64,000 nt of DNA from positions 146 to 64,145 of the forward strand of contig JABHMJ010000022.1 in NCBI GenBank assembly GCA_018693795.1, in the 5' to 3' direction. The stretch comes from Candidatus Woesearchaeota archaeon. Its GTDB lineage: Archaea; Nanobdellota; Nanobdellia; SCGC-AAA011-G17; PNOQ01. Shown here piece after piece: positions 1 to 64,000 of the stretch. Under the pieces are notes generated by a model that saw nothing but the letters and a program-made list of their open reading frames with translations, searched no databases and was not told the origin of the DNA. The position numbers and the translations under genes were made by a program. How positions within the stretch are numbered: position 1 is the first letter of the stretch; each line of letters opens with the position of its first letter.

Positions 1-154
1 ATTTTCCTGAACCCGAGGGCCCCAAAATAGCAACAAAATCTCCCTCTCTTATTTGTAAAGAAACTCCATCTACGGCCCTAACAATGTTTTTTCCCATACG
101 ATAATGCTTGTAAACGTTTTTTAATTCTATGATTACTTTTTTTTCATTTTTCAT
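1..154 (-). CDS. ABC transporter ATP-binding protein, N-terminal fragment (gene continues upstream of window)
   Basis: The reverse-strand translation reads MKNEKKVIIELKNVYKHYRMGKNIVRAVDGVSLQIREGDFVAILGPSGSGK, a typical ABC ATPase N-terminus with a Walker A motif. The start ATG at 154..152 overlaps the stop of the upstream gene (ATGA). It is truncated by the window edge. Confidence 0.7.
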   Translation of the reverse strand, partial: MKNEKKVIIELKNVYKHYRMGKNIVRAVDGVSLQIREGDFVAILGPSGSGK

Positions 155-1215
155 TGTTTTATATTCCCCTTTGCGCTTAATTGTACTCCTTTATCTTTTT
201 TCTTTTGAGAAATGTAATCATAAAATTCTTTGTAAGTCATTACTTGAACATCATCATTTTTTACATAAGCTAAAAATTTATCTAAATCATCTAACTTTTC
301 TAGTGTATCAAACGTATTTGGATGTAATTGTAAAATAAATAAATTATCTTTTTCATATTCATCTATCCATTCTTCATATGGTGTATGTCTAAAATCAATA
401 GCATGCCACCCATAATGATAAATTGGATCGTATCCTTTTTGAGTGATTATTACATCAGAATCAAAATAGGCTTTAGGAACATGTGTGTTTCCAATAATTT
501 TGAATCCTGCTCTTTTTACGTTTTCATATTGTTCTGTAGTCCAATAATTTCCTGGCGGAAAATATGAATTGAATTGGATATTAAAAATATTTTCAAGTTC
601 TCTTTTTCCATTGTAAACATTAAACCAAACTTCTTCATATTTTGGGCAATGATATTGATTTCTACAGTGGTTATATCCGTGCATTCCCAATTCATATCCT
701 TCATCTGATAATTTTTTTAAATAATCAATCATTTGTTGATCTTCAATTAATGGTATGTTTTCTTTTGTGGATTCATCGAAAATATATGGTGTCACCCCCA
801 ATGTAGCTCTAAATCCATATTTGCTTATTGTATCAGTAACTGGAATAAATTGATCAAAAGTATAACCATATCTTTCATAATTTTCCACATCTTCAATATT
901 CCAATAATCATCTAGTTCTATAATCATTATTTTTTTATCTACTTTTACTGAGGTAGATTGATCCAAAGAATAAATTGCAAAACGTATTCCAGAATATAAT
1001 ATAATCAGAATTAATAGAATTACTAATATTATTTTAAATATTTCTTTATTTTTCTTTTTTGAGAAATTTAGTATCTTTTTCCAAAATTTAATATCTAATT
1101 TTTTTTTGACTATATACAATAGGATTATTGAAATTATGATTAATGCAAAAACATATCCAACTAAGATATAATACAAATCACTTAGTGTTAAACTTCCTGG
1201 AAGTAATCCTACCAT
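151..1215 (-). CDS. membrane-anchored polysaccharide deacetylase-like (NodB-fold) protein
   Basis: N-terminal TM helices are followed by NodB-like motifs (DDY, GMHGYNH, PPGNY, LQLHP). It is translationally coupled to the downstream ABC ATPase. Confidence 0.5.
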   Translation of the reverse strand: MVGLLPGSLTLSDLYYILVGYVFALIIISIILLYIVKKKLDIKFWKKILNFSKKKNKEIFKIILVILLILIILYSGIRFAIYSLDQSTSVKVDKKIMIIELDDYWNIEDVENYERYGYTFDQFIPVTDTISKYGFRATLGVTPYIFDESTKENIPLIEDQQMIDYLKKLSDEGYELGMHGYNHCRNQYHCPKYEEVWFNVYNGKRELENIFNIQFNSYFPPGNYWTTEQYENVKRAGFKIIGNTHVPKAYFDSDVIITQKGYDPIYHYGWHAIDFRHTPYEEWIDEYEKDNLFILQLHPNTFDTLEKLDDLDKFLAYVKNDDVQVMTYKEFYDYISQKKKDKGVQLSAKGNIKQ

Positions 1216-1266
1216 GTCTTAATTTTAATATTCTAATTTAAAAATTTAACTAAAAAAGAAAAAAAG

Positions 1267-2973
1267 TTATTTCCTTTTCTTAAAGAAAAGAGAAAGGAAA
1301 TAAATTATTATAACGATTAAAGCTATATCGCCAACTATCCAGAATGTTGTTTTTGCTGTTTCGTTATCAAAAAAGTTTCCAACAGACCAACCAGTAGGTA
1401 AAAATACTGTTCCACTAGTTTCTTCGTTAGATTCTCCAGCTAAACTATCAGTTGAATCTGATTCTTCTGATTCTTCAGTTTCTTCTGATACTAAACAACC
1501 ATTAACTGTTATCTTTTCTACGTAATTTTTTTGTTCACCTAAATCATCGTAGTAAAGAGTAAATGTTAATGCATATTCTTTGTTAGCCATTCCTTCTGGG
1601 ATTGTAGCTTCTAGATATACAGTGTTATCATCATCTCGGTCATCATATTTTTCTAAATCGAATGTTTCAGAAAAAACATCAATTCCAAGTTCTGAATTAT
1701 ACATTCTTACTTTTACTGCATCATCATCTCGATCGCCAACATTTTGTACATCAACTTCTGCGTTGAAAAGATATCCACATGAAACTACAGATGGATTAAC
1801 CAAAATACTATCGATTATTACTTTATGATCTGGTCTTTCTACATCTATTTCTTCAACATCTTCAATACATTGGTGATCTTCGTTTCTGTATTCATAAGCT
1901 TTAACATGAACTTCGTATGTCCCATCATCCCAATCATCTTCAACTTCTATTTCAAATGAAAAAGTTTCTGTTTCATCTTCTTCAATATCAGTTTTTGAGC
2001 TTTTTTCACTCTCTAACTTTCTATCCTCTCCACGTTCTGTTACCCAAACTTCTACGATTACATCATCGATGTCTTCATTATCATTATTTTCAATTTCAAC
2101 ATCTATTTGTATCATGTCCCCTTGTGAGTATTCATCCTCATCTACATCGAATTCTTCAATTCTTAGTTGACCTACATCACAAAAATCAGATTCATCTAGT
2201 AAATCAAAATCTTTTATATTAACATCATGTTGATTTAACTCATCATCTGTTTTGTAAGTTTTTACATATAAATCATAATTATGATCTGCATCTAAATTAT
2301 CATTTACATCTAATGAAACTGAGAATGTTTCCTCTTGTCCATCATCAACTGTTTGATCACTTGAATCTTCAAAAGCAACTATTTGTTTTAAATCTTCATC
2401 ATATAACCAAACTTCTAGTCTTACATCAGTTAAATCTGCTGATCCATCATTTTCAATATCTAAATCGATATCCAGGATATTTCCTGCCCTCATTTGATCA
2501 GGAATATCATCATATGAATCAGTATCAATTATATTTAAGTTTCCAACACTTCCTGTGTATTGATCTACGAATACTGTGGCAGGCATTGTTGTTTGTGTTG
2601 CATTTTCAGTTACAGTTATTGTTGATTCATATTCACCCATTCTTGTAGAAAGGGGCACATTTACTGTTGCTATTACATCAGTTGAACCGTTTCCAGGCAC
2701 ATCTGCTGTACTTGGGTTAAATGTTACTGTTCCGTCAAATAAATACGTGCTTATGAATGCATTAGTATATGTAAAATCACTCGCAGAAAGCACCGCACCA
2801 GTTACATTTGTTGCATCTGGGTTTGTTAATGTTATTGTGGCGTCTTTTGATTCACCTTGATTTGCAATTCCAAAGTCAATTGGGCCTGTAGTCAAGTCAG
2901 CATTTGCTAGCGTAGCTGATAAAATCAAAAACATTGCCAAAAATATTAATTTTTTCATTCTTTTGTCCTCCAA
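1267..2973 (-). CDS. secreted acidic cell-surface protein with tripartite C-terminal sorting-like signal (motif, TM helix, KKRK)
   Basis: N-terminal signal peptide (MKKLIFLAMFLILSATLANA); many N-x-S/T sequons; Asp/Glu-rich repeated domains; Ser/Glu-rich linker; C-terminal PTGWSVGNFFDNETAKTTFW followed by a hydrophobic helix and KKRK. Confidence 0.6.
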   Translation of the reverse strand: MEDKRMKKLIFLAMFLILSATLANADLTTGPIDFGIANQGESKDATITLTNPDATNVTGAVLSASDFTYTNAFISTYLFDGTVTFNPSTADVPGNGSTDVIATVNVPLSTRMGEYESTITVTENATQTTMPATVFVDQYTGSVGNLNIIDTDSYDDIPDQMRAGNILDIDLDIENDGSADLTDVRLEVWLYDEDLKQIVAFEDSSDQTVDDGQEETFSVSLDVNDNLDADHNYDLYVKTYKTDDELNQHDVNIKDFDLLDESDFCDVGQLRIEEFDVDEDEYSQGDMIQIDVEIENNDNEDIDDVIVEVWVTERGEDRKLESEKSSKTDIEEDETETFSFEIEVEDDWDDGTYEVHVKAYEYRNEDHQCIEDVEEIDVERPDHKVIIDSILVNPSVVSCGYLFNAEVDVQNVGDRDDDAVKVRMYNSELGIDVFSETFDLEKYDDRDDDNTVYLEATIPEGMANKEYALTFTLYYDDLGEQKNYVEKITVNGCLVSEETEESEESDSTDSLAGESNEETSGTVFLPTGWSVGNFFDNETAKTTFWIVGDIALIVIIIYFLSLFFKKRK

Positions 2974-3009
2974 AATTATAATTTTGTTACACTTCTAGAG
3001 TTGTAAATC

Positions 3010-3026
3010 TGTTTATAAAGTTTACT
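3010..3026 (-). promoter_or_regulatory. BRE/TATA promoter element (AGTAAACTTTATAAACA on minus strand) upstream of surface protein gene
   Basis: TATA-like TTTATAAA about 37 nt upstream of the start at 2973. The identical 17-mer recurs upstream of the L1 operon at 7067..7083. Confidence 0.35.
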
Positions 3027-3060
3027 AAAGCTTATAAATTTATTAAAGTGTGAGAAATTA

Positions 3061-3576
3061 ATGAAATATTATTGGAATTTGGGTTTTAGATTACTTTTTG
3101 CGGTAGTTTTTGTTGTTTTTTATGAATTTTTTTATTCTGTCATTTATCCTTTAACTGTTTATCCAGCTTATTTTTTAATTAATTTATTTTATGATGCTTA
3201 TTTGGTTAATAATTCTATATTTATTTCTGGTATTGTTATTAATATTATTCCTGCTTGTATTGCTGGAATTGCTTATGCTTTGTTATTATTTTTAATAATT
3301 TTTACTAAAGGCATTAGTTTAAAGAAAAGTGTTAGGATGTTTTTATTTGGTAGTTTGTTAATTTTATTAATGAATATTTTACGTATAGATTTATTGATAT
3401 TTGTTTTGTTGGAATTTGGATCTGATTTATTTGATAAAATTCATTTAGTATTTTGGAATTTTATTTCTGGGTTGTATGTTGCTTTTGTTTGGATATTTTT
3501 GGTTAAGAAGTTTAAGGTTAAAAGTATTCCTGTTGTTTCTGATGTAAAAGAATTATATAAGAGAATAAATCCCTAA
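3061..3576 (+). CDS. archaeosortase/exosortase family protein (small variant)
   Basis: Polytopic membrane protein with an IPACIAGIAY motif (exosortase ACSG-like catalytic Cys) and an NILRI motif (conserved NxxRI Arg). It lies next to a surface protein carrying a C-terminal TM plus basic tail. Confidence 0.5.
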   Translation: MKYYWNLGFRLLFAVVFVVFYEFFYSVIYPLTVYPAYFLINLFYDAYLVNNSIFISGIVINIIPACIAGIAYALLLFLIIFTKGISLKKSVRMFLFGSLLILLMNILRIDLLIFVLLEFGSDLFDKIHLVFWNFISGLYVAFVWIFLVKKFKVKSIPVVSDVKELYKRINP

Positions 3577-4008
3577 AGAAGCTAATGTTACAAGTATTCC
3601 TGCAATGAATACTCCTGCTGCAATTGTTACTAATGATTTTTTTCTATCTAATTTGAATAACCAAGCAGCTAACGACCCAGTATATGCTCCAGTTCCAGGG
3701 AGTGGGATAGCTACCAAAAGTAATAATGCTGGATATTCCCATTTTGTTCCAATTCTGTGTTCAATTTTTCTTCTTGTTCGGTTTATTAGTTTTGAAAATA
3801 AAACCCTGTAAAATTTTTTCTCCATGAATCTTTCATGTAAAAAATCTAGAAATAAAAATATTATGGGAATAATTAAAATATTAGCTAAAACACATAAAGT
3901 AAATATTACTCCGATAGATGCCCCAGAAGACATTGCCAATGGAATTCCACCACGCAATTCTGCAATTGGTAAAGCACTTAATATTATTCCGTAAATTAAA
4001 TTACTCAT
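3553..4008 (-). CDS. small integral membrane protein (COG2426 / small multidrug export-like)
   Basis: N-terminus LPIAELRGGIPLA and about 4 TM helices. Confidence 0.4.
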   Translation of the reverse strand: MSNLIYGIILSALPIAELRGGIPLAMSSGASIGVIFTLCVLANILIIPIIFLFLDFLHERFMEKKFYRVLFSKLINRTRRKIEHRIGTKWEYPALLLLVAIPLPGTGAYTGSLAAWLFKLDRKKSLVTIAAGVFIAGILVTLASLGIYSLI

Positions 4009-4047
4009 AAAATTAAATTATATAATTCATTTAATTAGTTTGTGGTA

Positions 4048-4887
4048 TTATTTACCAGAACCTTGGAAAACTAAAAGATCTTCATTTGTTAATTTTTTCT
4101 TTTTCTTTAATTTTTCTTCTACTTCTTTTGTTTTTTCTTCAAGAATATGTGTATCTCTTTTTTTAACTTTGAAATCTTGTTCTATTCTCATACCTTTTGC
4201 ATTTTTTAATTTTTCTTTTAATTGAGAATTTATTTTTGAGAATTTATTTTTTGAATCTATAAAACTTTCAAATGCTTTTTCTTGTTTTTTCTTTAAATCA
4301 TTAATTTGTTTTGTTAATTTTCTAAATTCTTCATAATCGGGTTTACTATCTTTTATTTCTTTTTGTAATTTTTTATGACAATCTTCTGCTTTGTCTTTTG
4401 CTTCTTTAATTTTGTTTGAAACTTCTTTTAATTCTTTGAATAAACCTTGTACATCTCCAGCTTCTGTCATTTGTTTTTTAAGATGTCTAATTTGTATCAT
4501 AATCTTTTTTTCTTTATCGAAAGATAATGCTTCAGTTTGAATAGAATAATCTAATGCTTCAATTTGTTTTGATATTTCTCCTGGATTGAAAGTAATCTTT
4601 TTATCTTTCATAATTTTTTGTTTTTCAGAATTAAGTTTTTTAAATTTGGAAATTAGTTTTTTTACTTCATCATTATATTTATTCCTTTCTGTTTTTAATT
4701 TTTGAACTTCTTTATTATCAGTAGTTTTAGAAAATTTAATTTTTTTAATTTGAGAGATTAATTTAGAAACTTCTTTTTTTAATCCCTCTTTTTCAGTAAA
4801 CCACTCTTCTTTTTCTACGTTTAGTTTATTAAGAGTGTTTTTTAGTTCTGTAATTCCCTTTTTTAGTTCTTTTTCCGATGTCATCAT
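4048..4887 (-). CDS. coiled-coil Lys/Glu-rich protein, unknown function
   Basis: 279 aa with heptad-like K/E/L periodicity throughout and no catalytic motifs. Confidence 0.5.
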   Translation of the reverse strand: MMTSEKELKKGITELKNTLNKLNVEKEEWFTEKEGLKKEVSKLISQIKKIKFSKTTDNKEVQKLKTERNKYNDEVKKLISKFKKLNSEKQKIMKDKKITFNPGEISKQIEALDYSIQTEALSFDKEKKIMIQIRHLKKQMTEAGDVQGLFKELKEVSNKIKEAKDKAEDCHKKLQKEIKDSKPDYEEFRKLTKQINDLKKKQEKAFESFIDSKNKFSKINSQLKEKLKNAKGMRIEQDFKVKKRDTHILEEKTKEVEEKLKKKKKLTNEDLLVFQGSGK

Positions 4888-4930
4888 TTATTGCGTCTGT
4901 TTAAAATAAAAAAAATAAAAAAAGAAAAGT

Positions 4931-5227
4931 TTATCCGAAAAGAGCACCTAGGCCTGCTGCTGCTTGTCCGTCATCTTCTTTCTTTTCTTCTTTCTTTTCT
5001 TCAGCTTTTGGAGCTTCTTCAGTTGCTGTTGCAGCTGGTGCTGCACTAACTGTAGCGGCTTCTTTAATTGCTTGCTCGATATCTACTCCATCAAGTGCTG
5101 CAACTAATGCTTTGATTTTTGAATCGTCTGCTGTTGCTCCTGCAGCTGTTAAAACTTTTTTTAAGCTTTCTTCATTGATTTCATTACCAGATTTGTGAAT
5201 AAGTAATGCTGCATATATTAATTCCAT
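4931..5227 (-). CDS. rpl12: 50S ribosomal stalk protein L12 (P1)
   Basis: N-terminus [14 protein letters not shown], an Ala-rich hinge, and the canonical acidic tail ending GLGALFG. Confidence 0.9.
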
Positions 5228-5228
5228 T

Positions 5229-6323
5229 TTATCCTCCTATACTCTCCTGTTTTAATTGATCTAAAAGTTTCTCAGCTTCTTTTGCTGATTCTTCTGAGTA
5301 ACCACTTTGATCTACTTCTTCTGATTTTTGATCTTCTTTCGGAACTTCTTCAGTTTTTTCTTCAACTTTTGGTTCTTCTGTTGGAGTTTCTTCTGGTTTT
5401 TGTTCCTCGGTTTTTTCTTCAGCTTTATGTTCTTCTTTCGGAACTTCTTCAACTTTTGGTTCTTCGGCCTTTTCTTCGACTTTTGGTTCCTCAGTTTTAG
5501 GTTCTTCTGATTTTTCTTCAGCTTTAGGTTCTTCTTTTGGAGTTTCCTCTTCTGGAAGTTTTGATTCTATTGAAATTTTTTCTCTTTCAGCTTTTTGTAA
5601 CAATATTTCAACAGTTTCTTTTGTTGGATATGTTACGAAAACTGCAAGATTGAGTGCTTCAGAAGCTGCTGCTTTAATTCTGTTCAAGTATTCAGCTTCA
5701 TCAATAGATAATACATCACTATCAAAAATATCCCCATTTTGATAGATTGCGGCAATGTTTAATCCAATTTCCATTGGTTCTATGCCAAATTTAGCAAGCA
5801 TATCTGCTTGTTTTTGTGTTATTTCTTCTCCTTTTTTAACAATTGTCGATTCTTCTTTAATTATAACTTTTCCATCTTCAATTGAAGCTTTAATTCCTGC
5901 TGCACCCAATTCTCCAATAATTGGTCCTGGCGCAAAAGGGGTTGGGCCTTCAGGAACTTTCAAATCTTTTGGAGCTATTTGTCCAGGCTTAGCGGCAGTA
6001 GAAGATTTATTTTTATCTAACATTTTTGCTATTTTGAAAGCATCTTTATCTGTTAACAATATTGCAGGCATTGATTTTTCTAAATATTTTTCTAATTTTT
6101 CTATTCCTTTTTTAGATCCTTTTACATTTTCTATTGCTATTTTAATTAATGATTTTTTAGCAACTATTACGTTTAGATCTTTTCTTAGTTTGTGTTTTAT
6201 TTTTTGGAATTGAGCAGAAGGTAAATTTGTTAAGTCTATGATTCCTATAATTGATCCTGATTCAAGCTTTTTAGTTAATTCTACAACTGTTTGCTTTTTC
6301 TTATCAGAAACGTGGGCTTTCAT
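5229..6323 (-). CDS. rplP0: 50S ribosomal protein L10 (P0) with long repetitive E/P/K-rich C-terminal extension
   Basis: Conserved L10/P0 core ([22 protein letters not shown]...) followed by about 100 aa of EEPKxEEK repeats. Sits between L1 and L12. Confidence 0.9.
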
Positions 6324-7012
6324 TCTTTCTTAGCCTCCTCTTTAAATTTAGGACCTTTTTCTGTAACTTCTACACTTTTACTCATTGTAAATTTAATTAA
6401 TAATGATTTTATATTTGCCTTTTCTTGAGGTAATTCATGTGTAATTGTATTGAATATTAAATTAATGTTTTCTGTAAGATCTTCGTCAGACATAGATTCT
6501 GTTCCAGCCACAGTTTTAATACTAGGTTGATCTCTTGATTGTAATCTTGCTGTACTTGCTAATCTTTTTGCTAGAGGTTCTAAGTCTGCAGTTGGAGGCA
6601 CAATGCATCCTGCTTTTGGATTTGGCATTTTTCCTATTGGCGCCAAAACTTTACCAAATTTTTTACCTATGTCTGCCATTAAATTTGCTTGTGCTACAAA
6701 ATAATCATATTCTCTTGCTAATTTTTTTAGGGCTTTTTTATCTTTTGCTAAAGCTTCAAATTCTTCACTTAGAATTACTTTATCGAAAATTTTAGCTTTT
6801 GTTTCTAATTCTTTTCCAACAAAGGCACATATTTTTGGTTTTTTTCCTATTTCTTTAGGAAGTTGTAAGAATAAATCTATTTTTTGATTAGGATTTTTCT
6901 TTAAATCTATTTTTGATAAATTAATAGAAACATCTAATGTTTGTGGAAATTTTCTTTGTTTTGAAATTTCCCTTAACTTTTTTATCGAATCTTGTATTGC
7001 TTTTTTATTCAT
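6320..7012 (-). CDS. rpl1: 50S ribosomal protein L1
   Basis: L1 family motifs (GKMPNPKAGCIVPP) in the conserved operon position. Confidence 0.9.
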   Translation of the reverse strand: MNKKAIQDSIKKLREISKQRKFPQTLDVSINLSKIDLKKNPNQKIDLFLQLPKEIGKKPKICAFVGKELETKAKIFDKVILSEEFEALAKDKKALKKLAREYDYFVAQANLMADIGKKFGKVLAPIGKMPNPKAGCIVPPTADLEPLAKRLASTARLQSRDQPSIKTVAGTESMSDEDLTENINLIFNTITHELPQEKANIKSLLIKFTMSKSVEVTEKGPKFKEEAKKE

Positions 7013-7066
7013 TTATTTCCCTCCTACTTACGTAGTCGTAATGGGTATGAATTTGTGTAATTGAAT

Positions 7067-7083
7067 TGTTTATAAAGTTTACT
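7067..7083 (-). promoter_or_regulatory. BRE/TATA promoter of L1-P0-L12 operon (same 17-mer as at 3010..3026)
   Basis: AGTAAACTTTATAAACA on the minus strand, about 55 nt upstream of the L1 start. Confidence 0.35.
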
Positions 7084-7600
7084 GTTTGGAAAGTCCATAT
7101 ACATATAATTTTTCATAAGGTATTTTTTCCTCTGAAAGTTTTTTAGTTTTGAAGTCTTTTAGTATTATTTCCATATCTGGAGTTAAAGAAGAAAATAAAA
7201 GCAGTATTTTTCCGTTTTCTTTTAAGTGATTTTTAACTTGTTTTAGGAATTTTATGATTATTTCATTCCCTTTTTTTCCACCTGTTGTTGCTAGTTTAGA
7301 ATCTTCTGGTTCTCTTTCATCTTCTGGAAGATAAGGGGGGTTGAAAATTATTAGATCGAAAGAACCTTTTACATTTTGAAATAAATCTGAATGTAATGTT
7401 TTTACGTTTGGTATTTTTAGACATTCTTTGTTAATATCTACAGCCAAAACCTCTGCTCCTTGTTCTTTTGCAGTTATTGCTTGAATCCCAGATCCAGTTC
7501 CCATGTCTAGAACTTTCATTCCTTGTTTTACAAATTTCTTTACTTGTTTTTGAAGTAAGTAAGAATCTTCAGCGGGTTGGTAAATCATTTTAATATTCAC
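7079..7600 (-). CDS. HemK-related protein N5-glutamine methyltransferase (Mtq2-like, NPPY family)
   Basis: SAM-binding motif VLDMGTGSGIQAI and catalytic motif NPPY. Confidence 0.7.
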   Translation of the reverse strand: MNIKMIYQPAEDSYLLQKQVKKFVKQGMKVLDMGTGSGIQAITAKEQGAEVLAVDINKECLKIPNVKTLHSDLFQNVKGSFDLIIFNPPYLPEDEREPEDSKLATTGGKKGNEIIIKFLKQVKNHLKENGKILLLFSSLTPDMEIILKDFKTKKLSEEKIPYEKLYVYGLSKQ

Positions 7601-7787
7601 TATATGGGGAATCTAAATCTATATAATTTGTGTGATCTGTTATATTTCGATCTCCTCTTTTTATTTGTGCACTTCTTGCTAACATAACTTTAGCTATCAA
7701 ATCTCCATCAGAGAGTTTTATTTTATTTTTAGGTTTTCTAGGGTATCCATCAAACTGTTGTGCCAATAGTACATCTCTATATTTCAT
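7590..7787 (-). CDS. small hypothetical protein (65 aa), translationally coupled in operon
   Basis: ORF with balanced composition; its start overlaps the stop of the upstream gene. No recognizable family. Confidence 0.3.
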   Translation of the reverse strand: MKYRDVLLAQQFDGYPRKPKNKIKLSDGDLIAKVMLARSAQIKRGDRNITDHTNYIDLDSPYSEY

Positions 7788-8239
7788 TTTACCTCCTTAA
7801 AGTAATCTTCAACTCTCTCTAATATGTTTTTAAGATAGAACTCCTTTATTTGTTTTTTGAATATTACATGCAATTCTTCAAACTCTGAAATTCTATATTG
7901 ATTTCTAATATTTTCTACTAAGTATATATCTCTTAATCTTTTTAATTGTCTTCTGACATTAGAAGATGCAACTCCTTTTAGTGGGAGTTTTTGTTTTTTT
8001 CTTGAAGAGATTACTTTTTCTTTTATTTCTTCAGAATTCATAAATAATTGTTCATTTTTGTTATCCATTAATACTTGTAAAATATCAACTATTATATCTC
8101 TGGAATCTCCTGGTTGTAATAATCCAATTGAGAGGCAAACTTTTCTGGTTAAATCTCTTTTAGAAGATGTTGAAGGTTTTTCATACCTTCTTAATGTTAT
8201 TTCAGATAATGGTGTATCTTTTGAAATTGTTTTAGCCAT
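7784..8239 (-). CDS. putative winged-helix DNA-binding protein
   Basis: 151 aa, basic, with helix-turn-helix-like segments. Weak call. Confidence 0.35.
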   Translation of the reverse strand: MAKTISKDTPLSEITLRRYEKPSTSSKRDLTRKVCLSIGLLQPGDSRDIIVDILQVLMDNKNEQLFMNSEEIKEKVISSRKKQKLPLKGVASSNVRRQLKRLRDIYLVENIRNQYRISEFEELHVIFKKQIKEFYLKNILERVEDYFKEVK

Positions 8240-8298
8240 GCTAGGAATTATTAATCAATGTTTATAAATTGTTTCTCAGTCTTTGGCAAGCTGTCAAG

Positions 8299-8535
8299 CT
8301 ATTCTTCTCTTCTCTTTTTCTTTACAATATGCCTTAATAGAAATAACGACGTTTCGTCTAACCTATCTTCTAGGCCAATTCCTTTTAAATCTCCTTGTTT
8401 TAAATATGTTTGTCTTAGATTTGTTGGATATTCTGCTATGAATCCGTATTCTTTTAGTAACTTTTCTTCTGATTTAAATCCTTTTTCAGACATAGTATTA
8501 TAATATTCAGTTGCTAATCTTTTATTTGAAATCAT
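8299..8535 (-). CDS. hypothetical protein (78 aa)
   Basis: ORF only. It overlaps an alternative + strand ORF that has a poorer composition. Confidence 0.25.
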   Translation of the reverse strand: MISNKRLATEYYNTMSEKGFKSEEKLLKEYGFIAEYPTNLRQTYLKQGDLKGIGLEDRLDETSLFLLRHIVKKKRREE

Positions 8536-8568
8536 ATTTTTGTTGAGAAATAACTCTTTTATAAAACT

Positions 8569-9612
8569 TTAGAATTCAGTTAATTTCTTTGAATAATTTA
8601 CAATTGAAGATTTCCCAGGAACTTCAATAACGTCTAACATGTGATTTTTCTTTAATTCATCTATTTTTCTGTGGAATGTTCTATAAGAAAACTTATCTTC
8701 TAACATTGAATGTAATTCTTTTACAGTTTTTCCAGAATTTTGTTTTATTAAATCTAAAATTGTTTGTTCATCATCTCCGAAGTCTAGAGAATTTTTAATT
8801 TTGAAACTTTCCAATTTTGTTAATGCTTTGTGTGCGTGATCAATTAATATTTTTCTTGAAGCTCTTGCCTCTGCAGAATTTCCAGATTCACGAAGTAAAA
8901 ATAATCCAGAACGTATATCTCCCACTTGTATTGTTTTATTTATTACTGCTTGCATGGCATCTTGATCCCAAACATTTGGAACAAAAGCATATTTTACTCT
9001 TTCTTTCATAATTCCTGCAGTTTCTTCAGCATTGTATTCATTAAACTCTAAAAGTTCTGGCATCAATCTTGATTTTACTCTATCATCTAATTGGGTTAAC
9101 CATTCTTTATTATTTGCAATCAAGATTAATGATTTTTTTAGTAAATCTTCGCAGAATGAATATAGTATGTCTACTTCTCTTACTTTATCAATTTCATCTA
9201 AGAATAAAACTACTGTTCCTTTGTTTAATTCTTTTGCAGCTATGTCCATTAATTCATCTGTTCTTTTATTTTGGGTCCATTTGTATCCAATTTGATTACA
9301 AATTTCTAATAATATTTTATAGCTTGAATCTTTTTTCCAACAGTTTATGTATATTGCTTTGACATCTCCTGTTTTTTCTTCTAATTCTCTTTTTACAAAT
9401 AATGCAGCTAAAGTTTTTCCTATTCCCGGTGCACCTTGTATGAATAAATTTCTTCCAGTTTTATTTTGAAGTAATGGTGCAATACATTCTGCGATAAATT
9501 GTTGTTGATTTTCTCTGAACGGAATTTGTTTTGGAACGTAATCATAATCTAACGCAATTTCATCTAAGAATAAGCTTTCATTGTCGTGTAAAATATTATC
9601 GAATAAACCCAT
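8569..9612 (-). CDS. cdc6: ORC1-type DNA replication protein Cdc6/Orc1
   Basis: AAA+ Walker A (GAPGIGKT), Walker B (VLFLDEIDK), sensor motifs, and a C-terminal winged-helix. Confidence 0.9.
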   Translation of the reverse strand: MGLFDNILHDNESLFLDEIALDYDYVPKQIPFRENQQQFIAECIAPLLQNKTGRNLFIQGAPGIGKTLAALFVKRELEEKTGDVKAIYINCWKKDSSYKILLEICNQIGYKWTQNKRTDELMDIAAKELNKGTVVLFLDEIDKVREVDILYSFCEDLLKKSLILIANNKEWLTQLDDRVKSRLMPELLEFNEYNAEETAGIMKERVKYAFVPNVWDQDAMQAVINKTIQVGDIRSGLFLLRESGNSAEARASRKILIDHAHKALTKLESFKIKNSLDFGDDEQTILDLIKQNSGKTVKELHSMLEDKFSYRTFHRKIDELKKNHMLDVIEVPGKSSIVNYSKKLTEF

Positions 9613-9647
9613 AAAAATGATAAAAAGAAAGAAAGATATAAAACTTT

Positions 9648-10001
9648 CTAAAGTTCTTTAAGACCTTCATCTGCATTAGTTACGAATCTAAAGCCTACTC
9701 CAGACTTCATTAAGGCAGTGACTAAGGCCATATGTTCTTTTCCTGTGCCTGAAACGAAATTAACTGCAATTTCATCTTTTACTTTTTCTTTTATAATTCC
9801 AGTGATTTCATCTCTTAGTTCTTCCTCTGAAGCTGAAGAATTTACAACTATTAATTCAGTATTTTCTGCTGCTGTAAATTTTTCTTTTCCGAAATCATTT
9901 GTTAGTAAATAGATTTTATCCCAGCTTTCTGCGTTGATTAATCCAGTTACTTGTCCCCAAGTTCCTTTTCCTGTTGATAGGAATGCTATTAAATCTGTCA
10001 T
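9648..10001 (-). CDS. hypothetical protein, possibly nucleotide-binding alpha/beta fold
   Basis: 117 aa; 35 bp upstream of cdc6 on the same strand; the GTGK motif is glycine-rich-loop-like. Confidence 0.4.
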   Translation of the reverse strand: MTDLIAFLSTGKGTWGQVTGLINAESWDKIYLLTNDFGKEKFTAAENTELIVVNSSASEEELRDEITGIIKEKVKDEIAVNFVSGTGKEHMALVTALMKSGVGFRFVTNADEGLKEL

Positions 10002-10376
10002 TTTAAGTTTGATTTTCTTTAGTTGTATTTAAGTTTTGTTGTTTTGGAGCTTGCCAGCTTGCCAAACATGCGGGTGAGATATATAAACATTTTTTCTCAT
10101 AATTAGTATACGTCATGGAGGTGATGTTTAATGGTTAAATACTTACATTGGGAAGATTTTGTTGAGGAAGAATTGGAGATGAAGTTTTGGAAGTTAATAC
10201 ATAATAGCGCGATATGCCACATGAAAATATGAAAATGGGGGAATATAACTATTATGAGAAAGAATGTATAATCCGGCTAGAAGAGGAGGGAGACATAGAT
10301 CCTTATGACGCTGGGTTCATGCATGGGTTTTTAGAAGCATAATAAGGTTTAAAAAACCTAAAATTTAACTTTTTTT

Positions 10377-10961
10377 ATGAATATCTTAGCATTTACAGAT
10401 CCGCACTTTGATGAGAGAATAAATCCTAAATTAATTTCTAAAGCAAAAAAGGCAGATGTTGTAGTTTGTGCTGGAGATTTTACTAATTTTGGAAGGAATT
10501 TTAATAATATAATAAAAGATTTTGATAAGTTTAACAAACCAACTATAGTTGTCCCGGGAAATCATGAAGAGGGAGAAGACTTTAAATTAATAACTGGTAA
10601 GCAAGTTAAATTTTTACACAAGAAAAGCATTATTATTGGAGACTATTTATTTTTTGGATATGGTTATGGTGGATTTTCTGAAAGATATAAAGATCTAGAA
10701 GAGTTAATCCCAAAATTAAAAGAAAAATCTAAAGGAAAGAAAGTTATTTTTGTTACACATCCTCCAATTTATGGAACTACAACGGATTATATTGATTGGG
10801 CAGGACATGTTGGAAATAAATCTGCTTTAAAATTAATAAAAGAAGTGAAACCAATGTTGGTTATTTGTGGACATATTGAAGAGAATTTTGGTCAAATAGA
10901 TAATATAGGTAAAACTATAATAATTAATCCTGGAGATAAAGGGCAAATTTTAGAAGTTTAA
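10377..10961 (+). CDS. metallophosphoesterase (calcineurin-like)
   Basis: Motifs DPHF, GDFTN, GNHE and GH in canonical order. Confidence 0.8.
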   Translation: MNILAFTDPHFDERINPKLISKAKKADVVVCAGDFTNFGRNFNNIIKDFDKFNKPTIVVPGNHEEGEDFKLITGKQVKFLHKKSIIIGDYLFFGYGYGGFSERYKDLEELIPKLKEKSKGKKVIFVTHPPIYGTTTDYIDWAGHVGNKSALKLIKEVKPMLVICGHIEENFGQIDNIGKTIIINPGDKGQILEV

Positions 10962-11119
10962 TTCTTATGTTTTGATATTGCCATTGCTGTGAATCCCAAT
11001 CCCATTCCAATGAATAATCCTGCGGGAACATTTGATATTAAAAATCCAAATCCTAACCCCAAAAAAATTCCGGCTGGAACAAAAATTCCTGCCCTATCTT
11101 CTTTATTTTTTTTAGCCAT
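10958..11119 (-). CDS. small Gly-rich membrane protein (53 aa)
   Basis: Manual translation MAKKNKEDRAGIFVPAGIFLGLGFGFLISNVPAGLFIGMGLGFTAMAISKHKN. Below the ORF-track cutoff. Confidence 0.35.
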   Translation of the reverse strand: MAKKNKEDRAGIFVPAGIFLGLGFGFLISNVPAGLFIGMGLGFTAMAISKHKN

Positions 11120-11150
11120 GATGATTATTTATTTTTTGAATATATAAATA

Positions 11151-11882
11151 TTACTGTAGAAATATACTTTGATAATTCATGAAAATTATTTTTTCTAGTT
11201 CTTCTTCTGTTAATTGTTTTATTTCTGCAATTTTTTTAATTGAATCTTTTATGAAAGCAGGTTCATTTGGTTCTTCTCTTGGAGAAAGATAAGGTGCATC
11301 TGTTTCTGTAAGTAATTTATTTAATGGTATTCTCTTTGCTAGTTTTCTAAATGTTTTATTTTTTGTTACTGAACATGGAACTGTAAAATAATAATTTAAT
11401 TCTATTGCTTTGTCAGTTAATTCTTTATTTCCTGAAAAACAATGCATTATTACTTTTTTAGCATTATTTTCTTCTAAAAGTTTTAAAGTTTCTTCTTCTG
11501 CTTTTCTTGAATGGACTATTATTGGAATATCTAATTCTTTTGCTAAATTTATGAATTTTATTAGAACTTCTTTTTGTCTTTCTATATTTTCTACTCTAAA
11601 ATTGTCTAAGCCTACTTCTCCAATTGCTACTGGGTTACTTTTTTTTATTAATTTAATTTCTTCATCTATTTCTTTGTCTGTTAAAGAAACTGCCTTATCT
11701 GGATACATCCCTAAAGCAGGTTTTACTTTATCGTATAATTTTGCTATTTCAAGAACTCTTTTATTTGATTTTGGTCCAGTTCCATTTGAGATTATTACTT
11801 TTACTTCTTCTTTATTTATTACTTCATCTAGATCTTTTTCTTTTTCTAGTAAATCTAAATGTGTGTGTACATCAATTAACAT
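11151..11882 (-). CDS. tatD: TatD-family metal-dependent hydrolase/DNase
   Basis: N-terminal HxH (DVHTHLD), HCFSG and ETDAPYL motifs. Confidence 0.85.
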   Translation of the reverse strand: MLIDVHTHLDLLEKEKDLDEVINKEEVKVIISNGTGPKSNKRVLEIAKLYDKVKPALGMYPDKAVSLTDKEIDEEIKLIKKSNPVAIGEVGLDNFRVENIERQKEVLIKFINLAKELDIPIIVHSRKAEEETLKLLEENNAKKVIMHCFSGNKELTDKAIELNYYFTVPCSVTKNKTFRKLAKRIPLNKLLTETDAPYLSPREEPNEPAFIKDSIKKIAEIKQLTEEELEKIIFMNYQSIFLQ

Positions 11883-11919
11883 GTTATTTTAGAAGAAGAA
11901 TTTGTTTTTAATTGTTTTG

Positions 11920-12117
11920 TTAAGCATTTACTCCAGTATTTTTTTCATAATGCGCTAATCTTCTTTTATAATAAAGACTGTCTGGATTAATATCTCTCCC
12001 ATACTGTAAACATTCTGCATTTACTTTTAATTGTGCTAAGGTTGGTCTTTGTAATTTTCTGCTCTCGACTATTTCCTCTAATTCATTTCTTAAATCACTC
12101 GGTAATTTTTGGAACAT
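11920..12117 (-). CDS. hypothetical small protein (65 aa)
   Basis: ORF only. Confidence 0.3.
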   Translation of the reverse strand: MFQKLPSDLRNELEEIVESRKLQRPTLAQLKVNAECLQYGRDINPDSLYYKRRLAHYEKNTGVNA

Positions 12118-12148
12118 AATTAAAAATAATCTAAAGAACTATTTAAAA

Positions 12149-13372
12149 TTATTGGAATGGAGATGTAAAGTAACTCCACATTGCAGGCAATAGGAAAAAT
12201 AACAAGAATAATAATAGCATTATACTTACTGTTGCAAATATTGTTTTTGCTGTTTTTTCATTTTTTACAACTGAACTTACTGCAATGAAAAACATTTGTC
12301 CACCATCTACAATTCCCAGAGGAAGCAAATTAACTAATCCAACCATTAAATTTGTTAAGAATAACCAGTAGATTAAGATTGAAAACCATGCGAATATTTG
12401 AACAGGGACTTTTCCAATACTTCCCAAAATTGATTGTTTTATTCCTGTTTTGTTTGCTAGATTTATTCCCATGTATCCATATTCTTTTCCATCTGGATGT
12501 TCAGTCAAAACTAAATTATAAGTATTATTTTCAGTTTGCAATGTAACTTTTTCAAATGGTTCTGTTTTATTCAGTTCATTAAATAATTGTTCTAAAGAAT
12601 TTATTTCTACCCCATTAAAAGAAGTTATTACTTCATTTGTTCCTACTCCCGCTTCAAAGGCTGGAGAGTCATCAGAAATTCCTGCGATAATAACTCCTTG
12701 TTGTTCCATCATTGCACCAGAAAGTGGTGCAAATATTAATGATAAAATTAAGAAAAATACTCCTGCAAAAATAAAGTTTGAGAATGTTCCTGCAGACAAT
12801 ACAGCTAATTGTGCTTTTTTAGATTTCTTGCTCATTTGTTTTTCATCAGGTTCTACAAAAGCAGCAGGAATTATTGGAAGTAGAATTCCAAAGAAAGCAA
12901 ATCCTGAAGATTTAACTTTTATATTGTACATTCTTGCGAAAATACCATGTGAAAATTCGTGAACTGTTGCTAAAATAAATATTGCAATTATCCAATGTAT
13001 AAAAGAAAGTTGTGGCATTCCAGGAATTGTGGCGCCTGGCAATAATGGTGCAACTACTGCTTCCTTTTCTATAAAAAAATATTTGTAAACAGATAATAAG
13101 AATAGATATGTCATGGCCACCATTCCAACAAATCCTAAAGTTATTGAAGTGTAACTTAGCGCATTTTTATATTTCTTTAAACGTTCTGCAATGGAATCCA
13201 TTTTTTTAAGACCCCATTTAGTTTTGTACATAATTAAATATAAGAAAGGAAATAATATTTTTTGTAATTCTATATTTTTTCTTTTGAAATATAATAAAAA
13301 AGTCATAACTAAAGCAAACAATATTAGCATTACATAATCTGTATTTGCGGCTATAAAAGCAGATATCACCAT
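12149..13372 (-). CDS. site-2 protease (M50 family zinc metalloprotease) with PDZ domain
   Basis: HEFSHG (HExxH) in a TM helix, multiple TM segments, and a central PDZ-like segment. Confidence 0.8.
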   Translation of the reverse strand: MVISAFIAANTDYVMLILFALVMTFLLYFKRKNIELQKILFPFLYLIMYKTKWGLKKMDSIAERLKKYKNALSYTSITLGFVGMVAMTYLFLLSVYKYFFIEKEAVVAPLLPGATIPGMPQLSFIHWIIAIFILATVHEFSHGIFARMYNIKVKSSGFAFFGILLPIIPAAFVEPDEKQMSKKSKKAQLAVLSAGTFSNFIFAGVFFLILSLIFAPLSGAMMEQQGVIIAGISDDSPAFEAGVGTNEVITSFNGVEINSLEQLFNELNKTEPFEKVTLQTENNTYNLVLTEHPDGKEYGYMGINLANKTGIKQSILGSIGKVPVQIFAWFSILIYWLFLTNLMVGLVNLLPLGIVDGGQMFFIAVSSVVKNEKTAKTIFATVSIMLLLFLLFFLLPAMWSYFTSPFQ

Positions 13373-13380
13373 TTTAATTA

Positions 13381-13548
13381 TTATTTAGCTTTTCTTGGAA
13401 CTCTAAAAGCTTTTCCACCACATTTTTTACAAAGAATCTTTCCTTGCAATACTTTTTGTGTTGTAGATCTCTTTTTAGATTTGCACTTCTTGCATACGAA
13501 GACGTTTTTGAATAGTCTTGCTTGTGCTTCTTCAAATTTAGATGCCAT
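13381..13548 (-). CDS. rpl40e: 50S ribosomal protein L40e
   Basis: Manual translation MASKFEEAQARLFKNVFVCKKCKSKKRSTTQKVLQGKILCKKCGGKAFRVPRKAK with a C4 zinc ribbon, matching the L40e pattern. Missed by the 60-aa ORF cutoff. Confidence 0.75.
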   Translation of the reverse strand: MASKFEEAQARLFKNVFVCKKCKSKKRSTTQKVLQGKILCKKCGGKAFRVPRKAK

Positions 13549-13550
13549 TT

Positions 13551-13937
13551 TTATTTAGATCTTAGTACTTTTTTGCCTAAGATAATCCAATAGTTTACTT
13601 GGTCACCTTCTTTTACTTGGTCTTTTAAGTCTTCCGGTATATCCAAATCAAATGTTTCATAGGATTTCATATCCATTACATTTGCTTTATCTCCAGCAAT
13701 AGACAATACTTGTGCAGTTTCCTTTTCAATTATTGGAACTTCTACTTTGTCATGTCCTGGGAAAACTTTAATGATCTTTGAACCATTTGTTATTGAGACA
13801 GCAGCTATTCTTGCTTTTGCATGCCCGTGTTTTCCAGTCTTAGAAATTTCTATAGATGTTACTTTGCAAGCCTTATCATCAAAGATAACAAAGCCACCAA
13901 CTTTTAAACCACTTGCATGAACTAATTTTTTATCCAT
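13551..13937 (-). CDS. eif5a: translation initiation factor 5A (aIF-5A)
   Basis: Hypusination loop STSKTGKHGHAK-like (SKTGKHGHAKARI). Confidence 0.9.
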   Translation of the reverse strand: MDKKLVHASGLKVGGFVIFDDKACKVTSIEISKTGKHGHAKARIAAVSITNGSKIIKVFPGHDKVEVPIIEKETAQVLSIAGDKANVMDMKSYETFDLDIPEDLKDQVKEGDQVNYWIILGKKVLRSK

Positions 13938-13978
13938 TATAAAAAAGAAAGAAAGCCATGTCTTTATAAAATTTTTGT

Positions 13979-14266
13979 TTATAATCTGGCTAAAGTTTTC
14001 ATTACATCATCAATTTCCTTTTGTTGTTTCTTGGATCTTGACTTTTTTTTCTTTTCCATTAAAGTATCTGCTAATATTTTTTCCATGTATTTTAATCTAA
14101 TAGTTGTTTCTGCTAATTCTTTAGAAACATTTCCCAATGCACACCAAAGTTGCGCTTCTCTTGGGTTCTTTGAAAGAATTAGTGCTTCTCTATTCGCTGA
14201 AGCTTGAGTTATTCTTCCTTCTACATGGTCTTTTATTACCGGATCTATTTCATTTCGCCAATTCAT
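13979..14266 (-). CDS. hypothetical protein (95 aa)
   Basis: ORF with balanced composition; no family recognized. Confidence 0.3.
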   Translation of the reverse strand: MNWRNEIDPVIKDHVEGRITQASANREALILSKNPREAQLWCALGNVSKELAETTIRLKYMEKILADTLMEKKKKSRSKKQQKEIDDVMKTLARL

Positions 14267-14354
14267 CTTACCATGGGGGAGTGGGAATGAACTTAAAAAG
14301 TTTTTTATTGTGTAATATCACAAATTTATTAAATGTAGTTTAACTTCTAAAAAT

Positions 14355-14732
14355 ATGGCAACACCCTACCTTGATGGAAATTCTTTATCTATTCGAACAG
14401 AATCATTATTAAAAAAATATCGAGGATTTAATGTTTCACTAGGAGAAGCGATTCAAATAATTGAATCAAATGATGAGCCATACATTATAAGAGATTTAGC
14501 TTCAAGACATTTTGAACATGCTAGGAAAGCAGGATTAGTTGCTTTAATTTCTACAATTCCTCCTGCTATTGGACTTTATGTGGCACAAGAAACTAGTAAT
14601 GAAATAATTGCGCATATTTCTTCTTATTTAACAACAGTACCTCTTGTTTCTTCATTTCTTTCAATTATAGAAACCGGATCTGGCATTTGGAATAAAACTA
14701 GTGCTGGACTGATTGAATTTTTTGGAGATTAA
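14355..14732 (+). CDS. hypothetical protein (125 aa)
   Basis: ORF only. Confidence 0.35.
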   Translation: MATPYLDGNSLSIRTESLLKKYRGFNVSLGEAIQIIESNDEPYIIRDLASRHFEHARKAGLVALISTIPPAIGLYVAQETSNEIIAHISSYLTTVPLVSSFLSIIETGSGIWNKTSAGLIEFFGD

Positions 14733-14775
14733 TCTAGAGTAAAATTTAAATAGTACTTCTAAACTCAAATTAAAC

Positions 14776-15447
14776 ATGGTAAAAATAAAGAAAGGCGATT
14801 TTGTTGAACTAGATTATACTGGCAAAGTTAAATTAATGGATAAAGTTTTTGATACAAGTAATGAAGAAGTTGCTAAATCCAATAATATTTATAATGAAAA
14901 AATGAAATATGGGCCGATTACTATTTGTGTTGGTGAAAAAAATGTTCTACAAGGATTGGATGATGAACTAGATGGTAAAGAAACTGGGAAGGATTATGAA
15001 ATTGATATTGCTCCAGAAAAAGCATTTGGTAAAAAAGATCCTAAAAAAATGAAAATTGTTTCTATGAGTTTATTTAGAAAACAAAAAATGAACCCTTATC
15101 CTGGATTACAAATTAATGCTGATGGAATGATTGGGACAGTAAGAAGTGTTAGTGGAGGAAGAGTTAATTTGGATTTTAATCATCCTTTAGCAGGAAGAGA
15201 TTTGGTTTATACTTTTAAAATTTTAAAGAAAGTTGAAGATTTAAAAGAAAAAGTTGATAGCGTTATGAAATTTGGGTTAGAAATGTTTGGCCCAGATATG
15301 TTTAAGAAAGAATTAACTGAAAATAATCTTAAAATTACTTCTAAAATCAAGATGCCGGAACAAATTGTGAAAACATTTTCTGATAAATTTAAAAAATTAG
15401 TTCCTGGGCTTGAAAAAGTTGAATTTATAGAGGAAAAACCTAAATAA
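14776..15447 (+). CDS. FKBP-type peptidyl-prolyl cis-trans isomerase (long archaeal type with IF insert)
   Basis: N-terminus KKGDFVELDYTGK, typical of SlyD/FKBP. Confidence 0.8.
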   Translation: MVKIKKGDFVELDYTGKVKLMDKVFDTSNEEVAKSNNIYNEKMKYGPITICVGEKNVLQGLDDELDGKETGKDYEIDIAPEKAFGKKDPKKMKIVSMSLFRKQKMNPYPGLQINADGMIGTVRSVSGGRVNLDFNHPLAGRDLVYTFKILKKVEDLKEKVDSVMKFGLEMFGPDMFKKELTENNLKITSKIKMPEQIVKTFSDKFKKLVPGLEKVEFIEEKPK

Positions 15448-15528
15448 CCACTTTAGGATAATTAACTTTATAAATTAAATTGGATTCCCCTTTTTATGCT
15501 AGATTGTACAAATAGAGGGGGATTTTAA

Positions 15529-16656
15529 ATGGATAGTATAATTCAAAATGTTCAAGAAAGGAACCCGGTTGTTTCTGATAGATTTGAAAGAAGAGCTCCG
15601 GAAAGATTAAGTTCTGTCGACGAAGAATTGGAAGCAATTTTATCAAAACAGAAAGCAAAAATAAAGGTTATTGGTGTTGGTGGCGGAGGAAATAATACAA
15701 TAAATAGAATTTCTGAAGTTGGAATTACTGGTGCTGAAACTGTTGCTGTAAATACAGATGCTCAAGATTTATTATATACAAATTCAACTCACAAAGTTTT
15801 GATTGGGAAAGAACTAACTCAAGGACTTGGTGCAGGTAGTATCCCTCAAGTTGGAGAAGAATCTGCCAGAGAGAGTGAACATGATATTAGAGAAGTTTTG
15901 AAAGGCGCAGATATGGCTTTCATAACATGTGGAATGGGTGGAGGAACTGGAACTGGTGCTGCCCCTGTTGTTGCAGATATTGCTAAAAAATTGGGAATGT
16001 TAACTGTGGGAATAATTACTTTGCCATTTGAAATGGAAGGACATAGAAGATATGAAAATGCTGTTCTTGGTCTTGAAAAGATGGAAAGTATTGTTGATAC
16101 TTTAATTGTAATACCGAATGATAAATTATTGGAGCTGGCTCCAGATTTGCCACTTCATACTGCATTTAAGGTTGCTGATGAAATTTTGACAAATGCTGTA
16201 AAAGGTATTGCAGAATTGGTAACAAAAGCAGGTTTAGTTAACTTAGACTTTGCAGATATTAAAACAGTCATGGGGAAAGGAGGAGTAGCTATGATTGGTG
16301 TTGGTGAATCTGACAGTGAAAATAGAGCTAAAGAAGCTGTTGAAAAAGCAATTCACAACCCATTATTAGATGTTGATATAAATGGTGCAAATGGTGCATT
16401 GATTAATGTTTGTGGTGGGGCTGATATGACATTAGAAGAAGCTAAACAAGTTGTTGAATCTGTATCTGATAAATTAGATGAAGATGCAAGAATAATTTGG
16501 GGAGCTCAAATAATGGAAGATTTGGAAAAAACACTTCGAGTTATGTTGATTGTTACTGGAGTAAATAGCCCACAAATCTTTGGCCCAAGGAAAGTTAATA
16601 AAGAAGTTGAGAAGAGAGAAATCGAAAATGAGCTTGGAATTGACTTTGTAGATTAA
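15529..16656 (+). CDS. ftsZ: cell division GTPase FtsZ
   Basis: Tubulin signature GGGTGTGAAPVVA and GVGGGGNN. Confidence 0.95.
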   Translation: MDSIIQNVQERNPVVSDRFERRAPERLSSVDEELEAILSKQKAKIKVIGVGGGGNNTINRISEVGITGAETVAVNTDAQDLLYTNSTHKVLIGKELTQGLGAGSIPQVGEESARESEHDIREVLKGADMAFITCGMGGGTGTGAAPVVADIAKKLGMLTVGIITLPFEMEGHRRYENAVLGLEKMESIVDTLIVIPNDKLLELAPDLPLHTAFKVADEILTNAVKGIAELVTKAGLVNLDFADIKTVMGKGGVAMIGVGESDSENRAKEAVEKAIHNPLLDVDINGANGALINVCGGADMTLEEAKQVVESVSDKLDEDARIIWGAQIMEDLEKTLRVMLIVTGVNSPQIFGPRKVNKEVEKREIENELGIDFVD

Positions 16657-16680
16657 AATCTACTTTTTCTTTTTATTATA

Positions 16681-16696
16681 GAAAGGTTTATAAATT
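16681..16696 (+). promoter_or_regulatory. BRE/TATA promoter element GAAAGGTTTATAAATT upstream of secE-spt5-L11 operon
   Basis: Purine-rich BRE plus TTTATAAA about 50 nt upstream of the SecE start. A similar motif recurs at 18238 and 20217, and on the minus strand at 25167. Confidence 0.4.
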
Positions 16697-16743
16697 AAAT
16701 ATTTTCCTCAACATATGTTATTCTAAGGAATTAAGGACCTAAG

Positions 16744-16941
16744 ATGGAACAAGAAAATCAAAAAAGAAGCGTATTTTCAAAGTTAAGAAGCTTTGCTACT
16801 CAGAGTAAAAGAGTTTTTAAAGTTACTAAGAAACCTACGAAAGAAGAATTGAAGGTAACTGTGAAGGTTACTGGGATAGGAATACTTTTGATAGGTGCTA
16901 TTGGATTCCTTATTCACATAGCATGGAAATTACTAGGTTAA
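16744..16941 (+). CDS. secE: protein translocase subunit SecE (Sec61 gamma)
   Basis: 65 aa with a single C-terminal TM, in the conserved position before Spt5-L11. Confidence 0.8.
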   Translation: MEQENQKRSVFSKLRSFATQSKRVFKVTKKPTKEELKVTVKVTGIGILLIGAIGFLIHIAWKLLG

Positions 16942-16942
16942 A

Positions 16943-17422
16943 ATGGAAACAGAAGTAAAAAAAGAAACAGAAATATTAACATTAAGAACTACTGCGAATA
17001 GAGAAGATCAAGTTTTAGATTTTGTCTCTGCAAATGTTGAAAAGAAAGGATTGCACGTTTATAGCATATTTAGGCCTCATGGATTAAGAGGGTATGTATT
17101 TATTGAAGCAAGAAGTAGGGCAGATGCTGAAGAAGCTTGTGCTGGTGTTCCGTATGCAAGAGGAATTTTGCCTGGAAATTTAGATTATTCTGAAATTGAA
17201 CATATGATTGAACAAGCAAAAGCTACAGTAGATATCAGAAAGAATGATATTGTAGAAATTATTGCTGGTCCATTCAAGAGAGAAAAAGCGAGAGTAGTTA
17301 GAATTGATGAAGCAAAGGGAGAAGTTGTCGTTGAACTTCTTGAAGCTGCGGTTCCAATTCCAATTACTGTAAGTTTAGATTCTGTTAAAGTAATAAGAAG
17401 AGAAGGAGACGAAAAAGAATGA
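16943..17422 (+). CDS. spt5: transcription elongation factor Spt5 (NusG)
   Basis: NGN domain plus a KOW motif (IVEIIAGPFKREKARVV). Confidence 0.85.
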   Translation: METEVKKETEILTLRTTANREDQVLDFVSANVEKKGLHVYSIFRPHGLRGYVFIEARSRADAEEACAGVPYARGILPGNLDYSEIEHMIEQAKATVDIRKNDIVEIIAGPFKREKARVVRIDEAKGEVVVELLEAAVPIPITVSLDSVKVIRREGDEKE

Positions 17423-18087
17423 GTAAAGAAAAAGTAGATGTAATGATCGAGGGTGGAAAGGCTTCAGCCGGTCCAGCAATGGGACAAGCATTTGGTCCAT
17501 TGGGAGTAAATATTCAAGACATTTTAGCAAAAATTAATGAAAAAACTGCAGACTTTAAAGGAATGAAAGTTCCTGTTACTGTTATTGTAGATACAGAGGA
17601 TAAATCTTTTGATTTAGAGATTGGAACTCCTCCTGTTTCTGAATTGATTAAAAAAGAAATTAATCTTCAAAAAGGATCTGGATTACAAAAAATTAAGAAA
17701 TCTGCAAACATGGCAATGGAACATATTGTAAAAGTTGCTAAAATGAAAACAGATTCTATGTTATCAAAAGATTTGAAAGCTTCTGTTAAAACTGTTATCG
17801 GGAGTTGTGGCCCTATGGGGATTCTTATCGAGAGTAAACCTTTAGATGAAGTTACTAAAGAAGTAGATGAAGGAAAATATGATGAATTAATTAACTCTGG
17901 AAATACTGAAGTTAGTGATGAAAAACTTAAGCAATTGAACGCTGATTTGAAAGAAATTAATATTGCATTAGAAAGCAGATATAGTAAAGAATTAGCTAAA
18001 ATTGAAGAAGATAAAGAAGCTGCTGCTGCACCTGCTGAAGGTGAAGAAGCCGCTAAAGAAGAAGATTCCAAAGAAGAAAAGAAATAA
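17419..18087 (+). CDS. rpl11: 50S ribosomal protein L11 with acidic Ala/Glu-rich C-terminal extension
   Basis: Conserved L11 N-terminus (GGKASAGPAMGQAFGPLGVNI) plus an extra ~60 aa ending AAAAPAEGEEAAKEEDSKEEKK. Confidence 0.9.
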   Translation: MSKEKVDVMIEGGKASAGPAMGQAFGPLGVNIQDILAKINEKTADFKGMKVPVTVIVDTEDKSFDLEIGTPPVSELIKKEINLQKGSGLQKIKKSANMAMEHIVKVAKMKTDSMLSKDLKASVKTVIGSCGPMGILIESKPLDEVTKEVDEGKYDELINSGNTEVSDEKLKQLNADLKEINIALESRYSKELAKIEEDKEAAAAPAEGEEAAKEEDSKEEKK

Positions 18088-18153
18088 CTTTTCTTACCTT
18101 TTTTTTATTTTTAGTAACATTTATTAATGTAATAAAACCGATGAATCTATCGC

Positions 18154-18226
18154 GGGGTAATGGTGTAACTTGGTAGCACTCGACGTTTGGGGCGTCGGAA
18201 TCGGGGTTCAAATCCTCGTTACCCCA
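18154..18226 (+). tRNA. tRNA-Pro (anticodon UGG)
   Basis: Hand-folded cloverleaf: acceptor GGGGTAA/TTACCCC, anticodon stem CGACG/CGTCG with loop TTTGGGG, T-loop TTCAAAT. CCA is not encoded. Confidence 0.85.
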
Positions 18227-18237
18227 TATTTGAAATT

Positions 18238-18252
18238 AGAAAGGTTTTTAAA
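18238..18252 (+). promoter_or_regulatory. BRE/TATA promoter element AGAAAGGTTTTTAAA upstream of L37ae
   Basis: Matches the recurring promoter consensus, about 35 nt upstream of the start. Confidence 0.4.
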
Positions 18253-18287
18253 AGGAAATTTAACTCAGAAAATAGAGTTTTAGAAAG

Positions 18288-18500
18288 ATGGTAAAAAAAA
18301 CTAAGGGAAGCGGAAGATTTGGAGCAAGATATGGTGCGCCATTGAAGCAAAAGAGACTTAATATTGAAGAAAAGCAGAAAAAGCTATACAAATGTCCTTT
18401 GTGTTTAAAGGAGAAAGTAAAGAGAGTTAGTTCTGGAATTTGGTATTGTAGTAAATGTGATGTAAAATTTGCTGGTAAGGCATACTCATTGGGAGAATAA
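18288..18500 (+). CDS. rpl37ae: 50S ribosomal protein L37Ae
   Basis: GRFGARYGAPLK motif and a C4 zinc ribbon (CPLC...CSKC). Confidence 0.85.
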   Translation: MVKKTKGSGRFGARYGAPLKQKRLNIEEKQKKLYKCPLCLKEKVKRVSSGIWYCSKCDVKFAGKAYSLGE

Positions 18501-18502
18501 AA

Positions 18503-18640
18503 ATGGTTGAATATAAATGTTTCAATTGTGGGAAAAAAATTGATAGTACAACTTTAAGAAAAAGAGTTAGATGCATATACTGTGGATCTAAAATATTATT
18601 TAAACCAAGATCTATTGGTACAAAAGTAAAGGCAATTTAA
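18503..18640 (+). CDS. rpoP: DNA-directed RNA polymerase subunit P (Rpo12/RpoP)
   Basis: Manual translation MVEYKCFNCGKKIDSTTLRKRVRCIYCGSKILFKPRSIGTKVKAI: a 45-aa C4 zinc ribbon in the conserved L37ae-RpoP-prefoldin position. Confidence 0.7.
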   Translation: MVEYKCFNCGKKIDSTTLRKRVRCIYCGSKILFKPRSIGTKVKAI

Positions 18641-18641
18641 A

Positions 18642-18977
18642 ATGGAAAATATCGATAAAGAGACAAAAAAGAAGATCTCTAAATTACAAATGTTAGAACA
18701 GCGATTGCAAAGCCTTGCAATGCAAAAACAAACATTCCAAACACAAAGTATGGAATCCGATAATGCTTTAAGAGAAATTGATAATTCTGAGGACACTTAC
18801 AAAGTTGTAGGTAACGTTATGATCTCTGTGGAAAAGACTGAATTAAAAAAAGAATTGACGTCAAAAAAGGAAATGGCAGATATGAAAGTTACTAATTTGG
18901 AAAAAGAAGAGAAAAAACTGAGAGAAGAAGCAACAGAATTACAAAAAGAAGTTATGGGTTCCATCAAAAATGAGTGA
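18642..18977 (+). CDS. pfdB: prefoldin beta subunit
   Basis: Coiled-coil, beta hairpin (YKVVGNVMI), coiled-coil layout; the position after RpoP is conserved. Confidence 0.75.
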   Translation: MENIDKETKKKISKLQMLEQRLQSLAMQKQTFQTQSMESDNALREIDNSEDTYKVVGNVMISVEKTELKKELTSKKEMADMKVTNLEKEEKKLREEATELQKEVMGSIKNE

Positions 18978-19224
18978 AGATATGGTTTTGGAAATATTGG
19001 AAATGCTTTCAGATTTGCAAGAAGACGATTGTGTCCCAAAAAATGTAAGGGGCAGAATTGGATGCGCAATTGAAGCATTAAAATGTGAAGAAAGATCTAT
19101 TTCTATGAAAGTTGATGCCTCATTACAAGAATTGGAAGAAGTTTCTGAAGATTCAAATGTGCCTGCTTTTACTAAAACTCAAATTTATTCTATAGTTTCA
19201 AAATTAGAGTGTATTAAACAATAG
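18970..19224 (+). CDS. UPF0147 family protein
   Basis: Pattern LSDLQEDDCVPKNVRGRIGCAIEAL resembles the UPF0147 signature (VPRNIRRAA). Confidence 0.5.
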   Translation: MSEDMVLEILEMLSDLQEDDCVPKNVRGRIGCAIEALKCEERSISMKVDASLQELEEVSEDSNVPAFTKTQIYSIVSKLECIKQ

Positions 19225-19261
19225 AAATGTTTATAAATTTGTTAATATTTCCCTTCTTAAG

Positions 19262-19666
19262 ATGAAAAAATTCCTTTCAAAAATAAAAGATAGCGTAGGA
19301 CAAAAAGATTTTTCTTATAATGATGATATGCCTGAAGAGTTTGAAGAAGACTATGTTGAATTAACAACAGATGGAGATGTTCCTAAAGCTAGAATTGTTG
19401 TTAGACCCTTTATTGTACAGGATTTTTCAGACATAAAGCCTGCTTTAGATGCTTTAAGAGAAGGATATACTATTGCTTTGATTAATATTGGACCATTAAA
19501 AGAGAGAGATATGGTTGAGTTAAAGAGAGCTGTGAACAAATTAAAGAAAACATGTGATGCAATTGATGGAGATATTGCTGGTTTTGGTGGAGATTGGGTG
19601 GTTGTTACTCCAAGTTTCGCTAGTGTTCATAGAACTAATGCAATGGAATCTTTTGGAGACGAATAA
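19262..19666 (+). CDS. sepF: cell division protein SepF (archaeal FtsZ anchor)
   Basis: SepF/DUF552 core (VVRPFIVQDFSDIKPALDALREGYTIALINI) and C-terminal VVVTPSF. Confidence 0.75.
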   Translation: MKKFLSKIKDSVGQKDFSYNDDMPEEFEEDYVELTTDGDVPKARIVVRPFIVQDFSDIKPALDALREGYTIALINIGPLKERDMVELKRAVNKLKKTCDAIDGDIAGFGGDWVVVTPSFASVHRTNAMESFGDE

Positions 19667-19699
19667 TTTTATAAATACTTATTCTTTTTTTATTACAAA

Positions 19700-20218
19700 A
19701 TGGATGAAGCAACAAAACAACCGTGTCCTATTTGTGGAAAAAATGGATTAACATTAAGAGATAGAGAAATAGATATTCCTTATTTTGGTAAAACTTTTGT
19801 TTTTGCTATGCAATGTTCAGAATGTGGATTTTCTAAAGCAGATGTAGAATTTGAAGAAAAGAAAGATCCTTCTAAAATAACATTTGAGGTTAATTCTGAA
19901 GAGGATTTATTTGTTAGAGTTGTGAAATCTGGTTCTGCTAGTGTAAAAATTCCCGGATTAAGAATGAGTATGGACCCTGGAGAAAATTCTGAAGGATTTG
20001 TTACAAATATTGAAGGATTGATTGGAAAATTTGAGAAAATCTTAGAGGCTCAAAGAGATGAAGCCGATGATAAGGCTGTTCGAAAGAAAGCTAAAAACTT
20101 ATTGAAGAAAATTTGGAAAGTTAAATTGGGCGAATTGCCTTTGAAAATTGTAATTGAAGACAAGACTGGAAATTCTGCCATTGTTTCTGAGAAAACTGAA
20201 GTAAAAAAATTGAAATAG
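19700..20218 (+). CDS. ZPR1-type zinc finger protein
   Basis: CPICG...CSECG zinc ribbon followed by a ZPR1 A-domain-like beta region. Confidence 0.7.
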   Translation: MDEATKQPCPICGKNGLTLRDREIDIPYFGKTFVFAMQCSECGFSKADVEFEEKKDPSKITFEVNSEEDLFVRVVKSGSASVKIPGLRMSMDPGENSEGFVTNIEGLIGKFEKILEAQRDEADDKAVRKKAKNLLKKIWKVKLGELPLKIVIEDKTGNSAIVSEKTEVKKLK

Positions 20219-20253
20219 AAAGGTTTTTAATGCTTATTTTTTGTTGTATTTTT

Positions 20254-20934
20254 ATGGAAAGTAAAGAAATCAATGGTTTAAAAACAATATTTATTCCTGC
20301 AAAGGCTAAAAATATTGATGTAGTTCCTGTTTTGAAGAAGTTAAAATTAGATGTAAAAAGAATTGGATTAATTTCTGCAGTACAATATATTGATTATTTA
20401 GATGATGCTAAAGTATTTCTTGAAAGTAAAGGTTTTGAAGTTTTTATTGCTGGTCAAATGGTCGGTTGCAACTCTTCTAACGCTATAAAGATAAAAGATA
20501 AAGTAGATGCATATGTTTTTATTGGAAGTGGCGAGTTTCATCCATTAGAATTAGTTAATTATTCTGGAATTGATGAAATATATTTAGCTAATCCTGTTTC
20601 TTGCAATATTACTAAATTTGATAAGAAAGAATTAGAAAAATTAGAAAAGAAAAAGATTGGTAAAATAAAGAAATATCTAACTGTAAATAAAATAGGAATT
20701 TTAGTTTCTGTCAAACCTGGGCAAAATGCTTTGAAAGCTGCTTTGAAATTTGCAGAGAACTGTGGAAAAGAAGCTTATGTTTTTATGGCAGATGAAATTG
20801 ACATTAATAGATTAGAAGACTTTAATGATATAAAAATGTGGGTGAATACTTCTTGTCCTAGATTAGAAGGTAACAATATTATTTCATTAAAAGATATAGT
20901 TGGAAGTAAATTAGTTGATTATCATACTTATTAA
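20254..20934 (+). CDS. dph2: diphthamide synthesis radical-SAM-like enzyme Dph2 (short form)
   Basis: Conserved Cys motifs (MVGCNSS, NTSCPRLEG) and a GSGEFHPL region. The start is moved to the second ATG because a TATA element lies at 20217-20231. Confidence 0.55.
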   Translation: MESKEINGLKTIFIPAKAKNIDVVPVLKKLKLDVKRIGLISAVQYIDYLDDAKVFLESKGFEVFIAGQMVGCNSSNAIKIKDKVDAYVFIGSGEFHPLELVNYSGIDEIYLANPVSCNITKFDKKELEKLEKKKIGKIKKYLTVNKIGILVSVKPGQNALKAALKFAENCGKEAYVFMADEIDINRLEDFNDIKMWVNTSCPRLEGNNIISLKDIVGSKLVDYHTY

Positions 20935-20936
20935 AA

Positions 20937-21314
20937 ATGATATATGAACCAGAATATTCGGAAAGAGAAATTTTAGTTGGTTATAAAAATATGGTTGAAC
21001 CTAGAGAAAACTTTCCTGAACATTTTGTTTCAATATTTTTTATAGGAGTAAAATATGTTGGATCTTGGAAATATGGAGAAGACGTTTATATTTATAAGGT
21101 TCCTGCTGGATTAGAAGAAATTACTTGTGAAAAATTATTAGAAAAAAAAGATTTTGTAGATTGGACTGGAAGAAGAGATTTAAAATTAGAAGGATTTTGG
21201 GATTTAACAAAAAAAATGAGGAATATTATACAAGACATAGATCCTAGAGATCCAGATGTTAATGAAAAATTGGAACTATTGATAAATAATTCAAAAAACC
21301 TTCAAAATTCTTAA
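20937..21314 (+). CDS. hypothetical protein (125 aa)
   Basis: ORF only. Confidence 0.35.
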   Translation: MIYEPEYSEREILVGYKNMVEPRENFPEHFVSIFFIGVKYVGSWKYGEDVYIYKVPAGLEEITCEKLLEKKDFVDWTGRRDLKLEGFWDLTKKMRNIIQDIDPRDPDVNEKLELLINNSKNLQNS

Positions 21315-21352
21315 TCAAAAATTATAAAAACTATAGCAAATCCTAATTAATT

Positions 21353-22804
21353 ATGAAAGTAGAAGATAAAGTTTTAGATTTAGCAAAACGAAGGGGATTC
21401 GTATGGGGACCTAGTCCAAATATTTATGAAGGTGGATTGAAAGGTTTCTATGATTGGGGCCCATTAGGTAAACTGCTAAAGAATAAAGTTGAAAATATAT
21501 TAAGAAAAGGTTTTTCTGGATTTAGTTTTTGGGAAGTTGAATGCCCGACAATTATGCCAAAGAAAGTTTGGGAGGCTTCAGGTCATATGGATGGGCTAAT
21601 TGATTATGTTACTTATTGTACAAAATGTAAATCTGCACACAGGGTAGATCATTTAATGGATGATATTGAAGATTTTAATCAAAAAAAATTAGGAGAATTA
21701 CTAAGAGAGAGAAAAATAATTTGTCCTTCTTGTAAAAAGGGAGGTTTTGAAGTTGTTGAAAAGCGTAATTTAATGATGAAAACTAAAATAGGCCTAGATC
21801 AAGAAGCTTTTTTAAGACCAGAAACTGCAACTACAACATATTTATTATTTCCAGAATTATATAGATTTTTTAGAACAAAAATGCCTTTTGGGGTTTTCCA
21901 ATCTGGAAAAGCATATAGAAATGAAATAAGTCCAAGACAAGGAGTTTTTAGAACTAGAGAATTTACACAAATAGAAGCACAATTATTTTTGTTGAAAGAA
22001 AATTTTAATGATTATGAAAAATTTAATGATTATGCTGATGAAGAACTGCCATTAATGAAATATGGTTTTAAAAAAATTGAACATATTAGATTGGGGGATA
22101 GTATAAAGAAAAAATTCATGAAAAAAGAAGCTTATGCTTTCATGAATTTTGTTGCTTACAAATTAATTAAAGATATGGGATTTGATTCTAATAAAATAAG
22201 AATAAGACAGCATAATCCAGCAGAATTAGCTTTCTATGCAGATGATGCATGGGATATTGAGATAAATACTGAAAGACATGGATGGATGGAATTATGTGGA
22301 ATTCATGACAGAAAAGATTATGATTTGAAGAGACATGCTGAATTTTCTAAAACTAAAATGGAAGTTCAAGGAGAAACCCCCACTATTTTGGAAATTGCTT
22401 TTGGTTTAGAGAGAACTGCATATGCATTATTAGAAAATTCATTAGTTGATGATAAAGATAGAGATTGGTTGAATTTTAAACAAGGGATTGCCCCAATTGA
22501 TATTGCTGTATTTCCTCTAATGAAAAAAGAAGGAATGGATGATTTAGCTAAAGAGTTATTTTCTAATTTGGATAAAGATTTTGCTTGTGTTTATGATGAT
22601 TCTGGCTCAATAGGAAGAAGATATAGAAGAATGGATGAAGTCGGGACTTCTTTTTGTATTACAGTTGATCATGATTCATTAAAAGAAAATGATGTTACTA
22701 TAAGGGAAGTTTCCTCAATGAAACAAACTAGAATAAAAATTTCGGAAGTTACAAAAATTGTAAAAGATTTGATTTCTGGAAAGATTTCTTTTGAAGATTT
22801 ATAA
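21353..22804 (+). CDS. glyS: glycine--tRNA ligase (archaeal/eukaryotic class II type)
   Basis: Class II motifs (FRTREFTQIEAQ, RPETATTTYL) and a C-terminal anticodon-binding domain. Confidence 0.9.
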   Translation: MKVEDKVLDLAKRRGFVWGPSPNIYEGGLKGFYDWGPLGKLLKNKVENILRKGFSGFSFWEVECPTIMPKKVWEASGHMDGLIDYVTYCTKCKSAHRVDHLMDDIEDFNQKKLGELLRERKIICPSCKKGGFEVVEKRNLMMKTKIGLDQEAFLRPETATTTYLLFPELYRFFRTKMPFGVFQSGKAYRNEISPRQGVFRTREFTQIEAQLFLLKENFNDYEKFNDYADEELPLMKYGFKKIEHIRLGDSIKKKFMKKEAYAFMNFVAYKLIKDMGFDSNKIRIRQHNPAELAFYADDAWDIEINTERHGWMELCGIHDRKDYDLKRHAEFSKTKMEVQGETPTILEIAFGLERTAYALLENSLVDDKDRDWLNFKQGIAPIDIAVFPLMKKEGMDDLAKELFSNLDKDFACVYDDSGSIGRRYRRMDEVGTSFCITVDHDSLKENDVTIREVSSMKQTRIKISEVTKIVKDLISGKISFEDL

Positions 22805-22840
22805 TTTAAAAAAAAAGAAAAATTAATTATTTTTTACTAA

Positions 22841-23059
22841 CTAATGGCGCCCATGTATTAAATATATTAATGCAACAGCAATTCCCCAGTTAAATGGTAC
22901 TGTTTCCCACAATAAAGTAAATAATAAAAACAAAATAGCTATGTACATAAATGTTTTTTGTCCGTCCATTTCATCACCTCCTTTATTTAATCTTGTTTTT
23001 TTTTCTTTATAAGATTTATTATCGAAACATTTATATAATATATATGATATGCATATCAT
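22841..23059 (-). CDS. small membrane protein (72 aa), hypothetical
   Basis: Two hydrophobic helices; ORF only. Confidence 0.3.
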   Translation of the reverse strand: MICISYILYKCFDNKSYKEKKTRLNKGGDEMDGQKTFMYIAILFLLFTLLWETVPFNWGIAVALIYLIHGRH

Positions 23060-23350
23060 ATGATAGATTTAACATATGTAAATTTCTTTAGAACATTAGA
23101 CAACGATACTAGGTTAGGTATCGTTTTATGTTTAAAGAATGATTCGAAAAATGTTAGTCAATTATCTGATGAACTTAAAATGGAACAAAGTAGGATAAGT
23201 CATAATTTACAATGTTTGGAGAAAAATGGGTTCGTTACTGTAAAACAAGATGGAAAACAGAGAATATATTCTTTGAATAAGGATACAATTGAACCAATTC
23301 TTGTTGCAGTAAAAAAACATATGTCGAAGTATAAAATAAATTCATGTTAA
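23060..23350 (+). CDS. ArsR/SmtB-family transcriptional regulator
   Basis: HTH pattern (VSQLSDELKMEQSRISHNLQCLEKNGFV). Confidence 0.75.
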   Translation: MIDLTYVNFFRTLDNDTRLGIVLCLKNDSKNVSQLSDELKMEQSRISHNLQCLEKNGFVTVKQDGKQRIYSLNKDTIEPILVAVKKHMSKYKINSC

Positions 23351-23359
23351 GGAGGAAAA

Positions 23360-24295
23360 ATGAAAGAATACGATACAATAATTATTGGCGGCGGGGCAGC
23401 AGGGCTTACTGCGGCATTATACACTGGAAGAAAAAAATTAAAGACATTAATAGTTTCTATAGATCTTGGAGGACAAACTTTACTTACAGATAATATTGAA
23501 AATTACCCTGGCGTTGATAGTTCTCCTGGCCCAGAATTAATGGCTAAATTTCAGTCTCAAGCAACTAAATTTGGGGCAGAAGTTATTATGGGTGAGGCTA
23601 ATGCAATAAAAAAAATAGGCAAAACTTTTGAAGTGAATTTATCAAATGGAGAAAAATATTCTGGGAAAACCATCATAGTTGCATCTGGGAAAACTGCAAG
23701 AAAAATTGGAGCCCCAGGTGAAGATAAGTTTATGGGCAGGGGAGTTTCTACTTGTGCTACATGTGATGCAGCTTTTTTCAAAGATAAAGAGGTTGTTGTA
23801 GTTGGAGGAGGAAATTCTGCTTTTGAGGCCGCCGAATTATTAACTAAATTTGCTAAAAAAATATATTTGGTTCACAGAAATGATAAATTTAGGGCAGATG
23901 AAATTACTGTTGAAAAAGTAAAAAAATTAAAACAAGTTGAAGTTATACCTTTTTCACAATTAAAAGAAATAAAGGGAGATAAATTTGTTGATGGCGTTTC
24001 AATAGAAAATATAGAATCAAAAAAAATCAAAGAAGTGAAGGCAAATGGGATTTTTATAGAAATTGGATATGAATTAAAAACAGATTGGCTTAAATCTTTG
24101 GTAAAAAGAAATGATAAAAATGAAATAGTAATTGACGATAGGTGTAACACTTCTCAGAAAGGCATTTTTGCGGCAGGAGATGTTTCTACAGTACCGTATA
24201 AACAAACTGTAATATCTGCAGGAGAGGGCGCAAAGGCCGGTTTAGAGGCATATAAATACATAAATGGGGCAGAGGCTGCCATTGATTGGAAATAA
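23360..24295 (+). CDS. trxB: thioredoxin-disulfide reductase
   Basis: FAD GxGxxG (IIGGGAAG), redox-active CATC, and NAD(P) motif GGGNSAFEAA. Confidence 0.9.
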   Translation: MKEYDTIIIGGGAAGLTAALYTGRKKLKTLIVSIDLGGQTLLTDNIENYPGVDSSPGPELMAKFQSQATKFGAEVIMGEANAIKKIGKTFEVNLSNGEKYSGKTIIVASGKTARKIGAPGEDKFMGRGVSTCATCDAAFFKDKEVVVVGGGNSAFEAAELLTKFAKKIYLVHRNDKFRADEITVEKVKKLKQVEVIPFSQLKEIKGDKFVDGVSIENIESKKIKEVKANGIFIEIGYELKTDWLKSLVKRNDKNEIVIDDRCNTSQKGIFAAGDVSTVPYKQTVISAGEGAKAGLEAYKYINGAEAAIDWK

Positions 24296-24310
24296 CTGGA
24301 GGAAAAGAAA

Positions 24311-24661
24311 ATGGTTGAAAATTTAACAGCAGAGACTTTTAGAGAAAAGGTTTTTGATTATAAAAATGAAAAAGAATGGAAATACCGGGGAGAGTTGCCT
24401 TGCATAATAGATTTTTATGCAGATTGGTGCGGCCCTTGTAAAATGGTTTCTCCAATTTTGGATGAATTATCTGAAGAATATACTGGAAAAATAAAAATTT
24501 ATAAAATAAATACTGAAACTGAAAAAGAACTTGCTTCAGTATTTCAAATAATGAGTATACCAACGATATTATTTATTGCACTTGGAAAAGATCCTCAAGG
24601 AGTTAGAGGTGCATTACCTAAATCTGAATTTGAAAAAAAGATAAAGGAATGGTTGTTGTGA
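24311..24661 (+). CDS. trxA: thioredoxin
   Basis: WCGPC active site. Confidence 0.85.
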   Translation: MVENLTAETFREKVFDYKNEKEWKYRGELPCIIDFYADWCGPCKMVSPILDELSEEYTGKIKIYKINTETEKELASVFQIMSIPTILFIALGKDPQGVRGALPKSEFEKKIKEWLL

Positions 24662-24783
24662 ATATGGAATCCAATAGTGGAAGAAAAACAAAACGGGATA
24701 AAAAAGCTAAAGCAAAATATAATATATATAAAAAAGGCGGCGGAAAGAGAGCTGTAAAAATAAAAAATAAAAAATAAAAAGAA

Positions 24784-25110
24784 TTATCTTCTTTTCTTTT
24801 TAGTTGCTTTTTTCTTAACTACTTTCTTTTTTACAGCCTTTTTCTTAGTTACTTTTTTCTTAACTGCTTTTTTAGCTTTAGATAAACTTCTTTTAGCCTT
24901 AGTAACTTTTTTCTTATCGACTGCTACTTTTTTCTTAGCTTTAGAGACTCTTTTTTTATCTCCTGCCATTTTTTTCTTTACAACTTTTAATTTTGTTTTT
25001 GCCTTATTTACTCTTTTTTTAGCAACTGTAACTTTTTTCTTTACTGCCTTTTTCTTAACAAGCTTCTTTTTCACTGTTTTTTTCTTGACAGGTTTTTTTC
25101 TTGCGACCAT
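24784..25110 (-). CDS. lysine-rich basic protein with VKKKAVKKK repeats (histone H1 C-terminal domain-like, putative nucleoid protein)
   Basis: 108 aa, about 45 percent Lys, with tandem K-rich repeats. Has its own promoter-like element at 25167-25183. Confidence 0.55.
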   Translation of the reverse strand: MVARKKPVKKKTVKKKLVKKKAVKKKVTVAKKRVNKAKTKLKVVKKKMAGDKKRVSKAKKKVAVDKKKVTKAKRSLSKAKKAVKKKVTKKKAVKKKVVKKKATKKKRR

Positions 25111-25225
25111 TAATGGACACCTCCTTTTTTAAATTTAATCAAAACTTAGTTAATTTTTATTTAAAAGATTTATAAACCTTTTCTTTTTTGCAAAAACTTT
25201 TAAACTCTCGACGAAGATTATAATT

Positions 25226-25636
25226 ATGAAGTTCAAATATTTACCCCATACAGCAGACGCAAAATTTATTGCTTATGGGAATGATATCGACGAGGTTTTT
25301 GCTAATTCAGCTCTAGCTATGTTCAATATTTTAGGAGATACTAATAAAGTAAAAATTACAAAAAAAATAAAAGTTAATTTAGATGGAAAAAATTATGAAA
25401 GTTTGTTGAGAGATTTTTTAGAAGAATTATTATTTTTATTAGAAACTGAAAAATTATTTTTGTTTAGAGTTAAAGATTTAAAAATTAGTTCTAAGTTTAA
25501 CTTAAGTTGTGTTGTCGAGGGAGATGACCTTAATAATTACTCATTAAAAGGAGATATAAAGGCAGTAACTTATAGTGATATGAAAATTAGTAAAACTAAT
25601 AAAGGATATGAAGCGATTGTTGTTGTGGATATTTAG
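25226..25636 (+). CDS. archease (RtcB activator)
   Basis: N-terminus YLPHTADAKF (archease signature), directly upstream of rtcB. Confidence 0.85.
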   Translation: MKFKYLPHTADAKFIAYGNDIDEVFANSALAMFNILGDTNKVKITKKIKVNLDGKNYESLLRDFLEELLFLLETEKLFLFRVKDLKISSKFNLSCVVEGDDLNNYSLKGDIKAVTYSDMKISKTNKGYEAIVVVDI

Positions 25637-25639
25637 AAA

Positions 25640-27061
25640 ATGAAAATTAAAAAAATTTCAGAAAATGTATATGAAATCGATAAAGAGAAATGTATGAACG
25701 TTCCCGTAAAAATATTTGCTTCTGAAAAAATTTTAGAAAAAATTAAAAAAGATGATTCAATTCAACAAGCAAAAAATGTTGCTTGTATGCCTGGGATCCA
25801 AGGAAGGAGCATAATGCTTTCAGATGCTCATCAAGGGTATGGATTTCCAGTTGGAGGAGTTGCTGCATTTGATACTGAACATGGATGTATTTCTCCAGGT
25901 GGAGTTGGTTTTGATATTAATTGCGGGGTCAGATTATTAACTTCTAGTTTAGATAAAAAAGAAGTTGAACCTAAAATAAAAGAAGTTATTAATGATTTAT
26001 TTGATCATATCCCTTGTGGGGTCGGAAAAGAATCTAAATTAAGATTAGATGATAATGAGTTTGATGATGTTCTTAATAGTGGCCTTAAATGGGCATTGGA
26101 TAAAAAATATGCTGATAAAAAAGATTTAGATAGGTGTGAAGAGAATGGGCATATGAAGACTGCTGATGCTTCTAAAGTAAGTCTGCGAGCTAGAAAAAGA
26201 GGAAGAAGACAATTAGGAACATTGGGAGCAGGAAATCATTTTTTAGAAATTCAATATGTAGATGAAATTTATGATAAAGAAATTGCAAATAAATTTGGAA
26301 TTATTTCTGAAAATCAGATCGTTGTAATGATTCATTCTGGTTCTAGAGGATTAGGGCATCAAGTTTGTGGAGATTATTTGAAAAAAATAGAAGATGAATT
26401 TCCTGAAATATTTAATAATTTGCCAGACAAGGATTTAGCTTATGCTCCAACTGATTCTACTTTAGCTAAAGATTATCTTGGAGCCATGAGTGCAGCTGCA
26501 AATTATGGTTGGTGTAATAGGCAAATAATTTCTTATGAAACTAGAAAAGTTTTTTCTAAGATGTTTGGAGTGGATTTAAATTTAGTTTATGATGTTGCAC
26601 ACAATATTGCTAAAGTGGAAAAATATAAAATTGATGGTGTAAACAAAGATGTTTATGTTCATAGAAAAGGAGCAACTAGGGCTTTTGGTCCAGGGCATAA
26701 AGAAATTCCAAAAATTTACCGTGATGTTGGACAACCAATTTTACTTCCAGGAAGTATGGGAACTGCATCTTATGTTTTGGTTGGGACTGATAAAGCAATG
26801 AATGAAACTTTTTCTAGTGCTCCACATGGTGCCGGAAGATTAATGTCTAGACATGAAGCTATGAAAAAATTTGAAGGAGAAATAGTTAGAAAAGAGTTAG
26901 AAAAGAAAAAAATTTATATTAAAGCTGCTTCTGTTCGTGGAATTAGTGAAGAAGCGCCAGATGTTTACAAAGATGTAGATGATGTTGTTAAAGTTTCTGA
27001 TAAAGTCGGGATTGGTAAGAAAGTTTGCCGTTTACGTCCTCTTGGTGTGATTAAGGGTTAA
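25640..27061 (+). CDS. rtcB: RNA-splicing ligase RtcB
   Basis: Conserved motifs (HQGYGFPVGGV, GAGNHFLEIQ, SAPHGAGR). Confidence 0.95.
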   Translation: MKIKKISENVYEIDKEKCMNVPVKIFASEKILEKIKKDDSIQQAKNVACMPGIQGRSIMLSDAHQGYGFPVGGVAAFDTEHGCISPGGVGFDINCGVRLLTSSLDKKEVEPKIKEVINDLFDHIPCGVGKESKLRLDDNEFDDVLNSGLKWALDKKYADKKDLDRCEENGHMKTADASKVSLRARKRGRRQLGTLGAGNHFLEIQYVDEIYDKEIANKFGIISENQIVVMIHSGSRGLGHQVCGDYLKKIEDEFPEIFNNLPDKDLAYAPTDSTLAKDYLGAMSAAANYGWCNRQIISYETRKVFSKMFGVDLNLVYDVAHNIAKVEKYKIDGVNKDVYVHRKGATRAFGPGHKEIPKIYRDVGQPILLPGSMGTASYVLVGTDKAMNETFSSAPHGAGRLMSRHEAMKKFEGEIVRKELEKKKIYIKAASVRGISEEAPDVYKDVDDVVKVSDKVGIGKKVCRLRPLGVIKG

Positions 27062-27132
27062 GGGCCTGTGGTGTAATGGTATCACAGGGGGCTGGCAGTC
27101 CCCGGACCCGAGTTCGATTCTCGGCAGGTCCA
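27062..27132 (+). tRNA. tRNA-Ala (anticodon GGC)
   Basis: Cloverleaf with the G3:U70 alanine identity pair; anticodon loop CTGGCAG; T-arm CCGAG-TTCGATT-CTCGG. Confidence 0.8.
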
Positions 27133-27166
27133 TAATTTTTATATATTACTTGTAGTTCCTATTATT

Positions 27167-27574
27167 ATGGTTATTAATTTTTTATCAAGAGAAATGGCAT
27201 TTGATGCTTTAGATGTTGTGATGTATTTACGTGGAAAAGGAGGTTCTGAAGAAACATACCATCGTTTTGTTTCTAATCTTGAAGAAGGATTAGAAAGGAT
27301 AGAAAATGGAGAAATGGGGCCAATTTCAAATAGCGTGATTTATGATGCAGTTTATGCTGCTTACCCATTTATCAAGCCATATAGTGATCAAATGCAACTT
27401 TCATTAGTTAAAGACATACCAAATAGATTGAGAAACCACTTAATATGGAAAGACTACAATCAAGAAGAAATAGACAATCTTACCAATTTTTGTAAAACAT
27501 TTCATGATATTTCCTTAGAAAGAAGATCTGAAAATGTTCCTAGGATAGAAGAATATTTGGGAGAATTAGAATAA
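27167..27574 (+). CDS. hypothetical protein (135 aa)
   Basis: ORF between two tRNA genes; no family recognized. Confidence 0.35.
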   Translation: MVINFLSREMAFDALDVVMYLRGKGGSEETYHRFVSNLEEGLERIENGEMGPISNSVIYDAVYAAYPFIKPYSDQMQLSLVKDIPNRLRNHLIWKDYNQEEIDNLTNFCKTFHDISLERRSENVPRIEEYLGELE

Positions 27575-27614
27575 GGGAAAGCTTTTTAAAATAAAATTTG
27601 ACTCTTTTTATTAT

Positions 27615-27689
27615 GGCGCTATAGTTCAGCCTGGTTAGAACGCCCGTTTCATGTGCGGGAGATCCCCAGTTCAAATCTGGGTAGCGCCA
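27615..27689 (+). tRNA. tRNA with CAU anticodon (elongator Met or Ile2)
   Basis: Acceptor GGCGCTA/TAGCGCC, D-stem GTTC/GAAC, anticodon loop TTCATGT, T-loop TTCAAAT. The G1-C72 pair argues against an initiator. Confidence 0.8.
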
Positions 27690-27692
27690 TTT

Positions 27693-29402
27693 TTAATTAT
27701 CTTTTAAATGTTTTATATTTCGTTTTTTTGATTCTATGAAATATTTTTTATTTTTTGTTGATTTTTTTAACATTGAGGCTACTTTTTCTCCGCTTATTAT
27801 ATGTGGAAGAATTACATAATCTGCCCCAGCGCCATATAATATTTCTGCTTGATGCACATGATTTGCAGTTACTATTACATTTGTTTTTTCATTTTTATTT
27901 TTTATGTGTTTAATTAATAATATGTTATCATGCATATTTGGAACTGTAGCTATTACTGTTTTTAGAGATTTTACTTTTATTTTTTCTAAAACTTCTTTAT
28001 TCGACATGTTCCCATAAACACAAGGAATCTTTTTTTCTAGTAATTTTTTTATTACATCTGGATTGTTATCTAAAACCATGACCTTTTTTCTTAATCCTTT
28101 TAATGTGTTGTAGAATATTGAGCCCATTCTATGTTTTCCCACCAATAATACATCAATTTTTGTTCCGCGGGGAGTGTACTCTAGTACTTTTTTTCTCTTT
28201 GTGGGAATTATTTTTTCTATAAAACTAAGTACCGGCGAAAAGAACAGATAAATTGGATATTGGAATTCTAGTACATAAGAAGTTAATATCATAGTAATGA
28301 TTGTTAATAAAATTATTGTAGAAAATACTTCTTGAGATATTGCCCCCACTACAAAAGGCATTACAATTAATATTAATGAGAATTCACTTACTTGTCCTAA
28401 GCTTAATCCAGAAAAGAATGCTGTTCTTTTTTCATATCCAAATAAAGAGACTAAAAGATAGATTATAATTGGTTTTAAAATTACTATTGCTAAAACTAAC
28501 CAAAATATCCTAGACATAAATTCTGAACTTATTGAAGTTAATTGCATTCCTAGTGAAACAAAGAATAATGTTGCGAAAAAACTCTTTAATGGATTGACTT
28601 TTCCAACAATATCAAAATGATAAGGTAGGCTAGCTAATGCAACTCCTGCAACAAATGCTCCAATTGCTACTGAGAAAGATAGATAATGCGCAAAGATTGC
28701 AAATATGAATAATACTGTTAAAGATGTTAAAAATAATAATTCTTTAGACCTTGCAGCAAAACGGAATAATTTTGGGAAAATAAATTTACCTGATAAATAA
28801 GCCACTACAAATAATATTAATCCTCTAAATAATGCTAATACTATTAAAGATGGAGAGAAATTTTCTGCTGTAGTCAATAATGATAATACAATTATAATTA
28901 ATAAATCTTGAACTAATAATATTCCTAAAACAATTCTTCCATGTAATGTGTCTAGTTGTTCTGAATCTGAAAGTAATTTAATTACTATCATTGTACTACT
29001 AAATGCTAAAACAATACCTAAGATAATTGCTTCAAAATTTGAGAATCCTAGCCTTAAACTTAAGAAGAATCCAATAAAATACATTGCTACTATTTGTATT
29101 AAACCACCCAAAGATGCAGCTAAACCAATATCTTTTAATTTTTTAACATTGATTTCTAAACCAACTGCGAAAAGTAAAAATGCAATTCCAAATTCAGATA
29201 GTGCTTTTATTGCTTCTGGATCTTTTATAAGCCCCAATCCTAGCGGACCAAGAATTAAACCCGCCAAAATATATGCGGGAGTAAGGGGTTGTTTGAATAG
29301 TCTAACTATGAATGCTAGAATTGTTGCAAAAATTAGAATCATGCCAATTTCTAATACTACATTTCCATGTGCTAAATTAGTTAATGTTTCTATGAAACTC
29401 AT
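27693..29402 (-). CDS. CPA2-family cation:proton antiporter with C-terminal RCK/TrkA-N domain
   Basis: About 11-12 TM helices followed by a Rossmann fold (VLLVGKHRMGS...). Confidence 0.8.
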   Translation of the reverse strand: MSFIETLTNLAHGNVVLEIGMILIFATILAFIVRLFKQPLTPAYILAGLILGPLGLGLIKDPEAIKALSEFGIAFLLFAVGLEINVKKLKDIGLAASLGGLIQIVAMYFIGFFLSLRLGFSNFEAIILGIVLAFSSTMIVIKLLSDSEQLDTLHGRIVLGILLVQDLLIIIVLSLLTTAENFSPSLIVLALFRGLILFVVAYLSGKFIFPKLFRFAARSKELLFLTSLTVLFIFAIFAHYLSFSVAIGAFVAGVALASLPYHFDIVGKVNPLKSFFATLFFVSLGMQLTSISSEFMSRIFWLVLAIVILKPIIIYLLVSLFGYEKRTAFFSGLSLGQVSEFSLILIVMPFVVGAISQEVFSTIILLTIITMILTSYVLEFQYPIYLFFSPVLSFIEKIIPTKRKKVLEYTPRGTKIDVLLVGKHRMGSIFYNTLKGLRKKVMVLDNNPDVIKKLLEKKIPCVYGNMSNKEVLEKIKVKSLKTVIATVPNMHDNILLIKHIKNKNEKTNVIVTANHVHQAEILYGAGADYVILPHIISGEKVASMLKKSTKNKKYFIESKKRNIKHLKDN

Positions 29403-29458
29403 TATATCCCTCTTTCATAGAAATTGGGATTCTCCTTTTTTAAAGGTTTTTATAAAAA

Positions 29459-29773
29459 TTATTTCTTTTTTACTGTTATTTCCATAGTTGAAACTCGAAC
29501 TTGCTTTCCTTCTTTGTTTTCAAATTCTTCACTATCTATTTTCATATTAGAAACTTCAACGGTATCTTCTAAAAATCTTTTTGTAGCAACTTCAGCAATA
29601 TCTACTCCTCTAGAAATAAATTTTCCTCTTGATTTTATTACAACTTCTTTTGCATTTTGAGTTGTGAATTGCATTACGACTCCTGTCACATAATTCATGA
29701 AAGGTTTTCCCCCAACAAACACCACACTGTCTTCACTATTCTTTGCTTTTTTTGTTGTGTTATCTTCAGTCAT
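29459..29773 (-). CDS. albA: DNA/RNA-binding protein Alba
   Basis: Alba core (VVFVGGKPFMNYVTGVVMQF...IKSRGKFISRGVDIAEV). Confidence 0.85.
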   Translation of the reverse strand: MTEDNTTKKAKNSEDSVVFVGGKPFMNYVTGVVMQFTTQNAKEVVIKSRGKFISRGVDIAEVATKRFLEDTVEVSNMKIDSEEFENKEGKQVRVSTMEITVKKK

Positions 29774-29810
29774 TTTAAGATCCTCTAATTATCTATATTA
29801 TTACTAATAT

Positions 29811-30002
29811 TTATAATTGTTGTTTTTTTGCTAATCTAGTTAAATATCCGGCTATGATATTTCTGAATTTTTTGGATTCTGTTTCAACGTTTTCATCAAC
29901 GATTAATTTATTTTCCTCAAAATTCTTTTTAAATTTAGTAGGATCTTCTTTAAACAACTTGTGAGCTGTTCTTTTGATTAATGTAGTTTTTATTCTTCCC
30001 AT
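29811..30002 (-). CDS. rps17e: 30S ribosomal protein S17e
   Basis: MGRIKT start and the KKFRNIIAGYLTRL motif. Confidence 0.85.
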   Translation of the reverse strand: MGRIKTTLIKRTAHKLFKEDPTKFKKNFEENKLIVDENVETESKKFRNIIAGYLTRLAKKQQL

Positions 30003-30030
30003 TTTTCTATTGGTGAGGAATTTGTTTGAT

Positions 30031-31284
30031 TTATAAAGGTTTTGAATCCTGTTTTTTCTTTTTCTTTTTCTTTGGTTTTTTGAATTTAAACATCGAAATT
30101 GTGTAATTTAGTGGATTTTTGAATTTTCTAACTACATTTTCTTCAGGTAAAATCCCTATATCTGCATAATATGCTTTGTTTTCATAATTTGGAGGAGGAA
30201 CTTTTTTAGAATTAATTTTATGCCAATTCAATTGTGCAATTATGTATCCTTCTTTTAATGGATTTTCTAAAATGTTATTCCATTCCTTTACTCTTCTCTC
30301 TATTTCTTCTGGGTTCCATCCAATACATTTTAAGAAATTAATTAATATGAATAAAAATCTCTTCTTTCCGTCTTGTAATCCAGATAATCCAGATTTTATG
30401 CAAGGAGGAAAATAATCTTCTGGTATTGCTTCTGTAATTTCTTCAAAATCTGTTTTTCTTTTTTCAGTTAGTTCTTCTGTTGATTCTTTTTTTATTGAAT
30501 TTCTTGAATACCAATCTAAAGCTTGTGTTATTAAGGAAGTTGCTTCTCCATCAATGAAATTAGAACTTTCTAGAAATCTAATTTCTGTTTTTACATTTTC
30601 TGGTTTTGCCCTTTCTTTATCAAATGTTAATACTTCTTCAGGATTTATTGGGAGACTAGCTAAGCCTGATTTTTCATGTAAAGAATAAGGTGCCCTAAAC
30701 ATATGTCTATTAGAAATTAAAACTGTATCAATCTCTATTTTGTTCCTCATTTGTTCCCCATATTTTTCTATTAGTGCAGGAGTAATCATTTCTGTTAAAT
30801 ATTCTGCAATTATTTTTGGTCCTTCTGGGAATAAATTTATTATCTCTATCTCGTTTACTTTCGACGGAAATGTTTTGAAAGGAATTGCAATGTGGAATCC
30901 TTTGTTTCCGCTAAATTTTACTGACATATTTTTTACATCGTGAAACTTCATTGCTTCAATTAAATAATGAGATATTTTTTTTGAATCTTCTAAATCTGGA
31001 GAATCTATATCTAAAACAAAATCCCACCCTCTTCTTAAACTATCTAGATCTTTCTTTTTCATTCCTGGTTTTAATTCTAAAGGATTAGACCAATGTTCTT
31101 CAGAAATATGAAAAGAAGTTGCTCCCCTTTTTACTAATTCCACTATATCATTTTCAAATTGTATTATATCTGGACGTTTTCCAAATTTCCCTAAACCATG
31201 CATAACAGAAATCTCTCTTTTTTGAGAATTAAATGCTATTTCTGTTTTTATTTCATTTTTTGAATAATAAGAAATTGGGTCCAT
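30031..31284 (-). CDS. priS: single-polypeptide DNA primase: PriS catalytic domain fused to PriL-CTD-like helical domain
   Basis: AEP motifs DIDSPD (DxD) and FSGNKGFHI (SGxRG-like), followed by RAPYSLH. The C-terminal ~120 aa are helical (FPPCIKSGL...), analogous to the fused primases described in Nanoarchaeum-like lineages. Confidence 0.7.
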   Translation of the reverse strand: MDPISYYSKNEIKTEIAFNSQKREISVMHGLGKFGKRPDIIQFENDIVELVKRGATSFHISEEHWSNPLELKPGMKKKDLDSLRRGWDFVLDIDSPDLEDSKKISHYLIEAMKFHDVKNMSVKFSGNKGFHIAIPFKTFPSKVNEIEIINLFPEGPKIIAEYLTEMITPALIEKYGEQMRNKIEIDTVLISNRHMFRAPYSLHEKSGLASLPINPEEVLTFDKERAKPENVKTEIRFLESSNFIDGEATSLITQALDWYSRNSIKKESTEELTEKRKTDFEEITEAIPEDYFPPCIKSGLSGLQDGKKRFLFILINFLKCIGWNPEEIERRVKEWNNILENPLKEGYIIAQLNWHKINSKKVPPPNYENKAYYADIGILPEENVVRKFKNPLNYTISMFKFKKPKKKKKKKQDSKPL

Positions 31285-31318
31285 AAGAATAAGATAGTTT
31301 GCTTGTATTTAAAAAAGA

Positions 31319-31696
31319 TTATATTTCATCAAAATGTTTAGAGAAATTATCTAATTCATTTTGCATTTGTTTACTTAGTTTATTTAGTTCTTCAGATTGC
31401 TTTTCTATAACTTCTACAGCAGAGTTTGTATCTTTCCTTACAATTACTCCAGAACCAACACCCATTAAAACTTTAGAAGCGTCTTTTAATTCAGATTCAA
31501 TAAAAATTCCAGAACCTAATGGAGTTTGTATTTTTCTATTCTTTAATTCTTTTAATTCTTTTAGATTATCTTTTAACGCATGTAAATCAGAAATTTGTTG
31601 TCCAACTGCAGCTATTTGTTGTTCCATCTGTTGAACTTGTTGCATCATTAATTGTTGTGCCATTAATTTTTGTTGGTCTTGTTGATTTTCGGTCAT
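31319..31696 (-). CDS. pfdA: prefoldin alpha subunit
   Basis: Q-rich coiled coil, two beta hairpins (GSGIFIESE...VGSGVIV), then a coiled coil. Confidence 0.65.
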   Translation of the reverse strand: MTENQQDQQKLMAQQLMMQQVQQMEQQIAAVGQQISDLHALKDNLKELKELKNRKIQTPLGSGIFIESELKDASKVLMGVGSGVIVRKDTNSAVEVIEKQSEELNKLSKQMQNELDNFSKHFDEI

Positions 31697-31992
31697 TTTT
31701 TAGAAACAGTTGTTTTCTTTGGGGCCCCTTTTTTTGCAGATCTTTTTACTTTTTTTCTTTCTACAACTTTTATTCCTGCAGCAGACATTATTTTGTGTAC
31801 TTCTGCAGTTGATGCTCCTTTTTTGATCTTAAGAACTTCATTTTTTGGTTCTAAGTGGGTAATGTTGCATTTTCTTCTTCTAACATTACCATCAATTAGA
31901 ACATTATTATCATCTATTTTATCAACTACAATTGCTGTATTTCCAGCGTCTCTTCCTGCAATTTTTATAACTATTCTTCCTATTTCGAACAT
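31693..31992 (-). CDS. rpl14e: 50S ribosomal protein L14e
   Basis: KOW-like N-terminus (GRIVIKIAGRDAG) and RRRKCNITHLEP. Confidence 0.8.
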   Translation of the reverse strand: MFEIGRIVIKIAGRDAGNTAIVVDKIDDNNVLIDGNVRRRKCNITHLEPKNEVLKIKKGASTAEVHKIMSAAGIKVVERKKVKRSAKKGAPKKTTVSKK

Positions 31993-31993
31993 T

Positions 31994-32257
31994 TTACATT
32001 ACCTGTGATTTTATCTTTTTTCTCATACAAGATGAGCATAAGTTTCCGCCATAAGGTCTTTGTGGTTTTTTCTTAGTTAAAGGTAAATTCTTGAATTTTG
32101 ATTGAATTAAACTTGGAATACCTTGTAAAGCTTTACCACAGTCTTGACAAGCCCGCTTAGAGGGCTTTCTCTTCCTGTATTGTATTTTCGTTCCACTTCC
32201 AGGAGTTTTTACAAACACCCTTCTTAAACTTCTTGATTTATGTTTTCCTGCTGGCAT
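31994..32257 (-). CDS. rpl34e: 50S ribosomal protein L34e
   Basis: RSLRRV...C-x2-C...C-x2-C pattern. Confidence 0.85.
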   Translation of the reverse strand: MPAGKHKSRSLRRVFVKTPGSGTKIQYRKRKPSKRACQDCGKALQGIPSLIQSKFKNLPLTKKKPQRPYGGNLCSSCMRKKIKSQVM

Positions 32258-32258
32258 T

Positions 32259-32702
32259 TTAGTGTACCTTCAATATTTTTCTTATTACTATGCTCATGGC
32301 CATTGAGATTATTATATATACCCAAAGCCAACCGTCTATGAACCCTAAAAAGTTAAGGTCGCCAACGTCTGCATATACTTTTCTTAACCATCCAAATAGG
32401 ATAATTAGTGGTAAAAAGGTAATAAGCATGGGTTTAAAAGAGTTTTTCATTTGAATCATAGACTTTTCTATTGATTTTTTATTCAACTCCATCATTTTTT
32501 CAGGATCATCCTTGAATTGTTTCATTTCCTCTCGGATATCCTTAATTTCTTGCTTAATTTCCTTCATTAATTTTTGATCAGTAACTAACATGTAAATTAT
32601 TGTCACAAATAATGTTAGTGCGAAAGCAACTACGGTTAATCCAACTAAGGGAGAGATATCTATTGCCCATCCAAACATTGCATTAAATAGTGAGTCTAAC
32701 AT
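32259..32702 (-). CDS. DUF106 family membrane protein (archaeal YidC/Oxa1-like insertase homolog)
   Basis: 3 TM plus a cytosolic coiled-coil loop (KEIKQEIKDIREEMKQ). Position immediately after secY is conserved. Confidence 0.65.
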   Translation of the reverse strand: MLDSLFNAMFGWAIDISPLVGLTVVAFALTLFVTIIYMLVTDQKLMKEIKQEIKDIREEMKQFKDDPEKMMELNKKSIEKSMIQMKNSFKPMLITFLPLIILFGWLRKVYADVGDLNFLGFIDGWLWVYIIISMAMSIVIRKILKVH

Positions 32703-32739
32703 TTTAATTTTAAAGATTTTCAGCCCTTTTTAAAGGTTA

Positions 32740-34164
32740 TCATTGCATCATTTTTCTTAATGCGGGATTCATGTCCATCATGTGTTGTTGAGCGACTTCT
32801 TCGTATAATTTATAGATAATCATAACTGTAAGCAATATTCCAGTTCCTCTAGATAATGCTCCAGATAAGTCTGCAACTGCTGCTAAAATACCTACTGTTG
32901 CTCCTCCCATTATCGTTAATGGAGTTATGTACCTTTTTAGTACTTTTTCCAACACCCTAGGATCTCTTCTGAAACCAGGCATTTGTAATCCGGAATTTAA
33001 TATTTGTTTTGCTTGTGATTTTGCATCCATTCCTGCCGTTTGAACCCAGAAAATAGAAAATATTACTGCCCCACCAACCATGAATAATATGTAAACTAAA
33101 CTTTGTAATAATACATCGAATGTGAAATATTTGTTTATCACTGCATCTACCAAATTTGGTGCATGTGTCCAATAAACTAAACCTGAAATTGGGGTTTGAC
33201 CAGAAAATTGACCCAACATGTTATAAGATATCCAATGTCCGAATCCGGATTCTCCTGCCTTATTTTGTAATAATCTTGCCCATAATTGGAAGTTGGCTAA
33301 TAATGCTGCAACTAAAATAACTGGGATATTAGAAGTATAAATGAATTTTAATGGCCATCTGATTCCATGTCCTCTTATTCTTCCAAAAGAAAGAGGAATA
33401 TCTACTTTCATTGCTTGAGCATAAACTGCCATTATGAATACTAAAATTGTAAATAATATTGCAAAGAAAGGCAATGCCGCACCAGATAGATCTGCGTTTA
33501 ATAATGATTTAAAGAATACCCAAACTTGCCCCACTGGAGCTAATCCTGAGCCAAATGCAAATTGTCCTGTTGTTGTCAAAGGAGACAATGCTCTGATGAA
33601 TATTTGTTGTGAAACTCCTGCGGCAATAAATATTGAGATTCCTGAACCGAAACCCCATTTATCTACAACTTCAGCCATAAACAGAAGTAGCATTCCCCCA
33701 AAGAATAATTGTATTATTAATAAAAACTGCATTAAAGAATATGTTGCTGGAATTAAATTAGCTGCTGGAGCCAATCCACCCATTAATACATAAATTATTG
33801 CTTCAAAAATTATGAAAAATATTCCTAAAAGCTTTTGTAGTCCTTGGAAAAATTGCTTTCCTTCTGGACTAGATTGATCTATGTTTATTATTCCTGAACC
33901 AGAAAGTAATTGCAATACAATGGATGCTGTTACGATTGGTCCTATACCCAAAGACATTATTGAACCAAAACTTGCACCCAAAATTATAGATAATTGTTCA
34001 AATTGGGATAACGCATTTTGACCAAGGCCAAATAAAGGTATCATAGAAAGTATAAAAAATGAAATTAAAATTATTCCTGTCCACTTAAGTTTTTCTTTAA
34101 AAGATAATTTTTGTTTTGTTGGCCCTGCAACTTCTGGCAGCATTGCCATAATTTTTCTCAACAT
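32740..34164 (-). CDS. secY: preprotein translocase SecY
   Basis: 10-TM SecY architecture and conserved motifs, at the end of the spc operon. Confidence 0.95.
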   Translation of the reverse strand: MLRKIMAMLPEVAGPTKQKLSFKEKLKWTGIILISFFILSMIPLFGLGQNALSQFEQLSIILGASFGSIMSLGIGPIVTASIVLQLLSGSGIINIDQSSPEGKQFFQGLQKLLGIFFIIFEAIIYVLMGGLAPAANLIPATYSLMQFLLIIQLFFGGMLLLFMAEVVDKWGFGSGISIFIAAGVSQQIFIRALSPLTTTGQFAFGSGLAPVGQVWVFFKSLLNADLSGAALPFFAILFTILVFIMAVYAQAMKVDIPLSFGRIRGHGIRWPLKFIYTSNIPVILVAALLANFQLWARLLQNKAGESGFGHWISYNMLGQFSGQTPISGLVYWTHAPNLVDAVINKYFTFDVLLQSLVYILFMVGGAVIFSIFWVQTAGMDAKSQAKQILNSGLQMPGFRRDPRVLEKVLKRYITPLTIMGGATVGILAAVADLSGALSRGTGILLTVMIIYKLYEEVAQQHMMDMNPALRKMMQ

Positions 34165-34574
34165 GTTGCTGCTTCTCCACCAACTTTTTCAATCTTTTCT
34201 TTAGCTAATTTTGAATATGATTTTGCTTTAACTTTTATTTTTTGAGTTAAATTTCCTTTTCCAAGTACTTTGTCATATTTACATGCATCAAATTCTTTAG
34301 CTTCTGTTTTAAGAATTATTTCATTTATTTCTGAAAGATTAATTATTTTTGGTGTTTTTACTTTTGATTGAGGCCTATTAAATCCAAAACTACCGAAATA
34401 TCTTTTGCCCTCGTGTTTGATTATAGATGGTTTTTTTTGATCTGCCCTTTTACCAGTTCCAGCCATACCTCTTCCTCCACGATTACCTGCTCCACGATTT
34501 TTTTTCATAGAACCATAACCATGTGTGGTTTTTGCTTTCATCCTAGTATTCTTTTTTCGCTTATTAGTTGGCAT
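34158..34574 (-). CDS. rpl15: 50S ribosomal protein L15 (uL15)
   Basis: Gly/Arg-rich N-terminus (GYGSMKKNRGAGNRGGRG). Confidence 0.85.
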   Translation of the reverse strand: MPTNKRKKNTRMKAKTTHGYGSMKKNRGAGNRGGRGMAGTGKRADQKKPSIIKHEGKRYFGSFGFNRPQSKVKTPKIINLSEINEIILKTEAKEFDACKYDKVLGKGNLTQKIKVKAKSYSKLAKEKIEKVGGEAATC

Positions 34575-34575
34575 T

Positions 34576-35043
34576 TTAAATCATCCTTTGTATTAATTCA
34601 TTTATTTTATCTTTTCTGTAACCCAATGCTCCACCAACTGAAAAGTGTTTTTTTGTTCCTTTTCTTTCAAATCCTTTTCTAGGAGGCATTAATTTGAAGA
34701 AAGGTTTTAATCCCTCTACTTTTATTTTTTTATCATCTGCAAATAATTCATCCGCAAATTTATTTAAATCTAATTTTGTTTTTTCTTGTAAATATTCTGC
34801 GGTTAATTGTTTATTTCCTGCAATTCTTCCTCTTTTTTCTAAAAGTTGTAAAACAGTTTCTTTATCAATTTCACCCCAAGTCACATTATCTTTGATTACT
34901 TTTAACATTCCTTCGATTTCTTGAGTATTTGAAACTAATACACAATTGTATTTTTTATGAAGATTTAATAGTTTGAAAGTAGTTTTTATTTTCCCACTTA
35001 ATCCTTGTTCTCCAGATATCCTGATTATAGCTATTTTAGTCAT
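34576..35043 (-). CDS. rpl30: 50S ribosomal protein L30 (uL30)
   Basis: N-terminus IAIIRISGEQGLSGKIKTTFKLLNL. Confidence 0.85.
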   Translation of the reverse strand: MTKIAIIRISGEQGLSGKIKTTFKLLNLHKKYNCVLVSNTQEIEGMLKVIKDNVTWGEIDKETVLQLLEKRGRIAGNKQLTAEYLQEKTKLDLNKFADELFADDKKIKVEGLKPFFKLMPPRKGFERKGTKKHFSVGGALGYRKDKINELIQRMI

Positions 35044-35756
35044 TTTGTTTTAACCATTGATAATTGTTTTAGTGCAGCAATACATGCTTTTACTAAATTT
35101 AATTGTGTATTTGTTTTTCCATAAGTTTTTGAATATACATCTTTTATTCCTGCCAAAGTTAATATTTTTCTTAACTCTTTGTGAATACAAAGATTTGTTC
35201 CTTTTGGGGCAGGCAATAATTCTACTATTACGCTACTACATTTTCCAGAAACTTTGAATGGTATTGAATGAATTTCTCCACAAGCACAATCCCAAGATCC
35301 ACAACCATACTTTACTTTTATCAGGTTTAGCTTTGCTTGTCTTATTGCTTTTTCTCTTGCTGGAACAGTTTCTTTTGCTTTTCCATAACCAATTCCTACA
35401 TATCCTTTTCTATTTCCTACAACTGCCACAGTAGCGAATTTTGGTTTGTTTCCTTCTTTTGTTTTCTTTTGAGTTTGTTTCCAGATACTTCTTTTTCCAC
35501 CACCAAATTTACCTTTGGATTGACCTATTGTAATTAACTCATACTCTAGATCTGGAAACAAAGAATCTACAATTTCTGATTCTAATATTTTGCCACCTTT
35601 TTCTAAGATTACATCTATGTCTTTGATTTCTCCTGATTTTACTTGTTTTCCAAATTCAGTTTTTGGAATCCAACTTGCTAAAGCTGCTTCAGTTTTTGTT
35701 TTCTGAATTTCAGCTTTCTTCTCTTTCGACATTCCTGTATTTTTTCTTGGTGCCAA
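35040..35756 (-). CDS. rps5: 30S ribosomal protein S5 (uS5)
   Basis: GIGYGKAKETVPAREKAIRQAKLNL motif. Confidence 0.9.
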   Translation of the reverse strand: MAPRKNTGMSKEKKAEIQKTKTEAALASWIPKTEFGKQVKSGEIKDIDVILEKGGKILESEIVDSLFPDLEYELITIGQSKGKFGGGKRSIWKQTQKKTKEGNKPKFATVAVVGNRKGYVGIGYGKAKETVPAREKAIRQAKLNLIKVKYGCGSWDCACGEIHSIPFKVSGKCSSVIVELLPAPKGTNLCIHKELRKILTLAGIKDVYSKTYGKTNTQLNLVKACIAALKQLSMVKTK

Positions 35757-35758
35757 TT

Positions 35759-36343
35759 TTATTCTCCATTTATTTTAGTTTTTACTTTTTCAAACTGTTC
35801 AGCCATTAATTCAGGCTTTTGTTTGTTTTTTAAATATTTTGAAAATTGTTTATTATACTTTCCTTCATCTGTTGATAATATTTTTGCAAAATCTGCTATT
35901 CTTTTTCCAGAAATTGTTTCTTCTGAAGGGAATATTGATTCACTATGGCTTACTTTTATTCCAGAATCTACAATTCCTTTTATTGCAGCTGGAAATCTTG
36001 TTCCACGTGTTATTGAGTTTAATCCCAAATCAATTATTCCTTCTTTTATTTTTTCTTTTATTTTATTTCCGAACAAAAGTCCAGTTAAATATGAAGCAGG
36101 GATATTTCCTGTTGAATAAGCCCAACCATATTTTTTTAGATCTGTTGATTTTATAGTTGTGATTACTTTATCTCCATCTGCACTATAATCCACAGCTTGA
36201 ATTATTAAATTATTTGTTGAAGATCTCATAACAAATCTTGTCTTTTCAGATTTAAGATGACTCAATCTCTTACTGTAATCCGTTTTTCCTTTTCGTTTCC
36301 TTCTGAAACTTACTGTATATGTTTTACTTTTTGACATCTTCAA
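35759..36343 (-). CDS. rpl18: 50S ribosomal protein L18 (uL18)
   Basis: RRKRKGKTDYSKRL motif. Confidence 0.85.
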   Translation of the reverse strand: MKMSKSKTYTVSFRRKRKGKTDYSKRLSHLKSEKTRFVMRSSTNNLIIQAVDYSADGDKVITTIKSTDLKKYGWAYSTGNIPASYLTGLLFGNKIKEKIKEGIIDLGLNSITRGTRFPAAIKGIVDSGIKVSHSESIFPSEETISGKRIADFAKILSTDEGKYNKQFSKYLKNKQKPELMAEQFEKVKTKINGE

Positions 36344-36782
36344 ATAACCTATTTTCTGTTAAGTATATTTTTATGTGGTTTTTACTTCTGAAAAATCCAC
36401 CTTTTACTTTACTATACATATTTCTGTAAACTAGAGTAGATATTAATTTTTTATCTCTAAGTTCTTTTATGAATTCTCTTTGCTTTCTTACGTGATTCAT
36501 CCAGTTTTGTTTTTTTGGAAGTCTAGATGTTTTTACTCCCTTTCTTGAACCAGAACCGGCCCTTCTTCCTTTTCTTTTTTGAACTAATGTTTTTCTAGCT
36601 CTTGATCGTGATATTCCTCTCTTTGGATCTGCAGAAATTGCATTATCAATTATTAATGCTCTTATATCTGTTCTAGTGATTGCTTCTTTTATATCAGATA
36701 ATCTATCTGTTTTAAATTTGATTTTCTTGATGCCTTTTTTTAGTACATCTGCTGCAATCCTTTTTTGATTATTTAGTTTCAT
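36324..36782 (-). CDS. rpl19e: 50S ribosomal protein L19e
   Basis: N-terminus QKRIAADVLKKG. Confidence 0.85.
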   Translation of the reverse strand: MKLNNQKRIAADVLKKGIKKIKFKTDRLSDIKEAITRTDIRALIIDNAISADPKRGISRSRARKTLVQKRKGRRAGSGSRKGVKTSRLPKKQNWMNHVRKQREFIKELRDKKLISTLVYRNMYSKVKGGFFRSKNHIKIYLTENRLFEDVKK

Positions 36783-37435
36783 TGTTTATTTCCAGGAACA
36801 CTGCTATGTTGATGTCCTTCTTTTTGAGTGGTTGTGTTTTTTTGTTTTGTTTCTTTTTTTGGTTTTTCTTCTTTTGGTTTTGATTTTAATATTTCTTCTT
36901 TGACTTCTTCTTGAGTTTCTTTAGTTTCTTTAGTTTCGTCTTCTTTCTTTTTTTCTTCTTCTGCTTTCTTAACAGATGACGCTTTTGACTTCTTTTTTTC
37001 TTCTGCTTTCTTTGTTTTTTGTTTTTTGTTTGATTCTAAATTTGATTTAACATCAGCTATAAATTTATCAATATTTTTTACATTAGAAACTTGTAATTTT
37101 TTTGTTTTACATTCTTCTAATATTTTTATTTTGTTTTTTTTACCGACGTTAGATGCAATTTCTACTATTTGAGTTTCTTTTATATTATTGAGATCATTTA
37201 AATTTGATACAATTACTAATTCTAATCCTGATGTGTGAAGACCTCTTACTTCTAATGGGGACCTATATCCTTGTGAAGGATTTTTTTGATGTCCTTTGAA
37301 ACCCAATCTTCTTTTATTATGTAAACCTCTTGGTTTTCTCCAATTATTTTTATATTTTTTTCTATTAGAATCTGTTCTAAGAAAAGTTGGCTTTTTTGCC
37401 TTCAATTTTTTCCTAATTTCTAATAAAACTTTCAT
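36779..37435 (-). CDS. rpl32e: 50S ribosomal protein L32e with K/E-rich C-terminal extension
   Basis: WRKPRGLHNKRRLGFKGH motif plus a ~90 aa K/E tail. Confidence 0.85.
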   Translation of the reverse strand: MKVLLEIRKKLKAKKPTFLRTDSNRKKYKNNWRKPRGLHNKRRLGFKGHQKNPSQGYRSPLEVRGLHTSGLELVIVSNLNDLNNIKETQIVEIASNVGKKNKIKILEECKTKKLQVSNVKNIDKFIADVKSNLESNKKQKTKKAEEKKKSKASSVKKAEEEKKKEDETKETKETQEEVKEEILKSKPKEEKPKKETKQKNTTTQKEGHQHSSVPGNKQ

Positions 37436-37977
37436 ATTTTTTTACCTGCTTTTGATGTTATGAATATTCCGTCTTGAAATCTTCTTCTATCTCTGTTTGT
37501 TATTCTTGTTAATGATTCAATAGATGCCGCAACTTGTCCAGCTTTTTCTTTATCTACTGATTTCACAGTGATATCGTTGCCTTTAATTTGAATATCTACT
37601 CCTTCTTGCATTTTCTTTTTTCTAGGAACTGATTCTCCTAAAAAGTTTTTTACAACAACTTCTCCATTGTCTAATGAAACGGTCATTGGAAAATGCCCTG
37701 AACATATTTTTAATGTATATTCATATTCTTCTGTTGTCCCTTTCATCATATTTTTTAAATGGGCTTCAGTTGTTTTCATAATCATTTTTTCTTTTTTTGC
37801 TGCTTTTTTAACAGAAAATATTACTTCTTTATCTTTTACTTCAACTTTTATTCCTGGCGTAAATATTTTTCTAGACAGTTCTCCTTTTGGACCTTTTACT
37901 TTTATCAGATTTTTATCTATAGTAACTTCCACTCCCTCAAGGATACTAATGTTGTCTGTGATATCTACTTTTGCCAT
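37432..37977 (-). CDS. rpl6: 50S ribosomal protein L6 (uL6)
   Basis: Two-domain L6 pattern in operon context. Confidence 0.85.
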   Translation of the reverse strand: MAKVDITDNISILEGVEVTIDKNLIKVKGPKGELSRKIFTPGIKVEVKDKEVIFSVKKAAKKEKMIMKTTEAHLKNMMKGTTEEYEYTLKICSGHFPMTVSLDNGEVVVKNFLGESVPRKKKMQEGVDIQIKGNDITVKSVDKEKAGQVAASIESLTRITNRDRRRFQDGIFITSKAGKKI

Positions 37978-37978
37978 T

Positions 37979-38371
37979 TTAATAACAGTATGCGATTAAC
38001 TTTCCTCCAAGTTTTTGTTCTATTGCTTTATCTTGTGTCATTAATCCTTTTGTTGTTGAAATAATCATTATTCCGAAGTCTTTTGCTGGAAGATATCTTC
38101 TTTCATATTTTTCATATCCTTCTAAACTTACAGGGAATCTTGGTTTTATTGCCCCACAATTGTTTATTGCCCCTTTTAGTTCAACAATTATTGTGTTTCC
38201 TTTTGGACTTTCTTTAAATTCTATTTTATTAACATAACCATGAGATTTCATAATTTCTAAAACTTCTTTTATCATTTTAGATGCATCTCTAACTATGCAT
38301 GTGTTTTTTCCTACCCTTTCACAATTTAACATGTGAGATAAGGCATTTGCTAGTGTATCGTTCATTGACAT
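37979..38371 (-). CDS. rps8: 30S ribosomal protein S8 (uS8)
   Basis: N-terminus NDTLANALSHMLNCERVGK. Confidence 0.9.
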   Translation of the reverse strand: MSMNDTLANALSHMLNCERVGKNTCIVRDASKMIKEVLEIMKSHGYVNKIEFKESPKGNTIIVELKGAINNCGAIKPRFPVSLEGYEKYERRYLPAKDFGIMIISTTKGLMTQDKAIEQKLGGKLIAYCY

Positions 38372-38381
38372 TTTTTTATCC

Positions 38382-38612
38382 TCAGTTGTATTTTTTGAAA
38401 CCTAATTTTTTTGCTGTTTCTCTGAAACATTGTCTGCATAATCCTATGCCATACTTTTGGATATGCCCACCGTTTCTTCCACATCTTTTACATTTTTTTA
38501 AAGCAATTCCACAAGACCTTTCTTTTGGTTTATTGTGTTTTATGAATTTAGCTAACTTTACTGGTTTAGCTTTTAGTTGCGTATATGCTTTTTTATGATC
38601 AGATGCGGTCAT
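38382..38612 (-). CDS. rps14: 30S ribosomal protein S14 (uS14, zinc-binding type)
   Basis: CKRCGR...CRQC zinc ribbon. Confidence 0.85.
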
Positions 38613-39130
38613 TTTTCTTCTTCCTCTCCTATTTTTGCATTATATTTTGTTCTCATGAATTCTTGTGCTTCTTCTGAAGTTATTCTGTGTTTGATTGGGA
38701 TTTTTTTTATATTGAATTTTCTTTTTTTAATTCTAAATCCTGCTCTTTCTAGTGTTACTGCCACTTCTAACCCGACAATCCCAATTTCTACTATATATTC
38801 CATTTCTGGTATATCTATATATTCAGGAATTCCGAATGCAAAGTTTCCTTCTTTATCGAAAGATTTAGGTTTTATAGTATTGTCAACTGCAACAAGCAAT
38901 CTTTTTAGTAATTCTGCTGCTGCTTTTCCTCTTATTGTAACTTTTGTTCCTATTGCTAGACCAGGTCTTACTTGCCAAGTTGGAATTCTTTTATTTGAGA
39001 TTCTTTGAATAGGTTTTTTTCCAGTTATTTTATTTAGAAGCATTGTATATTTCTCTAATTTGTTTCCTGCTTCTCCTGCGCCCATATTAAGGGTTAACTT
39101 CTCTATCTTAATCTCTCTCATCTTGTTCAT
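38609..39130 (-). CDS. rpl5: 50S ribosomal protein L5 (uL5)
   Basis: uL5 core in operon position. Confidence 0.9.
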
Positions 39131-39825
39131 TTTTCTAAAGTTACTAAAGGTTTGTTTTTACCGACGATAAAAACATAATTTCTTAATGTTTCGAAATCTT
39201 CTTTTCCTTGAGTGAATATAATTTTTGCAGGTTGTAGTCCTTTCTTTTCTATTATTTCTTTTATTAGACCAATTCTCCCAACTTGTTTTCCAGCTAAAAT
39301 ATATCCCATTGAACCTTTTTCTAATTTAATATGTTCTTTTACTTTATTATCCGAGAAAACAACTGTATCTCCTGTATTGTATTTTTCTTTTGAGATCATA
39401 TTTGATCCTTCTGAAAAATTTACTTGTATTTTCTTATTTTTTAATGAAGTTTTATTTTCTACTCTTTTTAGTATTAATTTTGCTTCATCATTTTTTATTT
39501 TTACTGGGATTAATTTTCCCTTAGTATTGATTATTATTCTATAATTGTCCTTTCCTATTGTTATAACATCTAAAATACCTACAGGCAATTTTTGTTTCTT
39601 TACTATTTTCCCATTAACAGAAACTTTTCCTTGGTTTACGATATATTTAGTTTCTTTTGTAGTTTTTACGTAACCCAATATTTCTTTTAAAATTAAGCCA
39701 GCTGGCATAGACGTTTCAAAAGTATGTGAACCTGGATTAGATCTAAGTACCCAAACATTTGTCTTTCTATTTATAGGCCATGATTTTGGCGCTGCTAATC
39801 TTTTTATGTGTTGTCCTTTTCCCAT
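39127..39825 (-). CDS. rps4e: 30S ribosomal protein S4e
   Basis: N-terminus MGKGQHIKRLAAPKSW. Confidence 0.9.
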   Translation of the reverse strand: MGKGQHIKRLAAPKSWPINRKTNVWVLRSNPGSHTFETSMPAGLILKEILGYVKTTKETKYIVNQGKVSVNGKIVKKQKLPVGILDVITIGKDNYRIIINTKGKLIPVKIKNDEAKLILKRVENKTSLKNKKIQVNFSEGSNMISKEKYNTGDTVVFSDNKVKEHIKLEKGSMGYILAGKQVGRIGLIKEIIEKKGLQPAKIIFTQGKEDFETLRNYVFIVGKNKPLVTLEK

Positions 39826-39826
39826 T

Positions 39827-40207
39827 TTATTTTCTCTCTAGACTTGCTTTTCTTTTTTTGTCTTCTAATTTTAATTCGGTAATCATTAAATTTGAGGGAG
39901 ATATTGGATAAGCTGCTTTTGATCCATCTTTCTTTATATTTTCTGCCCCATTAACATGTATTTTTATATTTCTCATATCAACTTTTTCTACTAATCCAGT
40001 TTTACCTTTGAATTGTCCTCTCATGATTTTTACTTTATCTCCTTTTATTACTGAAAAATTTCTTTTTGTATATTTTTCTCGAAGTTCTTTAGTAAAATTT
40101 ACTGAAATGAACTTCTTTTTTATATGCAAGGGGGCATTATGCCTATACTTTCTTTGCTTTCTAGGTTGTTTGCTCCTTATCCAAGATAGTGAAAATATTG
40201 ATTTCAT
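39827..40207 (-). CDS. rpl24: 50S ribosomal protein L24 (uL24)
   Basis: KOW motif (KGDKVKIMRGQFKGKTG). Confidence 0.85.
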   Translation of the reverse strand: MKSIFSLSWIRSKQPRKQRKYRHNAPLHIKKKFISVNFTKELREKYTKRNFSVIKGDKVKIMRGQFKGKTGLVEKVDMRNIKIHVNGAENIKKDGSKAAYPISPSNLMITELKLEDKKRKASLERK

Positions 40208-40208
40208 T

Positions 40209-40610
40209 TTATACTATAATTTTAGCCACTTTTCCAACGGCCGTCCATCTTTGTGCTGCTTCTTTTGCGATTGGTCCCTTGAAAATTGTTCCTTTTGGGT
40301 TTCCTTTATCATCTTTACAAATTACAACAGCATTGTCTTCGAATTTTATTCTTGTACCATCTGGCCTTTTGTACTCTTTTCTTTGTCTTACTAATATCGC
40401 AGGAAATAATTGTTTTCTCATCTCTTGATTTCCTTGAACTATGGACACTTTTAATAAATCTCCAACGCCAGCTGTAGGGAATCTTCCTTTTCTTGTTTTT
40501 GATCCTTTTACAGAAACTAAGAATGCTTTTTTAGCTCCCGAATTATCACAAACATCTATTCTAGATCCTCTTACAAGAGTTTTTGTAACATTTGCGTTTA
40601 TTGCTTTCAT
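40209..40610 (-). CDS. rpl14: 50S ribosomal protein L14 (uL14)
   Basis: Motif GSRIDVCDNSGAK. Confidence 0.9.
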   Translation of the reverse strand: MKAINANVTKTLVRGSRIDVCDNSGAKKAFLVSVKGSKTRKGRFPTAGVGDLLKVSIVQGNQEMRKQLFPAILVRQRKEYKRPDGTRIKFEDNAVVICKDDKGNPKGTIFKGPIAKEAAQRWTAVGKVAKIIV

Positions 40611-40613
40611 TTT

Positions 40614-40943
40614 TTATTCCTGTTTTTCGATTATAACGAATTTCTTTGTTTTACTTATTGGTTTTGTTTCAACAATTTTAACCATATCTCCTTTTTGTGC
40701 ATCTATGCACGGTGGATTGTGAACGCTAACCTTTGATCTTCTTTTTTCTGTTCTTTCATATTTTGGAATTTTTATTATTCTATCCCAGCCTACAACTGCA
40801 GAATTATGGGTGTCTTTAGAAATAAGAGTTCCAGCGAAAGCTCTACCTCTAAGTTTTATTGTCCCATGATATGGACAATTCTTATCAGTGCACTTTTCTT
40901 TTGGTGCTTTTACTTCAATTCCAATGTTTTTTTGTTTTTTCAT
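40614..40943 (-). CDS. rps17: 30S ribosomal protein S17 (uS17)
   Basis: CPYHG...GTLISKDTHNSAVV motif. Confidence 0.85.
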   Translation of the reverse strand: MKKQKNIGIEVKAPKEKCTDKNCPYHGTIKLRGRAFAGTLISKDTHNSAVVGWDRIIKIPKYERTEKRRSKVSVHNPPCIDAQKGDMVKIVETKPISKTKKFVIIEKQE

Positions 40944-41170
40944 TTTTTTATTCTGTCTTCTGGTTTTTTTTGTAACGATTTTCCATCGACGATTTCTTTG
41001 CCAATTTCCAATGTTACGTGCGATTTGAGCAACTTTTTTTTGTTACTCAATGTGATCGTGTTTTTTGTTTCTTCAACAACATCTCCGGTTAATCCGACAA
41101 GTGATTTGTTTTTTGAATCGACGACCTTTATTTTTTTTCCAATGATTTCTTTTTTCCAAGTTTTTACCAT
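40940..41170 (-). CDS. rnp1: RNase P protein component 1 (Rpp29/Pop4)
   Basis: SLVGLTGDVVEETKNTITL motif (Rpp29 signature) in the conserved S17-Rpp29-SUI1-L29 position. Start moved to an internal ATG to avoid a 29-nt overlap with SUI1. Confidence 0.65.
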   Translation of the reverse strand: MVKTWKKEIIGKKIKVVDSKNKSLVGLTGDVVEETKNTITLSNKKKLLKSHVTLEIGKEIVDGKSLQKKPEDRIKK

Positions 41171-41171
41171 T

Positions 41172-41477
41172 TTATTCAATGGTGTCTCGGTTGAAACCAA
41201 GCTTCACAAGTTCTTCTTTTACTTTTGCTACGTTATGGTCGCCTTGGAGTTCAATTGTTGACTCTTTGACCGTCCCGCCACAAGCAAACTTGCTTTTAAG
41301 CTTTTTGGACACATCTTTTATGTCGATTTTTGCCTTGTCTATACCTTCGATGACTGTTATTATTTTTCCGTATCGTTTTTTTTCTTTTTTAACACGGATT
41401 GCCTGATCTTCTTTTGCTATTGTTTCGCAAACGCAAAGGTCCTCTGGAAGCCCACATGTGGAGCATATTTCAGTCAT
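41172..41477 (-). CDS. translation initiation factor SUI1 (aIF1)
   Basis: SUI1 fold motifs (RVKKEKKRYGKIITVIEG...FACGGTV). Confidence 0.85.
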   Translation of the reverse strand: MTEICSTCGLPEDLCVCETIAKEDQAIRVKKEKKRYGKIITVIEGIDKAKIDIKDVSKKLKSKFACGGTVKESTIELQGDHNVAKVKEELVKLGFNRDTIE

Positions 41478-41686
41478 ACTTTATTCTCACCCTCCTTTTG
41501 TTTCTGGATTGTTAATATTCTTGCTATGGTTCTTTTTATTTCTCCAATTTTTCCAGGATTTTCTGGAGCAGTACCCATAGCAACTTGAGCATTAAGGGAA
41601 ACTAATTCACTTCTTAATTCAAACAATTTAGTTGTGATTGTTTTGTCATCCATTTCTCTTATTTCTTTTGATTTTATGATTGCCAT
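41474..41686 (-). CDS. rpl29: 50S ribosomal protein L29 (uL29)
   Basis: ELRSELVSL motif. Confidence 0.85.
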   Translation of the reverse strand: MAIIKSKEIREMDDKTITTKLFELRSELVSLNAQVAMGTAPENPGKIGEIKRTIARILTIQKQKEGENKV

Positions 41687-41687
41687 T

Positions 41688-42680
41688 TTATTCTTTTTTT
41701 GCTTCTTTCTTTTTTGCTAGTTCAGCAGCTGTTGGAACTTTTTCTTCTTTAGTCACTTCTTTAACTATTTCTTTTCCTGATTCTTCTTTAACTTCTTCAG
41801 CTACTTTTTCTGCAACTTCTTTTTCCATTCCTTCTTTTTGAAGTTCTTCCTTTACTTCCTCTTTTACTTCTTCCTTGATCTCTTCTTTAGTTGCAGTTTT
41901 TTTAGGTTCTTCTTTAACTTCTTCTTTTTTCTTTGAAGCAACTTTCTTTTTGGAAGGTTCTTTCTTAGAAACTTTTTCTTCTTTCTCAGAAGGTTTTTCT
42001 TTTGGTGCTTTTTCTTTGATTTCTTCTTTTACTTTTTCTTCTTTTTCACCTTCAAGAACTTCTTCTTGTTTTGCAATTATTGTGCTTTTGATTTTGATTG
42101 TATCTGGAAGTACCACATCCGGTGTTAAAATACTTACTTTAACTCCAACTGAACCTGATTTAAGATGTGCAACTGCGAATCCTTTACTAATAAAATTTTC
42201 AGCAATATCTCCTGATTTTTTTAAGTGTCCTGCTGAGAATCTCCATGTTTTTGATCTTTGACTTGGAACTCCTCTTCCTGAAATAACAATTTCTCCGCCT
42301 ATTGCTCCAGCTTGAATTATTGTATCTAACATTTTGTATCCCAAAAATTTAAATCTTTGAGGGCCAAATCTTTCAAAAGTATGAACTATGTGTTTTGCAA
42401 CAGAATGTGGATTCAAATTTGGATTATCAATTTCACTTACTTCAACTTGTGGATTTTCATATCCGAATTTTATTTTTAGAACTTCTGTAAGTTCTTTTAT
42501 GTTTGCACCCTTTCTTCCCACTATGAATCCAGGTTTTGATGTATAGATTGTAACTTTTTCACCTAATGGAGTTTTTTGAATAGTTGTGTGGCTATATCCA
42601 GGCCTATCTAAGACTTCTGCTATGTATTCCATAATTTCAAATTCTTTAAGTTTTTTTTGTATAATATCTCTCTCAATCAT
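41688..42680 (-). CDS. rps3: 30S ribosomal protein S3 (uS3) with K/E-rich C-terminal extension
   Basis: KH domain plus uS3 C-domain, then about 120 aa of EEVKEE repeats. Confidence 0.9.
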   Translation of the reverse strand: MIERDIIQKKLKEFEIMEYIAEVLDRPGYSHTTIQKTPLGEKVTIYTSKPGFIVGRKGANIKELTEVLKIKFGYENPQVEVSEIDNPNLNPHSVAKHIVHTFERFGPQRFKFLGYKMLDTIIQAGAIGGEIVISGRGVPSQRSKTWRFSAGHLKKSGDIAENFISKGFAVAHLKSGSVGVKVSILTPDVVLPDTIKIKSTIIAKQEEVLEGEKEEKVKEEIKEKAPKEKPSEKEEKVSKKEPSKKKVASKKKEEVKEEPKKTATKEEIKEEVKEEVKEELQKEGMEKEVAEKVAEEVKEESGKEIVKEVTKEEKVPTAAELAKKKEAKKE

Positions 42681-43174
42681 TCTTCTTTCTCCATTACTTT
42701 AATTGATAAATGGGTGTTTTTCATTTTTCTTCTTCTCATTCTACCTTGATGCCATTGTTGTGGCCCTTGATCTGCTTTCATTTCAGTAATAATTAAATTT
42801 TTTGAATCTAATCCTTTATCTTCTGCATTTGCTTCTGCAGTATTTATTAATATAAGGAAATTTTGTATTGCTTTTTCTGGATATCTTCCTGATGCAATAT
42901 TTCCTGGTTTATGTCCAGTATCTCTATTATATCTTTTAAAAGGGACTGCCCGTTTATGTTCTAAAACTTCATTTAACAACATTTTTGCTTTTGATGTTTC
43001 TTTTCTTCTTATGAAATTAGAAATTTCAACTGATTGTTTTGTTGAGATTGGAAGATTAATAGACTTTGCAGTAGCAAAATGTTCTTTTTTATCTGCTGTA
43101 GTTTCCACTTTTTTAGTTTCTACTTTTTCAACAGGTTTTTTCTCTTCCACAGTTGTTTTTTTAGTTTCAGCCAT
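42677..43174 (-). CDS. rpl22: 50S ribosomal protein L22 (uL22)
   Basis: uL22 core preceded by a basic N-terminal extension. Confidence 0.85.
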   Translation of the reverse strand: MAETKKTTVEEKKPVEKVETKKVETTADKKEHFATAKSINLPISTKQSVEISNFIRRKETSKAKMLLNEVLEHKRAVPFKRYNRDTGHKPGNIASGRYPEKAIQNFLILINTAEANAEDKGLDSKNLIITEMKADQGPQQWHQGRMRRRKMKNTHLSIKVMEKEE

Positions 43175-43176
43175 TT

Positions 43177-43575
43177 TTATTTAACAGATGCATATGCACT
43201 AGATCTTGTAGCTCCAATACCTGGTGCGCTGTGTTTTAATCTTACTCTAGTTTCAGCGAATTCTCCAAGTCTGTGACCTATCATTTCTGGCATAATTTCA
43301 ATTGCATCAAATTTATTTCCTCTATGAATTTGAATTTTTAATCCTACCATAATCGGGAGTATAACCATATTTCTGCAATGTGTTTTTATTGCTTTTTTGT
43401 ATGTTCCATTACTTGCGGCTTCTACTTTTTTCATTAATAATTTCTGTGCATCAGTAAATCCTCTAGTGATTGTTCTTCTTTCTCTAGTAGGAAGTAATTT
43501 TGCTACTTCTTGAATTGGCATTGCCTTAAGTTCTTCTAATGTTTTTCCCCGATATGTGAATTCTTTTTTAGCCAT
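43177..43575 (-). CDS. rps19: 30S ribosomal protein S19 (uS19)
   Basis: GHRLGEF...GIGATRSS motif. Confidence 0.9.
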   Translation of the reverse strand: MAKKEFTYRGKTLEELKAMPIQEVAKLLPTRERRTITRGFTDAQKLLMKKVEAASNGTYKKAIKTHCRNMVILPIMVGLKIQIHRGNKFDAIEIMPEMIGHRLGEFAETRVRLKHSAPGIGATRSSAYASVK

Positions 43576-43577
43576 TT

Positions 43578-44300
43578 TTATTTCTTACCTGTCCTCTTAG
43601 ATGCGATAGAACCAACTTTTCTTCCAGGTGGTGCTGTTCTGGATACAGTTCTTGGTTTTCCCATATGTCTTCCTCTACCGGAACCAAATGGATGATCTAC
43701 TGCATTCATCGCTACACCAGATGTTTTTGGGAATAGTTTGTTCTTTCCTTTCATAATCTTTACTTTTTTACCTGCTTTAAGTATTGGTTTATCTTTTCTT
43801 CCGCCACCAGCAACTATACCAACCGTTGCACGGCAGTTTGAATCTAATATTTTTGTTTTCTTTGATTTAAATTGAATAGTAACTTTTTTATCTGTTTTTG
43901 CAATTACTCTTGCGAAACTTCCTGCAGTTTTAACAAATTTTCCGCCGTCTCCAGCTTGTCCTTCCACATTATGAATTTGTGTTCCTATTTGTGTTGCACC
44001 CAATGGAACTGTGTTTCCTAGTTTTACTTCTGCTTTTTTTCCAGAATATACAATGTTTTTTGTATTTAATCCAAAAGGTGCAATAGTTAATATTCTTTCT
44101 CCACCTTCAAATTCTACTTCTATTAGAGGAGCTGAATGTCCTGGGCAATTAATCATATCTAATACTTTTCCAGCAATAACACCTTCTTTTTCAAGATTAT
44201 CATATGTTCTATTTGAAACAGCACCAATAAATTTGTGGCCAGGAGACCTATATGTTTGTGTTCCTCTTCCCCGTCTTTGTGATATTATTCTTTTACCCAT
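43578..44300 (-). CDS. rpl2: 50S ribosomal protein L2 (uL2)
   Basis: Conserved GRG...HPFGGG motifs. Confidence 0.95.
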   Translation of the reverse strand: MGKRIISQRRGRGTQTYRSPGHKFIGAVSNRTYDNLEKEGVIAGKVLDMINCPGHSAPLIEVEFEGGERILTIAPFGLNTKNIVYSGKKAEVKLGNTVPLGATQIGTQIHNVEGQAGDGGKFVKTAGSFARVIAKTDKKVTIQFKSKKTKILDSNCRATVGIVAGGGRKDKPILKAGKKVKIMKGKNKLFPKTSGVAMNAVDHPFGSGRGRHMGKPRTVSRTAPPGRKVGSIASKRTGKK

Positions 44301-44301
44301 T

Positions 44302-44562
44302 TTACATTAATCCTAATTTTGTAGCAACATCAATTGCTGGGGTTTCTTGAGATAACAAAATGTACGCTTTTTTTCTGTTATCTGGTGTGTTTAGTGTGGA
44401 AACTTTTAAAACTTTAACACTGAATAATTCTTCTACTGCTTTTTTAATGTCATTTTTTGTAGCTTTTCTATCTACAATTAACACTAACTTGTTCTCTACT
44501 TCCATCATCCTAACAGCCTTTTCAGTTGCTAGTGGATATTTTATCGTTTTGTATGCTTCCAT
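44302..44562 (-). CDS. rpl23: 50S ribosomal protein L23 (uL23)
   Basis: KENKLVLIVDRKATK motif. Confidence 0.85.
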   Translation of the reverse strand: MEAYKTIKYPLATEKAVRMMEVENKLVLIVDRKATKNDIKKAVEELFSVKVLKVSTLNTPDNRKKAYILLSQETPAIDVATKLGLM

Positions 44563-45373
44563 TTTTTGAATAAAATAAATTTTCTTTTTCTAATCTTTGT
44601 ATTGAATTTGAAGACCAAATTACTAATCTCCCTGGTTCAGCACCTGGTGCTAAAAGTTCTGTATTCAATGAAGAAACTTCAGTAATTTCGAACCCAGGCA
44701 TATTTCTTCCAGATTTGTAAACTTTTGAATCATTACTTGAAACAACTATTAAAGGTCCTTTTACTTTTCTATATTTTCTTCCCCTCATTGTTCCTTTTCC
44801 TGCCCTTACTTTTTTGTTATCTGCTCTTTCTAGTTCAGGAGTTAAGTTTAATTTTTCTAATAATGCCTTGATTTCTTTTGTTTTATTTACATCTTCTAAT
44901 TTTTCAACTATTAAAGGTAAATTTTCTGTTGTTTTTATTCCCTTATTTTCTAAATAATCTTTATCGATTGTAGCTGCTATTGCAGAACGTATTGCTTTTT
45001 GTCTTTCTTTTTTATTTAATGATTTTGCGAATATTTTTTCTCCCTTAGGAGGATGAGCCCTTCTTCCACCCATTGTACCAGAAACAACAGCTCCAGTATA
45101 AATGAATTGTGTTCCTCTTCTTAACATAACTTTTCTAGGAATTCTAGACGCGCTTCTACCATATCCACCACGATAGGCTTTTCTTCTTCTTGAAAGTTTT
45201 GCAGAATATTCAATCCCTGCTCGAGGGTCTGTACCATATTGTTGCCTTTTTCTAGATTGAATAACTAATACGGCCTGTTTTATTAAATCGGGCCTTATTT
45301 CTTCTGAGAACTGTTTAGGTAATTCTATTTCCTTTCCTTTTGTCCCAGTTATAGTATATGTAGTAGCTTTCAT
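44522..45373 (-). CDS. rpl4: 50S ribosomal protein L4 (uL4)
   Basis: uL4 core (GTMGGRRAHPPK). Confidence 0.9.
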   Translation of the reverse strand: MKATTYTITGTKGKEIELPKQFSEEIRPDLIKQAVLVIQSRKRQQYGTDPRAGIEYSAKLSRRRKAYRGGYGRSASRIPRKVMLRRGTQFIYTGAVVSGTMGGRRAHPPKGEKIFAKSLNKKERQKAIRSAIAATIDKDYLENKGIKTTENLPLIVEKLEDVNKTKEIKALLEKLNLTPELERADNKKVRAGKGTMRGRKYRKVKGPLIVVSSNDSKVYKSGRNMPGFEITEVSSLNTELLAPGAEPGRLVIWSSNSIQRLEKENLFYSKNGSIQNDKISTSN

Positions 45374-46314
45374 TGTTTAGACTCTGTACTTATTGATTTT
45401 ACATCAACAGGTTTTTCTGATTTTTTATCTCGAATTGTGTTTGAAAATATTATTAATCTTTTTGATGGTCCAGCGACTGAACCTTTAATTAACATGTATT
45501 TATTTTTTACAAGACCGTATTGTTTAATTCCGCCCTTTTGATTTACTTCTTCTGGATTTTCTCCAATCTTTAATATTAATTTATTATATTCTGTCCTTTT
45601 ATGATAACCGTGTTGTCCGTGTTGTGGAACTCTCCAAGAAGTTTTTCTCGGTGTAAATGGTCCAAGGTTACCTGCAGATCTTCTTTTCTTTTCGGATTTA
45701 TGAGATTTTAATGCTATTCCGAATCTTTTTACAGGTCCAGTAAATCCATGACCTTTTGTTATGGCGTGAACGTCTGTATATTCTCCTGCTGCAAATGTAT
45801 CTTCTATATTAATTTCTTTTTCTAATAATGATTTTGCATATTCTAAATCTCCACCCAATGGAATTTCAAATACTTCTGGTTTTTTCTTTCCAATTCCAGT
45901 TAAGTTTGGTTGAGTGTAAACAACTAGTTTTAAGAAATCATAATCTTTTGGAATTTCTTCTTTTGTTTTTTTAGGTAATGATATTTTTTTTGATAATTCT
46001 TTATTAAGATTTTTTGAGAAAATTTGTGTTATTGGTTGAGAACCGTAAGCTGTTTTTTTATAGAATCTTAAAGAAAGAGGTTTTAGGGGTGGGCACTCAA
46101 TAATCGTCACGGGAGTTGTTGTGATAATTTCTACACCTTTTTTCCCTTGTTTAGAATCTTGAATGTGAGTCATTCCAACTTTATATCCTGCAAAAGCTAG
46201 AGGCTTATTATTATCGTTTGATATCCATGATTTAATATTAGCATAAATTCTTTGAGCTCTCACTCTAGGCCAAAACTGCAAACTTCCTGATCTTGGTTGA
46301 TGTCTCTTCGCCAT
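45370..46314 (-). CDS. rpl3: 50S ribosomal protein L3 (uL3)
   Basis: Start set at MAKRHQPRSGSLQFWPRVRA (canonical uL3 N-terminus). The longer ORF to 46488 is likely 5' leader. Confidence 0.9.
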   Translation of the reverse strand: MAKRHQPRSGSLQFWPRVRAQRIYANIKSWISNDNNKPLAFAGYKVGMTHIQDSKQGKKGVEIITTTPVTIIECPPLKPLSLRFYKKTAYGSQPITQIFSKNLNKELSKKISLPKKTKEEIPKDYDFLKLVVYTQPNLTGIGKKKPEVFEIPLGGDLEYAKSLLEKEINIEDTFAAGEYTDVHAITKGHGFTGPVKRFGIALKSHKSEKKRRSAGNLGPFTPRKTSWRVPQHGQHGYHKRTEYNKLILKIGENPEEVNQKGGIKQYGLVKNKYMLIKGSVAGPSKRLIIFSNTIRDKKSEKPVDVKSISTESKQ

Positions 46315-46544
46315 GTTTCTTTTTGGGAACTTGTTTCGTTTATAAATCTTTCTAGAATCAGCGGTCTGATAAACGCATACAGTAGGGTATTCTTTTGTTG
46401 TTTTATATGGTTTATAAGTGTTTTTGTTGATAGAAAATGAAGGAAGACCTAGTGTCTTTTCATCATTCATAAGGTGAAACCACACCAATAGTAGAAAAGT
46501 TTCCGCGGGCCTTCCAAAAATAAAAATAATCTAAACTTTAAAAA

Positions 46545-46835
46545 TTATTCGTGTTTTCCGGCCAACCAATTAAAGAATTCTATTCCAATTAAAATAAAAA
46601 CTAACCAAATAAATGTGTTTAGTAATAATCTTAAGAATAATAGTGCACTCAGTAATAAAAGTAAAAATATCCAACTTTTTTTGAACATATTTGGCCATGT
46701 AAACTTGTTTTTCTTAGATAATTCAGATAAGATCCAATCAAAGTAATTTTTTATGGCAAATTTAGACATATAGAGTAAATAAAAATAAGATAATATAAAC
46801 TTTACTATGAAAATTACTGATAAATATATACTCAA
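46545..46835 (-). CDS. hypothetical small membrane protein (96 aa)
   Basis: 3 predicted TM helices, upstream of the ribosomal operon. Confidence 0.3.
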   Translation of the reverse strand: MSIYLSVIFIVKFILSYFYLLYMSKFAIKNYFDWILSELSKKNKFTWPNMFKKSWIFLLLLLSALLFLRLLLNTFIWLVFILIGIEFFNWLAGKHE

Positions 46836-46885
46836 TCATACATATCGAAAGCTTTATATACCTAATACTACTACAAAGTGGTACA

Positions 46886-48319
46886 ATGAAACAAACAAAA
46901 TTTACAAAAATCATAACATTATTCGCAATTTTCTTAATCTTATTAAATACTGTTTCTGCGTTAAAAATTTCAACTAGTGAAATAAATGATGTAGACCAAG
47001 GGGATAATGTTTATTTCGACGTAGAAATTGGATTATCTAGGATAGACATAATTCAATTGGTAAATGATGATATTTTTATTAGACATGCAAAATTAACAAT
47101 AACTGGTCCAAACGGATTTTATGAAACTTGTTTTGTAAAAGATGGACAATTAGTTGACTGTGATTTAGATCTTTCTGTTAAAGAGGTTATTTCTCAAAAT
47201 AAAGATCAAATTACTTATCAATTTGTTTGGAACACTCTAAGTGGGATTGAAAAAGGAACATATAATGTTAATGGGGAATTATACTTAACAAAAACTCTTG
47301 ATGCTCAATATTCTTATTGCGATATATTAGTTGGCAGGTATCAAGCATTATCTAGTTTTGATCATGTTTTACTGTATGATTCAACTTTAGATTTAAATAA
47401 TGATAATATAGTTAATTTATCGGATTTGGTTATTTTCCAATCAAACCCTATGTACAGACAAGATGGGGAATTATTTGGAAGATTTCAAGGATTTTTTATG
47501 TTGAATAAAGAATATAGGGAGTATAATTCAATGCTGGATTTGAACGAAGATGGCATCATTAACTTATCCGATTTAGTATTATTATCTCAAGAATTGGGAA
47601 ATGATAAATTAGATTTAAATGGAGATGGGATAGAAAATTTATCAGATATTGTTATACTTGCACAATATTTTGAAACAGAAAATTTAGAGTTAGATTGGAA
47701 TAATGATGGAATTGTTAATCTTTCAGATATCATATTAATAACACAATATATGGAAAATGGCAATTTAGAACTTGATATGAATGGAGATGACATTTTCAAC
47801 TTAAGTGACATCGTTATAATTTCAGAAATATATTCTAATTCAAAAATTTCAACTGAGTATGAAAGATCTTTAGACTTGGATGGAAATGGAATTGTTAATC
47901 TTTCAGATATTATTATACTTGCACAAAACATTGAAGGCTCATTTGAATTAGAAGATCTAAATGAAGATGGAATACTTGATTTAACAGAAACCATCATTGC
48001 TGCCAATGGAATAAATAATGAGGAATGGTGTGCAATGCAATTAGAAAAGATAGATGGTCTTGTTACAATATTTAATTCAGAAGAACAATCATTTGAGATA
48101 ACTTCAAGATCTTCAAATGGAGGATCTAGAAATCATGATGATGACAACTCTGCTGGAGATGACTACCAAGATTATGAATCTGGAGATGAATATGAAGGAA
48201 CATATACTCCATTTACAGAAACAAACTATTTGATGGATAATTTGTGGTCTTTAGTATTTTATCTGATTGCCATTATTGTTTCATTTAGTGGAATAGTGAT
48301 AGTTTCAAAAAAACTTTAA
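46886..48319 (+). CDS. secreted cell-surface protein with about eight dockerin-like Ca-binding repeats and C-terminal TM anchor
   Basis: Signal peptide, then repeated DLNxDGxxNLSDxVxLxQ motifs (dockerin type I-like), an acidic/Ser-rich linker, a TM helix and an SKKL tail. Confidence 0.6.
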   Translation: MKQTKFTKIITLFAIFLILLNTVSALKISTSEINDVDQGDNVYFDVEIGLSRIDIIQLVNDDIFIRHAKLTITGPNGFYETCFVKDGQLVDCDLDLSVKEVISQNKDQITYQFVWNTLSGIEKGTYNVNGELYLTKTLDAQYSYCDILVGRYQALSSFDHVLLYDSTLDLNNDNIVNLSDLVIFQSNPMYRQDGELFGRFQGFFMLNKEYREYNSMLDLNEDGIINLSDLVLLSQELGNDKLDLNGDGIENLSDIVILAQYFETENLELDWNNDGIVNLSDIILITQYMENGNLELDMNGDDIFNLSDIVIISEIYSNSKISTEYERSLDLDGNGIVNLSDIIILAQNIEGSFELEDLNEDGILDLTETIIAANGINNEEWCAMQLEKIDGLVTIFNSEEQSFEITSRSSNGGSRNHDDDNSAGDDYQDYESGDEYEGTYTPFTETNYLMDNLWSLVFYLIAIIVSFSGIVIVSKKL

Positions 48320-48325
48320 TTTTTT

Positions 48326-48640
48326 TTATTTTTCACAAATTACTTGCATTGGAAACGATTCAGTAAAATCGCAAATTAAAGATTCGCATTTTAAGCAAGG
48401 ATCGCCCTGATAACAAATTGGTTCATCTTCAAAGTTATAACAATTAAAACTTTCTGGACAATTATTCATATAATCACATTTTATTGTTTCTGGACATTCT
48501 TCAAAATTACAATTATTATTTGAATCTCTTGAAACAAATGTTCCATCTTGACACATCTTTGCTTCTTCGGTACAAGCTAAAGGTTCACCCATACAAGAAG
48601 AAATCAATACTGTTGCTAAAATTAATAATAATATTTTCAT
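48326..48640 (-). CDS. Cys-rich secreted lipoprotein-like protein (104 aa, about 17 Cys)
   Basis: Lipobox-like LISSC followed by CxxC/CNFEEC-type Cys spacing. Confidence 0.45.
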   Translation of the reverse strand: MKILLLILATVLISSCMGEPLACTEEAKMCQDGTFVSRDSNNNCNFEECPETIKCDYMNNCPESFNCYNFEDEPICYQGDPCLKCESLICDFTESFPMQVICEK

Positions 48641-49167
48641 TTTTCTATTTTTTTATAGCCAATCCACATTATTATGATTAGCTCAACTAATATTACTAAG
48701 GCTCTCCATATCTTGCTTAAATCTGAGAATGCACGTATTGTTCCATAAAATAAAACAATTAAACCTGCAAACATTAAACCTGCACCCATATAATCTGTTT
48801 TAAAATACAACCCTAGAATTACTAATATTAGGCCAATTGGGGCTATGATAAAAAATAAGTTTCTATTGTATTTTTCTTTTGCATCTTGATATTCGTTATT
48901 ACAAAAATCACATTCTTTGAATTCATTACATCCTTGATCATTTGTTTCTAGAATTGGATTTCCATTTTCTTCTAAACAACTTTGATAATCTGGACCATAG
49001 TCAAAATTACATTCTTCAATTGGTTTTACATTTGTTGGGAAAAAACGTTGTCCACTACAAAAATCATCGTAATCTGGAGAAGAATAAATTGCATCAACAA
49101 ATAACCCTACAAATAGTGGGAGAAGTATTGCTATCCCCAAAATCATGGCTAATTTTTTTGGATCCAT
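48637..49167 (-). CDS. Cys-rich membrane protein (paralogous Cys domain plus 2 C-terminal TM)
   Basis: N-terminal TM; extracellular Cys-rich domain sharing an ECNF motif with the adjacent gene; 4-nt overlap coupling. Confidence 0.45.
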   Translation of the reverse strand: MDPKKLAMILGIAILLPLFVGLFVDAIYSSPDYDDFCSGQRFFPTNVKPIEECNFDYGPDYQSCLEENGNPILETNDQGCNEFKECDFCNNEYQDAKEKYNRNLFFIIAPIGLILVILGLYFKTDYMGAGLMFAGLIVLFYGTIRAFSDLSKIWRALVILVELIIIMWIGYKKIEK

Positions 49168-49303
49168 AATTTAATGTTTATTTTTTTATTTATATAATTT
49201 GGGGTGTGGCCCAAATTGGGCCAAGAAAATATTAAACGGAGGTAATCCTTTATTGTGTGTGACCCTTTTTAAATAAAATGAAGATAAAATATGGAAGTGA
49301 GTT

Positions 49304-49531
49304 CTATATATTTAGCAAGATAGAATAATTATCTGGAGCGAATTCTGCTACAAATCTCTCTGCATTTGCTTTTGCTTGTTTCAATAATTCAGAATTATTA
49401 TCCGTTATTGTTTCAGTAACAAGATACTGCATTCCACCAAAAAGTTTTATATCTTCTATAAACTCTTTTCTTGAAATTGTATGCATCCCGGATTCTGCTT
49501 TTAGAAAATTTAATTTATATTCTATTGTCAT
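49304..49531 (-). CDS. hypothetical protein (75 aa)
   Basis: ORF only. Confidence 0.3.
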   Translation of the reverse strand: MTIEYKLNFLKAESGMHTISRKEFIEDIKLFGGMQYLVTETITDNNSELLKQAKANAERFVAEFAPDNYSILLNI

Positions 49532-49567
49532 AATCTTGGTATAGATAATTTATTTATAATTCTTATG

Positions 49568-50281
49568 TTACTTCTTTCTGAAAGATTTAGAAATTGAATC
49601 ATTCCAAAATTCAGGCAACCCTGCTTTCATTAAACCTTCAAATTCATCGGATATTACATAAAAATGTTCTTTTTTGTTTTTTATTTCAGAAAAAGAATTT
49701 CCAACTTTAATAAACATGTCTTGCAAAGCTTTTCTTTCGAATCTCGTTTGAAGTAAAGATGGTTCTTTGAATAATAAAATATCACAAAGTCTTAAAACAT
49801 TTAGATCTAGCATTGCAGAGTTTTGGGTTATGAATATCAATGAAAGATTTTTATGTCTTGCTATTGCCAATAGCTCTGCTAAATCTTTATTTGATTGTTT
49901 CATGGATGATCTTGAAGAAAACGAAATCCCCGCCTCATCAATTAATACTAAAGAATTATTTGGTATTTCTGATATGCTTTCTACATTTTGTACCCAATAA
50001 GGTATTTTTGAATTATTGAATCCAATTACAAAAATATTTTTATCCAATATTGCTGCAGTTTCAACTAATTTCATTCCTAACGCAGTTTTTCCTGCGCCCC
50101 TTCTTCCGACTATTAGCATAATTAAAGAGTGATCCCTAAATTGTGTCATGAATCCTTCAAAATCCCCATTAACAATTTGATTTACTTCAAAATTTGATAA
50201 AGCAGAATTAAACCTATCTTTTTGTGTTATTTTATGTTTCTCTTCTTTTTGTTTTTTATATTTTTTAATTGGATTGAACAT
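49568..50281 (-). CDS. P-loop NTPase (AAA+/IstB-DnaC-like minimal ATPase), unknown function
   Basis: Walker A VGRRGAGKT, Walker B LVLIDEAG, and sensor-like ITQN. Confidence 0.55.
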   Translation of the reverse strand: MFNPIKKYKKQKEEKHKITQKDRFNSALSNFEVNQIVNGDFEGFMTQFRDHSLIMLIVGRRGAGKTALGMKLVETAAILDKNIFVIGFNNSKIPYWVQNVESISEIPNNSLVLIDEAGISFSSRSSMKQSNKDLAELLAIARHKNLSLIFITQNSAMLDLNVLRLCDILLFKEPSLLQTRFERKALQDMFIKVGNSFSEIKNKKEHFYVISDEFEGLMKAGLPEFWNDSISKSFRKK

Positions 50282-50323
50282 TAAGGTATTTGTAAAAAAG
50301 AAATATAAAAGTATTTTGTAAGT

Positions 50324-50647
50324 CTATAAGTCTATTTTCTTAGCATACTCGCCGATTACTGGTATGTATTTTTTCTCACCAGATAATGCATACGTCCAGT
50401 TGTATACCCATGCAACAAATACTAAAACTCTTAACCCTAAAGCAATTACCCACCCTAGGATTGGAATCCATCCAAGAATAGTTAATATTATCGAAGACAA
50501 TACTGCGAAGAGGAATATCACAAGACTTTGCTTTGCATAGTGCATTACATACTTATCTTTCTTCCATAACAATAATGCAGTAATAAATCCAAATATACTA
50601 AAAAAAGTTGTTATAAATGCATTAGTCCTTGATTTCTTTCTAATCAT
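50324..50647 (-). CDS. small membrane protein (DUF4870-like)
   Basis: 2-3 TM helices with a YAKQS motif. Confidence 0.35.
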   Translation of the reverse strand: MIRKKSRTNAFITTFFSIFGFITALLLWKKDKYVMHYAKQSLVIFLFAVLSSIILTILGWIPILGWVIALGLRVLVFVAWVYNWTYALSGEKKYIPVIGEYAKKIDL

Positions 50648-50698
50648 TATTAGAATTCCATTTTTATTTTATTTAAATGTTTTGAAAAAAGAAAAAAA

Positions 50699-51352
50699 TT
50701 AAGAGGCTAATTCGGCCTCAATTATTTGTTCAAAAACACTAAATGGTTGCGCACCACTCACTAAAATTCCATTAACAAATGTTGCTGGAGTTCCACGTAC
50801 ACCTGCTGCAGAACCATCTTTTATGTCATTTTGAATTTCATCATAGTATTTTCCAGAATCTAAACATACATCAAACTCATTTTGGTTTAAACCTAAATTT
50901 GCTGCGTATTGTTTAAATGAGGTTATTCCTCCAGTTACACCAGATTCAAATAACATATTGTGCATTTCATAATATTTCTCTTGATCTCCAGCACACTCTG
51001 CTGATTCAGCTGCCTTTTGAGCGTTTGTATGTAAACTTAGTGGAAAGTCCCTATAGACGAATTTTACTTTTCCAGTTTCAACATATTTTTCTTTTATTTG
51101 TTGTAATGCATCAGTATAAAATCTTCCACAAAATGGGCATTCATAATCACTGAATTCAATTATTGTTACCGGGGCATTTGCGTCTCCTAAAAAATCATCA
51201 TCATCTGCAGAAACCTGTATCCGCGTAGGTTGTCCTGTTGCTTGTCCTGTTGGAGGACTATTTTGTAAATCAGTTTTTGAATTAGAAATGAAACTAATTA
51301 TCAATACAATAGCCAAAACTCCTATAATTATTTTTAATCCTTTGTTTTCCAT
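50699..51352 (-). CDS. DsbA-like thiol:disulfide oxidoreductase (thioredoxin fold, membrane-anchored)
   Basis: N-terminal TM, CPFC active site and a helical insert. Confidence 0.75.
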   Translation of the reverse strand: MENKGLKIIIGVLAIVLIISFISNSKTDLQNSPPTGQATGQPTRIQVSADDDDFLGDANAPVTIIEFSDYECPFCGRFYTDALQQIKEKYVETGKVKFVYRDFPLSLHTNAQKAAESAECAGDQEKYYEMHNMLFESGVTGGITSFKQYAANLGLNQNEFDVCLDSGKYYDEIQNDIKDGSAAGVRGTPATFVNGILVSGAQPFSVFEQIIEAELAS

Positions 51353-51421
51353 ATTTCATCAACTCCTATTTATTTTTTTTAAAATTTTATTTAAAAAGAT
51401 TAAGGAGGATAAATCATTTAT

Positions 51422-53593
51422 CTATAATTTTTTCTTTCTTAATGCTAAAGAATTTAATATTACACTTACTGAAGACATTGCCATTGCTCCTCCGGCAATC
51501 ATTGGGTTTAACAACCATCCGGTAAATGAATAAAACACACCGGCTGCAACTGGAATTCCAAGTGTATTATAAAATAGTGCCCAAAACATGTTTTGTTTTA
51601 TTTTTGACATTGTTAATTTACTTAATCTTATTGCCTTTCCAACATCTAGCAAATTATTTCTCATTAATACAATGTTTCCTGTTTCCATTGCTACATCGGT
51701 TCCAGAACCCATTGCAATACCAATATCTGCTTGTGCTAAGGCTGGAGCATCATTTATTCCATCTCCCACCATTGCAACTTTTCCGTATTTTTGTAATTTT
51801 TTTACATAATTTGATTTATCTTCAGGGAGAACTTCAGCAAAAACATTTTTTATGCCTGCTTTTTTTGCAATTGCATTTGCAGTTCTTTTGTTATCTCCAG
51901 TAATCATGTAAACTTTTATACCCAATTTTTCCAAATATTTTATTGCAGTTGGAGATGTTTTCTTTATTGTATCTGCTACTGCGACCATGCCAATTAGTTT
52001 TTTTCCTTCAGCCAAAAACATTACAGTTTTTCCTTGTTCTTCTAAAGTCTCAAATTCATTCGAAATAATTTTTATTTTCAAATCTTTCATTAATTTTTGA
52101 TTTCCAAAATTGTATGTTTTTTTACCAATGTTTGCTTTAATTCCATGCCCAGGAATTGCATTGAAATTTGAAACTTTTTTTAGAATAATTTTGCTTTGCT
52201 TTGCTTTTTCAACTATCGCATCTGCCAATGGGTGTTCTGAATTTTTTTCTATGCTTCCTGCAATCATCAATAGTTCTTTTTCTGTTTTGTCTTTTGAAAT
52301 TATATCCGTCACTTCTGGAATTCCAGTTGTTATTGTTCCCGTTTTATCAAAAATTACATATTTTATTTTATGTGCAGTTTCTAAAGCATCTCCGCCTTTT
52401 ATCAAAATACCTTCCTTTGCTCCCTTACCCGTTCCAACCATTATTGCAGTTGGTGTTGCTAATCCTAAGGCACACGGACAGGCTATTACTAAAACCGCTA
52501 TGGCCGCAGTTAATGCAAACGTTAGGTCCGCATTAAACATTAATTTCCATGAAATGAATGTTATTATTGCAACTAATATTACTATTGGCACAAAATAAGA
52601 AGAAACCATATCTGCAAACCTTTGAATTGGTGCTTTTTTTCCTTGTGCTTCTTCTATTAATTTTATTATATGGGCAAGAGTTGTATTTTTTCCTATTTTT
52701 GTTGCTTTAAATTTGAATGAACCTTGTTTATTTATCGTCCCACCAATTACTCCATCTCCTTTCTTTTTTTCTATTGGCATACTCTCTCCAGTCACCATAG
52801 ATTCATTTATACTTGAAAATCCTTCTGTGATTATTCCATCTACTGGAATTTTTGCACCTGGTTTTATTAAGATTATATCTCCCAATTCTATCTCTTTTAA
52901 TGGAATTACTATTTCTTTTCCTTTTCTAATTACTATTGCTTTCTTTGGGGCCAGTTCCATTAATTTTTTTATTGCTCCAGAGGTTTTTGATTTTGCTAAT
53001 GCTTCTAAATATTTTCCCAATAAAACCAATGTGATTAAGACTGCAGATGCTTCAAAGTATTGTGCGTGACTTGAAGTAAATAATACTGCATATACACTAA
53101 AAAAGTATGCGGCACTTGTACCAATTGCAATTAGACTATCCATATTTGCACTTTTGTTTTTTAATGCTGCCCAAGATCCTTTGTAGAATTGGGCCCCAGC
53201 AATAAATTGTACTGGAGTCGCTAAGATCCACAATATATATTCTTCAAAAGGCATGGATATTCCTAACCACATAAATACCATTCCAATTACAAAGGTTGGG
53301 ATTGCAAATAATGAACTAAAGAAGAATAAGTTTCTTAGTTTTTTAATTTCTTTTTTTTGAGATTGAAGATCAATCCCATCTTTAAGTTGGGATGCACCAT
53401 ACCCTCTTTTTTTAATTATGCCTATTAAATTTTCTTCTTTTATTTTTTTTGGATCGTATTCTATTGTTGCTTTTTCAGTTGTTAAATTAACATTTGCGTT
53501 GATAACTCCTTTCTCTTTTTTTAATCCTTTTTCTATTACAGTAACGCAACTAGCACAATGCATTCCCTTAATTTGTAATTCTGTTTTTTTCAT
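51422..53593 (-). CDS. copA: copper-translocating P1B-type ATPase
   Basis: N-terminal HMA (GMHCASC), TM CPC motif, DKTGT phosphorylation site, and GDGxND. Confidence 0.95.
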   Translation of the reverse strand: MKKTELQIKGMHCASCVTVIEKGLKKEKGVINANVNLTTEKATIEYDPKKIKEENLIGIIKKRGYGASQLKDGIDLQSQKKEIKKLRNLFFFSSLFAIPTFVIGMVFMWLGISMPFEEYILWILATPVQFIAGAQFYKGSWAALKNKSANMDSLIAIGTSAAYFFSVYAVLFTSSHAQYFEASAVLITLVLLGKYLEALAKSKTSGAIKKLMELAPKKAIVIRKGKEIVIPLKEIELGDIILIKPGAKIPVDGIITEGFSSINESMVTGESMPIEKKKGDGVIGGTINKQGSFKFKATKIGKNTTLAHIIKLIEEAQGKKAPIQRFADMVSSYFVPIVILVAIITFISWKLMFNADLTFALTAAIAVLVIACPCALGLATPTAIMVGTGKGAKEGILIKGGDALETAHKIKYVIFDKTGTITTGIPEVTDIISKDKTEKELLMIAGSIEKNSEHPLADAIVEKAKQSKIILKKVSNFNAIPGHGIKANIGKKTYNFGNQKLMKDLKIKIISNEFETLEEQGKTVMFLAEGKKLIGMVAVADTIKKTSPTAIKYLEKLGIKVYMITGDNKRTANAIAKKAGIKNVFAEVLPEDKSNYVKKLQKYGKVAMVGDGINDAPALAQADIGIAMGSGTDVAMETGNIVLMRNNLLDVGKAIRLSKLTMSKIKQNMFWALFYNTLGIPVAAGVFYSFTGWLLNPMIAGGAMAMSSVSVILNSLALRKKKL

Positions 53594-53628
53594 TGTTATT
53601 TATGTCCTTCTGTTATTTATATCTTTAT

Positions 53629-54084
53629 TCAAAATCTGAAAGCCCCATTTGCTAATTCAGATTCACTTATTAAAATATGGTCTCCTTCAATTTTATTTTC
53701 TAAAAATGATGGCCAACATCCTCCTCCACGGTTTTCTGTACCAATAGAATCTATACTAAATACTCTTCCACAATTATTGCATACCATGTCTGTACCCTCT
53801 TGTCTATACCCCTTATATCCACCACAAACATCACAAGCATCGAAGGCCGATCTTATTTCCCCATTAGATCCTTTAACTAAAAAATATTTTACTTCTTTCC
53901 CATTTACATCAAATGAATAGTGTTTTGCAGTTTCTGAAATTTCAGAAATCGGTATTTTTATGAAAGCATCATTTGAAATTATATTTCCTGTTGGGTTTCC
54001 CTTTTGAGTAGGATTACTAGTAGTGCACCCACTCACCAAAATAATTGTTAATAAAATTATTCCATATATTATTTTATTGTTCAT
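53629..54084 (-). CDS. DUF2318-like Cys-rich lipoprotein (metal-binding, permease-associated)
   Basis: Start set at MNNK with lipobox VSGC. Contains FDACDVCGGY...CNNCG motifs. Confidence 0.5.
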   Translation of the reverse strand: MNNKIIYGIILLTIILVSGCTTSNPTQKGNPTGNIISNDAFIKIPISEISETAKHYSFDVNGKEVKYFLVKGSNGEIRSAFDACDVCGGYKGYRQEGTDMVCNNCGRVFSIDSIGTENRGGGCWPSFLENKIEGDHILISESELANGAFRF

Positions 54085-54085
54085 C

Positions 54086-55507
54086 TTATCCTCCACACCC
54101 GCATCCCCCGCCAGATGCCCCGCATGAGCCACCTTGAGGAACTTGAATATCATTTATTTTATTTGAATCTAAATTTGTTAAATCATCTACCACTACAAAA
54201 GTCCCTGGGATCATTCCCATCCAACAACTCCAAGAGATTACCCCCGTAGTCGTAGGCGTAAATTCTATTGTTTGTTCTCCAGGGGTTACTTTAAAATTTA
54301 AATTGTATTTTGGAACTTGGATTGCATTGTTACATCCATTTATTTCTTTTCCATCTATTATCCATTTTACTGGAATTCCTTTTTGTAAAACAAATTTATC
54401 TGGAGACCAACCATATCTATTCACTTCCATTCTAATCTCTTGATAATTCCCATTTAGGGTTGCTAATTCATTTGAAGGCAAATTTTCATAATTTGTTGAT
54501 TTTACTGTTGCGCCAACAATTAATGAATCATAGTCATACCCTGAACCCGTTAGAGATAGCCCCCGATTAATCATGACTATTCCAAGAATCATGACCACTA
54601 CTGCAGAGACTTTTAGGATTTTTTTTGTTGATGATGCACTAATTATCGATGTCATTATCCCAAAACCCAGTAAAACTGGTAGGGTTCCTAATCCAAATGC
54701 AGTCAAACTTAATGCTCCTTGCAACATACTTCCTGTGCCTGCCGCATAAATGTACATAGCTTGCAACGGACCGCATGCGATCATTAGACTATTCAATAAT
54801 CCAATTTTTAATGGACTTCTTGATTTTTGAGTTTCTTTCGAAGCAAATTTATTTAAGAAACTTGGAGATTTAATTCTTATTTTTCTTAACCAAGGAAATA
54901 TATTTAACATGTTCAATCCAAAAATTACTAGGAAAAGTCCTGCTAATATTGCAGCATATCCTCTTAAATTTGGGGTGAACGCAATAAACGATCCAAACAG
55001 TCCAAATATTCCCCCAATTATTGCATACCCTGTTGTTTTTCCTAAACCATATTCTAGGTGTGCACGAGTTTTCGATTTTGCTTTTGTAGCATAAGAGATT
55101 ACAAATCCCCCACACATGCCAATACAATGAAATCCAGTTAATAACCCAAGTACAAATAACAAAGCTAAAGAGGTTTCCTGAGATAAATCTGGGAAAAAAT
55201 CAAATCCCCCTGTATTTTCTAAAATTAGGTATGCACCAATCAATAAGAATGCTATTGATATTGCAATTGTAAGATATAACCTACTTTTTTTTGGTTTTAT
55301 TTCACTTGGAGAGTATCCAGATTCATCAATTATATTAAATATTTTTTCTTTAGATATTTTTTCTTCATCGAATCTAATGTTTAATTTACTTGACTCATAA
55401 TTTGCTTTTACTTCTTGAATCCCTTCTTTTTTTTCTAATGCTCTTTCTAATATTTTTTCACAGCTCCCGCAAGTCATCCCAGAAATATATATTATTTTTT
55501 CAGTCAT
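54086..55507 (-). CDS. fusion protein: N-terminal HMA domain, polytopic permease (DsbD_2/TauE-like, HCIGMCGG motif), C-terminal cupredoxin-like domain with Cys/Gly tail
   Basis: GMTCGSC HMA motif; about 8 TM helices; C-terminal beta-rich domain (TTGVISWSCWMGMIPG) ending SCGASGGGCGCGG. Confidence 0.6.
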   Translation of the reverse strand: MTEKIIYISGMTCGSCEKILERALEKKEGIQEVKANYESSKLNIRFDEEKISKEKIFNIIDESGYSPSEIKPKKSRLYLTIAISIAFLLIGAYLILENTGGFDFFPDLSQETSLALLFVLGLLTGFHCIGMCGGFVISYATKAKSKTRAHLEYGLGKTTGYAIIGGIFGLFGSFIAFTPNLRGYAAILAGLFLVIFGLNMLNIFPWLRKIRIKSPSFLNKFASKETQKSRSPLKIGLLNSLMIACGPLQAMYIYAAGTGSMLQGALSLTAFGLGTLPVLLGFGIMTSIISASSTKKILKVSAVVVMILGIVMINRGLSLTGSGYDYDSLIVGATVKSTNYENLPSNELATLNGNYQEIRMEVNRYGWSPDKFVLQKGIPVKWIIDGKEINGCNNAIQVPKYNLNFKVTPGEQTIEFTPTTTGVISWSCWMGMIPGTFVVVDDLTNLDSNKINDIQVPQGGSCGASGGGCGCGG

Positions 55508-55707
55508 ATTTTATATCCCTCTGCCATTATTTTCTTTTTTATTTTATCCACCATATCATTAGATCCATCAAATTCAATAGAAACCCTTTCTTTTTCATGG
55601 TCTGGGGTTGCAGTTTTTACTCCAGAGATTTCTTCTAATTCTTCTTTCAAAAGTATTTCGCAACTTTTGCAATGCATGCCTTTTACTTTTATTTTTTCTA
55701 AAACCAT
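55504..55707 (-). CDS. copZ: copper chaperone CopZ (HMA domain)
   Basis: 67 aa with GMHCKSC. Confidence 0.85.
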   Translation of the reverse strand: MVLEKIKVKGMHCKSCEILLKEELEEISGVKTATPDHEKERVSIEFDGSNDMVDKIKKKIMAEGYKI

Positions 55708-55775
55708 TATCTATTTGTAGGTGAAACACCTTAAAAGGAATTGTATGAAACTAGTTTCATTTTATAAATAAATTG

Positions 55776-56234
55776 TTAATTATGTTTAAGAATTACTACG
55801 TTTGTCATTCCTCTTCGTTTTCTTTCTATCTTTCCTTTTCCTTCCAATCTATCTAAAATTCTTGTAATCTTAACTTTGTTCATGTTTGTTTTCTCTGTTA
55901 ATTCAGATTGAAATATTGTTCCTTCTGCATTTAATATTTCATTTAATAATATTTTTTCATCTTCTGAAAATTTACTTAAATCTAGTTCCTTGGATTTTTC
56001 TTTACTTTTCTCTTTTGCAAAGAAAATTAAATATAATCCAGTTAAAATAATTACAATCATTATTCCTAAACTTATATTTGTTTGAAATCTTATTGAAGTC
56101 CACATTGCACATTCAGACCCATGAGAGCAAGTAGTATTAACAATTTCAGTTAGAGCTTTGTTAAAAGCACTAATTATGAATCCGATTAATACAGCGATTC
56201 CAATTATTATATATCCAGTAGTTTTGTTTTTCAT
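55776..56234 (-). CDS. membrane-anchored winged-helix transcriptional regulator (paralog of 57051..57464)
   Basis: Two N-terminal TM helices flank a CSHGSEC loop; C-terminal wHTH (KVKITRILDRLEGKGKIERK). Confidence 0.55.
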   Translation of the reverse strand: MKNKTTGYIIIGIAVLIGFIISAFNKALTEIVNTTCSHGSECAMWTSIRFQTNISLGIMIVIILTGLYLIFFAKEKSKEKSKELDLSKFSEDEKILLNEILNAEGTIFQSELTEKTNMNKVKITRILDRLEGKGKIERKRRGMTNVVILKHN

Positions 56235-56383
56235 GGTTTTAATGCAAAATGGAGGGTATAAAAGATTTATGATTTGTTGATTTCAAAAATTTGTTTGTTT
56301 GTTTCAATAATTTTCAACTGGTTTCAATAAAATAGTTATCTGGTTTCACCCATTATACTGGATACATTTGGAGGAAAATAAAA

Positions 56384-56758
56384 ATGACAAATAAAAAATT
56401 AGGAATTTTTGCCATCGTGCTTGTGTCTCTAGTTGCTTTTGGAGGACTTGTATCTGCATATGGCAGGGGGATAGATAATCCAGAAAGAGGATTGTACCAT
56501 GAACAAATGGAAGAAATAATTGAAGAAGGAAACTATGAAGATTTAGTTAACTTTAGAAACGAAATAGGTTATGATGTTGCTCGAAGAGTTGTAGATGAAG
56601 AAAGCTTTCAACAACTAAAAGAAAGACATACATATATGGAAGAAAATGGAATTGAACCTGGTCAAGGTCAGAGATTAAAAGATGGATCTGGAAATAAGAT
56701 GGGCCAACGAATGGGACAAGAAAATTATAACCAAATGGGGGAATGCCCTTACCAATAA
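56384..56758 (+). CDS. secreted hypothetical protein (signal peptide)
   Basis: MTNKKLGIFAIVLVSLVAFGGLVSA signal, then an acidic and Gly/Gln-rich mature part. Confidence 0.4.
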   Translation: MTNKKLGIFAIVLVSLVAFGGLVSAYGRGIDNPERGLYHEQMEEIIEEGNYEDLVNFRNEIGYDVARRVVDEESFQQLKERHTYMEENGIEPGQGQRLKDGSGNKMGQRMGQENYNQMGECPYQ

Positions 56759-56794
56759 TTTTTTTTTCTTTTTTTTCATAACATTTAAAAGCAA

Positions 56795-57061
56795 ATGGAA
56801 TTCAATATTGATAATATGCCAATGGGACAAGTAATTAGGCCAATGGGACTTCACATACAGTATATGTGGGTATTTCAATTAATTATATTACTATTATTTT
56901 TCTTGATAATCTGGTGGGTGTTGAGGGGAAACAATAATTATGGATATAAATCTGATGATTCTGCAATTGATATTTTAAATAAGAGATTGGCTAGTGGCGA
57001 AATTACAAAAAAAGAATATGAAGAAATAAAAAGAGACATAAACACAAAAGATGGAGATTAA
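56795..57061 (+). CDS. membrane protein with C-terminal SHOCT domain
   Basis: TM helix plus RLASGEITKKEYEEIKRDI (SHOCT signature). Confidence 0.5.
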   Translation: MEFNIDNMPMGQVIRPMGLHIQYMWVFQLIILLLFFLIIWWVLRGNNNYGYKSDDSAIDILNKRLASGEITKKEYEEIKRDINTKDGD

Positions 57062-57464
57062 TAATAAAAAATTAATTATTGGATTCGGGTTGGTTTTTTT
57101 ATTAGGGGTTGCTTTCTCTATCGTAAATGGAGAGTATACCGACTCTACAAATGAACAATTGCCTTTGATTGTTTATGCAATTTCTTTTTTATCTGTAATT
57201 GTTGGGGCGTTCTTAGTCATAATGTTTCAAGCAAAAATAAATAAAATTCAACTAGAAAGAGTTTTGAAGATATTACATAGGGAAGAGAGGGTCATTGTAA
57301 AAATTCTTTTAGACAATAATAACTCAATTGAACAAAATAAATTAGTAGTGCTGTCTGGATTTAATAAGGTTCAAACGTTTAGAATTACTAGAAAACTTGA
57401 AGAAAGGGGAGTTATTGAAAAAAAACATTTAGGAAATACAAATCTCATTATTTTAAAAATTTAG
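57051..57464 (+). CDS. membrane-anchored winged-helix transcriptional regulator (paralog of 55776..56234)
   Basis: 2 TM helices plus wHTH (KVQTFRITRKLEERGVIEKK). Confidence 0.55.
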   Translation: MEINNKKLIIGFGLVFLLGVAFSIVNGEYTDSTNEQLPLIVYAISFLSVIVGAFLVIMFQAKINKIQLERVLKILHREERVIVKILLDNNNSIEQNKLVVLSGFNKVQTFRITRKLEERGVIEKKHLGNTNLIILKI

Positions 57465-57679
57465 TTTTTAGATAGCTCTATAAAATCGTGATATAATGCA
57501 AGAAAATCTATCTTCTTCCCCTTAGGTTCATATTTTTCATGAATTTCAATCATATATTGTATATTATTTTCATTTGGTAGAATCAAATTTGTCTCTTTAA
57601 AAATTTCAAATACTCTGTCTGGATCTTGTTGTTCTATTGCTTTATGATATTGTTCTTGAATTTCATCATTTAAACTCAT
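57461..57679 (-). CDS. hypothetical protein (72 aa)
   Basis: ORF only. Confidence 0.3.
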   Translation of the reverse strand: MSLNDEIQEQYHKAIEQQDPDRVFEIFKETNLILPNENNIQYMIEIHEKYEPKGKKIDFLALYHDFIELSKN

Positions 57680-57715
57680 TTAATTGTAATTAGAAAATAA
57701 TATAAAATCCTTTTG

Positions 57716-58159
57716 TTATGCCCTTGTAGCACTAAATAGTAGATCTCCTAAAGATTTTTTTTCTGTTTTTGGAGGGCCAAGTTTTCTTACTCCTGAAAGA
57801 GTTATTTTTTCTGTATTCGTGTCATAAGAAACAAAGACATGGCTGTGCCTTCCTTCTGAAAGATTTTCTGGTTTGATTGAATTGGGCACGTATCTTTTTT
57901 CTGAAGCATTTACAAAGAGCTGTTCTTGCATATCCCTTATGGTGCATCCCTCCTTTTCGAAAATTAGGTCTACATTCTGAAATCCGACAAGCACAGAGTT
58001 ATATTCATCCCAGAGGAAAGGACTTAGAAAATATCTTTTACCTGGTTGTTGAATTTCTTGATGATGATTATCTTTGAAATCTTTTATAGTTATTGCCGCG
58101 TAAATATCTGGCGTAAATATATAATCAATAATCCGCATATTTTCTCTAAAACTTATCAT
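57716..58159 (-). CDS. hypothetical protein (147 aa)
   Basis: ORF with conserved-looking His/Cys residues; no family recognized. Confidence 0.35.
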   Translation of the reverse strand: MISFRENMRIIDYIFTPDIYAAITIKDFKDNHHQEIQQPGKRYFLSPFLWDEYNSVLVGFQNVDLIFEKEGCTIRDMQEQLFVNASEKRYVPNSIKPENLSEGRHSHVFVSYDTNTEKITLSGVRKLGPPKTEKKSLGDLLFSATRA

Positions 58160-58206
58160 TTTCTTAGAATTTAGGAATTTACCACCATATAAAGGTTACT
58201 TTTAAT

Positions 58207-58920
58207 TTACACTTCAAAATTAGTTTCTTTTTCAGATTCTTTTTCATCAATTGTTAAAAATCTGGTTATCTTTCCTTTTCTTTTTGCGTGTATTCTTGCT
58301 TTTGCAAAATCATTTTTATATTCTTCCGGAACAATTATCTCATCTATCCCAATTGTATGTTCTATGAATGTTTTTTTGAAAGGCTCTTTAATATCAAAAG
58401 CATAATCTTCCAGTATTGATTTATCAGTTGTTATTAGAACACAATAATCTGCTTTTGGTTTTTTATCTCCTTTTCCAGGTTTTCCAGATTTGGGTGCCTT
58501 CTCTTTTATTTTTAATTTACCATATTCTGTTTCAAAAGATAGACTTAATGGATTTAATGGGAATTTTTCATGAAGTTCTAGAATTTGATGTTTTGTTAAT
58601 TCTTTGTTTACTATGTGTTTTTTTACTCCCATTGCATTTTTTATTTCTTCAAATTCAATTGGGGATTCTGCAGATAGATCTTTTGCTGCAAAGATTATTC
58701 CATTAACTTGTACTTTGGTTGTATCATCTTTTATTGTGTTTGCTAAGAATACGACCATCCCATTAGCATATTCTGGAGATGTTTTTATCTTAACTGCTTT
58801 CGCAGTGATAGTTATATCTATTAGTGCTTTATGTTTAAAAATTCCTTTTCCAAATTTAACAAATTGATTATGTACTTGTTCATCTATTTTATTTTCAAAT
58901 ATTTTTTTTATGAAATTCAT
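58207..58920 (-). CDS. hypothetical protein (237 aa)
   Basis: ORF only. Confidence 0.35.
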   Translation of the reverse strand: MNFIKKIFENKIDEQVHNQFVKFGKGIFKHKALIDITITAKAVKIKTSPEYANGMVVFLANTIKDDTTKVQVNGIIFAAKDLSAESPIEFEEIKNAMGVKKHIVNKELTKHQILELHEKFPLNPLSLSFETEYGKLKIKEKAPKSGKPGKGDKKPKADYCVLITTDKSILEDYAFDIKEPFKKTFIEHTIGIDEIIVPEEYKNDFAKARIHAKRKGKITRFLTIDEKESEKETNFEV

Positions 58921-58999
58921 GATTTTGATTTTATGTTGGTCATTTTTATATCTTCTGGTTTAGTAAATGATATAAATTGGGGTTTATTAGTGGATTTAT

Positions 59000-59072
59000 A
59001 GTCCTGTAGTGTAGTGGTCCAGCATAAGAGGTTCTGGGCCTTTTGACCCAGGTTCGAATCCTGGCAGGACTA
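59000..59072 (+). tRNA. tRNA-Gln (anticodon CUG)
   Basis: Acceptor AGTCCTG/CAGGACT, anticodon loop TTCTGGG, T-arm CCAGG-TTCGAAT-CCTGG. Confidence 0.75.
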
Positions 59073-59073
59073 T

Positions 59074-59871
59074 TTATTTTCCAAAATGTTTAAAGAAATT
59101 TTTCCTATATCTATTTGGAGATTCAAATTTATTTGCTAATTCTAAATATTCTTTTTCAATTTGTTTTAGTGTGGGTGATTTATGTCCTTTTAATTGATTA
59201 AAAATTGTTGGATTAATTATTGCGGCCCTTCCAATCATTACTCCCTTTAAACCTAATTTTTTAAATTCTGATACTTGTTTTTTATTATTTATACTCCCGT
59301 TAGCAATAATATTTTTCCCTGTTTTCACACATTCATCATAAACTGAATAATCTGGTTCTTCTTCATAAGTTTGGGATCCCTCCCTTGCATGAACTATGAA
59401 AAAATTAGGGTTTGTACCATCAATTAAATTTAAATAAACTTTTTTTTCTTTTTCAGATTTATTCATCCCTAACCTCATTTTTATGGAACATTTATATCCA
59501 TGGTCATTTATTATTTTAATTAGTCTTTTTGTTTTGCCAATCCTTTTTATCATTGCACAACCCAGCCCCACATTTATCACATGTGGACTCGGACATCCAA
59601 TGTTTAGGTTAAATCCTTTGAATCCTTTATGTGCTTTAAACATTTTTAAGAATTTTTTTAAACGCATTTCATTTCCACCAAGTAATTGTATTACTACAGG
59701 GGTTTTATCTTTGAAATCTAATCTTGACCAAGTTGATTTATTGCCTTGTGAAAGGGGATTAATCATTGTCATTTCGGTGAATGTTAAATCTGCACCATAT
59801 TTATAACAAAGTGTCCTTAGTGCACCATCTGAATAATCTTCCAATGGGGCCAACATATACGAAAATTTCAT
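59074..59871 (-). CDS. dus: tRNA-dihydrouridine synthase (Dus family)
   Basis: NIGCPSPHV catalytic-Cys motif and a TIM-barrel FMN pattern. Confidence 0.85.
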   Translation of the reverse strand: MKFSYMLAPLEDYSDGALRTLCYKYGADLTFTEMTMINPLSQGNKSTWSRLDFKDKTPVVIQLLGGNEMRLKKFLKMFKAHKGFKGFNLNIGCPSPHVINVGLGCAMIKRIGKTKRLIKIINDHGYKCSIKMRLGMNKSEKEKKVYLNLIDGTNPNFFIVHAREGSQTYEEEPDYSVYDECVKTGKNIIANGSINNKKQVSEFKKLGLKGVMIGRAAIINPTIFNQLKGHKSPTLKQIEKEYLELANKFESPNRYRKNFFKHFGK

Positions 59872-59922
59872 GTTAAAATTAATTCAATTAACCTTATAAA
59901 TCTTTATCGATTAATATATTAT

Positions 59923-60147
59923 ATGAAACTTACAGATTTAATGGATTTAATTCTTGAAAAAAATCCTTCTTTTGATAAGGAAAATTTGGCCATAAGAACA
60001 AATGGAAATGTTGAATATTGTTGTACACATGATGTGGGGCATACAGTTTACATTTCTGGTGGAAAAGAAACACATGGATGTTGTGAAGATAGATGTTGCA
60101 TAAATTATAATATTCTCACTCAGAAAGACCTAAATTCTCAAGAATAA
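59923..60147 (+). CDS. small Cys/His-rich hypothetical protein (74 aa)
   Basis: CCTHDVGH...HGCCEDRCC; it overlaps the 3' end of the convergent gene. Confidence 0.25.
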   Translation: MKLTDLMDLILEKNPSFDKENLAIRTNGNVEYCCTHDVGHTVYISGGKETHGCCEDRCCINYNILTQKDLNSQE

Positions 60148-60850
60148 ATTCTTTTGAAACAATCAATGTTTTTCCTAACCCAATTTTTAAATTACTTAAA
60201 TCTAAATTTCCTATTTTAATTCTAGTTAATTTATTTATTTCATAATCAATCTTTTCAAACATTAATCTTATTTCTCTTTTTTTACCTTCATCTAATACTA
60301 TTAAAATGCGCTTTGTATTACTTCCAATTTTCACTTCCAAAGGTTTTAACTGTTGGTTATTTATCTCGATCCCTTTTTCTAAAGTTGCTTTTGATTTATT
60401 ATCTAGTTCTTCTGTTAATTCTATTAAATATGTTTTTTTTACTTTAAATTTAGGATTTGCAACTTTGTGACTCAATTTTCCATCATTTGTGATTATAATC
60501 AACCCTTCTGTATTTTCATCCAATCTACCTATACAAAATAAAGTTGAATCTTCTTCTAGTAAAGAAAATAAGGTTTTTTTATTTAATTTAATATCTTCTC
60601 TTGTCAATCTCGAAGAAAGATATCCTTGTGGTTTATTTAATATTATATACTTATTTTTTCTTTCAGCAATTAATTTTTCGTTTTTATATTTCACATCATC
60701 TGAAAATTTTAGATGATAATCTGGCGTATGGATTGTTTTATTATTTACTGTAACTTCTCCATTTTTTAAAATTTCCAATATTTCTTGCTTATTATTGAAC
60801 TTTCCAGTCCGTATTAAATACTGGTGTAATCTTATTTGTCGTTTTGTCAT
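60116..60850 (-). CDS. RsuA/RluB-family pseudouridine synthase with N-terminal S4 domain (bacterial-type)
   Basis: S4 domain; catalytic GRLDENTEGLIIITNDG (conserved Asp); QGYLSS motif. Confidence 0.85.
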   Translation of the reverse strand: MTKRQIRLHQYLIRTGKFNNKQEILEILKNGEVTVNNKTIHTPDYHLKFSDDVKYKNEKLIAERKNKYIILNKPQGYLSSRLTREDIKLNKKTLFSLLEEDSTLFCIGRLDENTEGLIIITNDGKLSHKVANPKFKVKKTYLIELTEELDNKSKATLEKGIEINNQQLKPLEVKIGSNTKRILIVLDEGKKREIRLMFEKIDYEINKLTRIKIGNLDLSNLKIGLGKTLIVSKEFILENLGLSE

Positions 60851-60904
60851 GGTATTTAGGTAAATGCTTAATTTTATAAATAGATTGTTTTCTCAAAGAG
60901 TTAT

Positions 60905-60979
60905 GCTCTTGTAGTGTAGTCCGGTCCAGCATTTCGGCCTCTCGCGCCGAAGACCCGGGTTCAAATCCCGGCGGGAGCA
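60905..60979 (+). tRNA. tRNA-Glu (anticodon CUC)
   Basis: Acceptor GCTCTTG/CGGGAGC (two G-U pairs), anticodon stem TCGGC/GCCGA with loop CTCTCGC, T-arm CCGGG-TTCAAAT-CCCGG. Confidence 0.75.
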
Positions 60980-61051
60980 TACGAACTTTATGTTCGAGTA
61001 ATTAGCTAAGGTAAGGTAAGGGAAAATAAAAGATTAAGGAGAACTTACCAA

Positions 61052-62215
61052 ATGAAAAAAAATAAGATAGATGTGCATTATAGCACAAAATCATTAGCTA
61101 CTGCATTAAAAAAATTAAAAGAAGACTTAACAGAAGACAACTATAAACAGATAAATAATTTCTTAACAGATTTAGATATTGGATTAACGGGTACTAAGCG
61201 ACCAAATGAGAGAACACAGTTAAAAATAATGTTTCGGCTGAAAACTTGCGCCTTATACTTCGATAAGAAGAACATAAGGATAGATAAGATAGATTTAGCC
61301 AATATGAAGCGGTTTATTTCTGACCTACAAAATGATGTAATCCAAAAACAAAGACCTAATAGCTCAAATTTGAACTATTCTGACAATACAAAGAGCGGTA
61401 TTAAGAAAGAACTCCGTCGATATCTCAAATATCGGATGGGCGAAACTGCAAAATGGAAAAAACTCACTGCGTGGTTTGATACTACGACAGACGAGCAAGA
61501 GATAATCTACATAAAGAGAGACGAAGTCAAAAGATTACTATTGAACACTGGGACATTTATGAATAAAACCATTATCCAAGTTTTGTATGATAGCGGAATG
61601 AGGGCGGAGGCATTTTTGAACTTATTCCCGTCGGATATTTCACAAGATGAGGAAACCGGTCTCTTCGTGATTGATGTTCGCCCGGAAACTACAAAAACAA
61701 AGAAGGGAAGGAAAATATTTCTGTATATGGCAGAGACCACAGAGATACTTGGAGAATATCTAAGGGGCATTAAGGACAAAGACCAAAACTCTCAGCTATT
61801 CCCCCTAACCTATGACGGACTAAGATTGATGATAAGTCGTCTAACAAAAAAGACGTTAGGTAAATCTTACACCCCTCACAGCTTCCGACGAGGTTCCGCT
61901 AGCTTTTACGCTTCAAGTCTAAACCATTATCAATTATGTCAAAGATTTTCTTGGTCAGCTTCAAGCGATATCCCAAATAAATATGTAGACTTGAGTTGTG
62001 TTAACCAAAAAAAGATAGCCAAGAAGATAACACTTGACCAAGTCGGAGAGTTCAAAGAAAGAATGAACAAATTAGAAAGTGAAAATAATCTTATGAAAGA
62101 AAACCAAAAACAATTTGAGTTAAAGACCGCGGAACTGTTATCTAAGATTATGGGGCAGATACAACAATCGGAACAAGAACCAGTTTTAGAAATCGTAGAG
62201 CAATATCGCTCTTAA
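61052..62215 (+). CDS. int: tyrosine recombinase/integrase (phage integrase family)
   Basis: Catalytic R (SGMRAEA), HxxR (HSFRRGSAS) and C-terminal Y (IPNKYVD) motifs in canonical order. Confidence 0.85.
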   Translation: MKKNKIDVHYSTKSLATALKKLKEDLTEDNYKQINNFLTDLDIGLTGTKRPNERTQLKIMFRLKTCALYFDKKNIRIDKIDLANMKRFISDLQNDVIQKQRPNSSNLNYSDNTKSGIKKELRRYLKYRMGETAKWKKLTAWFDTTTDEQEIIYIKRDEVKRLLLNTGTFMNKTIIQVLYDSGMRAEAFLNLFPSDISQDEETGLFVIDVRPETTKTKKGRKIFLYMAETTEILGEYLRGIKDKDQNSQLFPLTYDGLRLMISRLTKKTLGKSYTPHSFRRGSASFYASSLNHYQLCQRFSWSASSDIPNKYVDLSCVNQKKIAKKITLDQVGEFKERMNKLESENNLMKENQKQFELKTAELLSKIMGQIQQSEQEPVLEIVEQYRS

Positions 62216-62427
62216 TTTTTCTTTCTTTTTCTTGTCGTTAGATTTACAAAAAGCGACAAGAATTAACCCTTTTTTCCGTCGCTGTTACAAGCAAATAAAA
62301 AATAAAACAAAGGTTTAAATAAGTTAAACAATTCTTATTCTCTAGAACTTTTTTTTTGGTTCTAAAATGTATGGAGTAACGATTTCTCGTTTCTCCTTGA
62401 ATGGAATAGAAATTCAAGGAGGACAAA

Positions 62428-62655
62428 ATGAATAACACAATAAAACAAAAAACTGATACGAACATTACATCTATAAAATTTTCAACAGAAAATGATAAAC
62501 TATTTTTTCAGTTTTTAAAACAATATGGAGAGAAAGAAGGGCTTGGTCTTAGTACATTTATACGACGGCATTTGATTACTTCATTGGATATTGAATTTAG
62601 GTCTTGGAAAAAAAGACAAATAGATGAGGCAAGCAAAAATGGCGACGAGAACTAA
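62428..62655 (+). CDS. putative ribbon-helix-helix DNA-binding protein
   Basis: N-terminal beta strand (ITSIKFST) followed by helices (GLSTFIRRHL). Confidence 0.35.
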   Translation: MNNTIKQKTDTNITSIKFSTENDKLFFQFLKQYGEKEGLGLSTFIRRHLITSLDIEFRSWKKRQIDEASKNGDEN

Positions 62656-62821
62656 AGGAGTTTTTTGTTATTTGACGCCGAAGGAGAAAGAATTCCTTAA
62701 AACGGCTGCTTCGAAGGCCGGGCTAAGTCAAAGCGATTATCTGCGCTATAAAATTTTCAAACAAAATAGGATTTCATCAAAACTAGATAAAATTCTAAAG
62801 ATTTGTGAGGGCTTCGAATGA
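62624..62821 (+). CDS. putative ribbon-helix-helix (CopG-like) protein
   Basis: GVFCYLTPKEKEFLKTAASKAGLSQSDYLRYKI, a typical RHH pattern. Confidence 0.45.
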   Translation: MRQAKMATRTKGVFCYLTPKEKEFLKTAASKAGLSQSDYLRYKIFKQNRISSKLDKILKICEGFE

Positions 62822-63087
62822 CTTCTAGGAACAATTATTGCACTTACTGTGGTAGTAAATTGATATTTGACAATTGTGAGAAGTGCAGTAATAAGATTTG
62901 GGATTTGCCTTCTGATGATGAAATTGATAGGAAGATAAAATCTAAGTGGGGAATTTCTAGAATTTATAGATGGATTTCAAAACGTTGTCCATGCTATAGA
63001 ACAGATTTAATTCTAAATAGAATATTGAATAGGCCTAATGAGTTTAGTTCTCACTCTGTTTATCGGGCGAGAAGGAGCTTAAAATGA
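62818..63087 (+). CDS. zinc-ribbon protein
   Basis: CTYCGSKLIFDNCEKCSNK (C4). Confidence 0.4.
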   Translation: MTSRNNYCTYCGSKLIFDNCEKCSNKIWDLPSDDEIDRKIKSKWGISRIYRWISKRCPCYRTDLILNRILNRPNEFSSHSVYRARRSLK

Positions 63088-63204
63088 GTTTAATGATGTT
63101 TACCCTAACCGAACTATCTTTTAATGATTTTAAAGCCGAGAAAGACGTTTTTGATAGGAAAAGTTGCGCTATAGGTATGTTCATTTTGGGGGTGTGGTTG
63201 TAAA

Positions 63205-63459
63205 ATGAATGAGAAGAAAAAATACGTCAGAAACGAACTGGCGAAACGCCTAAGAACCAGCCGACACGAAATTCTTGAAATTCAAAAAGAAATTCATTGT
63301 GAGCTTGAAAGTTTGAAAAAGTTTGGAAATACAACAGAAGACACCGATGATTTTGAAGAGTGGACTTTAGCCTATAAGGAATTTAAAGGTTATTTTTTAA
63401 CTATTGATAAAATATTTTCTGAGCTTAGCGGACGTTTGGAGGGTTTGCAAAATGAATAA
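63205..63459 (+). CDS. hypothetical protein (84 aa) of integrated element
   Basis: ORF only. Confidence 0.3.
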   Translation: MNEKKKYVRNELAKRLRTSRHEILEIQKEIHCELESLKKFGNTTEDTDDFEEWTLAYKEFKGYFLTIDKIFSELSGRLEGLQNE

Positions 63460-63664
63460 GGATTTTTTAGAAAATCTAATTGGAAAAAGAGTTTTTATGA
63501 TTTTGAAGAGCAATCACAAATATTCTGGGCTTGTTCAACAAATTGAAGGGAAGCATATTCAGTTCAAAGATAAATTCAATGAATTTGTGATTATTTCTAT
63601 TGATGAAATCAAAGTATTGAAGGAAGTTAGAGATGATGAGGAGAGAAAAAATGGTGGTTGTTAG
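63404..63664 (+). CDS. hypothetical protein (86 aa) of integrated element
   Basis: ORF only. Confidence 0.3.
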   Translation: MIKYFLSLADVWRVCKMNKDFLENLIGKRVFMILKSNHKYSGLVQQIEGKHIQFKDKFNEFVIISIDEIKVLKEVRDDEERKNGGC

Positions 63665-64000
63665 GTCAAAAGAAGGTGATATAGCTGATGTTTTTGATAA
63701 AGCATCTGCGAAAAAAGAAAGAAGAAAACCTGGAGGGAATATTCCAACTAAACCAAAAAAAGTTATTGGGGTTTTCAATGAAACAGATATCAAATCCTTT
63801 TATAAAATATTAAACAATAAAGAAGTAGAGATAAGAGCTTTCAATGAAACTTCAAAGAAACAGTTTTTTGTAAACTCCGAAGACGAAGCAATTAAGATAT
63901 GCAAAGAACTTGATAAAACTCATAATATTTATTTTGGAGTTAATGAAAGAACTCCTAACGGTTCTACAAATAAAGATGTTATTGCAGTAACAACAATTCC
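63651..64000 (+). CDS. partial CDS (N-terminal 116 aa), possible replication/primase-polymerase-like protein of element
   Basis: Manual translation MVVVRSKEGDIADVFDKASAKKERRKPGG...HNIYFGVNERTPNGSTNKDVIAVTTI; open to the window end and not in the ORF track. Confidence 0.3.
   Translation, partial: MVVVRSKEGDIADVFDKASAKKERRKPGGNIPTKPKKVIGVFNETDIKSFYKILNNKEVEIRAFNETSKKQFFVNSEDEAIKICKELDKTHNIYFGVNERTPNGSTNKDVIAVTTI

What the first reader, a model, noticed from the sequence alone, without database searches (positions are those of the whole stretch)
50699..56234. Copper/heavy-metal resistance island containing an HMA-permease-cupredoxin fusion
Six co-directional genes: a DsbA-like oxidoreductase; a P1B ATPase CopA; a DUF2318-like Cys-rich lipoprotein; a 473-aa fusion of an HMA domain, an ~8-TM permease with an HCIGMCGG motif and a C-terminal cupredoxin-like domain ending in a Cys/Gly tail; CopZ; and a membrane-anchored wHTH regulator. 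The three-part fusion and the DUF2318 partner (normally linked to FTR1-type iron permeases) are an unusual combination. The cluster is likely accessory for a reduced-genome archaeon.
Basis: partly seen in the sequence, partly recalled or inferred. Interest (0 to 1): 0.55.

Follow-up and report, generated by a model that had tools for sequence, protein, structure and literature searches.

The report
Conserved DPANN archaeal copper-handling operon
This is a copper-defence gene cluster common in small DPANN archaea; its odd member is an untested membrane protein with copper-binding sites inside the cell, within the membrane and outside it, and the cluster has its own membrane-bound sensor and a conserved DNA switch.

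Summary
The six co-directional minus-strand genes exist as described, and every predicted domain was confirmed. They are a TM-anchored wHTH regulator, CopZ, an HMA–DsbD_2–cupredoxin fusion, a DUF2318/FtrD-like lipoprotein, a P1B-1 CopA and a DsbA/ScsC-like thioredoxin.

The fusion is neither an artefact nor rare. At least 556 species genomes carry it, mostly DPANN archaea and a few bacteria. CopA is adjacent in 44 of 47 loci with enough flanking sequence.

Its C-terminal domain is a homologue of the pneumococcal Cu(I) chaperone CupA, with all four ligands (C…CxMxM) invariant. Unlike CupA, it is predicted to lie outside the cell: seven TM helices, positive-inside rule, and a LysM fusion in Methylocapsa. 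The HMA CxxC, the TM1 motif H-C-x2-M-C-G and the TM4 motif C-G-P are also invariant.

New here:
- A palindrome, TGAAACTAGTTTCA, next to the TATA box co-occurs with the regulator across relatives (32/37 versus 3/38 loci).
- The regulator has a conserved external C-x5-C-x-M loop.
- The DUF2318 domain is modelled as a Rieske-like fold with four Cys ligands.

Composition gives no sign of recent horizontal transfer.

Best reading: a core DPANN Cu(I) detoxification operon in which the fusion relays Cu(I) across or at the membrane alongside CopA. A DsbD/Scs-like electron relay is the main rival. The biochemical function is untested.

The parts
55776..56234 (-). Membrane-anchored wHTH regulator (152 aa). 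It has two N-terminal TM helices, an external loop with conserved C36-x5-C42-x-M44, and a cytoplasmic DUF7343/MarR-type winged helix.
   Evidence: Pfam DUF7343 at 36.9 bits and MarR at 29.2 bits, both above cut-off. The loop Cys/Cys/Met are conserved at 80% or more in 39 homologues taken from related loci. A homologue lies upstream of the operon in 23 of 47 loci.
55746..55759 (-). Perfect palindrome TGAAAC-TA-GTTTCA, the candidate operator of the regulator. It lies 9 nt upstream of the TATA box of the copZ promoter.
   Evidence: It is the only match in the 64-kb window. It is present (at most 1 mismatch) upstream of the operon in 32 of 37 related loci with a regulator homologue, against 3 of 38 without; Fisher p = 1.4e-12. 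Only one match lies elsewhere in 949 kb of loci. The promoter layout is conserved across 38 loci.
55729..55738 (-). TATA-like box (ccttttaagg; family consensus cTTATAAgg) of the copZ-fusion-DUF2318-copA transcription unit. Its centre is about 26 nt from the copZ ATG, so the leader is short or absent.
   Evidence: The promoter alignment of 38 loci shows a conserved TTATAA at a fixed distance from the palindrome. Sequence read.
55722..55727 (-). Third half-site, GTTTCA, 2-3 nt downstream of the TATA box.
   Evidence: Conserved in the 60% consensus of the promoter alignment. This is one of only two places in the window with three such hexamers within 60 nt.
55504..55707 (-). CopZ-type cytosolic Cu(I) chaperone (67 aa, GMHCKSC motif). 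Its stop overlaps the fusion gene's start by 4 nt.
   Evidence: Pfam HMA, E = 2e-13. Coordinates. A stand-alone HMA gene lies upstream of the fusion in at least 26 of 47 loci.
54086..55507 (-). 473-aa HMA - 7-TM DsbD_2 - CupA-like fusion protein. Predicted topology is N-terminus inside, C-terminus outside.
   Evidence: Domains. AF2 model with mean pLDDT 74.8 and seven TM helices. K+R count is 12 in the predicted inside loops and 1 in the outside loops. Invariant residues.
55313..55492 (-). Cytoplasmic HMA domain of the fusion (residues 6-65, GMTCGSC).
   Evidence: Pfam HMA, E = 4e-13. C13 and C16 are invariant in 58 homologues.
54575..55159 (-). DsbD_2 (UreH-like) six-helix membrane core (residues 117-311), preceded by an extra TM helix (residues 76-99). 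It carries the invariant TM1 motif H127-C128-x2-M131-C132-G133 and the invariant TM4 motif C245-G246-P247.
   Evidence: PF13386 at 157.6 bits; PF02683 DsbD_TM at 26.5 bits, just under its 27.1-bit cut-off. Invariant columns. Helices. No solved relative is detectable by sequence.
54191..54457 (-). Extracytoplasmic CupA-like cupredoxin domain (residues 351-439) with the ligand set C392 ... C428-W-M430-G-M432.
   Evidence: phmmer match to CupA (2mry/4f2e) at E = 2.4e-12 and to the pneumococcal CopA metal-binding domain (4f2f) at E = 2e-5, with the ligands aligned. Foldseek to 4f2e gives TM-score 0.91 and rmsd 2.1 A. The four ligands are invariant.
54089..54136 (-). Flexible C-terminal Cys/Gly tail (...GGSCGASGGGCGCGG).
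   Evidence: C469 and C471 are conserved at 90% or more. pLDDT is below 50 for residues 447-473.
53629..54084 (-). DUF2318/FtrD-like lipoprotein (about 151 aa from the internal ATG; the longest ORF starts at 54153). It has a lipobox-like VSGC and the motifs C106-x2-C109-x14-C124-x2-C127 plus G-C146-W-P.
   Evidence: PF10080, E = 1.6e-26. The five Cys are invariant in 49 homologues. The AF2 core has pLDDT above 90, and the best PDB fold matches are Rieske ferredoxins (E = 1.8e-4, TM-score about 0.58). There is no twin-arginine signal (sequence).
51422..53593 (-). CopA, a P1B-1 Cu(I)-exporting ATPase with one N-terminal HMA domain.
   Evidence: TIGR01511 at 662 bits against a 397-bit cut-off. 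The sequence shows CPC, N-x6-YN-x4-P, P-x6-M-x2-SS and DKTGT. Adjacent to the fusion in 44 of 47 loci.
50699..51352 (-). Membrane-anchored extracytoplasmic DsbA/ScsC-like thioredoxin-fold protein (CPFC active site).
   Evidence: Thioredoxin_4, E = 4e-35. PDB relatives include actinobacterial DsbA (E = 1e-22), BdbD, and ScsC 'suppressor of copper sensitivity' 4gxz (E = 4.9e-11), 6nen and 4xvw. The CPxC motif is conserved. Present in 13 of 47 loci.

Best explanation
This is a vertically maintained, copper-regulated Cu(I) detoxification operon typical of DPANN archaea.

Shown by the evidence:
- CopZ and a P1B-1 CopA form the standard route of cytosolic buffering plus ATP-driven export.
- The fusion protein has invariant soft-metal ligands at three levels: an HMA CxxC in the cytoplasm; H-C-x2-M-C on TM1 facing C-G-P on TM4 in the membrane; and a CupA-type C...CxMxM site plus a CGC tail on the outer face.
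- The operon carries a conserved palindrome and half-site around its TATA box. These co-occur with a membrane-anchored wHTH regulator that has a conserved external Cys/Cys/Met loop.

Inferred:
- The fusion is a ligand-exchange path for Cu(I) (or Ag(I)) across or at the membrane. It takes Cu(I) from CopZ on the inside and presents it on the outside, and/or receives Cu(I) leaving CopA. It would therefore act as a chaperone-coupled secondary exporter, or as an outer-face acceptor working beside CopA.
- The Cys4 Rieske-fold DUF2318 lipoprotein and the ScsC-like thioredoxin are optional outer-face partners. They bind the exported Cu(I) and/or keep the exposed thiols in the correct redox state.
- The regulator senses external copper through its loop and controls pre-initiation complex assembly at the copZ promoter, most likely as a repressor that is released by copper.
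For: Copper context:
- CopA carries the full P1B-1 signature, and a CopZ is present.
- The fusion is adjacent to CopA in 44 of 47 loci, across lineages sharing only 46-72% identity.
- Bacterial members sit next to CusA/CusB-type RND genes (Methylocapsa) or next to CopA plus DUF2318 (locus L059).
- COG2836 and DUF2318 proteins were predicted to be CsoR (copper-induced) regulon members in Firmicutes (PMC4938975).

Metal relay rather than redox relay:
- H127 and M131 are invariant beside the TM cysteines, as are M430 and M432, which correspond to the CupA S2 site.
- The HMA motif is the typical GMTCxxC.
- The extracytoplasmic CupA-like domain is duplicated in tandem, and the HMA domain is duplicated in some members, as metal-binding domains are in Cu-ATPases.
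- CupA homology is supported by sequence and by fold, with the ligands aligned.

Topology:
- Seven TM helices in the model.
- K+R count of 12 inside against 1 outside.
- A C-terminal LysM domain in the Methylocapsa homologue.
- Pro/Thr-rich linkers between tandem CupA-like domains.

Regulation:
- Palindrome and regulator co-occur in 32/37 loci against 3/38, p = 1.4e-12.
- The layout palindrome - 9 nt - TATA - half-site is conserved.
- The regulator loop C-x5-C-x-M is conserved.
Against: - No experiment exists for any member of the fusion family, so the direction of transfer and even the substrate are inferred.
- The protein has no obvious energy-coupling module, and CopA already exports Cu(I), so a second exporter looks redundant.
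- The membrane core belongs to the DsbD/CcdA superfamily. One Cys on TM1 (C132, in xCGG) and one on TM4 (C245, in xCGP) sit in pseudo-symmetric positions, which is the signature of thiol-disulfide electron transporters.
- Thioredoxin-fold partners recur in these operons: the DsbA/ScsC-like protein here, and VKOR plus a thioredoxin in locus L002. This points to redox chemistry.
- The AF2 model is only moderately confident (mean pLDDT 74.8). I could not read its coordinates to check that the TM ligands converge.
- The sign of regulation is not determined. The palindrome lies upstream of the TATA box, which would also fit an activator.
Confidence: 0.5

Rival explanations
1. DsbD/ScsB-like electron conduit. 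The DsbD_2 core passes reducing equivalents from the cytoplasm to the outer face through its TM1/TM4 cysteines. The CupA-like domain plays the part of DsbD-alpha or acts as a cupric reductase. The ScsC-like thioredoxin and the Cys-rich DUF2318 protein are the clients. Together they repair copper-catalysed disulfides or reduce Cu(II) outside the cell.
For: - DsbD_2 membership, and a near-threshold DsbD_TM match.
- Invariant Cys on TM1 and TM4.
- A DsbA/ScsC-like gene in the operon here and in 13 of 47 loci.
- VKOR plus a thioredoxin inside the operon in L002, and glutaredoxin, thioredoxin reductase and thioredoxin directly after CopA in another relative.
- The Scs system links a DsbD-type protein, a DsbA-like protein and copper tolerance (PMC10907172, PMC8900818).
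- CupA reduces Cu(II) in vitro (PMC7558416).
Against: - Invariant His and Met beside the TM cysteines, and the invariant CxMxM Met pair, serve no purpose in thiol-disulfide exchange.
- The cytoplasmic entry domain is a metallochaperone fold with GMTCxxC, not a thioredoxin-interaction surface.
- The DsbA-like partner is absent from most loci (34 of 47), whereas CopA is almost always present.
- Tandem duplication of the outer domain is typical of metal-binding domains.
Confidence: 0.25
2. Copper uptake or retrieval by a MerT/MerP-style inward thiol relay. The outer CupA-like domain captures Cu(I) at the cell surface and passes it through the membrane cysteines to the HMA domain and CopZ. The purpose would be to supply a cuproprotein, or to clear the surface and hand the copper to CopA.
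For: - The architecture (outer metal-binding domain, Cys-bearing TM helices, cytoplasmic HMA) mirrors MerP-MerT-NmerA, as known from the literature. The HMA domains give weak NCBIfam matches to the MerTP model.
- The family occurs in copper-hungry methanotrophs (Methylocapsa, Methylotetracoccus).
- DsbD_2 is also named the UreH-like domain, after a nickel uptake protein (my own knowledge, not tested here).
Against: - The tight, nearly universal linkage is to an exporter, CopA, and to Cus-type efflux genes in Methylocapsa.
- Family members are predicted to be copper-induced through CsoR in Firmicutes, which is the wrong sign for an uptake system.
- No cuproenzyme gene was seen in the surveyed neighbourhoods.
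- MerTP and MerT models score far below their cut-offs.
Confidence: 0.1
3. The system handles another thiophilic metal (Hg(II), Cd(II), Zn(II)) rather than copper.
For: HMA domains and Cys-rich sites bind several soft metals. The NCBIfam matches of the HMA domains include MerP and ZntA models.
Against: - The ATPase has the Cu(I)/Ag(I)-specific P1B-1 motifs, CPC, YN and MxxSS, and passes TIGR01511. ZntA and Cd models score well below their cut-offs.
- The outer domain keeps the exact Cu(I) ligand set of CupA.
- No merA or merB gene is present in the region.
- Ag(I) cannot be separated from Cu(I) on this evidence.
Confidence: 0.05
4. One reading: a rare, horizontally acquired accessory island whose three-part fusion may be an assembly or frameshift artefact.
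For: - The position of the operon differs between relatives.
- A Zot-like ATPase and small Cys-rich orphan genes lie just downstream of it.
- The DUF2318 and DsbA-like genes are variably present, even among close relatives.
Against: - An identical 473-aa protein and hundreds of full-length homologues exist, in at least 556 species genomes.
- Composition is ordinary.
- The operon order and the promoter architecture are conserved across DPANN phyla.
Confidence: 0.03

Closest known systems
CupA / CopA metal-binding domain of Streptococcus pneumoniae (PDB 4F2E, 2MRY, 4F2F)
   Same: Both are homologous cupredoxin-fold domains (E = 2.4e-12; TM-score 0.91). [quoted passage not shown]
   Different: - CupA is a single-TM, cytoplasm-facing chaperone that feeds a cupredoxin-type metal-binding domain on CopA.
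- Here the domain follows a 7-TM DsbD_2 core and is predicted to be extracytoplasmic.
- The local CopA has an ordinary HMA domain, and a classical CopZ is also present.
- A review describes CupA as confined to a few streptococci (PMC7558416), whereas this domain has 2175 representatives of 50%-identity clusters.
ScsABCD (suppressor of copper sensitivity) and DsbD/CcdA membrane electron transporters
   Same: Both pair a DsbD-superfamily membrane protein carrying a Cys on TM1 and on TM4 with a DsbA-like (Thioredoxin_4) partner in a copper-tolerance context. The local DsbA-like protein matches ScsC structures at E = 5e-11.
   Different: - The core here belongs to DsbD_2 (PF13386), not DsbD_TM; PF02683 scores just under its cut-off.
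- It has extra invariant His, Met and Cys on TM1.
- It has an HMA domain inside and a CupA-like domain outside, in place of thioredoxin-like and Ig-like periplasmic domains.
- Electron transfer has not been tested.
HMA + DsbD_2 + DUF2318 proteins (COG2836) and stand-alone DUF2318 proteins of the predicted CsoR regulon in gut Firmicutes (PMC4938975)
   Same: The same three domain families (HMA, DsbD_2, DUF2318) are functionally linked, in a copper-responsive context.
   Different: - In Firmicutes DUF2318 is fused to the DsbD_2 core. Here the fused outer domain is CupA-like and DUF2318 is a separate lipoprotein.
- The regulator is different: CsoR there, a TM-anchored wHTH here.
- Neither version has been characterised biochemically.
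FetMP-FetABCDEF (Campylobacter) / FtrABCD iron uptake systems
   Same: Both contain a DUF2318 domain with two CxxC motifs, together with extracytoplasmic thioredoxins and a membrane permease. A redox-support role has been proposed for DUF2318 (PMC10783030).
   Different: - No FTR1/FetM permease, P19/FetP or ABC transporter genes were found in the operon, or within +/-8 kb in three relatives.
- The partners here are copper efflux genes.
- FetA is an 8-TM protein with a YHS domain, whereas this one is a small lipoprotein.
MerT/MerP mercury relay
   Same: The logic is the same: paired thiols on an outer HMA-type binding protein, on a TM helix, and on a cytoplasmic HMA domain exchange a thiophilic metal by ligand swapping (established knowledge).
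   Different: The membrane core is unrelated (3-TM MerT against 7-TM DsbD_2). The Mer models score far below their cut-offs. The metal and the direction are probably different.

Membership tests
P1B-1 Cu(I)-exporting ATPase (CopA) | The copper-ATPase family model scores above its curated cut-off, and DKTGT, TM CPC, N-x6-YN-x4-P and P-x6-M-x2-SS are present. | tested here: met
   TIGR01511 scores 662 bits against a 397-bit cut-off. All the motifs can be read in the translation. The E. coli CopA equivalog model is not reached (659 bits against 1316), so this is a family member rather than an orthologue-level match.
CopZ/Atx1 HMA metallochaperone | A roughly 70-aa HMA fold with an MxCxxC motif. 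| tested here: met
   Pfam HMA scores 50.9 bits against a 24.8-bit cut-off, and the motif is GMHCKSC. The NCBIfam CopZ exception models are below cut-off (48 against 91), so membership holds at domain level only.
CupA-type cupredoxin Cu(I) chaperone | Cupredoxin fold homologous to CupA. | tested here: met
   E = 2.4e-12 by sequence. Foldseek gives TM-score 0.91 and rmsd 2.1 A to 4f2e.
CupA-type cupredoxin Cu(I) chaperone | [quoted passage not shown] | tested here: met
   C392, C428, M430 and M432 align with the CupA ligands and are invariant in 58 homologues. The motif definition is taken from PMC5552934.
CupA-type cupredoxin Cu(I) chaperone | Faces the cytoplasm and delivers Cu(I) to a cupredoxin-type N-terminal metal-binding domain on CopA. 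| tested here: not met
   The domain is predicted to be extracytoplasmic, from 7 TM helices, K+R of 12 inside against 1 outside, and the LysM fusion in a homologue. The local CopA has an HMA N-terminus, not a cupredoxin. Topology is predicted, not measured.
DsbD_2 / UreH-like membrane domain (PF13386) | The Pfam model scores above its gathering cut-off. | tested here: met
   157.6 bits against a 24.9-bit cut-off, covering residues 117-311.
DsbD/CcdA thiol-disulfide electron transporter | DsbD_TM (PF02683) membership. | tested here: not met
   26.5 bits against a 27.1-bit cut-off, and the match covers only residues 143-315. No CcdA or DsbD chain was found in the PDB by profile search.
DsbD/CcdA thiol-disulfide electron transporter | One essential Cys on TM1 and one on TM4. 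| tested here: met
   C132 (MCGG) and C245 (ACGP) are invariant and lie in helices 114-142 and 232-258 of the model.
DsbD/CcdA thiol-disulfide electron transporter | Thioredoxin-dependent transfer of electrons across the membrane. | not testable with these tools
   This needs biochemistry.
TauE/SafE sulfite exporter (the name PGAP gives to homologues) | A match to the TauE family model. | tested here: not met
   No TauE (PF01925) hit was reported at E <= 0.01 for the fusion. The database name is therefore not supported at family level.
DUF2318 / FtrD-like (PF10080) | The Pfam model scores above cut-off, and the conserved CxxC...CxxC motifs are present. | tested here: met
   92.8 bits against a 26.3-bit cut-off. 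C-x2-C-x14-C-x2-C plus GCWP are invariant.
FTR1/P19-type iron uptake system (FetMP-FetABCDEF, FtrABCD) | An FTR1-family permease gene and a P19/FetP gene in the same cluster. | tested here: not met
   Neither is present among the operon genes or their neighbours in the window, nor within +/-8 kb in three relatives. The rest of the window was not scanned.
Rieske [2Fe-2S] protein | Rieske fold. | tested here: inconclusive
   The best PDB fold matches are Rieske ferredoxins, but only at E = 1.8e-4, TM-score about 0.58 and rmsd 4.5-5 A.
Rieske [2Fe-2S] protein | The ligand pattern Cys-x-His ... Cys-x2-His. | tested here: not met
   The ligand positions are Cys-x2-Cys ... Cys-x2-Cys, with no His. 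There is no twin-arginine signal, which a pre-folded Fe-S protein would need for export (sequence; inference).
ScsC / DsbA-like thioredoxin (Thioredoxin_4) | Thioredoxin_4 membership, a CxxC active site and an extracytoplasmic location. | tested here: met
   PF13462, E = 4e-35. The CPFC motif is conserved. An N-terminal hydrophobic anchor is present. ScsC structures match at E = 5e-11. Copper binding and the direction of redox activity were not tested.
MerT/MerP/MerTP mercury transport | The Mer family models score above cut-off. | tested here: not met
   MerTP scores 51 bits against 180, and MerP scores 28.8 against 92.55.
MarR-type winged-helix regulator | A wHTH domain model scores above cut-off. 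| tested here: met
   MarR scores 29.2 bits against 24.6, and DUF7343 scores 36.9 against 27.6. The two N-terminal TM helices and the metal-type loop are not features of classical MarR. DNA binding was not tested, but a co-occurring palindrome was found.

The most novel reading that the evidence does not exclude
The HMA-DsbD_2-CupA-like proteins are a previously unrecognised class of chaperone-coupled Cu(I) translocator built on the DsbD/LysE-type membrane scaffold. A cytosolic CopZ-like donor domain, an intramembrane His/Cys/Met site and an extracellular CupA-like acceptor domain sit in one polypeptide.

In DPANN archaea they are controlled by a new type of membrane-tethered, externally sensing copper regulator. 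This is a TM-wHTH protein with a C-x5-C-x-M loop that binds TGAAACTAGTTTCA next to the TATA box.
Probability: 0.35. Interest if true: 0.7.

Novelty: new variant of a known kind. Interest (0 to 1): 0.5.

Why it matters
Copper efflux operons are textbook material, but three of the six components here have no characterised counterpart.

- **The CupA fold.** It has been treated as a curiosity of a few streptococci that acts in the cytoplasm. Here it is widespread, often duplicated in tandem, and predicted to be extracytoplasmic on a DsbD-family membrane core.
- **The mechanistic question.** The architecture poses a clean, testable choice: does a DsbD-type scaffold move Cu(I) itself, or move electrons for copper defence?
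- **DUF2318.** The same analysis ties DUF2318, so far known only as an unexplained component of a pathogen iron-uptake cluster, to copper and thiol chemistry.
- **The regulator.** The conserved operator and the membrane-anchored regulator would give a defined regulatory element and a predicted environmental sensor in DPANN archaea. I found none described for them, and these organisms cannot yet be manipulated genetically.
- **Annotation.** The public label 'sulfite exporter TauE/SafE family protein' on hundreds of these genes is not supported by the family models.

Tried and rejected
- **Frameshift or assembly artefact:** rejected. An identical protein and hundreds of full-length homologues exist.
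- **Recent horizontal acquisition:** not supported. GC content and tetranucleotide usage are within the window's normal range.
- **TauE/SafE identity:** no Pfam hit.
- **Mercury system:** the Mer models score far below cut-off, and there is no merA.
- **FTR1/P19 iron system:** the partner genes are absent.
- **Solved structure for the membrane core:** none was found, by single sequence or by profile.
- **TATA box assignment:** I first took the TTTATAAA upstream of the palindrome to be the TATA box. The 38-locus promoter alignment showed that the conserved TATA box lies 9 nt downstream of the palindrome, so I corrected this.
- **Divergent gene cluster** (124-aa secreted protein, SHOCT protein, second TM-wHTH): tblastn shows that the 124-aa protein is not conserved next to cop operons (1 weak hit), and the SHOCT protein only occasionally (2 loci). 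These are not counted as part of the system.
- **Literature:** searches for DsbD_2/PF13386/COG2836, DUF7343, TauE+HMA+cupredoxin, and DPANN+copper found no functional study of the fusion or of the regulator.

Full report
**1. The observation**

The region 50699-56234 holds six co-directional minus-strand ORFs exactly as described. Profile searches confirm each predicted domain.

- ORF 55776-56234: a wHTH regulator (DUF7343 and MarR, both above cut-off).
- ORF 55504-55707: a 67-aa HMA protein (CopZ).
- ORF 54086-55507: a 473-aa protein with HMA (residues 6-65), DsbD_2/PF13386 (residues 117-311, E = 5e-46) and a weak Cupredoxin_1 match (residues 352-439, E = 1.6e-3).
- ORF 53629-54153: a DUF2318/FtrD-like protein (E = 1.6e-26).
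- ORF 51422-53593: a copper P-type ATPase (TIGR01511, 662 bits against a 397-bit cut-off).
- ORF 50699-51352: a Thioredoxin_4/DSBA protein.

The ATPase translation carries DKTGT, CPC, N-x6-YN-x4-P and P-x6-M-x2-SS. By established classification these define the Cu(I)/Ag(I)-specific P1B-1 subgroup.

Two details of the original description need correction. The structure model shows seven transmembrane helices, not about eight. The DUF2318 gene probably starts at the internal ATG near 54084, because conservation among 25 homologues begins there. That start removes the apparent 68-nt overlap with the fusion gene.

**2. The fusion is real and common**

The best 120 were nearly all full-length at 456-675 aa, and most carried the same precomputed Pfam architecture (P0028 lacks HMA). 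Where named, they came from Woesearchaeota, Nanoarchaeota and Altiarchaeota. Where a source names them, the commonest label, from NCBI and JGI, is 'sulfite exporter TauE/SafE family protein'.

The hits span DPANN phyla (Woese-, Nano-, Micr-, Aenigm-, Iain-, Undin- and Nanohaloarchaeota), Altiarchaeota and Methanoperedens. A few bacteria also carry it, including the cultured methanotroph Methylocapsa acidiphila B2.

No TauE Pfam match was reported for the protein, so the database name is not supported.

**3. Gene context is conserved**

Three relatives at 74%, 57% and 50% identity show the same core order: regulator, CopZ, fusion, DUF2318, CopA. The variations among them are as follows.

- In L002 the DUF2318 gene lies upstream, between the regulator and CopZ, and a VKOR and a thioredoxin are inserted.
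- L003 has a divergent MarR-type regulator in place of DUF7343.
- In the 74% relative, ArsR, glutaredoxin, thioredoxin reductase and thioredoxin follow CopA.

I counted neighbours by tblastn in the 47 species loci that have at least 3 kb upstream and 4 kb downstream of the fusion.

| Neighbour of the fusion | Loci (of 47) |
|---|---|
| CopA | 44 |
| Stand-alone CopZ | at least 26 |
| Regulator homologue | 23 |
| DUF2318 protein | 16 |
| DsbA-like protein | 13 |

The core pair is therefore fusion plus CopA. The DUF2318 and DsbA-like genes are frequent optional modules, and they vary even among the closest relatives.

Bacterial members keep the theme. In Methylocapsa the gene is divergent from a CusA/CusB-type RND pair. 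In a deltaproteobacterial genome it sits with CopA and a DUF2318 gene.

The island's composition is ordinary. Its GC is 0.316 against 0.301 +/- 0.011 for the window, and 13 of 59 equal-sized windows deviate more in tetranucleotide usage. In one relative the operon lies among ribosomal-protein and tRNA-synthetase genes. I see no evidence for recent horizontal acquisition.

**4. What the C-terminal domain is**

By sequence alone it matches the Streptococcus pneumoniae Cu(I) chaperone CupA (2MRY/4F2E) at E = 2.4e-12. It also matches the cupredoxin-type metal-binding domain of pneumococcal CopA (4F2F) at E = 2e-5. A family profile raises the CupA match to E = 2e-16.

The AlphaFold2 model has mean pLDDT 74.8, and 80-92 across most of this domain. 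Its best PDB match is 4F2E, at TM-score 0.91 and rmsd 2.1 A.

[quoted passage not shown] All four are invariant in 58 diverse homologues.

The domain alone finds 2175 representatives of 50%-identity clusters (986 at E <= 1e-10). These are proteins of about 120 to 770 aa carrying one to three copies. A 2020 review describes CupA as confined to a few streptococci.

**5. Topology**

- The model has helices at 76-99, 114-142, 146-174, 179-200, 232-258 (broken at C-G-P), 261-288 and 291-320.
- With the N-terminus inside, the loops carry 12 Lys+Arg on the inside and 1 on the outside.
- The Methylocapsa homologue ends in a LysM peptidoglycan-binding domain after the cupredoxin domain.
- Long archaeal members join a second complete CupA-like domain through Pro/Thr-rich linkers.

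All four observations place the HMA domain in the cytoplasm and the CupA-like domain outside. This is the opposite side from pneumococcal CupA.

**6. Ligands through the membrane**

The following are invariant in the family:

- C13 and C16, in the HMA motif GMTCxxC.
- H127, C128, M131, C132 and G133 on TM1.
- C245, G246 and P247 on TM4.
- The four CupA-type ligands.

C469 and C471 in the disordered C-terminal GGGCGCGG tail are conserved at 90% or more.

Read directly from the sequence, M-C132-G-G and A-C245-G-P occupy equivalent places after a shared G-L-L motif in TM1 and TM4. That gives one cysteine in each half of the 3+3 helix core, as in DsbD/CcdA. The His, the Met and the extra Cys on TM1 are additions.

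No solved structure is detectable for this core by sequence. The fold libraries that might have compared it were unavailable.

**7. The partners**

*DUF2318 protein.* It has a lipobox-like VSGC, and invariant C-x2-C-x14-C-x2-C and G-C-W-P motifs. Its model is confident in the core (pLDDT above 90). The nearest PDB folds are Rieske ferredoxins, at E = 1.8e-4 and TM-score about 0.58.

The spacing of its two metal-binding loops resembles the Rieske pattern, but all four ligands are Cys. The signal peptide has no twin-arginine motif. I therefore infer a thiolate metal site or a dithiol relay that is assembled outside the cell, rather than a pre-formed Fe-S cluster.

Two papers bear on DUF2318.
- In gut Firmicutes, proteins combining HMA, DsbD_2 and DUF2318, and stand-alone DUF2318 proteins, fall in the predicted CsoR copper regulon (PMC4938975).
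- In Campylobacter, the DUF2318+YHS membrane protein FetA is needed for FetMP-dependent iron uptake. Its role is unknown, and a redox-support role has been proposed (PMC10783030).

The DsbD_2-DUF2318 link is thus recurrent and already associated with copper. It is not an oddity of this genome.

*DsbA-like protein.* It has a CPFC active site. It matches actinobacterial DsbA, BdbD and the ScsC 'suppressor of copper sensitivity' proteins (4GXZ at E = 5e-11; also 6NEN and 4XVW). ScsC proteins act with the DsbD-type ScsB in copper tolerance, and at least one binds Cu(I) tightly (PMC10907172, PMC8900818).

**8. Regulation: a new observation**

The 152-aa regulator has two N-terminal TM helices. Between them is a loop in which C36, C42 and M44 are conserved at 80% or more across 39 homologues. 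A cytoplasmic winged helix follows.

In the 68-nt gap before copZ lies a perfect palindrome, TGAAACTAGTTTCA (55746-55759). It is the only match in the window.

Allowing at most one mismatch, the same palindrome lies upstream of the operon in 32 of 37 related loci that encode a regulator homologue. It does so in only 3 of 38 loci without one, and several of those three are cut off by a contig end. Only one match lies elsewhere in 949 kb of loci. Fisher's exact test gives p = 1.4e-12.

Aligning 38 promoters shows a fixed layout: palindrome, 9 nt, cTTATAAgg, 2-3 nt, a third half-site GTTTCA, then about 20-25 nt to the ATG. The regulator's sites therefore bracket the TATA box. This implies direct control of pre-initiation complex assembly, and the short spacing to the ATG implies a short or absent leader.

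A second cluster of three TGAAAC repeats, spaced 20-22 nt apart, lies upstream of the regulator gene (56301-56348). This cluster and the copZ promoter are the only places in the window with three such hexamers within 60 nt, which suggests autoregulation.

No paper in the searchable library mentions DUF7343 or PF24034.

**9. Mechanism**

That this is a copper (or silver) homeostasis operon is well supported; I put it at about 0.9. What the fusion does is inferred.

I favour a Cu(I) ligand-exchange path, at about 0.5. The route would be CopZ to the HMA domain, to the intramembrane His/Cys/Met site, to the outer CupA-like domain and tail. It would work beside CopA as a chaperone-coupled secondary exporter and/or as the outer-face acceptor for CopA. 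The reasons are:

- the invariant residues are metal ligands (His and Met as well as Cys);
- the soluble domains are metallochaperone folds;
- those domains are duplicated in some members, as in Cu-ATPases;
- the linkage is to efflux genes;
- relatives are predicted to be copper-induced.

The main rival, at about 0.25, is a DsbD/ScsB-type electron conduit serving the thioredoxin-fold and Cys-rich outer proteins. It is supported by the membrane family, by the TM1/TM4 cysteine pair, and by the recurring DsbA-like, VKOR and thioredoxin neighbours.

Uptake (about 0.1) and another thiophilic metal (about 0.05) are less likely. The artefact or rare-island reading is refuted.

**10. Comparison and novelty**

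The system works like a cop efflux operon combined with features of the pneumococcal CupA-CopA pair and of the Scs system. It is a member of neither.

- It fails the CupA criterion of cytoplasmic location and a cupredoxin-type partner domain on CopA.
- It falls just short of DsbD_TM membership.

It is best described as a new variant of a known kind. The variant is a widespread, database-visible but uncharacterised archaeal form of the copper efflux operon, with three untested components: the HMA-DsbD_2-CupA-like membrane protein, the Cys4 Rieske-fold lipoprotein, and the membrane-anchored regulator with its operator.

Interest is moderate (0.5). A metal-homeostasis specialist would find the extracytoplasmic, widespread CupA-like domain and the membrane-tethered sensor notable and directly testable. 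However, the overall function (copper defence) is expected, and the domain co-occurrence has been noted in passing before.

Noticed in passing
window 55722-55759 (minus strand), between the regulator gene and copZ: Perfect palindrome TGAAACTAGTTTCA, then 9 nt, a TATA-like box, and a third GTTTCA half-site. The same layout is conserved in 38 related loci and co-occurs with the TM-wHTH regulator (32/37 against 3/38 loci, p = 1.4e-12).
   Followed up: yes
window 56301-56348: Three TGAAAC repeats spaced 20-22 nt apart, one of them extended to the near-palindrome TGAAACCAGTTGAA. They lie in the divergent intergenic region upstream of the regulator gene. This is one of only two spots in the window with three such hexamers within 60 nt. 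It may mean autoregulation, or control of the divergent gene at 56384.
   Followed up: partly
window 56384-57464 (+ strand): A divergent three-gene set: a 124-aa secreted protein with a Met-rich C-terminus and no Pfam hit; an 88-aa SHOCT-domain membrane protein; and a second TM-anchored DUF7343 wHTH paralogue (137 aa) that lacks the Cys/Met loop. SHOCT homologues lie between the DUF2318 and DsbA-like genes in loci L012 and L035. The 124-aa protein is not conserved near cop operons.
   Followed up: partly
window 54089-54136 (fusion residues 458-473): A disordered C-terminal tail ending in GGGCGCGG, with C469 and C471 conserved at 90% or more across the family. Its role is unexplained. It could be a metal hand-off arm, but this was not tested.
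   Followed up: partly
homologues P0018, P0020, P0021 and others (590-640 aa); P0085 and P0116; locus L077 6836-8698: Family variants. Some have a second tandem CupA-like domain, with the full C..CxMxM motif, joined by Pro/Thr-rich linkers. Some have two N-terminal HMA domains. The Methylocapsa acidiphila B2 protein has a C-terminal LysM domain and sits next to CusA/CusB-type genes.
   Followed up: yes
locus L002 7514-9811; JGI contig of P0006 (no DNA available): Further thiol-redox genes are embedded in, or directly follow, the operon in relatives. L002 has a VKOR and a thioredoxin-like gene flanking the fusion. The P0006 contig has ArsR-type HTH, glutaredoxin, thioredoxin reductase and thioredoxin after CopA.
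   Followed up: no
database names of homologues: Homologues are widely labelled 'sulfite exporter TauE/SafE family protein', but the window protein gives no TauE Pfam match. The label appears to be a family-level misnomer.
   Followed up: yes
window 48326-50281 (minus strand): Immediately downstream of the island lie a 237-aa P-loop ATPase whose best match is the Zot family (E = 1e-6), a 75-aa orphan, and two small Cys-rich membrane or secreted proteins (104 and 176 aa) with no Pfam hits. This could be a remnant of a virus- or plasmid-like element. Composition is not unusual.
   Followed up: no
window 46886-48319 (+ strand): A 477-aa secreted protein with many dockerin-type (D-x-N-x-D-G-x-x-N-L-S-D) calcium-binding repeats and a C-terminal TM anchor (Dockerin_1, E = 1e-11).
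   Followed up: no
window 50324-50647 (minus strand): A DUF4870 small membrane protein (107 aa) lies directly downstream of the DsbA-like gene. It is not found near cop operons in the related loci (0 tblastn hits).
   Followed up: partly

What the first reader, a model, noticed from the sequence alone, without database searches (positions are those of the whole stretch)
60905..64000. Integrated genetic element at tRNA-Glu: tyrosine integrase, two RHH proteins, a zinc ribbon and a possible replication gene, with elevated GC
A full-length tyrosine recombinase with R, HxxR and Y motifs starts 73 bp after the 3' end of tRNA-Glu(CUC). Downstream ORFs are small DNA-binding types typical of archaeal proviruses and integrative plasmids. 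The base composition is visibly GC-richer than the surrounding host genes. The element runs off the window, so attR is not visible. Mobile elements of DPANN archaea are very poorly described.
Basis: partly seen in the sequence, partly recalled or inferred. Interest (0 to 1): 0.7.

Follow-up and report, generated by a model that had tools for sequence, protein, structure and literature searches.

The report
Integrative plasmid-like element in Woesearchaeota tRNA-Glu
The end of the window is the left third of a real mobile element of about 9.4-9.9 kb that has inserted into the 3' end of a tRNA-Glu gene of a marine Woesearchaeota (DPANN) archaeon; it is a well-defined new example of a known kind of archaeal integrative plasmid, not a new kind of system.

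Summary
tRNA-Glu(CUC) lies at 60905-60979. An intact 387-aa tyrosine integrase starts 73 nt later, followed by two ribbon-helix-helix proteins, a zinc ribbon and the N-terminus of a primase. Sibling contigs with about 100% identity give the whole element. A 13-bp direct repeat, CGGCGGGAGCATA, marks attL (window 60969-60981) and attR 9,906 bp downstream (9,420 bp in a shorter variant). Ordinary host genes follow attR.

One 82.8-kb contig has the two host flanks exactly 175 bp apart, which is the size predicted for an empty site. The same sample also holds the occupied allele.

The rest of the element encodes an AEP primase fused to a P-loop ATPase, a third RHH protein, a small serine recombinase and a secreted Cys-rich metzincin-like cargo protein. 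No capsid, packaging, membrane or conjugation genes were found. GC, GC3 and tetranucleotide composition are atypical for the host.

A sister element sits at tRNA-Gly in the same genome, and a more distant integrase sits next to tRNA-Trp.

Best reading: a self-replicating, integrase-mobilised "cryptic integrated element" or integrative plasmid. It is a new member of a known kind, of moderate interest.

The parts
60905..60979 (+). tRNA-Glu(CUC), the integration target. It is intact after integration.
   Evidence: ARAGORN; Rfam RF00005, 59.7 bits.
60969..60981 (.). attL core CGGCGGGAGCATA: the last 11 nt of the tRNA plus 2 nt. The second copy (attR) lies 9,906 bp downstream in L005 (9950-9962).
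   Evidence: One match in the window against 0.00 expected. Two copies in L005. The same attR junction is seen in L012, L014, L016, L017, L041-L043, L045 and L047.
60982..60996 (+). Hairpin cgaac-tttat-gttcg directly after the core. Equivalent hairpins follow the core in related elements and in the host attB flank. Candidate core-type integrase site or tRNA 3' terminator (inferred).
   Evidence: Sequence and folds. attL/attR similarity extends to 22 of 26 nt (D13).
61005..61022 (+). TAAGG x3 direct repeats (GGTAAGGTAAGG) upstream of an A-rich box and the int ribosome-binding site. The same motif lies upstream of the serine recombinase gene and of related integrases. Candidate shared regulatory or arm-type site (inferred).
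   Evidence: D12; 0.07 expected.
61052..62215 (+). Tyrosine integrase, 387 aa, with a C-terminal coiled-coil extension.
   Evidence: Pfam PF00589, 1.2e-8; phrog_1; invariant R-K-H-R-W-Y; 231 cluster representatives at E<1e-10.
62231..62260 (.). Palindrome CTTGTCG-N16-CGACAAG just after the int stop codon. It recurs three times in the sister element. Candidate operator or terminator (inferred).
   Evidence: 0.00 expected by chance.
62428..62655 (+). 75-aa RHH-like protein.
   Evidence: Weak Pfam DUF6290. Homologues in E-Gly and L018. hhalign to the NikA-like profile: 86.5%, E 4.6e-6.
62639..62821 (+). 60-aa NikA-like RHH protein (the ORF is open from 62624).
   Evidence: Pfam PF21983, 2.2e-9. 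41% identical homologue in E-Gly.
62818..63087 (+). 89-aa zinc-ribbon protein (CxxC...CxxC).
   Evidence: Pfam DZR, 3e-4, below the cut-off. The cysteine motif is read directly from the sequence.
63205..63459 (+). 84-aa conserved protein of unknown function.
   Evidence: 36% identical homologue at the same position in E-Gly; phrog_37580, 7e-4.
63452..63664 (+). 70-aa protein, possibly Sm-like.
   Evidence: Sub-threshold DUF6897 and LSM matches. Homologue in L018.
63633..64000 (+). N-terminus of the replication protein (904-910 aa in L004/L005): an AEP primase-polymerase domain plus a P-loop ATPase. Truncated by the window end.
   Evidence: phrog_2478, 3.3e-12. Invariant DxD, SGxG, D and R motifs. 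AF2 N-terminal domain with pLDDT >90. Foldseek top PDB hits are all AEP prim-pols. Weak AAA match and Walker A GPAGSGKT.

Best explanation
The window ends inside a 9.4-9.9 kb integrative, plasmid-like mobile element ('E-Glu'). It belongs to the class called cryptic integrated elements in archaea. The host is a marine Candidatus Woesearchaeota archaeon.

Mechanism:
- The element's tyrosine integrase recombined an attP site, lying just upstream of its own gene, with the 3' end of the chromosomal tRNA-Glu(CUC) gene. The exchange took place within a 13-bp identity segment, CGGCGGGAGCATA.
- Because the element carries the same 11 terminal tRNA nucleotides, the tRNA stays intact.
- The integrase gene stays whole and faces inward next to attL, which is the lambda / 'type II' archaeal topology.
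- The reverse reaction restores a clean attB. Both occupied and empty alleles coexist in one sample.
- Once excised, the circle would be replicated by its own AEP primase-polymerase/ATPase protein. Three RHH proteins would act as regulators, and the small serine recombinase would resolve multimers or rearrange the cargo region.
- The cargo is a secreted, lipobox-bearing, Cys-rich protein with a metzincin zinc-protease motif.
- The element has no recognisable virion or conjugation genes, so cell-to-cell transfer must rely on something else.

Shown here: the integrated state, both boundaries, the empty-site spacing, the domain identities, and the existence of a family of related elements at other tRNA genes.

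Inferred: the excised circular form, autonomous replication, the roles of the RHH proteins, the serine recombinase and the DNA motifs, and the transfer route.
For: Boundaries: the 13-bp core occurs once in the window (0.00 expected) and twice in L005, at 44-56 and 9950-9962. The attR junction is identical in nine further independent contigs.

Host flank: attR is followed by a 67-aa ORF, then LOG, G6PD, glutaredoxin and Lon_C genes. This flank has GC 0.283.

Empty site: an 82.8-kb contig from JGI sample 3300072015 has the pseudouridine synthase gene and the 67-aa gene 175 bp apart. That equals 54 + 77 + 44 bp, the spacing predicted for attB with one core. The same sample holds an occupied contig.

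Integrase: catalytic residues are intact and invariant.

Replication protein: PHROG match, motifs and AEP fold.

Serine recombinase: Pfam Resolvase, 1.8e-45.

No virus or conjugation hallmarks: none in Pfam, PHROGs or NCBIfam. No hydrophobic segments except the cargo signal peptide. Not found in IMG/VR.

Composition: atypical for the host.

Family:
- The sister element E-Gly lies at tRNA-Gly(TCC) in the same MAG. It has 8 syntenic homologous genes, its own 21/22-nt attR, and a different replication module and cargo.
- A 30% identical integrase lies 59 bp after tRNA-Trp.
- Closer relatives have a tRNA-3'-like core, a hairpin and GGTAAGG repeats upstream of int, with no tRNA present. This is the arrangement expected for attP.
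Against: - The DNA of the empty-site contig could not be read. attB rests on gene coordinates only.
- An exact-pattern scan of JGI metagenome contigs found attL twice and attR twice but neither attB nor attP. The excised circle has therefore not been seen.
- Contig L004 has a non-tRNA left junction that does not match the predicted attP. This is unexplained.
- Absence of capsid genes is a negative result from profile searches. Small archaeal viruses often have unrecognisable structural proteins.
- The C-terminal ATPase half of the replication protein is modelled at low confidence and has only sub-threshold AAA matches.
- The window's own genome is not assembled beyond about 64,471, so its right end is inferred from about 100% identical contigs from other samples.
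Confidence: 0.8

Rival explanations
1. It is a helper-dependent cargo shuttle, the archaeal analogue of the tycheposons or satellites of marine bacteria. On this reading the element integrates at tRNA genes, replicates briefly after excision, and spreads in vesicles or in the particles of a helper virus. Along the way it builds tRNA-linked islands of surface-protein genes. This refines the best explanation more than it contradicts it.
For: [quoted passage not shown]

The tRNA-Gly locus carries three copies of its core. In L025 it carries two full tRNA-Gly genes flanking Cys-rich lipoprotein genes.

The cargo is exchanged between E-Glu and E-Gly in contigs L014 and L004.

The host is a small-genome marine organism, and the element encodes no transfer machinery.
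Against: No vesicle-fraction or virus-fraction data were examined. The element is absent from IMG/VR. No terS, capsid or interference genes were found. Tycheposon hallmark gene profiles were not compared, and the integrase family is different. Each hybrid contig is a single observation.
Confidence: 0.25
2. It is a provirus of a small temperate archaeal virus, for example a pleomorphic or spindle-shaped one, whose structural proteins are too divergent to recognise.
For: The closest annotated integrases are those of archaeal pleomorphic viruses: Geoglobus acetivorans pleomorphic virus 1 and ThalV2, at 24-25% identity, E 2e-9 and 9e-7. Its size of about 10 kb and its primase-type replication protein fit small archaeal viruses. 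The large secreted protein could in principle be a spike.
Against: No capsid, packaging ATPase or membrane protein was found. No E-Glu protein other than the cargo signal peptide has a hydrophobic segment. The putative 'spike' lacks a C-terminal anchor. In the sister element it is replaced by an unrelated Rce1-like gene, so it behaves as swappable cargo rather than as a core virion gene. There are no IMG/VR relatives.
Confidence: 0.1
3. It is a fixed, no longer mobile genomic island, a decaying remnant that merely sits next to a tRNA.
For: Nearly all of the contigs that carry this locus and could be read are occupied. No attP junction was found.
Against: All genes are intact, and the integrase keeps every catalytic residue. 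Both att cores are perfect. An empty allele with the exact predicted spacing coexists with the occupied allele in one sample. Several assemblies break at the tRNA.
Confidence: 0.05

Closest known systems
Cryptic integrated elements (CIE) and integrative plasmids of archaea, as classified for Thaumarchaeota (Krupovic et al. 2019, PMC6563490)
   Same: Multigene integrated elements flanked by short direct repeats. The median att length in thaumarchaea is 17 bp; here it is 13 bp. They are mostly inserted in the 3' part of tRNA genes. They encode an integrase and often a replication protein, but no viral or conjugative hallmark genes.
   Different: The host is a DPANN archaeon (Woesearchaeota). The integrase family has no annotated relative above about 25% identity. 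The element carries a second, serine recombinase and a secreted metzincin-like cargo protein.
pNOB8-type / 'type II' archaeal integration (She et al.; review by Badel et al. 2021, PMC8371274)
   Same: It follows the lambda-like topology: att lies outside the integrase ORF, the gene stays intact after integration, and the target is a tRNA gene.
   Different: The review gives the pNOB8-type sequence signature as R...YxxR...Y. This integrase has R...HxxR...W...Y. pNOB8 is a large conjugative plasmid, whereas this element has no conjugation genes.
Tycheposons of Prochlorococcus and other marine bacteria (Hackl et al., bioRxiv 10.1101/2020.12.28.424599)
   Same: They are tRNA-targeting, with an inward-facing tyrosine recombinase at one end, a small primase/helicase module and variable cargo. 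Tandem elements are separated by partial tRNA copies. Rearrangements occur between related copies. The hosts are streamlined marine organisms.
   Different: They are bacterial and have their own hallmark gene set, which was not compared here. This element is archaeal, with an unrelated integrase family and an extra serine recombinase. There are no vesicle or virus-fraction data for it.
Primase-helicase replication proteins of small plasmids and phages: RSF1010 RepB', cyanophage S-2L PrimPol, CRISPR-associated Prim-Pol and P4/D5-like primase-helicases
   Same: The N-terminal domain has the AEP fold and the DxD / SGxG / D motifs. The best structural matches are 7p9j, 6zp9 and 3h25. In sequence relatives, the same N-terminal domain is fused to D5_N/DUF5906 SF3 helicases.
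   Different: No Pfam or NCBIfam model and no PDB sequence match covers it. Here the C-terminal half is a different, poorly modelled P-loop ATPase.

Membership tests
Tyrosine recombinase / phage integrase superfamily (PF00589) | Catalytic R...K...HxxR...[H/W]...Y residues in a C-terminal catalytic domain. | tested here: met
   Pfam 35.4 bits against a cut-off of 27.1. R184, K215, H276, R279, W301 and Y311 are invariant in 14 family members.
Type II (lambda/pNOB8-like) archaeal integration topology | The att site lies outside the integrase ORF, and the integrase gene stays intact in the integrated state. | tested here: met
   The full-length int ORF lies 73 nt from the tRNA. The core is at 60969-60981, outside the ORF.
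pNOB8-type integrase subfamily (by sequence) | Signature R...YxxR...Y, as stated in PMC8371274. | tested here: not met
   Box II reads H276-S-F-R279, not YxxR.
SSV-type (type I, 'suicidal') integrases | attP lies inside the integrase ORF, so the gene is split on integration. Signature R...KxxR...Y. | tested here: not met
   The gene is intact in all integrated copies. Box II is HxxR.
Archaeal XerA chromosome-dimer resolvase | Match to NCBIfam NF040815 at or above its cut-off. | tested here: not met
   55.3 bits against a cut-off of 220. The gene also lies within a mobile element that is absent from the empty allele.
Integrated mobile element with site-specific att sites | Direct repeats at both ends, one of them within the target gene, and an empty allele in which the flanks are adjacent. 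| tested here: met
   The 13-bp repeats lie 9,906 bp apart. The empty-site contig has the predicted 175-bp gap. Its DNA could not be read, so this rests on gene coordinates.
Archaeo-eukaryotic primase (AEP) superfamily | The AEP fold with motif I (DxD), motif II (sGxGxH-like) and motif III (D). | tested here: met
   Invariant D125xD127, S165-G166-x-G168 and D211. Model pLDDT is above 90 over residues 45-257. The 19 PDB matches with E <= 0.001 are all AEP enzymes, with TM up to 0.68.
Provirus (temperate archaeal virus) | A major capsid or other virion protein, or a genome-packaging gene. | tested here: not met
   No such match in Pfam, PHROGs or NCBIfam. No membrane-protein candidates. This is a negative result and therefore not conclusive.
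Integrative-conjugative element or conjugative plasmid | A VirB4/TraG-type transfer ATPase, a relaxase and a mating-pore module. | tested here: not met
   Only NikA-like RHH proteins were found. There is no relaxase or transfer ATPase.
Small serine recombinase (resolvase/invertase) | An N-terminal resolvase catalytic domain plus a C-terminal HTH, about 185-195 aa in total. | tested here: met
   PF00239, 1.8e-45, plus weak HTH matches. phrog_125 DNA invertase, 7e-52. This gene lies outside the window, at L005 6488-7045.
Tycheposons | The shared hallmark gene set of the lineage, together with tRNA-site specificity and a modular int/replication/cargo layout. | not tested
   The layout is similar, but hallmark profiles were not available to compare. 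Sequence membership is unlikely, given the different domain of life and the different integrase family.

The most novel reading that the evidence does not exclude
E-Glu and E-Gly may belong to an archaeal counterpart of tycheposons. On this reading they form a DPANN-specific family of tRNA-targeting elements with two recombinases.

The tyrosine integrase would choose the tRNA island. The small serine recombinase would act at the roughly 29-nt TTGTC...TAGTTTGTTAKACA sites that flank the cargo, swapping or inverting cassettes that encode Cys-rich surface lipoproteins and proteases. Exchange would occur between elements and between tRNA loci, diversifying the cell surface of an episymbiotic archaeon.

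The evidence does not exclude this:
- The cargo gene is bracketed by these repeats.
- The two hybrid contigs cross over exactly at them.
- A third contig has an inverted copy.
- The tRNA-Gly locus carries extra att copies around further Cys-rich lipoprotein genes.
Probability: 0.2. Interest if true: 0.65.

Novelty: new member of a known kind. Interest (0 to 1): 0.4.

Why it matters
Integrated elements of DPANN archaea with both ends, an empty site and a sister element defined are still few. A 2026 survey reports only 30 proviruses in 7,316 Nanobdellota and Thermoplasmatota genomes combined.

This locus offers a clean, testable system:
- a 13-bp att core;
- an integrase family with 231 cluster representatives at E<1e-10 in an exhaustive search, none of the ten looked up carrying an organism name;
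- a divergent AEP primase domain not covered by Pfam or NCBIfam;
- a mobile gene for a secreted metzincin-like protein that may bear on how these episymbionts interact with their hosts.

It does not change how archaeal integration is understood.

Tried and rejected
Searches that led nowhere:
- The genome-contig scan with the neighbouring pseudouridine synthase returned only two distant bacterial genes.
- The word-indexed homologue search with the integrase found only itself and two XerD-like proteins. The exhaustive search was needed to reveal the family.
- IMG/VR scans with the integrase and the primase found nothing.
- PDB sequence searches with the integrase and the primase found nothing.
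- Pfam and NCBIfam do not cover the primase N-terminal domain.
- A degenerate pattern designed to catch attL, attR, attB and attP in JGI contigs returned only attL twice and attR twice.
- The look-up of the cargo protein did not return the L004 contig.
- Cluster look-ups of ten integrase relatives gave no organism names.

Ideas rejected:
- That the 381-aa gene downstream of the tRNA-Gly fragment is another integrase. It is a Cys-rich lipoprotein-like protein with no recombinase similarity.
- That L004 is simply the excised circle. Its right part is the right end of E-Gly, including attR(Gly).


Full report
**What is in the window**

ARAGORN and Rfam place tRNA-Glu(CUC) at 60905-60979. A 387-aa ORF at 61052-62215 starts 73 nt after the last tRNA base. 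It matches Pfam Phage_integrase above the cut-off and PHROG integrase families. In an alignment with 13 relatives, R184, K215, H276, R279, W301 and Y311 are invariant, so the active site is complete.

Downstream, all on the + strand, lie:
- a 75-aa protein that is RHH-like by profile-profile comparison (86.5%, E 4.6e-6);
- a NikA-like RHH protein, 2.2e-9;
- an 89-aa CxxC...CxxC zinc-ribbon protein, which is sub-threshold in Pfam;
- three small ORFs;
- the first 116-122 codons of a large ORF that runs off the window.

Composition is modestly but clearly atypical:
- GC is 0.331 for the window part and 0.324 for the whole element, against 0.299 for the host. The window part is in the top 1.7% of 3-kb host windows, and no 9.9-kb host window reaches the whole-element value.
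- Integrase GC3 is 0.369, against 0.163 +/- 0.044 for 49 host ORFs.
- The tetranucleotide distance to the host is 0.190, against 0.102 +/- 0.019 for host windows, with a maximum of 0.152.

**Getting the rest of the element**

The exact integrase protein is carried by 16 public contigs. NCBI names the organism Candidatus Woesearchaeota archaeon. The longest such contig is 64,471 bp, so the source assembly itself stops inside the element.

Contig L005 (10,039 bp) starts inside the tRNA and is 99.97% identical to the window over its first 3,075 bases. It contains the tRNA 3' end twice, as a 13-bp exact direct repeat, CGGCGGGAGCATA, at 44-56 and 9950-9962. In the window this sequence occurs once, at 60969-60981, with 0.00 matches expected by chance.

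The repeat consists of the last 11 nt of the tRNA plus 2 nt. Similarity continues to 22 of 26 nt on its right side. The element is therefore 9,906 bp long. It is 9,420 bp in copies that lack an exact 486-bp tandem duplication in the cargo gene.

The same attR junction is seen in nine further independent contigs: L012, L014, L016, L017, L041-L043, L045 and L047. It is followed by ordinary host genes: a 67-aa ORF, then LOG, glucose-6-phosphate dehydrogenase, glutaredoxin and Lon_C. That flank has GC 0.283.

**Empty site**

I looked up the host genes on either side of the element. One 82.8-kb contig (JGI sample 3300072015) has the pseudouridine synthase gene and the 67-aa gene separated by exactly 175 bp. 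The predicted attB spacing is:
- 54 bp from the synthase start to the tRNA;
- 77 bp for the tRNA plus the 2 extra core bases;
- 44 bp from the core to the 67-aa ATG.

These sum to 175 bp.

The DNA of that contig was not available, so this is coordinate-level evidence. The same sample also has an occupied contig that begins just upstream of the tRNA. Several assemblies break within the tRNA. This points to presence/absence polymorphism within one population. An exact-pattern scan of JGI contigs found no attB or attP junction, so the excised circle has not been observed.

**Gene content**

After the window, the element encodes the following.
- **Replication protein, 904-910 aa.** Its N-terminal domain matches phrog_2478, DNA polymerase/primase (3.3e-12). 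It keeps invariant DxD, SGxG and D motifs and is modelled at pLDDT above 90. Its structural matches are AEP primase-polymerases: CAPP 7p9j, S-2L PrimPol 6zp9 (TM 0.68), RepB' 3h25 (TM 0.66) and LigD. In relatives the same domain is fused to D5-like SF3 helicases. Here it is fused to a P-loop ATPase with only weak AAA matches.
- **A third NikA-like RHH protein, and two small conserved ORFs**.
- **A 185-192 aa serine recombinase**, Pfam Resolvase 1.8e-45.
- **A 711- or 873-aa cargo protein.** It has a lipoprotein-type signal peptide, the metzincin motif HELGHTFGLGH and Cys-rich repeats.

No capsid, packaging, membrane or conjugation genes were found. IMG/VR holds no relative.

**A family of elements**

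An exhaustive search finds 909 integrase cluster representatives at E<1e-3 and 231 at E<1e-10. The best is 46% identical, and most matches are full-length at about 360-430 aa. The nearest annotated proteins are integrases of archaeal pleomorphic viruses and haloarchaeal plasmids, at 23-26% identity.

The same MAG carries a sister element, E-Gly, at tRNA-Gly(TCC).
- Its integrase is 42% identical to that of E-Glu.
- Eight genes are homologous and in the same order.
- It has its own 21/22-nt attR.
- Its replication module is different (PrimPol 261 aa plus a 495-aa ATPase), and so is its cargo.

A 30% identical integrase sits 59 bp after tRNA-Trp in another archaeal context.

Upstream of the closer relatives' integrases the same anatomy recurs:
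- a tRNA-3'-like core, present with or without a full tRNA;
- a short hairpin;
- GGTAAGG-type repeats;
- an A-rich box and a ribosome-binding site.

In E-Glu the GGTAAGGTAAGG motif also precedes the serine recombinase gene. A palindrome, CTTGTCG-N16-CGACAAG, follows int and recurs in E-Gly. The functions of these motifs are inferred, not tested.

**Interpretation**

The data fit a lambda-like ('type II') site-specific integration into the tRNA 3' end by a self-replicating, plasmid-like element. This is the class called cryptic integrated elements in Thaumarchaeota, where att sites are similarly short.

By sequence it is not a pNOB8-type, SSV-type or XerA recombinase. The layout and ecology resemble bacterial tycheposons, but membership was not tested.

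The provirus reading is weak. The only large secreted protein behaves as swappable cargo.

**Unresolved**

- Contig L004 is E-Glu up to about position 9230 and then E-Gly's right end, including attR(Gly). Its first 23 nt are neither tRNA nor the predicted attP.
- Contig L014 is the converse hybrid. It crosses over in a 21-bp sequence shared by both elements, just after the serine recombinase gene.
- The cargo gene is flanked by 29-nt direct repeats at precisely these crossover points. L042 has an inverted copy of the right-hand repeat region.
- These could be real recombinants, arising by homologous or serine-recombinase-mediated exchange. They could also be assembly artefacts. Each is a single contig.

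**Verdict**

It is a new, well-delimited member of a known kind of archaeal mobile element, of moderate interest.

Noticed in passing
L023 9843-~19700 (GCA_018670755.1 JABHIZ010000019.1); also L024-L027: A sister element, 'E-Gly', lies in the same MAG. Its layout is: tRNA-Gly(TCC), a 385-aa integrase (42% identical), small ORFs, PrimPol (261 aa) plus a 495-aa ATPase, NikA-like RHH, a serine recombinase, an Rce1-like membrane protease on the opposite strand, a 128-aa ORF, a 66-aa ORF, an HNH endonuclease, then a 21/22-nt repeat of the tRNA-Gly 3' end.
   Followed up: partly
L027 10117-11413; L025 4919-6298: The tRNA-Gly locus carries extra att copies. A third copy of the core CCCGGCCAGCGCA lies after a 381-aa gene in L027. 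In L025, two complete tRNA-Gly genes flank a 384-aa gene. Both proteins are Cys-rich with lipoprotein-type signal peptides, so the locus looks like an att-bounded island of surface-protein cassettes.
   Followed up: partly
L004 1-23 and 9230-11270; L014 7673-7693: Two hybrid contigs were found. L004 combines the E-Glu left part and cargo with the E-Gly right end and attR(Gly). L014 combines the E-Gly left part with the E-Glu cargo and attR(Glu). The first 23 nt of L004 (aatgctggtttttgtccgaagaa) are unexplained. They contain the reverse complement of tRNA bases 'ccagcatt' and the forward 'ccgaaga'.
   Followed up: partly
L005 7028-7056 and 9748-9776; L042 12-168: The cargo gene is bracketed by 29-nt direct repeats (TTGTCTgtagtagctTAGTTTGTTAGACA and TTGTCAatcttacacTAGTTTGTTATACA) next to the serine recombinase gene. 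The left one has TTGTCT/AGACAA inverted ends. Contig L042 has an inverted copy of the right-hand region upstream of a 128-aa ORF and the recombinase gene. These may be serine-recombinase sites.
   Followed up: partly
L005 8645-9430: An exact 486-bp tandem duplication inside the cargo gene makes an 873-aa protein instead of the 711-aa protein seen in most other contigs.
   Followed up: yes
window ~64357-64576 (ends of L001, L002, L006) and L005 ~4535 (left end of the L041 contig): Many independent assemblies break inside the primase/ATPase gene. Only four contigs span it. The cause was not examined; strain variation or a repeat shared with another element are possibilities.
   Followed up: no
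window 60792-60980 (-): A 62-aa ORF antisense to the tRNA-Glu gene is called as a gene in some public assemblies (L008, L009, L032, L034). It is almost certainly a gene-calling artefact.
   Followed up: no
window 5001-6000 and 54001-55000: Two other 1-kb bins have GC as high as the integrase region (0.358 and 0.349). They were not examined.
   Followed up: no
L020 1690-1785 and L021: A 42% identical integrase (P0011) is preceded by the same tRNA-Glu-type core (CGGCGGGAGCA) with no tRNA present. The two contigs differ only in the 3 nt just before the core. This may be an attP or a tandem junction of a second tRNA-Glu-specific element.
   Followed up: no
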